From an uncultured archaeon (lineage in GTDB: Archaea; Asgardarchaeota; Lokiarchaeia; Sigyniarchaeales; SOKP01): a DNA stretch of 35,175 bases. Positions 1 to 35,175 of this stretch are shown one piece after another; the stretch's first letter is position 1; each line of letters opens with the position of its first letter. Both the position numbers and the translations under genes were made by a program. The notes beneath the pieces were generated by a model. The model ran no database searches. It was not told the DNA's origin and saw nothing but the letters and a program-made list of their open reading frames with translations. The stretch is from the NCBI GenBank assembly GCA_964632315.1, contig CAZWEM010000050.1:1-35175 (forward strand). Reading direction: 5' to 3'.

Positions 1-143
1 TTTCATTAGCTATAAATAGTTTTTTAAAAGCACCTTGGGCAGTGTTTTATCCAGGTCTAATGATATCGTTATCAGTAATTGGCTTTCTTCTTGTTGGAGA
101 TGGTTTAAGCGAAACCAGTTTAATGGGACAAGAGCTTCTGTGA
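1..143 (+). CDS. 3' end of ABC peptide/oligopeptide transporter permease (DppC/OppC-like), partial
   Basis: Manual translation from position 3: SLAINSFLKAPWAVFYPGLMISLSVIGFLLVGDGLSETSLMGQELL*, with TGA at 141-143. Matches the DppC/OppC C-terminal pattern APWxxxxPG...GFxLxGDGL. Not in the ORF track. Confidence 0.8.
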   Translation, partial: SLAINSFLKAPWAVFYPGLMISLSVIGFLLVGDGLSETSLMGQELL

Positions 144-154
144 ATTATTTTCAT

Positions 155-1084
155 TTATAGAAAAAGTATAATATAGTTTCCAATTATAATTAATAAAACG
201 GCAAAAATAAAACGTGGACGGAATTTTTCCTTTAATATTAAAATTGAGAGAATTTGTTGCACCATCGGGGTGTTAATTGTAAAGGTCGTAGTAAGTACTA
301 ATCCATTAATTTCTGCGGCTTTATAATACAAGGAGTCTGCAAATCCTAACGATAGAATTCCTGCTATTCCAATCCAGATATAGTATTTTCTAAACCTACG
401 ATTTTCGTTCTTAAATCCTTCAAAATATTCGCGTTTGAATATTCCAACAATTAAAAATGTCAGCCAAGCAAAACCTACTCTTAAAAAATTCGTTAGAAAT
501 ACCTCACCCGTAATTATTCTTGCTTGGTTAAATGATAATATTGCTAAAGCCCATCCAAATGCTGCACCTATTGAAAAAAGGACTCCTGATACTAATTTTT
601 CAGAATCTTGAATTTTTGGATCATTATCAAGTTTTGATTGCTTATCTTTTGTGCTAAGTATAAATACACTGCTGAGTATTAAAGTTGCTCCAATTACTAT
701 TTCTGGAGAAATTATTTCTCCAAAAAAAACAAAAGCAAATGGATATACAAAGACAAGACTTAATTGAACTAAAGGATATGCTCTTGATGCATCAATTCTT
801 TTCAATGCCATATAATATGAAAGATCTCCAAGAGTAACGCTTAAGCCTGAAATTATACAAGCGATAATGTAATCTAATCGTGCCATTTCAGATAATTCTG
901 CCATAATGAACAAGTTTCCGAATATTAGTGTAAAAATAAAAGTTCCAATTGAGACACAAGTTAAGCGAAAGAATAAACTTGCTTTTTCAGTAGCTTTTTT
1001 AAGACCCCATTTGTATACTAATGAAGCTGCAGCCCATGTAAATAAGGCATCAAGTGTTAACAAATAGCCTATTAATTCTGGCAT
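155..1084 (-). CDS. DMT/EamA-family transporter
   Basis: 309 aa with ~10 hydrophobic segments in two repeats; EamA-type motifs (YYMALKRIDASRAYPL, ILILKEKF). Confidence 0.85.
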   Translation of the reverse strand: MPELIGYLLTLDALFTWAAASLVYKWGLKKATEKASLFFRLTCVSIGTFIFTLIFGNLFIMAELSEMARLDYIIACIISGLSVTLGDLSYYMALKRIDASRAYPLVQLSLVFVYPFAFVFFGEIISPEIVIGATLILSSVFILSTKDKQSKLDNDPKIQDSEKLVSGVLFSIGAAFGWALAILSFNQARIITGEVFLTNFLRVGFAWLTFLIVGIFKREYFEGFKNENRRFRKYYIWIGIAGILSLGFADSLYYKAAEINGLVLTTTFTINTPMVQQILSILILKEKFRPRFIFAVLLIIIGNYIILFL

Positions 1085-1172
1085 TAATTTGAAACTATTT
1101 AGGATTGTTTTAAAAGTATATGAAATAGTAAATTAGCTATTATTATCTAATCGAAAACAACTCAATTTAGTT

Positions 1173-1799
1173 TTAATTAAAGGTATCTTGATTCTGAAAT
1201 GTATGGATTGTTATGAGAAATATCCAAAAGCTAATCGCAAAAACCATTATCCATTCAATTATTGGAATCCAGGTGAAAAGAAAGACTATCTCAACTAATA
1301 CGACGGTAAATGAAGAATAAGTATGAATTTTAAGAAAGCTCTCACTTTTATAAAAAATTATTCCAAATAAACTTAGATATCCTACTCCACAAATCCAACA
1401 AATCATTGCAATTGTTCCATGTAATGTAAATAAAACGATATTTGTCCGTACTGAGGGGAATACACCTATAAAAGTAAAGAAAATGCATGATAAAATCGCT
1501 AAAATCATCGCAATTCTATGTATTTTATAATTTAAATTCTCAACTTTCAGGTGTGGTCCTAAATAAATATAGAATAAAAATGCAAATATCCCAGAAAGAA
1601 TTGTGCCCAGATTAAAAAATATAGCTCCTGGACCGGTTCCTAAATCACTAACCATTAAAGTTAGATTATAACCTGGATACATGATAAAGCTTATTAAGTC
1701 TCCTAAAAGACCAATAATAATCGAAAAAAGCCCCCAAAATGGCCCTGGGATCACTTTAAATATTTGTTGAATTTTCGCAATTTTAGAATTTAAGAACAT
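1173..1799 (-). CDS. DUF998-like multi-pass membrane protein
   Basis: 208 aa, ~5-6 TM segments; YPGYN...VSDLG...FFNLG and GVFP...LHG motifs typical of DUF998. Confidence 0.65.
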   Translation of the reverse strand: MFLNSKIAKIQQIFKVIPGPFWGLFSIIIGLLGDLISFIMYPGYNLTLMVSDLGTGPGAIFFNLGTILSGIFAFLFYIYLGPHLKVENLNYKIHRIAMILAILSCIFFTFIGVFPSVRTNIVLFTLHGTIAMICWICGVGYLSLFGIIFYKSESFLKIHTYSSFTVVLVEIVFLFTWIPIIEWIMVFAISFWIFLITIHTFQNQDTFN

Positions 1800-1865
1800 T
1801 TTGTTAGAGAAGAAAATATAATATATTAATCATATCCTACTAAATTATATCTAATAATAAGCGAT

Positions 1866-3053
1866 TTAGTTTGATTTTAATTTCAATAAAAACTCTTTAG
1901 ATAGGGGTTTATTAAAGAGAAACATGTCAATTGCCTGTTCCTTATATTGCTTATCTTCAAATGCTAGTTGAAACATATTGTTTAACTGTTTTCCATCCTC
2001 CTCAAAGAAGAAATCTACCATTGATCGCTTGAGTTTAAAGTTTCTAATGATTTTTTTAATGTTGGGATGAAATTTATATGCTTTAAGGCAACTTTTACCG
2101 AAATTTTCGTCTTGCAAAGCATTTATAGCTGTTTTTGCCGCAATTTCACCTGATACAACGCTTGGATGTATTCCTTCTCCGCTTATTGGAGATACGAAGC
2201 CTGCAGCATCTCCTATGACCATCGTATTATCATCATACAGAACACTTTCTCTAACGCCTTGTCCAGGCATTGAATATGAACCCAACCACCTCGTTTTATA
2301 ATTTCTTGCAGTTAAAATTTTCTTAGTAATTGGATTCTTGAGGAAATTGTGAAAAATCTCATTCTGATTATATTTTAAGTTATCCTCATTACAAGTTCCA
2401 CATCCCACGTTGAATTGATTATCCTTTAATGGAAAAATCCATCCATATCCTTTATAGGATTGAAAAAACATGGAAATTTTCGTTTTATCTATTGTTATAT
2501 CTCCTTCCATAATAGCACATTTCGCTTGATAAGTCTCTTTAATCCGCCATTTATTTTTTGGGTTCAATCTTATTGCTAATTTAGAACTCATACCATCTGC
2601 TACAATGGTGATTGGAGCCAAATATTCTTTTATCTCACCCGAAACTTTAGTTTTTATTCCATAGCGTTTTCCATCCTTGTTTATAAAATCAAAAGCAATA
2701 TTTTTATCATATAACTCCGCACCGGAATCAACAGCTATTTCTCTTATAATGTTATCAAATTCCTGTCTGTCCACATTTATTGATGTTTCTCGAATATCTT
2801 TCCAAGAATAATCTATCCTATTTCCATCACTAGAATACATCGATGCTCCATTTATTTCATGAAAATTAAGCTTTCTTAATTGTGGAAAATATTTAAAAAT
2901 CCGAGAGCTAACGGCACCACCACACGGTTTTCTCCAATCTTTATTTTTTTCTATTAACGCTACCTTAAACCCTGCATTAGCAAGAGTTTCTGCGCATTTA
3001 CAACCTGATGGACCTGCTCCAGATATAACTACATCAAACATCTGTATATCCAA
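1866..3053 (-). CDS. Geranylgeranyl reductase family FAD-dependent oxidoreductase
   Basis: GAGPSG FAD motif, KPCGG, ADG, GYGWIFP and GDAAG...GEGI. TTG start at 3053; ATG at 3041 is an alternative. Confidence 0.88.
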   Translation of the reverse strand: MDIQMFDVVISGAGPSGCKCAETLANAGFKVALIEKNKDWRKPCGGAVSSRIFKYFPQLRKLNFHEINGASMYSSDGNRIDYSWKDIRETSINVDRQEFDNIIREIAVDSGAELYDKNIAFDFINKDGKRYGIKTKVSGEIKEYLAPITIVADGMSSKLAIRLNPKNKWRIKETYQAKCAIMEGDITIDKTKISMFFQSYKGYGWIFPLKDNQFNVGCGTCNEDNLKYNQNEIFHNFLKNPITKKILTARNYKTRWLGSYSMPGQGVRESVLYDDNTMVIGDAAGFVSPISGEGIHPSVVSGEIAAKTAINALQDENFGKSCLKAYKFHPNIKKIIRNFKLKRSMVDFFFEEDGKQLNNMFQLAFEDKQYKEQAIDMFLFNKPLSKEFLLKLKSN

Positions 3054-3176
3054 GTTAAATTTGTTGAATTTATGTTATTTTAAATTTGAACTTATATAAC
3101 ATTTTAGTTTTAAGTTTTTTTAGAATTATAAGCAACTTCAGAAATAATTTAATTATATAAAATTTTTAGTATATCC

Positions 3177-4373
3177 ATGAATAATGAAACTTACGACTTT
3201 TTAATAGTTGGTGCAGGACCCGCTGGAATGACAGCTGGAATCGTAGCTGCTAGAAATGGATTTTCCGCTATAATTCTTGAAAAAGGAGATAAAGCGGGTC
3301 CTAAACCAAGGGGAGAGGGAATGGGCTATTTTCCCGTTGTTGATGAGATTTTAGGTGTAGATTTTTTACCTTCAATTGGACTTAAATCTAATAGTGGTCG
3401 AGTTTGGCATTCTCCTGGAGATCAAAAACAAATAACAACTTTTAAGGACTATCCTCATTATTTTTTTGAATGGAGGCGATTTATTGATCGTTTTGTTAAA
3501 AATTTACAGGAGGAAGGAGTCGAACTAAAACTAAATTCTGAGGTTTTAAGTCCGATCGAGAAAGAAGGGAAATGTATAGGAGTTAAATATAAAAATAAGG
3601 ATAATATCGAAGAAATTTATGGTAAAGTGATTCTTGATTGTAGTGGATATGAAGGGGTGATTGCTAAAAATTATGGGATAGATTATGAGAAAATACGATG
3701 CCCTATAATTAAATGCCTTATTAGTAATGCAAATTATAATTTAGATAGTACCCCCGATTTGCAATTTTATTTCATCGGAAATGGAGATTTAGGATATTCT
3801 CCTAATTTTCCTCCTTCTGTTGCATATTTCTTTCCTTTAAATGGAGATCGAGCTGAAGTAGGATTAATGTTAAGAATGGCTCAAGTCCCAAATATGAATA
3901 CAGTTATAATTCCTAGTGAATCCGAGATAATTTATGTGTGGAGTAAGATCAAACAAGAATATCCCGGTTTTAACGTCTATTTTAAGAATGCTCGTATCGA
4001 TTATGAGGAATTAACTAGTTTGCCTAACGCTAAAATGGCAGATTCATTTGTTCCTTGCCCTGGCTTAGTTATTTTGGGAGATAGTGCAGGTTTTATTAAT
4101 CCTTTTGGATCTTCAGGACTCTATTATTCAATGGAGATGGCAAAAGTTTGGGTCAATATGCTATCAAATACCCTTTATCAATTTGATCTATGGTCTCCAA
4201 AAAAAATTGAATCTCTTTCGAGAGAATTTATGAATTCTCCAGTGTATGAACAAATTGCCCACATGTATAACCTTATTGGCGCATTTGAATATAAGATCTT
4301 TAATAGATTAAGAACATCAGAGAAAATTAATAAAAAATGGGATTATATTTCTAATCTCCTTAAACAAGCGTAA
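3177..4373 (+). CDS. Divergent geranylgeranyl-reductase-like FAD-dependent oxidoreductase
   Basis: GAGPAG, DCSG and GDSAGFINP motifs; carries KPRGEG and VAYFFP in place of KPCGG and YxWxFP. Confidence 0.8.
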   Translation: MNNETYDFLIVGAGPAGMTAGIVAARNGFSAIILEKGDKAGPKPRGEGMGYFPVVDEILGVDFLPSIGLKSNSGRVWHSPGDQKQITTFKDYPHYFFEWRRFIDRFVKNLQEEGVELKLNSEVLSPIEKEGKCIGVKYKNKDNIEEIYGKVILDCSGYEGVIAKNYGIDYEKIRCPIIKCLISNANYNLDSTPDLQFYFIGNGDLGYSPNFPPSVAYFFPLNGDRAEVGLMLRMAQVPNMNTVIIPSESEIIYVWSKIKQEYPGFNVYFKNARIDYEELTSLPNAKMADSFVPCPGLVILGDSAGFINPFGSSGLYYSMEMAKVWVNMLSNTLYQFDLWSPKKIESLSREFMNSPVYEQIAHMYNLIGAFEYKIFNRLRTSEKINKKWDYISNLLKQA

Positions 4374-4374
4374 A

Positions 4375-4381
4375 GAGGTGA
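4375..4381 (+). promoter_or_regulatory. Shine-Dalgarno GAGGTGA for the URO-D-family gene
   Basis: GAGGTGA immediately after the TAA of the upstream gene and 6 nt before an in-frame ACG at 4388. Confidence 0.65.
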
Positions 4382-4387
4382 AATTTA

Positions 4388-5575
4388 ACGAACGCCCGTG
4401 AAAGAGTAATTAAAGCCATTGAACATGAAGAGTCTGATAAAATTCCCTCTTATGAAGGGTCAATTGATAATTTAGCTATTATACATCATTATGGGGAAAA
4501 ATATGGTATGGACGGACTTGCCTCTCTCCAGAATTTCTTGTATAAATTGGCTTTTGGTAATAATAAACTACTGAATAAGATTATGCATTCTGTTTCACGA
4601 GGGAAAAAAGCAGGAGAGGTAGCGGTCGAACCAAGTGTTAAACTCTATAGTAAAATAGGGATTGATCTTGTTCCGATTACCCTTTGTATTCATCCATACA
4701 AATATTTTAAAAACGGTTTTATTAGTGAATTTGGACATCGATTTGAATATAAAAAAAATCCAGCTGATGGGATGACTATCTTGTATTATATGGGGGGAAG
4801 TCTAAACAATTTCGAAGATTATGAAAATTTTCCTCTTCCAAATCCAGATGATCCATTACGTGAATACTTTCATAAGGCATCGATGAAAATAGAACAAGAT
4901 TATAATGGGAAAATTTGTTGTGCTCCTGGAATTACTGGGATGATGGAAATGACTTGGGAAGGGTTTGGTTTAGAGAATTTTAGCAAACTCTTAGCTAATA
5001 GGAAAAATGCAAAGAGAGTCTTTGATGATCGAGGTAAGTTTTCTGTAGAGATGGTTAAGCGTCTAATCGAGTGGGATTATACTGGTCCAATGTTAATATT
5101 TGACGATTATGGTTATAAAAAAGGATTGTTCATGAGTCCTAAAAATTATCAAGCATTTGTATTACCTTGGTTACAAAGGATATGCGAGACAGCACATAAA
5201 GGAGGAATTAAAGTAATTTTGCATAGTTGTGGTGATATATTTCAGATTTTTGAAGAGATTATTAAATCTGGGGTTGATGCAATTCATCCTTTAGAGCCTA
5301 CTACAGCAAATCCAGATTATGATATTTTCAAGTTAAATGAGAAATATGGGGATAAAATCACCTTTGTAGGAAACGTTTCACCGCAAGATCTATCAGATAA
5401 ATTACCATATGAAATAATTGACTATACAAGAAAGTTAATTGAGCAGATAGGTCCAGGAGGAGGATTGATCTTGAGTTCAGGGCATAGCATAAATCCTGCA
5501 GTTAAATTAGAGAATTTCATTGCTATGAGAAAGGCTTTGGAGCAATACGGGAATTATCCAATTCATTCGACTTAA
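4388..5575 (+). CDS. Uroporphyrinogen decarboxylase / MtaA-CmuA superfamily protein (probable start ACG at 4388, ~395 aa; ORF track starts at 4508)
   Basis: DDYG...FMSP, ILHSCG, GNV and LILSSGHSI motifs. The 40 in-frame codons upstream of 4508 read (M)NARERVIKAIEHEESDKIP, the family's typical N-terminus. Confidence 0.8.
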   Translation, partial: TNARERVIKAIEHEESDKIPSYEGSIDNLAIIHHYGEKYGMDGLASLQNFLYKLAFGNNKLLNKIMHSVSRGKKAGEVAVEPSVKLYSKIGIDLVPITLCIHPYKYFKNGFISEFGHRFEYKKNPADGMTILYYMGGSLNNFEDYENFPLPNPDDPLREYFHKASMKIEQDYNGKICCAPGITGMMEMTWEGFGLENFSKLLANRKNAKRVFDDRGKFSVEMVKRLIEWDYTGPMLIFDDYGYKKGLFMSPKNYQAFVLPWLQRICETAHKGGIKVILHSCGDIFQIFEEIIKSGVDAIHPLEPTTANPDYDIFKLNEKYGDKITFVGNVSPQDLSDKLPYEIIDYTRKLIEQIGPGGGLILSSGHSINPAVKLENFIAMRKALEQYGNYPIHST

Positions 5576-5708
5576 AAAGTTAACCAACTGCTTTTTTTAT
5601 TAAAATCATTATGAAAATATAAAAAAACACTTTTATCGTTCTGTTGAGTAAAACCTTATAACTAAAAAATTTAAAGAAGAAGTCAAATAATTCAGATAAT
5701 TTTTAACT

Positions 5709-6125
5709 TTATTTCCCAGTAAACTTTACCATCTTTATCTCTTTGAGACTTCTAACTATTTCTTGATAATCTATTTTCTTTGATACTAAATGGGCTAATA
5801 TTGAACTGAAACCAAATCCTTTTAGAAATTGTTTTTGATCATCTTTTGAAATTTCGATACTAATCTGTTCTGGAAGCGTTGAATTCATAACTATTATTCC
5901 CATAATCTCATTAAGTCGGGGAAAAAGGTATTGTTCCACCTTTTCTCTAAATTTTGGGGCTATATCTGGTGAAGAGGCCATCAAATGAACTAGATCTCCC
6001 AAAAGCTTGATCTCTGCTTTTGGCATAGTAAGTAATCCGTATTCTTTCCCCTTCTTCTTTAAATGTGGTTTAAGCCTAATAACATTATCTTTTAAGTCGC
6101 TAAATTCATAATCCTTTTGGCTCAA
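5709..6125 (-). CDS. Hypothetical protein, 138 aa
   Basis: Isolated ORF with a TTG start preceded by an SD (GAGGTG); no recognised motif. Confidence 0.65.
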   Translation of the reverse strand: MSQKDYEFSDLKDNVIRLKPHLKKKGKEYGLLTMPKAEIKLLGDLVHLMASSPDIAPKFREKVEQYLFPRLNEIMGIIVMNSTLPEQISIEISKDDQKQFLKGFGFSSILAHLVSKKIDYQEIVRSLKEIKMVKFTGK

Positions 6126-6288
6126 ATTTAAACACCTCTTATAAATCTATTACAATTATAATCTTCCAAAAAAGTTAAGAGATTTTTGTATTAAAAGTTT
6201 ACTAATTTAACGTCAAATAAAGTCTTCCTAGTTATGCGAGTGATGTTAGAGCGATATGAAAATTATCCAATACAAATATCATAAAACC

Positions 6289-7668
6289 TTACTCAATTTT
6301 TGGTTTAGGATTGACCCTAAATACCAAGACAGGAGTCTGATTTAGATCTTCCGGAAGATAAAGAACTAAATCGTCATTCTGTTGGCTCCATTTAATTTGT
6401 GGATCATATCCTAAAATACTTACTATTGAATCATTTTGGATTTTTATTGAGTCAATTATAATTTCTCTTTCTTTAGGAAATTCCAAAATGTGAATGAATA
6501 ATGATTCTTGATTTTGAGTAAAACGAACTAAATTAACTCCTTTTGAAAACCCTTCCGCTTTAATCCATGGTTTAGTAGCAAATATTGATTCTCCATTAAT
6601 TCCTAACCATTCTCCTAAATCTAATAAAACTTTTTTCTGAAGTTCTGGGATGGTACCATCTGGCATCGGTCCAACATTCAAAAGAAGATTACCATTTTTA
6701 CTCACTATATCTACCAACATTTTAATGACGTCTCCCGATTTTAGGTATTCTTTTTCGGTTTCCATTCGATTATAACCATAAGAAAAACCAATTCCCCTAC
6801 TAGCTTCCCATTTGTAATTTGTTACCCTTGGCATTGTTTCATATTCGGGAGTGACAAAATCCCAATGCCTAACTGTAGGAACTTTCATTTCAGATTTATG
6901 AAATTGCTTCCATCTATCATTAACTACTCCATCGGGAATTTTATTATAAAAGTAAGCAAATATCTCGTATACGTTTGTATTTGGTGGATATCCAATATCA
7001 TTCCATAGTATAGTAGGTTTATAAAGATCTATTAGTTCATACCAGTGAGCGTTAGCATATTCGGTATACTCAATTTCATTGGGGCCATTCTCGATAAAAC
7101 TTTTCCCATCTATTATGGGCTCTTGTTGGAAAGACCAGTCTAAAGCTCCTGAATAGTAAAAGCCCATTTTCATACCTTTATCCCTAACGCTCTTAGTGAG
7201 GTCACTTACGATATTTCTGCTTGCATGATACCCTTTCTTTCGAGGATTTGGAAACTTACTAGGCCATAATAGGAACCCATCGTGATGTTTTGTTACTAAT
7301 ACAACATACTTTGCTCCTGCTTTTCTAAAAAGTTGTACCATCTCTTCTGGTTTCCAATTTTTTAGCTCTTTGTTGAAGATTGGAACAAAATCATCATAAG
7401 AGAAATCCTCACCATAATTTTCCTTATGAAAAGCTTGTGTAGGACTTCCAGAGATTCTAAGAGAATTGAGATACCATTCTGCATAAGGATTGTTTTTAAA
7501 ATGCTCTTCGATCCCTCTTTTCATTGATTCATTTAAATCCATTCCAGTAATTGCGAAAGCTGGAACGGAAAAAAGTCCCCAATGAATGAAAATCCCTAAC
7601 TTTGCATCATTAAACCAATTTGGAACTTCATGGTTTTTTAATGATTGTTTTGTTGGTTCGTATTTCAT
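6289..7668 (-). CDS. Alpha-L-fucosidase (GH29)
   Basis: WFNDAKLGIFIHWG, YAEWY, TKHHDGF, WND nucleophile region and DIVSKNGNLLLNVGP; no signal peptide. Confidence 0.95.
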   Translation of the reverse strand: MKYEPTKQSLKNHEVPNWFNDAKLGIFIHWGLFSVPAFAITGMDLNESMKRGIEEHFKNNPYAEWYLNSLRISGSPTQAFHKENYGEDFSYDDFVPIFNKELKNWKPEEMVQLFRKAGAKYVVLVTKHHDGFLLWPSKFPNPRKKGYHASRNIVSDLTKSVRDKGMKMGFYYSGALDWSFQQEPIIDGKSFIENGPNEIEYTEYANAHWYELIDLYKPTILWNDIGYPPNTNVYEIFAYFYNKIPDGVVNDRWKQFHKSEMKVPTVRHWDFVTPEYETMPRVTNYKWEASRGIGFSYGYNRMETEKEYLKSGDVIKMLVDIVSKNGNLLLNVGPMPDGTIPELQKKVLLDLGEWLGINGESIFATKPWIKAEGFSKGVNLVRFTQNQESLFIHILEFPKEREIIIDSIKIQNDSIVSILGYDPQIKWSQQNDDLVLYLPEDLNQTPVLVFRVNPKPKIE

Positions 7669-7713
7669 AATAATGTACTTAAAAAGGTAATAATAGAAAT
7701 AAAAAAAGAATGT

Positions 7714-9126
7714 TTAAAAATTTGGTTTTTTATCTTGCCATGGGGCAACTTCTTCGAATGCTTTAGAAACTTGTAGAACAGTTAATTCTTGGAACATTTT
7801 TCCAATAATTTGCATACCGATAGGTAATCCTTCTTTTGACCAACCACAGGGAATTGAAGCTGCAGGATGTCCTGTTAAGTTTATTGGAAACGTAAAAGCT
7901 TGCCAAGCAGTAGGTGAGACATTTTTTCCATTTATAGTCATTGGGAATGAGATACCTAAATCAAAAGCAGGTACGGCAGTGGTAGGTGTTATCAAAATAT
8001 CGTATTCTTTGAATATATTAAAAAAACTCTCAAATACCTTCTTTCTTGCATCCATTGCTCTGACAACCGATAGACCATCATATCCCAAAACGCCTTCAAC
8101 CATTTTCACTAAATCTGGATCCATTTTTTCCCGCCATTCCTTTAATTTAGGGTTTAAACTATATCCTACTTCTGAGATCCATATTGTATAGAAAGGTAGT
8201 TCAGGCTTCCTAAGTTTCATTTTGACTTTTTCTGGTTCCCAACCAAAAGAATTAAACTTTTCAATTGAATCAAGCACAGATTTCTCAACTTCAGAGTCCA
8301 CTATTTTCGCATACCCCATATCCATCGAATAAGCTATCTTCAATTTGGCTGGTTTCTCTTCAATTTTTTCATAATAACTAGTATCGTCCTTCGGGAGTGA
8401 ATGACGAAAACCTTCAAACGGACCTTTCATCACATCTAACATTAAAGCAGCATCCTTCACATGACGCGTAATTGGACCAGCGACCGATAAAGTATGAGCA
8501 AAAATATATTCTTTAGGATAATTTGGAACCCTACCAAAAGTTGGTTTTATACCATACACACCATTCAAACAAGCAGGAATTCTAATTGATCCTCCTCCAT
8601 CAGAACCTTGGGCTAATGGGCTGATTCCTGAAGCTACAGCAGCTCCAGCGCCTCCACTCGATCCTCCACAAGTTTTATTCAAGTTCCATGGATTTTTGGT
8701 TGTACCGAAAATAAGATTATCAGTCGCTCCTTTAAACCCAAACTCGGGAGTATTAGTTTTTCCTAATATAACAATACCCGCATCTTTTAACCTAGTCACG
8801 TAAACAGCATCTTCATTTGGAATGAAGTTTTCATAAATTTTTGAACCAAATGTAGTTCTTATACCCTTAGTCAGTGAAAGATCTTTAATCGAAGTTGGTA
8901 TACCATTTAGAAGACCTCCATCTCCCTTTTTAGCAAGTTCGTCAGCTTTTTTAGCCATATCTCGAGCAATATCAAAGGTAGGAGTGCAATAAGCATTTAT
9001 AATTGGATTTATCTTGTTTATCCTTTCAATAAGAGCCTCTGTAATTTCTAAAGAAGTTAATTCTTGGGTTGATATTTTCTCTCGCATATCACAAGCAGAA
9101 AGAAAACAAATTTCTTCTTTATTCAT
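7714..9126 (-). CDS. Amidase-signature family amidase (copy 1)
   Basis: IKD, GKTNTPEF, GGSSGG and GSDGGGSIRIPA. Start set at ATG 9126 (MNKEEICFLSA) by alignment to the neighbouring paralog (MKKEDICFLSA). Confidence 0.92.
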   Translation of the reverse strand: MNKEEICFLSACDMREKISTQELTSLEITEALIERINKINPIINAYCTPTFDIARDMAKKADELAKKGDGGLLNGIPTSIKDLSLTKGIRTTFGSKIYENFIPNEDAVYVTRLKDAGIVILGKTNTPEFGFKGATDNLIFGTTKNPWNLNKTCGGSSGGAGAAVASGISPLAQGSDGGGSIRIPACLNGVYGIKPTFGRVPNYPKEYIFAHTLSVAGPITRHVKDAALMLDVMKGPFEGFRHSLPKDDTSYYEKIEEKPAKLKIAYSMDMGYAKIVDSEVEKSVLDSIEKFNSFGWEPEKVKMKLRKPELPFYTIWISEVGYSLNPKLKEWREKMDPDLVKMVEGVLGYDGLSVVRAMDARKKVFESFFNIFKEYDILITPTTAVPAFDLGISFPMTINGKNVSPTAWQAFTFPINLTGHPAASIPCGWSKEGLPIGMQIIGKMFQELTVLQVSKAFEEVAPWQDKKPNF

Positions 9127-9169
9127 CCTCATCACATATTTATTAATAGGTTAAGATAAAATGCGGGAC

Positions 9170-9190
9170 GATTGAATTTAAATATTTTTT
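9170..9190 (-). promoter_or_regulatory. Putative BRE/TATA promoter of amidase copy 1
   Basis: + strand GATTGAATTTAAATATTTTTT, 44 nt from the ATG; a near-identical element sits at the same distance before amidase copy 2. Confidence 0.6.
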
Positions 9191-9231
9191 TTATTCCAGG
9201 TGAATTGGTTGGGATTTTGTAGAATATGGCT

Positions 9232-10677
9232 TTAATTGAAATCTGGCTTCTTTCCCCGCCATGGGTTAATATCTTCAAATATTTTTGAAACTTGAAGAAC
9301 TGTTAGCTCATCAAATCTATTTCCTACTATTTGCATTCCAACTGGGAGTCCTTTGCTAGTCCAACCACACGGGATTGAAGCGGCTGGATGCCCACTTGCA
9401 TTAAAGGGGTAGGTGAAAGGTAACCACCCTTCAGAGCTCACGGGTTTACCATTTATTATGACTCCGGTTTTTCCGGTTCCTTTTTCAACTTTTGATTTTC
9501 CGAGTTCAAAAGCTGGACACGCTAGTGTGGGTGTGATTAAAACATCGAATTTTTTGAAAGCTCTACAAATCTCTTGATATATGATTTCCCTCTGGATTTC
9601 AGCAATTTTAATCTCTTTTGTTGAAAATTTGTACCCTAGTTTAATCAAATCTACAAGCCCAGGATCCATTTTCTCCTCCGCAGTTTCCATATATGGTCCA
9701 AGACTATACGCAAATCCAGTACTCCATATTATGGAAAATGTAGATTCAGGATCCCTCAATTTAATTTTACTTTTTTCTATGGACCAACCGAAATCTTCAA
9801 ATTTTTGGATAGCATTAAATACTGATTTTTCAACCTCAGGTTCAAGAGCTTGTGCAAATCCTAGATCAAATGAATATCCTATTTTTAAATTACGACGTTC
9901 ATTTTCTATCATTTTCACATAGCTGAAATTAGGTTTTGGAACAGAATATCGGTCAGAATCGTCTTGTCCAGCAATAATATCTAAGATTAATGCAGCATCC
10001 CTTACATTTCTTACAAGAGGACCTTTATGAACAAATGTCCCAAGATAACCCATTAAAGTCATTGTATTTTGTGGAACCCTTCCAAAGGTAGACTTCAAAC
10101 CATAAATCCCACAGAAACAGCTTGGAATTCTAATTGAACCCCCACCATCGGATCCTATGCCAATCGGTCCTAAACCTGAAGCTACTGCCGCCGCCGCTCC
10201 ACCACTAGAACCTCCAGGTGTTCTTTCTAGATTCCAAGGATTTTTAGTTATTCCGAAGATTCTATTATCTGTTTCGCCTTTATATCCAAATGCAGGAGTA
10301 TTTGTTTTTCCTAAAATTACGCAGCCTGCTTCTCTTAGCCTTCTTACCACAGCTTCGTCTTCCCTAGGAATATTATTCTCAAATAGAAAACTCCCATATG
10401 TTGTTCTAATCGTTTTCGTCTCAGTTTCGTCTTTAATTGAAATAGGGATCCCCTGCAAAAGCCCCAACTTTTTCCCATTCTTAATAACCTCATCCGATTT
10501 TTTAGCCATTTCTCTGGCTAATTCAAAAGTGGGTGTACAGTAGGCATTAATTATTGGATTAACTTTTTCTATTCTCTCTATAATGATGTCTGTAATTTCT
10601 TGAGATGTAATTTCTTGAGTTCTTAATTTCTCTCTTATTTCATAAGCAGAAAGAAAGCAAATATCTTCTTTTTTCAT
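9232..10677 (-). CDS. Amidase-signature family amidase (copy 2)
   Basis: IKD, GKTNTPAF, GGSSGG and GSDGGGSIRIPS; colinear with copy 1. Confidence 0.92.
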   Translation of the reverse strand: MKKEDICFLSAYEIREKLRTQEITSQEITDIIIERIEKVNPIINAYCTPTFELAREMAKKSDEVIKNGKKLGLLQGIPISIKDETETKTIRTTYGSFLFENNIPREDEAVVRRLREAGCVILGKTNTPAFGYKGETDNRIFGITKNPWNLERTPGGSSGGAAAAVASGLGPIGIGSDGGGSIRIPSCFCGIYGLKSTFGRVPQNTMTLMGYLGTFVHKGPLVRNVRDAALILDIIAGQDDSDRYSVPKPNFSYVKMIENERRNLKIGYSFDLGFAQALEPEVEKSVFNAIQKFEDFGWSIEKSKIKLRDPESTFSIIWSTGFAYSLGPYMETAEEKMDPGLVDLIKLGYKFSTKEIKIAEIQREIIYQEICRAFKKFDVLITPTLACPAFELGKSKVEKGTGKTGVIINGKPVSSEGWLPFTYPFNASGHPAASIPCGWTSKGLPVGMQIVGNRFDELTVLQVSKIFEDINPWRGKKPDFN

Positions 10678-10719
10678 CCTTATTTCGCCTATATAATGTG
10701 ATAGAATACAAAACGAGAG

Positions 10720-10740
10720 GATTGAATTTAATATTTTTTA
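10720..10740 (-). promoter_or_regulatory. Putative BRE/TATA promoter of amidase copy 2
   Basis: + strand GATTGAATTTAATATTTTTT, 43 nt from the ATG; overlaps the fucI stop codon. Confidence 0.6.
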
Positions 10741-12534
10741 TCCATAAAGTGGACCAAAATTTTTACAAGCCTGAAAGTCAGCATTTTCTAAATTTTCAGT
10801 ACCAAAAGCATTCCACGCGCTTGGTCGAAAAATTAAATCCTCAGAAACATTATGCATATTTACTGGTATTCTCAACATTGAGGCAAGTGTGATGAGATCT
10901 GCCCCAATATGTCCGAAACACAAAGCTCCATGGTTTGCTCCCCAATTATTCATGACATCATAAACCGATTTAAATGCTCCTTTACCAGTTAAACGAGGTA
11001 CAAACCAAGTTGTAGGCCAAGTGTTGTTCGTTCGATCATCCAAAACTTTATGAATTTTTTTTGGAATTTCAATAGCCCAACCTTCTGCTAATTGTAATAC
11101 TAGTCCAAGTCCTTTAACGATATTAACACGTGAAAGTGTCATTGGCATATCTCCTCTCGTTAAGAAGTTAGAAGAGAATCCTCCTCCACGAAAATATTCA
11201 AAAATTACGGGATCCCATTTTGTTGCGCTTAAACACTTTTTAACTTCGTCTTTGTTAATTTCCCAATATGGTTTCATTATTGGTTTACCATCTTTTTCCT
11301 GTTGGCCTGTACCGTCTAAAGAGGCAGATCCAGAATTGATTAAGTGGATCATTCCATCCTTGGCTTTTCCTATTAATTCTATTCCAGTAGTCCTTTTAAC
11401 TGCTTCTGGGCTCCAGTATGTCCTGATATCTGCAAAAATCTGAGCCGTATAGGTTAATACATGACCAAAAAGCATGACTATCCCATTCAAAGCATCATTT
11501 TCAGTTGCCATTAAAAAAGGCTGACGGATTCCGTTCCAATCAAATGAAGAGTTTAAAATTGATTCCATGAAATCCCCATTAGGCATGTGGTCAGTCCAAT
11601 GCCTTTGTCCTTGAAATCCAGCTACAATCGAATTATGCCCCAAAGATTCTTCTCCAAAACCAAGTTCTTTAAGTTTCTTATTTCCTATCATGAGATCTCG
11701 GCAAATCATCGACATCTTTACCATTGTTTCCCACTCATTATCTTTCTGTTCTCGTGTTTTTTGCAGATTTGGTGGATTCGTATCCTTTCCCTCTTTACAC
11801 ATATCTTTGACCCAAATCATCGCTTTTTTAAATTCTTCTTCATCATATATTTTTTCATTAATTCTACGAGTAATTTCAGACATGTCAACGTATTCATTTC
11901 TCATTCCCAGATATTCCTGAAAATAATTCTCATTAATTATTGATCCAGCAATACCCATTGATACGTTTCCAATGGATAAATAAGATTTTCCTCTCATCCA
12001 AGCTACCGCCAAGCCTGCTTTTGCAAATCGTAATAACTTTTCTTTAACATCTTCGGGTATAGTCTGATCATCTGCATCTTGTACGTTATGACTATAGATG
12101 CCAAATGCAGGTAAACCCTTCTGCGAATGAGCTGCGAGAACTGCTGCTAAATAAACTGCCCCTGGACGTTCAGTTCCATTAAATCCCCAAATAGCCTTTG
12201 GAATGAGTGGATCCATGTCCATTGTCTCTGAACCATAGCACCAACAAGGTGTTACAGTGATGGATAGACCCACATTTTCCCTTCTGAACTTATCAGCACA
12301 TTCTCTGGCTTGTGTTACATTACCAATGGTGGTTTCAGCTATGACACACTTTACACCCATTCCATTAGGAAATCGTAAATTCGATTCTAATAAATCAGCA
12401 ACAGTGGATGCTAACTGCATTGTCTGGTCTTCAAGGGATTCTCGAACTCCTTTTTCTCTTCCATCGATGGTTGGTCGAATCCCAATTTGTGGGAGTGTCG
12501 ATCTTAAACGTTTTACTCCTAAATGTAAGCTCAT
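10738..12534 (-). CDS. fucI: L-fucose isomerase
   Basis: [47 protein letters not shown] and WGANHG; 598 aa; SD AAGGAG. Confidence 0.96.
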
Positions 12535-12599
12535 AATTACTCCTTAAGTTTATTTCTTAAATTTTGAAAAAAAAATATGTGTTCTTTGATATTAAAAAA

Positions 12600-13211
12600 C
12601 TACCAAATAGAAAAGTCCTTCTCTTTTGAAAAATCTCTTTTTAATGGTTTTCCCGTCATTAATGTAAGATATCTAATCTTAGCCGATTGTTCAGCACCCG
12701 TGACGTATTGAAGTGCATCTTCTAAAGTCATGCCTTTAGCAAAGATCCCATGTCCTCTTACTATGACAAATGGATAGTTCTTTAGAACTTTTGGTACCTC
12801 TATTGAGGTATAATATGCTCCTGCTGGAATTTCTACATCAATAATCGGAATTTTCTTATATAATGCAAATCCTTCAGCGTCGATGCATGTTATTTCATCC
12901 TCAACTAAGGATAAAGCAACACAATACGGATTATGAGCGTGTATAACAGCCATCGCATCAGTTTCCAGATAAATTGCTCGGTGAACTCCAAGCTCGGTAC
13001 TTGCAATAAGTGAACTGGAATCCTCTTCTTTTAAATCTGTTTCTACTAGGTCTTCTGGTTCTAAATCTCCTAACATTCCCGCTCTACGTTTAATAATTAT
13101 CTTGCCACCATTTTTTATAGAAATATTTCCCGAATGGCTTGTATTATAACCATGTCGAACCAAATGCTTTCCTATCTTTCTAAACGTATGATATATAGAT
13201 TCATCTATCAT
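12600..13211 (-). CDS. fucA: Class II aldolase/adducin family, L-fuculose-1-phosphate aldolase-like
   Basis: SGNIS, ASTELGVH, IHAH and RGHG metal-binding motifs. ATG at 13211 follows GAGGA; the alternative TTG at 13223 overlaps the AOR stop. Adjacent to fucI. Confidence 0.78.
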   Translation of the reverse strand: MIDESIYHTFRKIGKHLVRHGYNTSHSGNISIKNGGKIIIKRRAGMLGDLEPEDLVETDLKEEDSSSLIASTELGVHRAIYLETDAMAVIHAHNPYCVALSLVEDEITCIDAEGFALYKKIPIIDVEIPAGAYYTSIEVPKVLKNYPFVIVRGHGIFAKGMTLEDALQYVTGAEQSAKIRYLTLMTGKPLKRDFSKEKDFSIW

Positions 13212-13219
13212 TTTTATCC

Positions 13220-15010
13220 TCAAATTGGTGATATATTCAGTTCTTTTAATTTTTCTTGCATAGGAATGCCATTTTCATCCCAACCTCGTACGTAATAGAA
13301 TTGCTTTAACATGCTTGATAGAGGAATGATACGATCTTTTGATGGCCCTTCCTTAAGAGGTTGATTCAAGAATCTAGATGGTAATGTGTCATCCTTACTC
13401 GATAATCCCTCTCTAAGATTAAATAATCTTTCTAAATTATAAATTCTCTCTCCTATCCTCGTTAGTTTTATTACATCATAGTCATTTCCCGTAATTGCTT
13501 TCATGAATCGAGCATAATAATCCAAGCCTAATGCCCAACCAGCAAATACACAAACAACTAGACTGTCCTCGGTTGCTTTTTGGTTTTGTTTAAGTGCTAA
13601 TAAATCTGGTTTTCCTCCCGTAGTAAACCTATCGATCTTTTTCGGAGCAGCAAAAATTTCCAATGCTGCTAAATAACCCGTGAGATGACAACCTCCCCTA
13701 TTTGAGGTTGCATAACCTAAAGCATGACCTATTGCTCCTCGAGGGTCGTAAGCAGGAAGCTCGAGATTTTTAACATGGATTGCACTATCTACTGAGTTAT
13801 ACCTTTTTGCTAATCTATAGGCACCTTCACTAATATCTGCACCAATTCCATGTTTATTAGCAATGTCATCGATCAATCCTTTCAAAATAGACTCATTACC
13901 AAATTTCAACATTTCATTTTGGATTATTCCTTTTTGCTGTAATTCCATGGCACAACTAATACTTACACCACAAGAGATTGTATCTAGCCCGAGAGAATTA
14001 CATAAATAATTAGCTTGTGCAACTAATTCCAAATCAAAAATTTCTAAATTTGGTCCCAAAGCCCATACAGATTCATATTCTGGACCCTTTCCTTGTTCTT
14101 TACCTGCTTTTGTCAGCCTTCCACATCGAATAGGACAAGCGTAACATCCTTCTGACTTTTGAAATAATTCTTTATTGATCGATTCTCCGCTAACTTGAAA
14201 TGCTCTTTCATCAAATCCATATTGAAAGTTTTTTATTGGGAACATTCCTAACGTATTTATTACATTAACCAATGCGGAAGTACCAAATTTTGGTAACGAG
14301 GATCGAGTGATTGGAACTACTTTTATTTTATCCTGAGCCACTTTTACATACTTTCTTAGCAACTCAAGATTTTTAATTTCTACTTTTTTTGTACCTCTCT
14401 GCACAACTATGGCTTTCAGCTTCTTTGAACCCATAACCGCACCCACACCACCTCGACCAAATGCTCGGGCAGCATCGTTCATTATTGAAGATATTAATAC
14501 CTCTTTTTCTCCTGCTGGCCCAATCATTAAAGAATTTATTCGTTCTCCTTCGAGTTTTTGCAATTCTTTTAAGCAATCTTCAGTCTTTAAACCCCATAAA
14601 GGGGAAGCATCTTGAATCGTCACTTCTCCTGATTCTGTGATCAGAAGATATCCTGGTGTTTTTAATGACCCTACTATAAAGATTCCATCATATCCACATT
14701 TTTTCATAAATACACCGAAGTTTCCTCCCGAATTTGAGTAGAATATTCCTCCTGTTAATGGAGATTTAGTGACTAAAGAGAACCTGCCATTAGTTGGTAC
14801 GATGGTAGCTCCAAATGGCCCTGTTGTAAAAATTAAGATGTTATTTGAACCCAATGGGTCGGTTTTGGGAGGAATATGATCAATCAATAATTTAACCCCT
14901 AAGCCCCGCCCACCGATGTAATTATCTAATAAATCTTCCGATAAATCTAAGGTTGTAAGTTGCTTTTTGCTAAGATTTACTTTTAATACCCTATTATTCA
15001 TTCCAATCAT
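13220..15010 (-). CDS. aor: Tungsten-type aldehyde:ferredoxin oxidoreductase family protein
   Basis: GGRGLG, KSPLTG, GRGGVGAVMGSKKLKA, CYACPIRCG (Fe-S), EYE, GLDTIS, YDPRG, RGGCHL and DSLVVC. Confidence 0.93.
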   Translation of the reverse strand: MIGMNNRVLKVNLSKKQLTTLDLSEDLLDNYIGGRGLGVKLLIDHIPPKTDPLGSNNILIFTTGPFGATIVPTNGRFSLVTKSPLTGGIFYSNSGGNFGVFMKKCGYDGIFIVGSLKTPGYLLITESGEVTIQDASPLWGLKTEDCLKELQKLEGERINSLMIGPAGEKEVLISSIMNDAARAFGRGGVGAVMGSKKLKAIVVQRGTKKVEIKNLELLRKYVKVAQDKIKVVPITRSSLPKFGTSALVNVINTLGMFPIKNFQYGFDERAFQVSGESINKELFQKSEGCYACPIRCGRLTKAGKEQGKGPEYESVWALGPNLEIFDLELVAQANYLCNSLGLDTISCGVSISCAMELQQKGIIQNEMLKFGNESILKGLIDDIANKHGIGADISEGAYRLAKRYNSVDSAIHVKNLELPAYDPRGAIGHALGYATSNRGGCHLTGYLAALEIFAAPKKIDRFTTGGKPDLLALKQNQKATEDSLVVCVFAGWALGLDYYARFMKAITGNDYDVIKLTRIGERIYNLERLFNLREGLSSKDDTLPSRFLNQPLKEGPSKDRIIPLSSMLKQFYYVRGWDENGIPMQEKLKELNISPI

Positions 15011-15162
15011 AGTCTGTGTTCTCGCGAGATCTCAATATAGGTCTTGGTTGATTAAATAAGGGAATGATCTTTTAAGAAATCAATCTTGAAACTAAAGTAA
15101 CTAATTAATATAATATTTCTTTTTCTAAAGTTATTCTGTTTAAAAAAATAGGTGATCGAAAG

Positions 15163-16479
15163 TTGGAAAAAAAAATTGTCCTAGTTGGTGCAGGCAGCAC
15201 CAGTTTCGGCCCATCTATGTTTACTGATATCTATCATAGTGATTTGCTCGATGGATCAACTATTGTCCTACAGGACACTAATCAAGGTAAACTTAAAATA
15301 ATTTTTGAGCTGTTAGAAGCTGAAAATGATTTAATTGGAAATAAATTTAATTTAGAATACACAATAGATAGAACCAAGGCATTTAAAAATGCTGATTTCA
15401 TAGTAAGTTCAATTGAAATCGGAGATAGGATGAAATTATGGAGAGATGACTATGAAACACCTCGTAAATATGGGTCAACTCAAGTATTAGGAGAATGCGG
15501 TGGGCCTGGTGGAAGCTTACATGCCTTTCGGATCATACCATCCATAATTGAAATTGTTAGAGATGCTGAAAAAATTTGTCCCAATGCCTTTTTCATTAAC
15601 TTTTCAAATCCAATGTCAAGAGTTTGTTTGGCCATAAAGAGAGCTACTAAAAATTTGAAATTCGCTGGTCTTTGTCACCAAATTGGAGCACTTTATCTTC
15701 GTCTGCCTCAAATGCTAGGAATAAAGCTTCCAGAGATAAAAATCAGGCCCTATGGTTTAAACCATTTTGGCTTTCTAATGGGGCTTGAGGAGATCGCAAC
15801 TGGAAGAAATTTGATGCCTGAATTTAATTCCAAAGCATTGGATTATTTTACTAAGTGGGAAGAGAGGTTTGAATTTTCAACATTAACTTTTGAAATCTAT
15901 AAACGATTTGGATGGTTCCCCTACGTTGGAGATAATCATCTTGCGGAATACCTTCAAATTGGAGAGGAATTTACAAAAACTCAAGACATGATAGATTGGA
16001 TCGATAGAACTGAAGATTATAATCAAGGAATCTATAAAAAATTGATGAGATATTATAACCGGTTGAAGAAAGGGAGGTATCCTAAAAGGGGAATGCTAAG
16101 AGGAATCTCTGGAGAAGATGCAATTCCAATAATCGAATCGATTATAAAGGACGATAATGCATATCATACTGCTGTTAATATCCCTAACGATGGAATAGTA
16201 GAAAACCTCCCTCAAGATCTTATCTTGGAATGTCCCGCAACAGGAGATAAAAATGGAGTTCATGGAATTAAATGGGGAAATTTACCAAAAAGTATTGCTG
16301 CATTGCTGCGTATAGAAGCAAGTGTACAAGATATTTGTATCGATGCTATACTAACTAAATCAAAAGAACAAGCCATCACAGCATTAGCAATTGATCCAAA
16401 TCTGGGAAGTTTTGAAAAAGCAGAAGAAATTTTTAAAGAAATGAAACAAAAGTATGATTATTATAATTACTTTAAGTAA
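15163..16479 (+). CDS. GH4 NAD+-dependent glycosidase (alpha-galactosidase/glucosidase-like), copy 1
   Basis: GAGS, GPGG, NFSNP, GLCH and GLNH; TTG start 7 nt after GGTGA. Confidence 0.92.
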   Translation: MEKKIVLVGAGSTSFGPSMFTDIYHSDLLDGSTIVLQDTNQGKLKIIFELLEAENDLIGNKFNLEYTIDRTKAFKNADFIVSSIEIGDRMKLWRDDYETPRKYGSTQVLGECGGPGGSLHAFRIIPSIIEIVRDAEKICPNAFFINFSNPMSRVCLAIKRATKNLKFAGLCHQIGALYLRLPQMLGIKLPEIKIRPYGLNHFGFLMGLEEIATGRNLMPEFNSKALDYFTKWEERFEFSTLTFEIYKRFGWFPYVGDNHLAEYLQIGEEFTKTQDMIDWIDRTEDYNQGIYKKLMRYYNRLKKGRYPKRGMLRGISGEDAIPIIESIIKDDNAYHTAVNIPNDGIVENLPQDLILECPATGDKNGVHGIKWGNLPKSIAALLRIEASVQDICIDAILTKSKEQAITALAIDPNLGSFEKAEEIFKEMKQKYDYYNYFK

Positions 16480-16496
16480 AATGAAGGAGATATAAG

Positions 16497-19184
16497 TTGA
16501 TTAGAACACCTTATAATTTAAAATGTGAATATCTCACAGATCCGATATGTATTGATATAAAAAAGCCTCGTTTTTCTTGGTTGTTAGAACACGAAGAAAG
16601 AAATCAAATCCAGAATTCCTATCAAATAATTGTATCCTCTACGAAAAAGCTAGCTCAAGATGAAAAAGGGGATATTTGGGATTCTGAAAAACAAGTTTCA
16701 AGTGACAATTTTAATATTGTCTATGGTGGTACTGAATTGCAGAGTGATACAATCTATTTCTGGCGAGTGAAATGGTGGGATAAAGATGATAATGAAAGTG
16801 AGTATAGTAAAATCCATATTTTCGGAACTACTTTATTTCAGAGTTCAGACTGGAAAGCTCAATGGATCAGTCAAGAGGAATATATTGATAAAAAGTCTCG
16901 GAAGAAACTTCAATACAAATCTGGAGGAAGAAACATAGCAGGTCGTATTAAGGAATTGCACGCTTTATACCTAAGAAAAGAGTTTTCTTTATCAAAAAGT
17001 ATCAAATCTGCTAAAGTCTATGTTTGTGGAGTAGGATATTACCAATTACAAATAAATGGGAAGAGGATTGGAGACAGAATACTTGATCCCCCCCAGACTG
17101 ATTATAAAAAATTAGTTCTTTATTCTACTTATGATGTATCCAACATCTTGGAAAAGGATAACTCAATTGGAGTGATTTTAGGGAATGGACGCTGTGTTGA
17201 ATTATTTGGTTATGATTTCCCCAAATTGATATTGCAATTAAACATACATTATACTGATGGAAGTAGTGAAATAATTTATACAGATAACTCCTGGAAGATT
17301 TCAAATGGACCTATTAAAGAAAATGGGCTATATTTCGGTGAGATTTATGATGCTAGATTAGAAATGCCAGGATGGGATAAATCTCATTTTGACGATAAAG
17401 AGTGGAAGAACGCAGTCCAGGTAAATGGACATAATTTAGCTTCACAAATGATGCAACCTATTCAAATCACAAAGACTATTCTCCCTAAAGAGATCTATAG
17501 TCCAGAACCAGGGATCTATGTCATGGACTTTAAACAGAATTTTACTGGTTTTGTTAAGATGAAAGTAGATGGACCACGTGGGACTGAAATAAAACTGAGA
17601 TTTTCCGAAATAATACACAAAAATGGAATGATAAATACGGCTACAAATGGAGGTGCCCCCGCAAATGATATTTATATCCTGAAAGGAGATGGTGATGAGA
17701 ATTATGAACCTCATTTCACCTATCATGGGTTTCGTTATGTTGAGATCACGGGATTTCCGGGCGTCCCATCGTTGGATAATTTTGAAGGACTCTTTTTCCA
17801 TTCTAATGTTCCAAAAACAGGAGATTTTTATTGTTCCAATAAATTGATTAATCAAATCCATTCGAACACATTATGGAGCCAATTAAGTAACTTGATGAGC
17901 ATTCCTACAGATTGTCCACAAAGAGACGAGCGTCATGGATGGATGGGGGATGCTCAACTTGCGACTGAGGAAGCAATTTTAAACTTTGATATGGCTCGTT
18001 TTTTTACTAAATACTTGAAAGACATTAGATTGTGCCAAAAGGAAGATGGAAGTATTTCTGATGTTGTTCCCCCTTATTGGGACCTATATCCAGCTGATCC
18101 AGCTTGGGGTAGCGCATATGTAACAATTGCTTGGCATCTTTATTGGTATTATAATGATCTGCGGGTACTAGAGGAAAATTATGAAGGAATGAAAAATTAC
18201 ATTGACTTTTTAATTTCGATTTCTGAAAACGATTTAATATTAATGGGAAAATATGGTGATTGGTGCCCACCGTGTTCAATTGTTTCAAAAAAAACGCCGA
18301 TAGAACTAACTTCATCTTGGTATTTTTATCATGATACTTTTTATTTTTCAAAAATAGCTGAAATCCTTGGAAAAACTGATGATGCCGATTATTATGCAAA
18401 TAAAACAATTGATATTAAAGACGCATTTAACAATAAATTTCTAAATGTAAGCTATGAAACGACAAAGATGTCTCCAGCTGATAGATCTGTAAGCCAAACA
18501 TCGAATGCTTTACCTCTTTACTTGAATATGGTTCCAGAGAAAAAGAAAAAAAATGTCTTATCAACTTTGATCAACACTATTGAAGAAGATTATGATTATC
18601 ATGTTGATACCGGTATCGTGGGTACGAGATATATATTTGAAGTTTTAACTAAAGATGGATTCCCTGATGCTGCTTATAAGATGATAACTCAAGAAAGCTT
18701 TCCAAGTTACGGATACATGATAAAGGAAGGAGCTACCACCTTATGGGAACGTTGGGAAATGTTGGAAGGAGGCGGTATGAACTCTCATAACCATATCATG
18801 TTAGGATCGGTAGATACGTGGTTCTACAAGTTTATAACTGGAATTATATGCGAATCTCCAGGATGGCAACGCATTACAATTAAGCCCTTCATTCCTAATG
18901 ATATGGATTATGCTCATTCATCCATAAAAACCTATAAAGGTAAAATTTCATGTTCTTGGGAAAAATTGGGTAATTCTTTAAAAATATCCACTAGTATTCC
19001 AGTAGGAGTGTCCGCTGAAATTTGGATTCCCCATTTAAATTCCTATAATGAGTTAAAAGAAAGTGGAGAATTGATCTGGTCTCAAAATAAAGCAATTGAG
19101 AGTAAATTTAAGCTTTTAAAAGAGGAAGATAACTTTTTAGTTTATCATCTCGGATCGGGATTTTATACCTTTGATCTTCACTAA
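16497..19184 (+). CDS. Alpha-L-rhamnosidase (GH78)
   Basis: YHGFRYVE, IPTDCPQRDERHGWMGD, YGDW, GATTLWERW and SHNH; TTG start 6 nt after GGAGA; 17 bp after GH4. Confidence 0.95.
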   Translation: MIRTPYNLKCEYLTDPICIDIKKPRFSWLLEHEERNQIQNSYQIIVSSTKKLAQDEKGDIWDSEKQVSSDNFNIVYGGTELQSDTIYFWRVKWWDKDDNESEYSKIHIFGTTLFQSSDWKAQWISQEEYIDKKSRKKLQYKSGGRNIAGRIKELHALYLRKEFSLSKSIKSAKVYVCGVGYYQLQINGKRIGDRILDPPQTDYKKLVLYSTYDVSNILEKDNSIGVILGNGRCVELFGYDFPKLILQLNIHYTDGSSEIIYTDNSWKISNGPIKENGLYFGEIYDARLEMPGWDKSHFDDKEWKNAVQVNGHNLASQMMQPIQITKTILPKEIYSPEPGIYVMDFKQNFTGFVKMKVDGPRGTEIKLRFSEIIHKNGMINTATNGGAPANDIYILKGDGDENYEPHFTYHGFRYVEITGFPGVPSLDNFEGLFFHSNVPKTGDFYCSNKLINQIHSNTLWSQLSNLMSIPTDCPQRDERHGWMGDAQLATEEAILNFDMARFFTKYLKDIRLCQKEDGSISDVVPPYWDLYPADPAWGSAYVTIAWHLYWYYNDLRVLEENYEGMKNYIDFLISISENDLILMGKYGDWCPPCSIVSKKTPIELTSSWYFYHDTFYFSKIAEILGKTDDADYYANKTIDIKDAFNNKFLNVSYETTKMSPADRSVSQTSNALPLYLNMVPEKKKKNVLSTLINTIEEDYDYHVDTGIVGTRYIFEVLTKDGFPDAAYKMITQESFPSYGYMIKEGATTLWERWEMLEGGGMNSHNHIMLGSVDTWFYKFITGIICESPGWQRITIKPFIPNDMDYAHSSIKTYKGKISCSWEKLGNSLKISTSIPVGVSAEIWIPHLNSYNELKESGELIWSQNKAIESKFKLLKEEDNFLVYHLGSGFYTFDLH

Positions 19185-19195
19185 TTTTTATTTAT

Positions 19196-20683
19196 TTATA
19201 CAATTTCATCCCAAGCTTTTCTCAGCACGGCATCAGGATCATTGATAATTTTTGAGTCATTAGATAAGATCATCGTATTTCGATTCTTAAGATCGTATGG
19301 CTTCCATTGTGGTATTCCCTCATGATTTGGATTGCCATTCCTAGCAAAATTTACCCATGTTTTCATCATCAAATTGGAAAGTTCCAACGAATCTTTAGAA
19401 TTGGTTACAGCATCCTGAACCATATCTTCTCCCAGGGTGCCAAATACAAAAGCTATTTCAAACGTATGAAGTGCTGCCCCAAATTTTGGGGAATTATAGT
19501 GAAATATATAATGATAGATATTTGATTCATTTTCAAGGTGGGCTTCAAGCTGGTGAAGTATTGGAATCCGAAACATAGAATCTGATAAAATGAAATCCCA
19601 ATATTTGAAATCTTTATCGGGACATTTATTTTTAACCTCTTTTTTATAGCTCTCAATCAGTTTGTTTAAATCTTTTTTTGAGATTCCACTCTTCTCTAAT
19701 TGCGACTTGATTACTTTCATAATCACCTTTCGTTTTACTTCACCAGAATCTTCTAAAAGATTAGATATCATTCCTAATTCCTCACTATTATATCCGATGA
19801 TTACTGGGACATTTGCAGACTTTCCTTTACGAATTACTTCAATTGGTTGTTCAGTCATAATTTTCCCATCCACAAAAGGCCTAAAGGGATTACTTTTTAG
19901 ATCGAATACATTTCCAGCGATCTTTTGCTGAATTTTCATCAGCTTATCGAGTGGTACAGATTGTAGATCAGCAATATCAGCATTCTTTAAACCTAGTTTT
20001 TTCACGAACTTTTCTGCACCTTGACGGGCAGATAATGGTTCAAAATCATTTGGATTTGTCGCACCACTCTCAATTATCGCTTTTTGGAATAATCTCTTTG
20101 TAGATGCTATGGTGAGTAATATTCCAACCGACATGCCACCAGCTGATTCACCGAAAATCGTAATATTTCCTGGATCGCCTCCAAATTTTTCAATATTTTC
20201 CTTTACCCATTGTAATGCTGCTACTTGGTCGAGAATTCCTAAATTTGGGGTCACACTCGGTAAATTGAGAAATCCTAAGGCTCCTAAGCGATAATTAAAA
20301 GTCACCACGACAACATTTCCAAAAGTAGCTAATTTAGATCCATTCAATCTTTTTCTGGAACCTGCTCCTATAACAAACCCTCCACCGTGGATCCAAAACA
20401 TCACGGGTCGCTTTTTATCATCTGCTTGAGGCGTCCATATGTTAAGGTAAAGGCAATCCTCGCTTTCTTCTTGACCGATAGGGGGATCGTCTACATAATT
20501 TTGAGGAGAAATTGCTTTAAAATTTGATGCATCTTTGATTTCATTCCAAGGATCAGTAGGTTGAGGCTCCATAAAACGTAAATTGCCTATGGGTGGTTTA
20601 GCATAAGGAATTCCATAAAATCGTTGGTATCCTGATTCTTGAACGCCTTTAATTTTACCTTTTTTTGTATTTACAATAACCAT
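19196..20683 (-). CDS. Type-B carboxylesterase (para-nitrobenzyl esterase-like)
   Basis: GIPYAKPP, SEDCLYLNIW, WIHGGG, FGESAG (catalytic Ser) and NFARNGNPN. Confidence 0.94.
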   Translation of the reverse strand: MVIVNTKKGKIKGVQESGYQRFYGIPYAKPPIGNLRFMEPQPTDPWNEIKDASNFKAISPQNYVDDPPIGQEESEDCLYLNIWTPQADDKKRPVMFWIHGGGFVIGAGSRKRLNGSKLATFGNVVVVTFNYRLGALGFLNLPSVTPNLGILDQVAALQWVKENIEKFGGDPGNITIFGESAGGMSVGILLTIASTKRLFQKAIIESGATNPNDFEPLSARQGAEKFVKKLGLKNADIADLQSVPLDKLMKIQQKIAGNVFDLKSNPFRPFVDGKIMTEQPIEVIRKGKSANVPVIIGYNSEELGMISNLLEDSGEVKRKVIMKVIKSQLEKSGISKKDLNKLIESYKKEVKNKCPDKDFKYWDFILSDSMFRIPILHQLEAHLENESNIYHYIFHYNSPKFGAALHTFEIAFVFGTLGEDMVQDAVTNSKDSLELSNLMMKTWVNFARNGNPNHEGIPQWKPYDLKNRNTMILSNDSKIINDPDAVLRKAWDEIV

Positions 20684-20803
20684 ATTGTTCTAAGAATCAT
20701 GGATTTAATTAATTTTTTGCTACAAATAAAAGTAAATTAGGTAGTTTTATATAAAGTGAGAACTCTATCTTAATTCATTAATTTTTGAAAATAGGAGATA
20801 TTA

Positions 20804-22165
20804 TTGGAAAATCAAGATAAGAAACAATTAACCTCGCGGAATTTATGGGGTTATGCTATAGGTGCCATACCAAATGGATTATTGGTATTTATATTCCTTT
20901 TAAAGTATATACAGTTATTTTATGACAAATTACAATTAGCCCCAACTTTATTCGTAATTGGTCAAGTGATATACATGATAGTCAACGCGTTGAACGATCC
21001 GTTATTGGGACAGATGTCTGATCGAACCAATTCACAAAAATGGGGAAGTAGACGAACCATTTATATTCGATACGGAGCTCCAATTTGGGGTTTTACATTC
21101 ATGTTAGTATGGATTCCTTGGAGTTTTACTAATCAAATCGTCATCTTTCTTCATTTTGTCGTCAGTATTTGTCTGTTTGATACATTTTTTACTTTAGTTG
21201 TTCTTGTATGGATGGCTTTATTACCAGAAATGACTTCAGATCTGGACGAAAGGAATAAGGCAAACTTTTTAGCAACTATCATAGCTGCCGTATTCGTTCT
21301 TCCAATGTTTATCATCATAGGATCAATGGATCCAACATCGGAACAATTTGTTTTACTAATGCTTTTTATCGCAATTTTCTCGACGATTCTATTAATTTTT
21401 ACCTCGTTCATGTGTAAGGAAAGACCTGAATTTCAAAAGGACGAGGGACTTCCCTTGATAAAAGCAGTAAAGGAGACCTTGAGAATGAAATCCTTTCTGC
21501 TATTCATAGCATATAGTTTCTGTGATGCTTTTATTGGTTCAATAGGGTTGAGTTATTTATTTGTCTACTTGTTGATTCTTGGAGAAGGTGGGCTACTTTA
21601 CTATTTTGCAATTTTCTTCTTTATTGGCTATGGAGCAAACTACTTTTATATAAAAATGAGACCAAAATGGGGCATGCGGAAAATTTTACTAAGATCTGGC
21701 TTCGCAAATGTCATAATAACGCTCGGATTATTTCCTTTCATCCTTTTAATTGATGCTCCTTTACTAGTGGTTATAACTTTAGCTATAAGGACCTTTTTAG
21801 GAGGGTATACGGTGTTTAATACTCCTTTCTTGTACCTTTCTATTGATGAGGACGAATTAAAAACTGGTTCCAGAAGAGAAGGAATGTTTTTAGGCATAAA
21901 TGCGTTAGTCAACAAACCAGCTCAAAGTATTGGGCCAATTATAGCAACTTTAGTCCTTGGAATCTTTGGTTACGTACAAAATTCAGCTATTCAACCCGAT
22001 TCTGCGTTTATTGGAATAAAGTTACTAATGTTTATAGTTCCAGCAATGGTAAACGCTATTGGCCTGATATTCATGTACTTCTACCCACTTTATGGAGATA
22101 GTCTGAACGAACTCCAAGAAAAACTTCGCAAACTTCACGCAGAAAAAAGAGAACGGATTGAATAA
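20804..22165 (+). CDS. MFS glycoside-pentoside-hexuronide (MelB-like) transporter
   Basis: NALNDPLLGQMSDRT, DEDELKTGSRREG and ~12 TM segments; TTG start after GGAGA. Confidence 0.9.
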   Translation: MENQDKKQLTSRNLWGYAIGAIPNGLLVFIFLLKYIQLFYDKLQLAPTLFVIGQVIYMIVNALNDPLLGQMSDRTNSQKWGSRRTIYIRYGAPIWGFTFMLVWIPWSFTNQIVIFLHFVVSICLFDTFFTLVVLVWMALLPEMTSDLDERNKANFLATIIAAVFVLPMFIIIGSMDPTSEQFVLLMLFIAIFSTILLIFTSFMCKERPEFQKDEGLPLIKAVKETLRMKSFLLFIAYSFCDAFIGSIGLSYLFVYLLILGEGGLLYYFAIFFFIGYGANYFYIKMRPKWGMRKILLRSGFANVIITLGLFPFILLIDAPLLVVITLAIRTFLGGYTVFNTPFLYLSIDEDELKTGSRREGMFLGINALVNKPAQSIGPIIATLVLGIFGYVQNSAIQPDSAFIGIKLLMFIVPAMVNAIGLIFMYFYPLYGDSLNELQEKLRKLHAEKRERIE

Positions 22166-22175
22166 GCACTTATTT

Positions 22176-23438
22176 TCATTTTCTATTTTTTAATACTTTA
22201 ATTTCATAATCTTCAACTTCCTTAATCCAATCCATTCCAGTTGGGGCATTATTAATACTGCAATAATAATCCCAAATTGACCCAAATGGTAATTTTTTAA
22301 CTTCTTCAATAATAGCCAGCCTTTGAAAATATTTTCCTTTCTCTTCAAAACCTTTAAGCACATTAAACGGGTAGAGAAGGGCTTTTAGTAAACCAATTAG
22401 TGTTGCTCTTGCTCCAATCACGTATGCTCCTATTCGATTAATTGATGCATCAAAATAATCTAACGCAATATGTATTTTATCGAGAGAATTACATTTAATG
22501 ATCTCTTCTGTGATTTGGGAGAGCTCATCATCCAATATCACAACATGATCGCTATCCCATCTTAAACCACGACTGATATGAAACACTAACCCCCTAAGAA
22601 AAGGCAAGATCGCAGATATTTTATCTCCAACTGATTCAGTGGGATGAAAATGCCCAGAATCTAAAGTAAGCAATAAATTATTTTTAATAGCATAACTTAG
22701 ATAAAATTCATGGCTTCCAACTACAAATGCTTCACTTCCTATTCCAAATAACTTTCCTTCAAGTGAATCAAGTATGTATTTATCAGAATATTTTTTAGAG
22801 AAGATTCTATCCAACGAATCGATGAGTAATTTCCTATATCCATAGCGGTCAATTGTGATGTCCTTCATTCCGTCTGGGATCCAAATGTTGTGGATGCACG
22901 TGTCATTCAATTGTCTTCCTATTTCAGCACTGATCTCTCTTGATCTCATAATATGTTCAATCCAAAAATTTCTAATTTCCTCATCTTTACTACTTAATGT
23001 AAAGCCCTCATCAGCTTTAGGATGAGAAAATAAGGTGGGATTGAAATCTAATTTGATTTCATTTTTTTTTGCCCAATCTATCCATGAGTGAAAATGAGAA
23101 GGTTCTATTTCATCCCTCTCAACAAAATTTTTCTCAAAATCTCCATATATGGCATGCAAATTGACTCGATGATTTCCAGGAATTAATGATAGCACTTTTT
23201 CTAAATCTTGTTTGAGTTCGCTTATGTTTCTCGCCTTTCCAAGGTAATTACCCGTTGCTTGAATACCTCCTCCCATTAACTTAGAATTGGATTTTTCAAA
23301 TCCTCCAACATCATCACCCTGCCAACAATGAATAGAAACAGGAATTTTCTTTAAAGTTTCCAGAGCCTTATCAACATCGACTCCATATTGCTCATATTGA
23401 GTTTTAGCAATATTATAAGTATCTTCTATCGAATCCAT
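22176..23438 (-). CDS. rhaA: L-rhamnose isomerase
   Basis: SIHCWQGDDVGGFE, NLHAIY, DFNPT, NIWIPDG, KLFGIGSE, DSGHFHPTE, RWDSDHVV and LDYFDASINR. Confidence 0.96.
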   Translation of the reverse strand: MDSIEDTYNIAKTQYEQYGVDVDKALETLKKIPVSIHCWQGDDVGGFEKSNSKLMGGGIQATGNYLGKARNISELKQDLEKVLSLIPGNHRVNLHAIYGDFEKNFVERDEIEPSHFHSWIDWAKKNEIKLDFNPTLFSHPKADEGFTLSSKDEEIRNFWIEHIMRSREISAEIGRQLNDTCIHNIWIPDGMKDITIDRYGYRKLLIDSLDRIFSKKYSDKYILDSLEGKLFGIGSEAFVVGSHEFYLSYAIKNNLLLTLDSGHFHPTESVGDKISAILPFLRGLVFHISRGLRWDSDHVVILDDELSQITEEIIKCNSLDKIHIALDYFDASINRIGAYVIGARATLIGLLKALLYPFNVLKGFEEKGKYFQRLAIIEEVKKLPFGSIWDYYCSINNAPTGMDWIKEVEDYEIKVLKNRK

Positions 23439-23512
23439 CTAATCACCAAACAAATACATTATTGTACTTTCCAAACTATTAAAAGATTTCTTCATTAAAG
23501 ATTATTATTAAG

Positions 23513-24940
23513 GTGGTTAATATCAATAACGATTTACAACGTGCCCTGGAATACCTTAAGAAGGCTGAGATAGAGGCTTTAAAATGCCCATATCGACCAA
23601 AATATCACTTTCTTCCAAAAGCAAACTGGATGAATGATCCTAATGGCCCTATTTTTTATGATGGGGAATATCATCTTTTTTATCAGCATTATCCATTTAA
23701 AGATGACTTAAAATTCGATCAATTCTGGGAAATGTCATGGGGACACGCAAAGAGTAGTGATCTTATTCACTGGGAACATCTTCCTATTGCCTTAATGCCG
23801 TCGCACAAAAAAGGAGAAGATGGATGTTGGTCTGGCACTTGTATATTAAATGATGGAATCCCAACCATAATTTATACGAGTGTGAGTACGCTCAATTCTC
23901 CACATGATTATGCTGAGCTATGGTTGGCAACTAGTAAAGATGGAATGATAACATGGGATAAATACATTAATAATCCAATTTTAACTCTTGAAAAGAGTTC
24001 TCAATTTGAAATACATGACTGGAGAGACCCTTTTATCTGGAGAGAAAGTGATAAATGGTTTATGATAATGGGAGGCCATGAACACACTTCTTCCACTAAT
24101 AGTCACGGTATAACTTTATTATATGAATCAGTTGACTTATTCGATTGGAAATTTAAAGGAGTTTTTTCTAAAGGTACTCGCAAGCAAGGTCGAGGGTGGG
24201 AGTGTCCTAATTTTGTAACTCTTGGAGATAATCATATCTTAATTGTTTCTCCTTTTAAAGAAGTCATATATGCGATTGGTGATTATAAAGACCATTCTTT
24301 TACTCCAATTACTTGGAGTATTCTAGATCACGGGAAGTGCTTTTATGCTGCAAATTCCTTTTTAGATGATAATCAAAGAAGAATTTTATGGGGGTGGATT
24401 AAAGGAGGGGGTTCAGGAAGTTGGAACGGGTGTCTAAGCTTGCCCAGGATTCTAAAATGTGATAAAAGTCGAAATTTAAACGTAACTCCTGCTGAAGAAC
24501 TTCAAAAATTAAGAGAAAGCCATTTTCAATTTAGAAACTGTTTAATAAAACAAAATTATGATTTATTCTTAGGAAACTTCCCTGATTTAACATTGGAATT
24601 GATAGCAACCTTCGAACTTAGTGGAAATGAAATTTTTGGGTTTAATCTTTTCCTTGAAGAAAAAAAAGAGGGAGGAAAGATCGAGTATAACGCAAATAAG
24701 TGTAAAGTCACTGTTGGAAGCGAAATTGGAAGATTAAATAAGATTTATAGCCCCAAAAATGTAAAATTTCACATCTTTATTGATAAATCGGTTATTGAGG
24801 TTTTCATTAATTATCAAGATTGTATTACTAGCCGGATTTATTTTGCATCTAAAAAATCGAATGGATTTTCTATATATTCCAAACAAGGGTCAATAAATCT
24901 TAAAAAGTTAGACATTTGGACTCTAAAAAAGATTTGGTAA
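23513..24940 (+). CDS. GH32 beta-fructofuranosidase / sucrose-6-phosphate hydrolase family
   Basis: WMNDPNG, WGHA, WSG, RDP, WECP and C-terminal DKSVIEVF. Start uncertain (GTG 23513 or ATC 23522). Confidence 0.93.
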   Translation: MVNINNDLQRALEYLKKAEIEALKCPYRPKYHFLPKANWMNDPNGPIFYDGEYHLFYQHYPFKDDLKFDQFWEMSWGHAKSSDLIHWEHLPIALMPSHKKGEDGCWSGTCILNDGIPTIIYTSVSTLNSPHDYAELWLATSKDGMITWDKYINNPILTLEKSSQFEIHDWRDPFIWRESDKWFMIMGGHEHTSSTNSHGITLLYESVDLFDWKFKGVFSKGTRKQGRGWECPNFVTLGDNHILIVSPFKEVIYAIGDYKDHSFTPITWSILDHGKCFYAANSFLDDNQRRILWGWIKGGGSGSWNGCLSLPRILKCDKSRNLNVTPAEELQKLRESHFQFRNCLIKQNYDLFLGNFPDLTLELIATFELSGNEIFGFNLFLEEKKEGGKIEYNANKCKVTVGSEIGRLNKIYSPKNVKFHIFIDKSVIEVFINYQDCITSRIYFASKKSNGFSIYSKQGSINLKKLDIWTLKKIW

Positions 24941-24971
24941 ACTATTTTTTTTTATTTCCATTTAAAAGCAT

Positions 24972-26729
24972 ATGGAAAATGGAAAAAGCTGGAGCCCAGT
25001 TGGAGATCAAATCTTAACCCGATGGGCTAAAGATGTTGATCCTAATGAACCACTGCCGGAATATCCCCGTCCCCAAATGAAGCGAGAGAAATGGCTTAAT
25101 TTAAATGGATTATGGGACTATGCAATATGTCCTAAAGATTTGAAAGATGTACCTCAATTTGATGGCAAGATTCTCGTTCCTTTTCCGGTTGAATCAGCAT
25201 TATCTGGTGTTATGAGAGGGTTAAAGCCGAGTCAGAAACTTTGGTATCATCGTGAATTTGAAATACCAAAAGATTGGAAAGAGCAAAAAATATTGCTTCA
25301 TTTCGGAGCTATTGATTGGAAAGCAATCATATGGGTAAATGGAGATAAGATTGGAGAACATGAAGGAGGTTATACTCCATTTAAATTTGATATTTCAGAT
25401 AATCTAAAGGATGAACAAAATGATCTCGTAATTAGTGTATGGGATCCTACTGACAGTGGCAAACAAGAACGTGGAAAACAATCATTAAATCCAAAGATCA
25501 TCTTTTATACTGCAGTTTCTGGAATTTGGCAAACCGTTTGGTTAGAACCCGTACCATCAACGTTTATTGAGAATTATTACACCACTACAAATATCGAAAA
25601 TGAATTGTTAGTTATTGATCCGATAATCAAGAATCCAGTATCATCTGATGTATTGGAGTTAGAAGTTCTGAAAAATGAAAAAGAGATCATTTCACAAGCT
25701 GTACAAATTAATAATAAATTTCAAATCAATCTCAAATCTCCGCAATTATGGAATCCTGAAAATCCTTTCCTTTATAACTTCATTCTTAGAATAAAGAGGG
25801 GGAATGCTATTGTTGATGAGATTTGTGGATATTTTGGGATGAGAAAAGTGTCGCTAAAGGATGAAAATGAAGTGATTACAATTGAGCTTAACAACAAACC
25901 AATATTTCAATATGGAACATTAGACCAAGGTTATTGGCCCGATGGCCTTTACACGGCGCCTACTGATGAAGCACTCAAGTATGATATTCAAATTACCAAG
26001 GAATTAGGATTTAATTTAATTAGGAAACACGTGAAAGTAGAACCTGCAAGATGGTATTATCATTGTGATAAATTAGGTATTTTAGTATGGCAAGATATGC
26101 CAAGTGGAGGCGAAGTGAATATTATCAATCGTCCTGTCAATATTCATGAGTATAAATCAAAGCGAAATGAAAGCGATAAATTGAAGTATTACAAAGAACT
26201 TGGAACAATGATTAAAAATTTATCCAATATTCCTTCAATCATCGTTTGGGTTCCATTTAATGAAGGATGGGGGCAGTTTGAAACTGAGAAAGTCACTAAT
26301 CAAATTAGAAAGCTTGATTCTACAAGATTAATTGATTCTGCAAGTGGATGGTATGATTATGGAGTCGGTGATATATACGATATCCATAATTATCCTAATC
26401 CTGTTTTACTCGATCTTAATAGGACCAAATCTCGAGCTAAAGCTGTGGGAGAATTTGGAGGGCTTGGTCTTGAAGTTCAAGATCATATGTGGAATGTACC
26501 AGAGAAATTTGTGTATAGAAATTTTACAAATAGCTTAAAGTTAGCTAAAAGATACGAAAGATTAATTGAAAAGATTATCTCATTGAAGCAAGAGGGATTG
26601 AGTGCAGCAATATACACTCAAATCACTGACGTTGAGGGAGAAGTTAATGGATTGTTAACTTACGATCGAGAAATGATTAAGATTGATAAACAAAAACTTC
26701 GAGAATTAAATTTAAGATTATTAAAATGA
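24972..26729 (+). CDS. GH2 glycoside hydrolase (beta-galactosidase / beta-galactofuranosidase-like)
   Basis: PEYPRPQ, LNGLWDY, SGIWQTVWLE, LDQGYWPDGLYTAP, RKHVKVEP, FNEGWGQ and GEFGG. Confidence 0.9.
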   Translation: MENGKSWSPVGDQILTRWAKDVDPNEPLPEYPRPQMKREKWLNLNGLWDYAICPKDLKDVPQFDGKILVPFPVESALSGVMRGLKPSQKLWYHREFEIPKDWKEQKILLHFGAIDWKAIIWVNGDKIGEHEGGYTPFKFDISDNLKDEQNDLVISVWDPTDSGKQERGKQSLNPKIIFYTAVSGIWQTVWLEPVPSTFIENYYTTTNIENELLVIDPIIKNPVSSDVLELEVLKNEKEIISQAVQINNKFQINLKSPQLWNPENPFLYNFILRIKRGNAIVDEICGYFGMRKVSLKDENEVITIELNNKPIFQYGTLDQGYWPDGLYTAPTDEALKYDIQITKELGFNLIRKHVKVEPARWYYHCDKLGILVWQDMPSGGEVNIINRPVNIHEYKSKRNESDKLKYYKELGTMIKNLSNIPSIIVWVPFNEGWGQFETEKVTNQIRKLDSTRLIDSASGWYDYGVGDIYDIHNYPNPVLLDLNRTKSRAKAVGEFGGLGLEVQDHMWNVPEKFVYRNFTNSLKLAKRYERLIEKIISLKQEGLSAAIYTQITDVEGEVNGLLTYDREMIKIDKQKLRELNLRLLK

Positions 26730-26732
26730 AGA

Positions 26733-27638
26733 TTACTTGGTTAAACCTCTTAAAAGGATATCCATGCAATCCTTTTTGCTCTCTTCTGAGCTAAAATTCA
26801 TGCAGTATGTAATTTTCGAAGTTTTAGTATTGTTTCGATCGACCATATCTAATTTTCCCGGGTTTTTATTAGTATCTACTATAAGATGAAAATCAGAAGT
26901 CTGAAAGAGTCCATTACTAACCAAATATATAGGGACTAAGGTATCAAAAGGATAAAATCCCTTAGCTTTTGTTTTTTCCCATAAATTAAACCAATTCAAG
27001 ATATTTTCTACTAAGTATTGACTAATCACAGTTTTCCTTTCCTTAATAACATTGTAATGAGTACGATTAAAGACGATCTGGCAACATATATCTAAGCCCA
27101 TTCCGATACGAGGTGTTCTTGTCTCGGCTTCAATAAAAAGTTTAGTTGCTTTTGGATCATTTAAAAAATTGAATTCTGAATAATGAATAGTTTCTACTGG
27201 TCCAATACTTAAGGCAGAGGTCGGATGAATAAGGCCACCCATAAAGATCACTTCTCTTAAATCATCCAAAAATCCGGGGTATTTCATTATCGCTGTAGCA
27301 ATATTCGTTAGTGGTCCAAGAGTTAATAATGTAAGCTCTTTAGGGTTATCCTTAACTTCAGATATTAAGAATTCAGAGGCCTCTGTTAGCTTACCCAAAT
27401 CTTCTCTTGAACTTGCTCCTAAATAGTGAGGAACTTTTGTTCTAGATGTCAAATGGAGGTATTCCATTAATAATTTGTACCCGGTCTTTACTCTCGTGTT
27501 CCCATACGTTACCGTGATCCCTTCAATTTCAAACAAATCAGGCTGATTTAACATGAATAATAATGCTAATCCATCATCAACATCAGCTAGAGACTTTTTT
27601 TTGCCCATTCCAGGGTCACAATCAACAAGCACTCGCAT
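26733..27638 (-). CDS. Inosine-uridine nucleoside hydrolase family protein
   Basis: DCDPG...DVDDG, TYGN, LGPLTNIA, FMGG and EFNF. Confidence 0.88.
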   Translation of the reverse strand: MRVLVDCDPGMGKKKSLADVDDGLALLFMLNQPDLFEIEGITVTYGNTRVKTGYKLLMEYLHLTSRTKVPHYLGASSREDLGKLTEASEFLISEVKDNPKELTLLTLGPLTNIATAIMKYPGFLDDLREVIFMGGLIHPTSALSIGPVETIHYSEFNFLNDPKATKLFIEAETRTPRIGMGLDICCQIVFNRTHYNVIKERKTVISQYLVENILNWFNLWEKTKAKGFYPFDTLVPIYLVSNGLFQTSDFHLIVDTNKNPGKLDMVDRNNTKTSKITYCMNFSSEESKKDCMDILLRGLTK

Positions 27639-27727
27639 CCTTAATGAAGAAATAATATATCAGTATTAAAAATTCTTAAATAAAGAAATAAAAATGATAG
27701 AAAAAACAGATAATTATATTACTAACC

Positions 27728-28569
27728 TTATAATGTTGAAAAGATACCTAGAATAATAGAAATATCGGTACCCGCGTGAAACAAGATTGATCCTAAGAGG
27801 GAATTTGTTTTTAGAATAATATATCCATACAAAATACCTAGGACAAACGTGATTCCAAGAAATATTATACTATCCGAAGTATAACTTACTCCAAAATGCA
27901 TGAGAGAATAGACCAAAGCTTGTAAAAGATTGCACAAATTAAATCCAAGGAAGTTTCTATACTTTTCAAAAAAAATTCCACGATATAACAGTTCTTCTAG
28001 TAATCCGTTTGAAAGTACAAACATTAAAATCCAAGGAAGCCAAGTTATAAATTTTTCTATGGTTAAAGCTGTTCCATAGAATAAGAGGATTGCTCCTATG
28101 AAAGAAACTAATAATAAAACAAGAAAGCCCCCTCCTCCTATGATTAACCCTAATTTAAGATTTCCTTTCTTTAATAGAGTTGAATCCATGTCATCTCCAG
28201 AAGCTTTGACTAACATTAAGATGGGGATAACAATTAAGGTAGTCTCAATTAATTTATTGAAAGCGAGCCCTTCTGTCGTTGTATTTGGGATTGCGTAAAA
28301 AAATGAAACTGCCCAAACAACTAAAAAAGATGTTGCTCCAATAAAAAAGCAAAAAATAATCTCCAAAATTTATGAAATCTTTCACTCTTATATAAAACCA
28401 AAGAAATGGTTAAAAAGACAAGCGGAATTACAATCTTGAAGACACCCTTTAACAACATTGGAAGTTGAAAGTTGCCCCATTGAATGGGACCTATAGCGAT
28501 CAAACCACATGCTAATAAAATGAAAAATAAACCCACTCGATTTTTCAGTTTCGCCTTCTCATTACTTAT
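27728..28569 (-). pseudogene. CPBP/CAAX (Abi) intramembrane metalloprotease, split by a frameshift at ~28343-28349 (pseudogene, sequencing error or -1 recoding)
   Basis: The 3' ORF carries EELLYRG, YSLMH and LFHAGTD. The hydrophobic 5' ORF (28321-28536, open to 28569) joins it as ...WRLFFAF|FIGATSF via a -1 shift in a T6 run. Confidence 0.78.
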
Positions 28570-28757
28570 TTTACATCACTTTAACACTTTAATTTCATTG
28601 CTAAAAATCATGGATTAAAAACTTAGCGTTCATTTAAACTCTTCTCTCGACTAATCAAAATTTAATAATTGAAAAAAATTCAATTTTGAATGTCTTAAAA
28701 TCTTAATGTAAAATCAATATCAATAAGTTTTTATCAATTTCGAGAATTAAGTATACT

Positions 28758-29894
28758 ATGACTAAACCACTACATGTTGGTTTAATTGGGTATGGACTTA
28801 ATGCAGTTGGGCATAAAACAGAATTAGAAATGCATCCAACTTTATCTGGTCGCGTTAAGATTATAGTTGCGCACGATCCTGATCCTGAAGCCAAAAAAAA
28901 TGTTGAAAAATTGAATGAGGTAAAATACGCTAATTCCTTTGAAGATTTATTAGACACTCCAGAGTTAGACGCAGTTATCATCAACAGTCCTCCACAATTT
29001 CATGCAGATCAAGTTATTACAGCAATGGAATCTGGTTTACATGTTTATTCTGAAGTGCCAATGGCTATTAAAGAGAACGATATTGAGCGAATTATATCTG
29101 CTGAGGAATCTTCTAGAAAAGTCTATCAGTTAGGAGAGAATTATTGTTTTATTCCAGAGGTACTTTATGCAGGTCATTTAGCAGAATCAGGTAAAATTGG
29201 TCCAACCGTTTATGCCGAGTCTGAGTATTTACACGATGTTACTTATCGTTGGAGGAAAGAGGGTAAAGGCGATGAAAATTCCCCTAGAGTCGACTCCTGG
29301 TATCAATTATTTGATCCGCTCATGTATGCCCATTCTATTGGTCCCGCACAAGTAGCATTGGGGGGAAATAATGATCCAATGCCATTTGTAGAAGTAATTA
29401 GTTATGCAAATGATATAGGTGGTTATCAAGGAAATCCAATTTGTAAACCAGCTAAAGCTTTTCAAGTTGGATTATTTCGAACCGAAATTGGAGCAATAGC
29501 TAAATGTGCTAACGCATACATTTTTGCTCGAGAACCGTCACGACTTCTTATCCAAGTGGTTGGAAGAACTGGGACTTATGAATGTTTTGAAATTGGAAAA
29601 CCAGGGAATTTATTTTTAGCTGAAAGTCATAAAATAACCCGATCAAAACATCGCAAGGGAAAATCGAGAATTATTAATGAGGAGGAATTAGCAAAAGTTA
29701 TTCCTCCAATACAGAGTATGTATTTTGGGGGTTCTGTACGTATTATGGATGACTGGGTAAAAGCAATTGAAGAGAAAAGAAAAGCTACCATCCATTCCAA
29801 AATTGCCGCTAATTTTTGCATGGCTGGAATTGCAGCTTCAAAATCTGCACGCTCTGGAGGAGCTCCTCAAAAAATAAAAGTATATAGTAATTGA
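28758..29894 (+). CDS. Gfo/Idh/MocA oxidoreductase with GH109-like motifs
   Basis: GLIGYG Rossmann motif, SEVPMA (EVP rather than EKP), GENYCF, EYLHD and YAHSIGP. Confidence 0.82.
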   Translation: MTKPLHVGLIGYGLNAVGHKTELEMHPTLSGRVKIIVAHDPDPEAKKNVEKLNEVKYANSFEDLLDTPELDAVIINSPPQFHADQVITAMESGLHVYSEVPMAIKENDIERIISAEESSRKVYQLGENYCFIPEVLYAGHLAESGKIGPTVYAESEYLHDVTYRWRKEGKGDENSPRVDSWYQLFDPLMYAHSIGPAQVALGGNNDPMPFVEVISYANDIGGYQGNPICKPAKAFQVGLFRTEIGAIAKCANAYIFAREPSRLLIQVVGRTGTYECFEIGKPGNLFLAESHKITRSKHRKGKSRIINEEELAKVIPPIQSMYFGGSVRIMDDWVKAIEEKRKATIHSKIAANFCMAGIAASKSARSGGAPQKIKVYSN

Positions 29895-29895
29895 G

Positions 29896-30783
29896 TTACA
29901 TTAACTCGAGGATATCCTTATATCCAATTATCTTGAGATCATTTTCCTTGACACATTCTTTGATGCGTGAGTCAGTGAATGCTTCGTAATCTAAATTTCT
30001 CCACTTGGCAGAATCAGGAGTGATAGCTTGTAATTCTGGGGTCATTTTCGCAGCATGAAATAAGAAATGGGTTACACCAGGTTGGATTTCTGAAAACTTT
30101 TTACAATAGTATTCTACTTTATCCTCAGCATCACCCAATGTATCTATTATCGCGTGATCCAGTAATGGCACTCCACTTTCTTCAATTTTATCGAACATTT
30201 TCTCATAAATTGCAAATTGATCCCCCATTCCCATCTCTATTAATTCTTCTTTAGAAACACGAGGTAAAAATGGAACGACTTTAAACTCTTTAGCGAGCTT
30301 TAAGTAAGTTGGAATGAATTTTGTATGCATGACCGTTCCCATGTGGCTGTCTATATGTGTTACATTAACACCCGCATCCAATGCGGTTTGAATTTGAGCT
30401 CGCATTTCGGCTTCAGCAGCTTTCACGTTCACTTTTGCTATTGCTTCTTCAGCAGTTCTCCATAGAGAACGTTCAGAATCTAACAATCCCGTGCTGGGAT
30501 CAACGCTACTTAATGCTCTCCATCGATAAAGATCATATTCGCAAGTGAGAGTTAAATGAACTCCAATATCATATTTTAGATTTTTGCGATAGATTTCTGC
30601 TGCCTCTAAGAACCAGGGTGCAGGAACGATGAGTGAGCCACAGCTAGCTACTCCAAAATCCAAGCATTCAAAAGCTGCAAGGTTCGATGAGTGAGAAAAT
30701 CCCATATCATCTATGTGAAAAATTACGACCTTGTCCTTATCAGCTTCATAACCAAGTTTTTCAATAAGAGGTTTTACAGTCAT
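29896..30783 (-). CDS. ChbG/YdjC/HpnK-family carbohydrate deacetylase
   Basis: HIDDMG, DIGVHLTL, THIDSHMG and FLFHA. Confidence 0.88.
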   Translation of the reverse strand: MTVKPLIEKLGYEADKDKVVIFHIDDMGFSHSSNLAAFECLDFGVASCGSLIVPAPWFLEAAEIYRKNLKYDIGVHLTLTCEYDLYRWRALSSVDPSTGLLDSERSLWRTAEEAIAKVNVKAAEAEMRAQIQTALDAGVNVTHIDSHMGTVMHTKFIPTYLKLAKEFKVVPFLPRVSKEELIEMGMGDQFAIYEKMFDKIEESGVPLLDHAIIDTLGDAEDKVEYYCKKFSEIQPGVTHFLFHAAKMTPELQAITPDSAKWRNLDYEAFTDSRIKECVKENDLKIIGYKDILELM

Positions 30784-30805
30784 AATCTATTATAATATGC
30801 AATTT

Positions 30806-32131
30806 TTATTTGAAGTTTGGCAAGTATTGTTTTTGAAGTTCATACATTTCATCAAATATGGCCTCTGCTATTTCAAAACTTCCACAATTAACATCTGTAG
30901 CTAAACATGCAATAGCTAATTCTTTTGATTCCTTAACAATTGCTTCCACGCATAGATCTTGAATTGAAGCTTCAATTCTCAAGATAGCTGCAATATTTTT
31001 TGGAATTTTTCCAAGCTTTAATCCGATTATTCCGTCCTTGTTTACCGTTCCAGAACATTCAATGACGAGATCTTGGGGAAGATTCTCGATTATCCCATCG
31101 TTAGGAATATTGACTGCCATTTCATATGAATTCGAGTCTTCTACTATTGCTTCAATAATGGGAATGGCTCTTTCACCAGATGGATCCCTTGTAAACATGC
31201 CTTTTTTTGGATAAGTTCCTCTTTTTAATCGCTTATAATATCGTTTTAACCTAGAATTGATTCCCAAATTACCTTGATGCATTCTGGTAATCCAATCGGT
31301 AAGATCTTGTGCAGTAGTATATTGGGATCCGATTTGGAGGTATTCGCAAATATGATTATCTCCAACGTATGGAAACCATCCAAATCGCTTATAGATTTCA
31401 AACGTGAGGGCCGCATAATGAAACCGGTGCCACTTGTCCTTAAAATAGTCCATGCATTTTTGATCAAATTCAGGTAATAAGTCTTTTCCAGTTTCCACGT
31501 CTTTTAATCCAAGTAAAAAAGCAAAATGATTTAAACCAGCAGTAATTAGCTGCATCTCTTCTAATTCTCTATTCATCATTCTAGGGAGGTGCTCTCTGGT
31601 AAGTAATTCTATCTGATGGCATAACCCAAACATTTTCAACTCTGGAAGCTCCCGCTTAAGAGCTAAGCAGATTCGAGACATTGGATTTGAATAATTAATG
31701 AAAAAAGCATCGGGACATATTCTCATAACATCTTTAGCAATCTTTAAAATCTCAGGTATTTGGCGAGCACTATGAAAGAATCCCCCTGGACCACCATTTT
31801 CAGCCATTCGTTCTGTAGACCCGTGCTTTTTAGGAATAGTATTATCTTGCCATCGTAATTCAAAGCGGTCTCCATGCTCGATTGAATTTATAATAAAATT
31901 AGCATCTTTAAGTGCTTCAATTCGATCAGTGGTTTTGATAATGTTAAATTTATTTCCGAGAGTTTTATTATCGTAAGAGACAACTTCATAAACTCTATCT
32001 AATTTTTCCTCATCAATATCGACTAAAACAATGGTTGAACCGGCTAGGATCTCACTTTGGTTAAGATCAATCATCGTCGCCGGTGTAAATGCAGCACTTC
32101 CAGCTCCAATCAATACTATTTTCTTATCCAT
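30806..32131 (-). CDS. GH4 NAD+-dependent glycosidase, copy 2
   Basis: GAGS, GPGG, NYSNP, GLCH and GLNH. Start set at ATG 32131 (MDKKIVLIGAGS) by alignment to copy 1 (MEKKIVLVGAGS). Confidence 0.92.
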   Translation of the reverse strand: MDKKIVLIGAGSAAFTPATMIDLNQSEILAGSTIVLVDIDEEKLDRVYEVVSYDNKTLGNKFNIIKTTDRIEALKDANFIINSIEHGDRFELRWQDNTIPKKHGSTERMAENGGPGGFFHSARQIPEILKIAKDVMRICPDAFFINYSNPMSRICLALKRELPELKMFGLCHQIELLTREHLPRMMNRELEEMQLITAGLNHFAFLLGLKDVETGKDLLPEFDQKCMDYFKDKWHRFHYAALTFEIYKRFGWFPYVGDNHICEYLQIGSQYTTAQDLTDWITRMHQGNLGINSRLKRYYKRLKRGTYPKKGMFTRDPSGERAIPIIEAIVEDSNSYEMAVNIPNDGIIENLPQDLVIECSGTVNKDGIIGLKLGKIPKNIAAILRIEASIQDLCVEAIVKESKELAIACLATDVNCGSFEIAEAIFDEMYELQKQYLPNFK

Positions 32132-32234
32132 GAGATAAAGAATCACACTTCTCACTAAAGCCTTTCGGAATAATTGAAGAAATATTGAAGAAAGAATGAT
32201 TAAAACAAATATTTAGACATAATGAGTCATTTTT

Positions 32235-32277
32235 TCATATATTTTCTGAAAAAAATTAAATATTCGGAAATATATGA
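32235..32277 (+). promoter_or_regulatory. Inverted-repeat operator flanking the TATA box of the AbrB/PIN operon
   Basis: TCATATATTTTCTGAA (32235-32250) and TTCGGAAATATATGA (32263-32277) are imperfect reverse complements enclosing AAAAATTAAATA; ATG at 32285. Confidence 0.6.
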
Positions 32278-32284
32278 GTTAATT

Positions 32285-32545
32285 ATGACAATTCAAGATA
32301 AAACGACTGTTGGAAAAAAGGGAGAAATCTTACCTAAAAAACCATTAAGAGACCTCGCTGGTATTAAACCAGGGGATGAGGTTTTGATTGAAGCTTTTAA
32401 AGGAGAACTAATTATAAAAAAAATATATTCAATCGAAGAAGCCTTGAACATGCCAGCTATAGCAACTGGGACGCCCTCGAGCATTGAAAAGGAAATTGAA
32501 GAGCAGAATGAGATGCAGGAGAAAATGACTAATGCAGAACATTAA
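32285..32545 (+). CDS. AbrB/MazE/SpoVT-family DNA-binding antitoxin (VapB-like)
   Basis: MTIQDKTTVGKKGEILPKKPLRDLAGIKPGDEV swapped-hairpin pattern. Start moved to ATG 32285 because the upstream in-frame stretch is promoter DNA. Confidence 0.85.
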   Translation: MTIQDKTTVGKKGEILPKKPLRDLAGIKPGDEVLIEAFKGELIIKKIYSIEEALNMPAIATGTPSSIEKEIEEQNEMQEKMTNAEH

Positions 32546-33032
32546 ATCACTTATTCTTGATACGACTTTTATTCTCCCACTCTTCGGAATAAAGATAGAT
32601 TTAGATAAGGATTTTGAAAATGATCTTAAGCAAGTTTGGATGAATAATGTAAAAGGATATAATGTTTTTTTGCCATCGATATGCTTAATAGAGACCATGT
32701 ATAAGTTATTAAATGAATATAAGAAAGTACATGATTTTGAGATTTTAGATAGATATCAGAAGATTCTTCCAACAGTAATCAATTCTCCGATAAATATCTT
32801 TAATTGTGAACTTAATCCTAAAGCAAGCATGATTGCTTCAATCATCCAACATTCGGGACATCCTGATATTATGGACTGCTGGATCTCAGGGACTGCTTTA
32901 GCTTTAAATGGTGTGTTACTTAGTGAAGATCTCGATCTTAAGAAAAAGCTTAAAGATATTCCGGAAACGAAAGATATTTTAGTATCTTCATGGTTAGAAT
33001 TTAAAGCACATTTTTCTTCAACAAAAAAATAA
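32532..33032 (+). CDS. PIN-domain protein (VapC-like toxin)
   Basis: LILDTT, LIE, DIMD and LSED acidic PIN residues; overlaps the antitoxin gene by 14 nt. Confidence 0.85.
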   Translation: MQNIKSLILDTTFILPLFGIKIDLDKDFENDLKQVWMNNVKGYNVFLPSICLIETMYKLLNEYKKVHDFEILDRYQKILPTVINSPINIFNCELNPKASMIASIIQHSGHPDIMDCWISGTALALNGVLLSEDLDLKKKLKDIPETKDILVSSWLEFKAHFSSTKK

Positions 33033-33158
33033 ATTTTGGTATATTCATTCTTCTCATATGAAAATTTATTTTAATTCAACCCTGATATCCATCTTAAGGT
33101 ATTAGGAAATATTGAAGAATTGTTAAATATGTAGGATCATAATTGAAGGTGAATCAAG

Positions 33159-33494
33159 ATTCCAAGTGAATTGACGTTAAATATTATTAAAATTATTCAA
33201 AACATACCTAAAGGGAAAGTACTCACCTACGGAAGAATTGCTAAGTTAGCTGGGAATCCGAGAGCAGCTAGACAAGTCGCTTGGACATTGAATTCTTCAA
33301 CTGAAAAATATGCTCTACCTTGGTATCGGGTAATAAACTCGCAAGGGTTAATTGCTCTTAATTCAGAAGAAGGAAGAAACCAGCAAAAATTTTTGCTAAT
33401 GAAAGAGGGTATCGAATTCGTTGGTGAATTTGAGATCGATTTAAGTAAATATCTCTGGAAGATCAATTCGATAGAAGAAATAGGGAATGAATAA
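33159..33494 (+). CDS. Alkyltransferase-like (ATL/YbaZ) O6-alkylguanine-binding protein; start ATT 33159 or TTG 33171
   Basis: IPKGKVLTYGRIA...ARQV...LPWYRVINSQG...Q..LL..EG; Trp replaces the catalytic Cys of PCHRV. Confidence 0.88.
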   Translation: MPSELTLNIIKIIQNIPKGKVLTYGRIAKLAGNPRAARQVAWTLNSSTEKYALPWYRVINSQGLIALNSEEGRNQQKFLLMKEGIEFVGEFEIDLSKYLWKINSIEEIGNE

Positions 33495-33548
33495 AAACGA
33501 CTTGAGAACACGATCATTTTTATTTAAAACCACCTTTTCCTAATCATT

Positions 33549-33968
33549 ATGCGATTTTTATCATTCCATTGTGATTATTTCAGTTATACGACTACAAAAA
33601 AAAGCAGATCCAAAATAATTGAGGAACTCTCTGAAGAGAATAAGGAAGGACGACTTGAAGATGTCGTGCTCTTACTCATCAGTATAGAAAAACAAGATGA
33701 AGAGGATGAAGATTTCCTTCATAAAGCTGTCGCTGAAATAGAGAAAATAACTTCCCAGCTGAAGGTACAAAACCTCGTGCTTTTATCTTTTGCTCACCTA
33801 TTCGGAGAATTAAGTTCACCAAAATTCGGTTTTCAGAGTCTCATAGATCTAGAAAACCTTCTTAAGCATAAATACACCATTTTAAGGCCTCCTTTCGGCT
33901 GGTTTAATGAGCTTGAACTCAAAGCTAAGGGACATCCTCTATCGAGGATCTCACGAAGGACAAACTAA
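33549..33968 (+). CDS. Stand-alone archaeal threonyl-tRNA synthetase editing domain (DTD-like fold)
   Basis: MRFLSFHCDY, SIEKQDE, FAHL, PFGW and KGHPLS; ends after 139 aa with no catalytic or anticodon-binding domain. Confidence 0.88.
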   Translation: MRFLSFHCDYFSYTTTKKSRSKIIEELSEENKEGRLEDVVLLLISIEKQDEEDEDFLHKAVAEIEKITSQLKVQNLVLLSFAHLFGELSSPKFGFQSLIDLENLLKHKYTILRPPFGWFNELELKAKGHPLSRISRRTN

Positions 33969-34039
33969 GCACTACTATATCTCTATTATTTATAAAAAAT
34001 ATAAAAAAGATTATTAAAATAAGGTTCTTTTATGAAAGT

Positions 34040-34735
34040 ATGAGAAAAGATGAATTGATTAAACCAACCATCTCATCGCTTGTGAAGGAAAAGCAGTTAA
34101 ATAATGGTCAAACTTCCAAAAATGGCTCTCAAACGTTCAAAACGGGAACAACTACGGTTGGATTAACATGCAAGGATGCCGTAATATTAGGTACGGACAA
34201 GCGTGCTACTATGGCTTATTTTGTTGCAAGTAAAACCTCCGAAAAATTACATAAGATTCAAGATCATTTGTGGATGACGATTGCAGGGGGCGTTGCAGAC
34301 GCAATGTACTTGGTTGACGTGTTAAGAGCTGAAACCACCTTATATCAATTACAGCGAGAAAAGAAAATAAAAATAAAAAGCGCTGGAAAAATCCTTTCCA
34401 ACATTCTCTATCAGAATAAAATGACTCCTTATGAGGTTGGACTCATTCTTGGCGGAGTCACCGAGGAAGAAGGACCCGTTTTACTAGATATTGGGGCTTA
34501 TGGATCAATTTTACCCGAGAAATTCTGTTCCGTGGGAAGTGGACAGAACTTTTCTTATGGCGTGTTAGAGGCAAAATATAAGGAAGGTTTAACGATAAAA
34601 CAAGGTATGGATATCGTTCAAAAGGCCATTACATCTTCCATAATCAGAGATATGGCGTCCGGCAATGGAATTGATCTGGTTGCCATCACGAAGGATGGTC
34701 CAGCAGAGAGGAAATTCATCCCAATAAAAGAATAA
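34040..34735 (+). CDS. psmB: Proteasome subunit beta (with propeptide)
   Basis: KTG|TTTVG autocleavage site, DKRAT, AGGVAD, SVGSG and RDMASG. Confidence 0.96.
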   Translation: MRKDELIKPTISSLVKEKQLNNGQTSKNGSQTFKTGTTTVGLTCKDAVILGTDKRATMAYFVASKTSEKLHKIQDHLWMTIAGGVADAMYLVDVLRAETTLYQLQREKKIKIKSAGKILSNILYQNKMTPYEVGLILGGVTEEEGPVLLDIGAYGSILPEKFCSVGSGQNFSYGVLEAKYKEGLTIKQGMDIVQKAITSSIIRDMASGNGIDLVAITKDGPAERKFIPIKE

Positions 34736-34916
34736 CTCTCTTTTTATCTGAAATTTTATCAATAATTTAGTTTTTGCACCTTAGATTCATATTTGGTTTA
34801 AATTTCATATAACTCATTTTTTTTAGGATGTGAGCCTTTTAAAATCCTAATTAGCAGTATAATATTAGAAAAAAATGAAGATAAAAGTTCCAAGTTAGAG
34901 AATTTTTTGGAGAGGG

Positions 34917-35175
34917 GTGATACCATCACAAGAAACCATAGAATTTAATTGTCCGGGAAATGGTACGAAAGCGGATCCTTACCTTGTCACCCCTGAAACT
35001 CATCCTCCAAAGATTTTCAGAATATACGAGTTAAAAAAACATGTTTTAATTAAAGATGTCAAGATTGGCGGATTGATGTTAGTTAAATGTGAAAATTTTT
35101 CTCTTAGTGATTCAGAGTTTGGTGCTATTGGTCTACTAAGTTCTAAAGATTGTGTGGTTGAAGATTGTCAACTTA
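34917..35175 (+). CDS. 5' part of a probable parallel beta-helix (NosD/pectin-lyase-like) protein, partial
   Basis: Manual translation from GTG 34917: MIPSQETIEFNCPGNGTKADPYLVTPETHPPKIFRIYELKKHVLIKDVKIGGLMLVKCENFSLSDSEFGAIGLLSSKDCVVEDCQL, open to the window end. GxGTxxDPY motif followed by beta-helix-like periodicity. Confidence 0.6.
   Translation, partial: MIPSQETIEFNCPGNGTKADPYLVTPETHPPKIFRIYELKKHVLIKDVKIGGLMLVKCENFSLSDSEFGAIGLLSSKDCVVEDCQL

Follow-up and report, generated by a model that had tools for sequence, protein, structure and literature searches.

A gene pair coding for an aldehyde:ferredoxin oxidoreductase (AOR) and a FucA-like class II aldolase was found among rhamnose and fucose genes of an Asgard archaeon. 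The cluster probably encodes a 6-deoxyhexose route of the bacterial, phosphorylative type in which the AOR oxidises lactaldehyde, every step of which we infer from the genes. The stretch analysed (35,175 nucleotides, hereafter the window) is an entire contig of a 4.45 Mb MAG, and aor, aldolase and fucI follow each other on its minus strand (Table 1). Coordinates and profile matches confirmed the arrangement described in the earlier note, i.e., three co-oriented genes, with the aor TGA stop (13222-13220) followed by 8 nt (GGATAAAA) and the aldolase ATG at 13211, the GAGG of the likely aldolase Shine-Dalgarno sequence overlapping that stop, and 65 nt between aldolase and fucI. This last spacer contains runs of T6 and T9 that may stop transcription, so fucI need not share a transcript with the aldolase and may have its own promoter. 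The GH29 fucosidase is indeed located downstream on the same strand, with two amidase-signature genes between it and fucI that the earlier note had missed. A GPH permease lies near the three genes, as do rhaA and GH78, the latter two as previously noticed.

Table 1. Genes of the deoxyhexose region, with proposed functions and supporting profile matches.
Feature	Position in window	Strand	Profile evidence
Aldehyde:ferredoxin oxidoreductase (AOR sensu stricto clade), 596 aa; proposed L-lactaldehyde:ferredoxin oxidoreductase	13220..15010	-	PF02730 + PF01314
Class II (Zn) DHAP-type aldolase, FucA-like, 203 aa; proposed L-rhamnulose-1-P / L-fuculose-1-P aldolase	12600..13211	-	PF00596
L-fucose isomerase FucI, 598 aa	10738..12534	-	TIGR01089, 1047.7 bits (cut-off 850) + three FucI Pfam domains
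Amidase-signature enzyme 1, 481 aa, co-oriented, between fucI and GH29	9232..10677	-	PF01425, E 5e-113
Amidase-signature enzyme 2, 473 aa	7714..9135	-	PF01425, E 3e-116
GH29 alpha-L-fucosidase, 459 aa	6289..7668	-	PF01120, E 7e-91, + Fucosidase_C
GH4 glycosidase, divergent from aor	15163..16479	+	PF02056 + PF11975
GH78 alpha-L-rhamnosidase, 895 aa	16497..19184	+	Five rhamnosidase Pfam domains
Carboxylesterase, 495 aa	19196..20683	-	PF00135, E 5e-128
GPH/MFS_2 sugar:cation symporter, 453 aa; candidate deoxyhexose or oligosaccharide permease	20804..22165	+	PF13347 + TIGR00792
L-rhamnose isomerase RhaA, 420 aa	22176..23438	-	PF06134, 628 bits

In all the Asgard loci with readable upstream DNA (21/21, from several families), the aldolase ortholog was immediately preceded by the AOR ortholog, at identities across families of 53-76% for the AOR and 57-92% for the aldolase. 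The synteny that the earlier note had proposed to search for, aor-aldolase-fucI, was thus recovered for its first two genes, but fucI is not part of the conserved unit; the three-gene order appeared in the window and in loci L025 and L042. The pair has rhaA, fucI or both genes as neighbors, the commonest layout being rhaA-aor-aldolase with gaps of 2-12 nt (rhaA itself 2-12 nt upstream of aor), a context that fits the suggestion of a single pair serving both sugars. Other genes of deoxyhexose use recur around it. Locus L020 has the order RhaB-GH78-rhaA-aor-aldolase, L059 gathers RhaA, RhaB, aor-aldolase and FucI inside about 10 kb, and GH78, GPH and RhaB genes are near the pair in L063 and L065. 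GH29 directly follows the aldolase in five loci and directly follows fucI in L025, where the amidase genes are absent from that position. GH78 adjoins the pair in ten loci, the GPH permease is kept near it in six, and a carboxylesterase, another recurrent neighbor, is found directly downstream of the aldolase in five.

Across 301 Asgard genomes the pair was present in 23 and RhaA or FucI in 19, of which 17 also had the pair; an isomerase was found in 2/278 of the genomes without it. The correlation is also seen within the genus of the window (27 genomes, 11 with the pair, 10 with RhaA and 10 with both), where RhaA was present in 10/11 genomes with the pair versus 0/16 without it. Together with the strict adjacency, this co-occurrence indicates that the arrangement is more than chance. 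Nevertheless, RhaA and FucI were not found in six of the pair-bearing genomes among the 301, and in the four whose pair surroundings were read (completeness of 83-88% in three and 93% in the other) the pair sits among non-sugar genes (PadR, radical SAM, Fer4_16, Na+/H+ exchanger and H+-PPase). Gene context favors the deoxyhexose pathway proposed earlier, but these six genomes imply that the pair is not strictly a deoxyhexose device and may also handle other ketose-1-phosphates.

The window AOR has the full-length architecture of the family (~600 aa), with AFOR_N (PF02730) at residues 7-204 (E 4e-71) and AFOR_C (PF01314) at residues 221-593 (E 5e-131). The Pyrococcus furiosus AOR (1aor) was the closest reference, with 538 bits over the full length, compared to FOR (1b25, 318 bits), WOR5 (223) and BamB (142), and the GAPOR model gave just 48 bits. 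The alignment to 1aor recovered the motifs CYACPIRCGR, GPEYES and GGCH plus a distal Cys, the 4Fe-4S pattern being CxxCxxxC and that distal residue. Taking the P. furiosus sites as reference (4Fe-4S ligands C288, C291, C295 and C494; catalytic E313 and H448), their counterparts C289, C292, C296, C487, E313 and H442 (equivalent to His448) were invariant across 17 AOR orthologs; the metal would be W or Mo. The phylogeny suggested in the earlier note placed the window AOR and 18 other aldolase-linked Asgard AORs in one clade (SH-aLRT 99) within the AOR sensu stricto group, separate from the 13 other full-length AOR paralogs of the same genome, to which the linked AORs are at most 36% identical.

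The aldolase belongs to PF00596 (Aldolase_II, E 2e-31) and falls below every curated cut-off in the NCBIfam profile comparison. Its top match was PRK08660 (“aldolase,” 193.7 bits, cut-off 203), and neither the FucA equivalog TIGR01086 (39 bits, cut-off 400) nor the RhaD models (21-27 bits; TIGR02624, 21 bits, cut-off 401) were reached. With such scores it does not count as an ortholog of either FucA or RhaD from E. coli and represents a separate subfamily. The closest structure was the Thermus thermophilus fuculose-1-P aldolase (2fk5, E 5e-21), and the Zn ligands H91, H93 and H154 and the catalytic E73 align with H92, H94, H155 and E73 of E. coli FucA. In 23 aldolase orthologs, N29, S71, E73, H91, H93 and H154 were invariant. 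Among the FucA phosphate-site positions (N29, T43/G44, S71 and S72), N29 and S71 are thus fully conserved and the counterpart of S72, T72, nearly so, while T43-G44 aligns with A-G or A-A. The window aldolase therefore retains the FucA residues for Zn binding and catalysis, and probably most of those at the phosphate site. An identity as methylthioribulose-1-P dehydratase (MtnB), considered in the earlier note, was rejected given the TIGR03328 score (54.8 bits, cut-off 137). The other two class II aldolases of the genome lie in unrelated gene contexts.

Both isomerases are encoded in the window, and an unlinked contig (C5) carries a RhaB-type FGGY kinase (TIGR02627, 519 bits, cut-off 528) whose orthologs in four other Asgard loci (L020, L059, L063 and L065; 54-60% identity) lie in a cluster with the pair. 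This is a candidate for the kinase of the bacterial isomerase-kinase-aldolase scheme invoked in the earlier note, although no FucK ortholog was recognized among the seven full-length FGGY kinases of the genome. A search for a mutarotase found none. In the pathway that we propose, GH78 and GH29 would release L-rhamnose and L-fucose, which may be taken up by the GPH permease and would be converted by RhaA and FucI into L-rhamnulose and L-fuculose. The single RhaB-type kinase would phosphorylate both into ketose-1-phosphates, to be cleaved into DHAP and L-lactaldehyde by the FucA-like aldolase, in place of RhaD and FucA. The AOR, presumably co-translated with it, would oxidise L-lactaldehyde, a toxic by-product, to L-lactate while reducing ferredoxin, taking over the role of the NAD-dependent AldA or RhaW, or of the reductase FucO. 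Finally, LarA and a FAD/FeS D-lactate-dehydrogenase-like oxidase, whose genes overlap on contig C3, could convert lactate into pyruvate by racemisation and oxidation.

Similar associations in independent lineages strengthen the proposal. On an unrelated contig with 57% GC (L075), genes for DeoR, a FAD-oxidase, AOR, aldolase, a RhaB-like kinase, FucI and RhaA form one co-oriented, tightly spaced row (identities of 46% for the AOR, 41-42% for the aldolase and 42% for the kinase), and the flavoprotein preceding the AOR is lactate-dehydrogenase-like. The pair was also present on a bacterial contig (L070), while the position directly upstream of a homologous aldolase is occupied in L074 by an NAD-type ALDH instead of the AOR. 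Non-Asgard aldolase homologs (40-46% identity) have an AOR neighbor only sometimes. In the searchable literature we found no paper describing the AOR-aldolase pairing, or a lactaldehyde-to-lactate step for the AOR family.

FucA-like class II aldolases yield DHAP and various aldehydes, as in the DHAP shunt or in the action of FucA on D-ribulose-1-P, and AORs are broad-range aldehyde oxidisers. The pair could be a generic module that turns a ketose-1-phosphate into DHAP and an aldehyde, and the aldehyde into an acid, with a main substrate other than a deoxyhexose and a secondary placement in rhamnose and fucose loci. Candidate substrates would be 5-deoxyribulose-1-P or methylthioribulose-1-P from SAM by-products (DHAP shunt, via acetaldehyde or methylthioacetaldehyde) or ribulose-1-P (via glycolaldehyde). 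The pairs kept among non-sugar genes in four of the isomerase-less genomes, and the weak scores of the window aldolase with the MtnB, Ru1P-aldolase and methanogen FucA models, point in this direction. We consider it unlikely, however, in view of the joint presence or absence of the pair and RhaA in the genus of the window, the very short rhaA-aor gap and the single row of L075 with both isomerases, kinase, aldolase and AOR. Both readings are compatible, since a general module can be the one used for deoxyhexoses in the genome of the window.

Excretion of 1,2-propanediol is common in anaerobic bacteria that use rhamnose and fucose, and the genome has one ALDH and four Fe-ADH genes as possible lactaldehyde users, with two of the latter close to other AOR paralogs. 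Lactaldehyde might then be mainly reduced to propanediol by an unlinked FucO-like Fe-ADH, leaving the AOR for other tasks, e.g., general aldehyde detoxification or acid reduction. However, no Fe-ADH was seen in the rhamnose and fucose loci with annotated neighbors, where the AOR was always present; the linked AORs form a dedicated clade; and both the oxidising ALDH of L074 and the flavoprotein of L075 argue for oxidation, so that a reductive fate appears quite improbable. With 16 AOR-family matches in the genome, some would be close to sugar genes by chance, and the adjacency would be meaningless if one paralog had landed by accident inside a glycoside-hydrolase island. The conservation data strongly disfavor such an accident, to the point of making it hardly credible: adjacency persists in every readable locus down to 53% AOR identity, with tight spacing, AOR monophyly and recurrence in unrelated lineages.

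The proposed phosphorylative route with lactaldehyde oxidation resembles those of E. coli (RhaA-RhaB-RhaD or FucI-FucK-FucA, followed by AldA or FucO) in the isomerases, the RhaB-type kinase and a class II Zn aldolase that would give DHAP and L-lactaldehyde. It differs in its Asgard host, in that no RhaD, FucA or FucK orthologs were found, with one PRK08660-like aldolase and apparently one kinase for two isomerases, and in the proposed transfer of lactaldehyde to a ferredoxin-linked AOR instead of NAD-linked AldA or FucO. A closer parallel is RhaEW (B. subtilis YuxG, Chloroflexus aurantiacus), a fused L-rhamnulose-1-P aldolase / L-lactaldehyde dehydrogenase (Rodionova et al. 2013, PMC3870299); the same paper includes lactate dehydrogenase genes in some RhaR regulons and makes no reference to ferredoxin, tungsten or archaea. 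Both systems link an aldolase to a lactaldehyde oxidiser, RhaEW as a single fused protein and the Asgard cluster as two invariably paired genes, with L-lactate as the product; oxidiser and product are proposed in our case. RhaW, however, is an NAD-dependent short-chain-type dehydrogenase domain, while here the proteins are separate and a pterin/4Fe-4S AOR would reduce ferredoxin. Like the P. furiosus enzyme, which it matches over its full length and in its 4Fe-4S cysteines and Glu313/His448 equivalents, the window aor stands alone, with no AorA/AorC-type partner genes alongside. The P. furiosus AOR is generally seen as acting on a wide range of aldehydes produced by amino-acid fermentation, whereas gene context ties the window clade to one aldolase and deoxy-sugar genes. 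The L-rhamnose diketo-hydrolase pathway of Haloferax volcanii, as cited in PMC10838023 (Reinhardt et al. 2019), shares substrate and domain with the proposed one but is oxidative and non-phosphorylative, instead of using isomerase, kinase and aldolase.

AORs are abundant in anaerobes, as the genome of the window illustrates, and few have an assigned role. There seems to be an even chance that the linked clade is a dedicated L-lactaldehyde:ferredoxin oxidoreductase, forming with the aldolase a portable two-gene module of Asgard archaea and some bacteria that completes the phosphorylative rhamnose/fucose pathway, or acts on other ketose-1-phosphates where the isomerases are absent. If true, one AOR clade would gain a defined physiological substrate and pathway, and Archaea, in which the characterized routes are oxidative, would have their first phosphorylative 6-deoxyhexose route. 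Electrons from a C3 aldehyde would pass to ferredoxin and, in Asgard archaea living syntrophically, potentially on to H2. Rhamnose- and fucose-rich glycans of algae, plants and bacteria would thus provide these archaea with DHAP, lactate and reduced ferredoxin, a diet that fits H2-releasing syntrophy.

All the elements described in the earlier note, which proposed a deoxyhexose route with an aldehyde:ferredoxin oxidoreductase (AOR) oxidizing L-lactaldehyde to lactate, were found in the window, i.e., co-oriented aor, aldolase and fucI genes with a GH29 fucosidase downstream and rhaA and GH78 nearby. The sole omission was a pair of amidase genes between fucI and the fucosidase gene. The MAG of origin (4.45 Mb in 119 contigs, 99.5% complete, 8.6% contamination) includes the window as the whole of contig C50. 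The host is a member of the Asgard archaea. Gene order in the left flank of this contig (EamA, an unknown protein, GGR and a FAD protein) matches that in other genomes of the genus, and the contig is therefore not contamination. The window also codes for an archaeal editing domain of ThrRS and for a proteasome subunit, and its closest loci stem from MAGs that bear the labels Promethearchaeota, Hermodarchaeota or Hodarchaeota.

Genes around the aor-aldolase pair in the window (nucleotide positions)
Feature	Position	Strand	Remarks
AOR	15010..13220	-	596 aa
Class II aldolase	13211..12600	-	ATG 8 nt past the aor TGA
FucI	12534..10738	-	65-nt spacer after the aldolase gene
Two tandem amidase-signature genes	7714-10677	-	481 and 473 aa; between fucI and GH29
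GH29 fucosidase	7668..6289	-	
GH4, GH78			divergent from aor
Carboxylesterase, GPH permease			beyond GH4/GH78
rhaA	23438..22176		beyond GH4/GH78, with carboxylesterase and GPH permease

What is conserved as a unit is the AOR-aldolase pair. With the AOR as query, species-representative genomes yielded nine Asgard loci at 70-76% identity, and wherever downstream DNA exists in them, the aldolase (87-91% identical) comes immediately after. Searching with the aldolase, we found orthologs in 23 of 301 Asgard genomes (11 of the 27 in the window's own genus), with an AOR ortholog directly upstream in all 21 loci that have readable upstream sequence. This adjacency is kept down to 53% (AOR) and 57% (aldolase) identity, in several families. 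Of the aor-aldolase-fucI synteny that the earlier note had put forward, it is the first two genes that hold across these 21 loci, but the third is variable, as the downstream neighbor of the aldolase may be fucI, GH29, a carboxylesterase, YdjC, a permease or nothing. Hodarchaeum mangrovi carries fucI and then GH29, without amidase genes between them. Upstream, the commonest layout has rhaA ending 2-12 nt before aor. Relative to this layout, the window appears rearranged, rhaA being 7 kb distant and fucI having come to lie downstream, and its two amidase genes look like an insertion. Some loci depart from the usual arrangement. A 305-aa ORF, with no Pfam match and of no known family, lies between AOR and aldolase in two sister-genus genomes (L057:10659-11576 and its equivalent in L058). 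In another Asgard genome, G155, the aldolase ortholog appears as two overlapping matches in different frames (L062:9942-10548; query residues 2-149 and 138-203), owing to a frameshift or to misassembly. One MAG (L023:5980-8264) has an AOR ortholog cut early (549 aa), no aldolase and then a DctM-family fragment; either a rearrangement or a chimeric assembly may explain this.

Phyletic co-occurrence is given here as plain counts without a statistical test, related genomes being non-independent samples: among the 301 Asgard genomes, RhaA was found in 17 and FucI in 8, the pair was present in 17 of the 19 with either isomerase, an isomerase occurred in just 2 of the 278 without the pair, and within the window's genus RhaA was found in 10 of 11 genomes with the pair versus none of the 16 without it. 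Gene clustering was also seen in individual loci. Two from the same genus (L063 and L065) have rhaA-aor-aldolase, a GPH permease and a RhaB-type kinase inside 10 kb, together with GH78 in L065; L020 combines RhaB and GH78 with rhaA-aor-aldolase, and in another genus (L059) RhaA, RhaB, aor-aldolase and FucI are found together. The RhaB-type kinase of the window's genome is located on contig C5 among unrelated genes (TIGR02627, 519 bits; cut-off, 528) and is 54-60% identical to those clustered with the pair in relatives. Neither a FucK ortholog nor the mutarotases RhaM and FucU were found in this genome.

Like E. coli FucA, the aldolase carries the catalytic Glu and three Zn-binding histidines and, at the phosphate site, N29 and S71/T72. 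Across 23 orthologs there is no variation at N29, S71, E73 or any of these histidines, and hardly any at T72. Its nearest solved structure is the fuculose-1-P aldolase of T. thermophilus, and its best model is PRK08660 (193.7 bits; cut-off, 203). It is not MtnB, an identity that had been considered beforehand, and curated cut-offs exclude orthology with FucA or RhaD of E. coli. The genome encodes two further class II aldolases, neither of which was accepted as the real RhaD: a stand-alone generic one adjoins DNA polymerase IV and a nucleotidase, an unrelated context, and the second, with another FGGY kinase as neighbor, forms a fusion with a D-2-hydroxyacid dehydrogenase. Since both stand in unrelated contexts and the window enzyme scores far below the RhaD models, the window aldolase is, by context, the sole cleavage candidate. 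The fused gene (C10:56324-58054, i.e., L067:12325-14055) codes for a 576-aa D-2-hydroxyacid dehydrogenase/class II aldolase-family protein, and next to it and the FGGY kinase is a 253-aa protein without NCBIfam match; the locus may be a tetronate or acid-sugar module. At the C-terminal tail of the window aldolase (residues 188-203, the last ~15 columns of alignment A2), the pattern K..L.RD......F..W, in which W is the last residue, is invariant in 23/23 Asgard orthologs. E. coli FucA closes its active site with its C-terminal tail, and by analogy this one may shape aldehyde specificity or partner contact.

The AOR is of the canonical sensu stricto type: its score against the P. furiosus AOR is 538 bits, versus 318 against FOR and 223 against WOR5, and it keeps the 4Fe-4S cysteines and the equivalents of Glu313 and His448 of the P. 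furiosus enzyme. The phylogeny suggested in the earlier note agreed with this placement, as all 19 AORs linked to the aldolase group in a single clade (SH-aLRT 99) within AOR sensu stricto, the nearest outside sequence in the tree being a Cloacimonadota AOR. Identity to the other full-length AOR paralogs of the genome does not exceed 36%. Complex prediction for AOR and aldolase gave 0.24 and 0.02 (mark, 0.32), values that speak neither for nor against binding. In total, 16 AOR-family matches were found in the genome, 15 being complete or almost complete in length. Fe-ADH genes lie near several of them (contigs C9 and C27), and on C27 one adjoins a histidine-utilization block (urocanase, HAL and FTCD) and an LRR protein.

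Outside Asgard, contexts were read for aldolase homologs at 40-46% identity, drawn from a library of 1.8 billion proteins. The proposed pathway is most complete at a single locus on a contig from a public run (L075:986-10228, 57% GC), where DeoR, a FAD-oxidase (D-lactate-dehydrogenase type), AOR (46% identity), aldolase, a RhaB-like kinase (42%), FucI and RhaA are co-oriented and tightly spaced. With two isomerases and one each of kinase, aldolase and AOR, this gene row is what one would expect if a single aldolase/AOR pair served both sugars, as had been proposed. A bacterial contig (L070) has AOR-aldolase. In L074:3544-5576, a NAD-type aldehyde dehydrogenase (PF00171) stops 12 nt upstream of the homologous aldolase (43% identity), in the place of the AOR, and looks like a non-orthologous replacement of it. 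In L076, a Zn alcohol dehydrogenase comes after the aldolase. These four contexts indicate that the aldolase subfamily is repeatedly coupled to an aldehyde-acting enzyme; other homologs at 40-46% identity had no such neighbor.

Six Asgard genomes (G124, G155, G158, G240, G258 and G294) have the pair, with neither RhaA nor FucI seen. Here, the module may act on other ketose-1-phosphates, e.g., DHAP-shunt intermediates or ribulose-1-P, or the isomerases may simply have been missed. Three of the six come from one distant genus and are 83-88% complete. G240 is 93% complete and has a solitary RhaB-like kinase, beside which an alternative isomerase was sought and none found. The neighbors of the pair in G124, G155, G158 and G240 are PadR, radical SAM and Fe-S proteins, ion transporters and a small GTPase.

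The aor and aldolase genes are almost certainly bicistronic. A TATATT is centred ~26 nt upstream of the aor ATG, and an SD is missing there; this hints that the mRNA of the pair is leaderless. In the spacer before fucI (12535-12599, 65 nt), T6 and T9 runs are followed by a TATA-like, A/T-rich box and by AGGAG, 6 nt from the fucI ATG; the spacer could act as a terminator plus internal promoter. Oligo-T runs are able to terminate archaeal transcription, and the T6 and T9 runs thus suggest that fucI may be a separate transcription unit. A sigma-70 promoter and terminator scan gave no more sites than shuffled sequence; the sigma-70 model does not apply to archaea. No RNA datasets were listed for the window, and 47% of the sampled words were found in one run of unspecified type.

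As for the fate of lactate, two LarA lactate racemase homologs are encoded in the genome, and the gene of one of them overlaps by 32 nt that of a FAD_binding_4/FAD-oxidase_C/Fer4 protein (584 aa, D-lactate-dehydrogenase type). The two genes (C3:124785-127803, i.e., L069:5786-8804) are a candidate lactate-to-pyruvate pair, by which L-lactate could be converted to D-lactate and then to pyruvate. The four Fe-ADH genes and one ALDH gene located elsewhere in the genome code for enzymes that could also take lactaldehyde.

A full-text search gave no paper with both "aldehyde ferredoxin oxidoreductase" and "lactaldehyde." Among the publications returned for rhamnose or fucose in connection with ferredoxin oxidoreductases, tungsten or Asgard archaea, no title or abstract linked AOR to lactaldehyde or to rhamnose/fucose catabolism, and the AOR-lactaldehyde link is absent from an aldehyde-dehydrogenase review and from Rodionova et al. 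2013 (PMC3870299). The latter, which is the principal comparison of rhamnose pathways across bacteria, makes no mention of ferredoxin, tungsten or archaea. The characterized archaeal rhamnose route, that of Haloferax, is an oxidative diketo-hydrolase pathway (PMC10838023). The window is a well-supported instance of the pairing. We class it as a putative phosphorylative deoxyhexose pathway in an archaeon, with a non-orthologous aldolase and a ferredoxin-linked step that would oxidize lactaldehyde.
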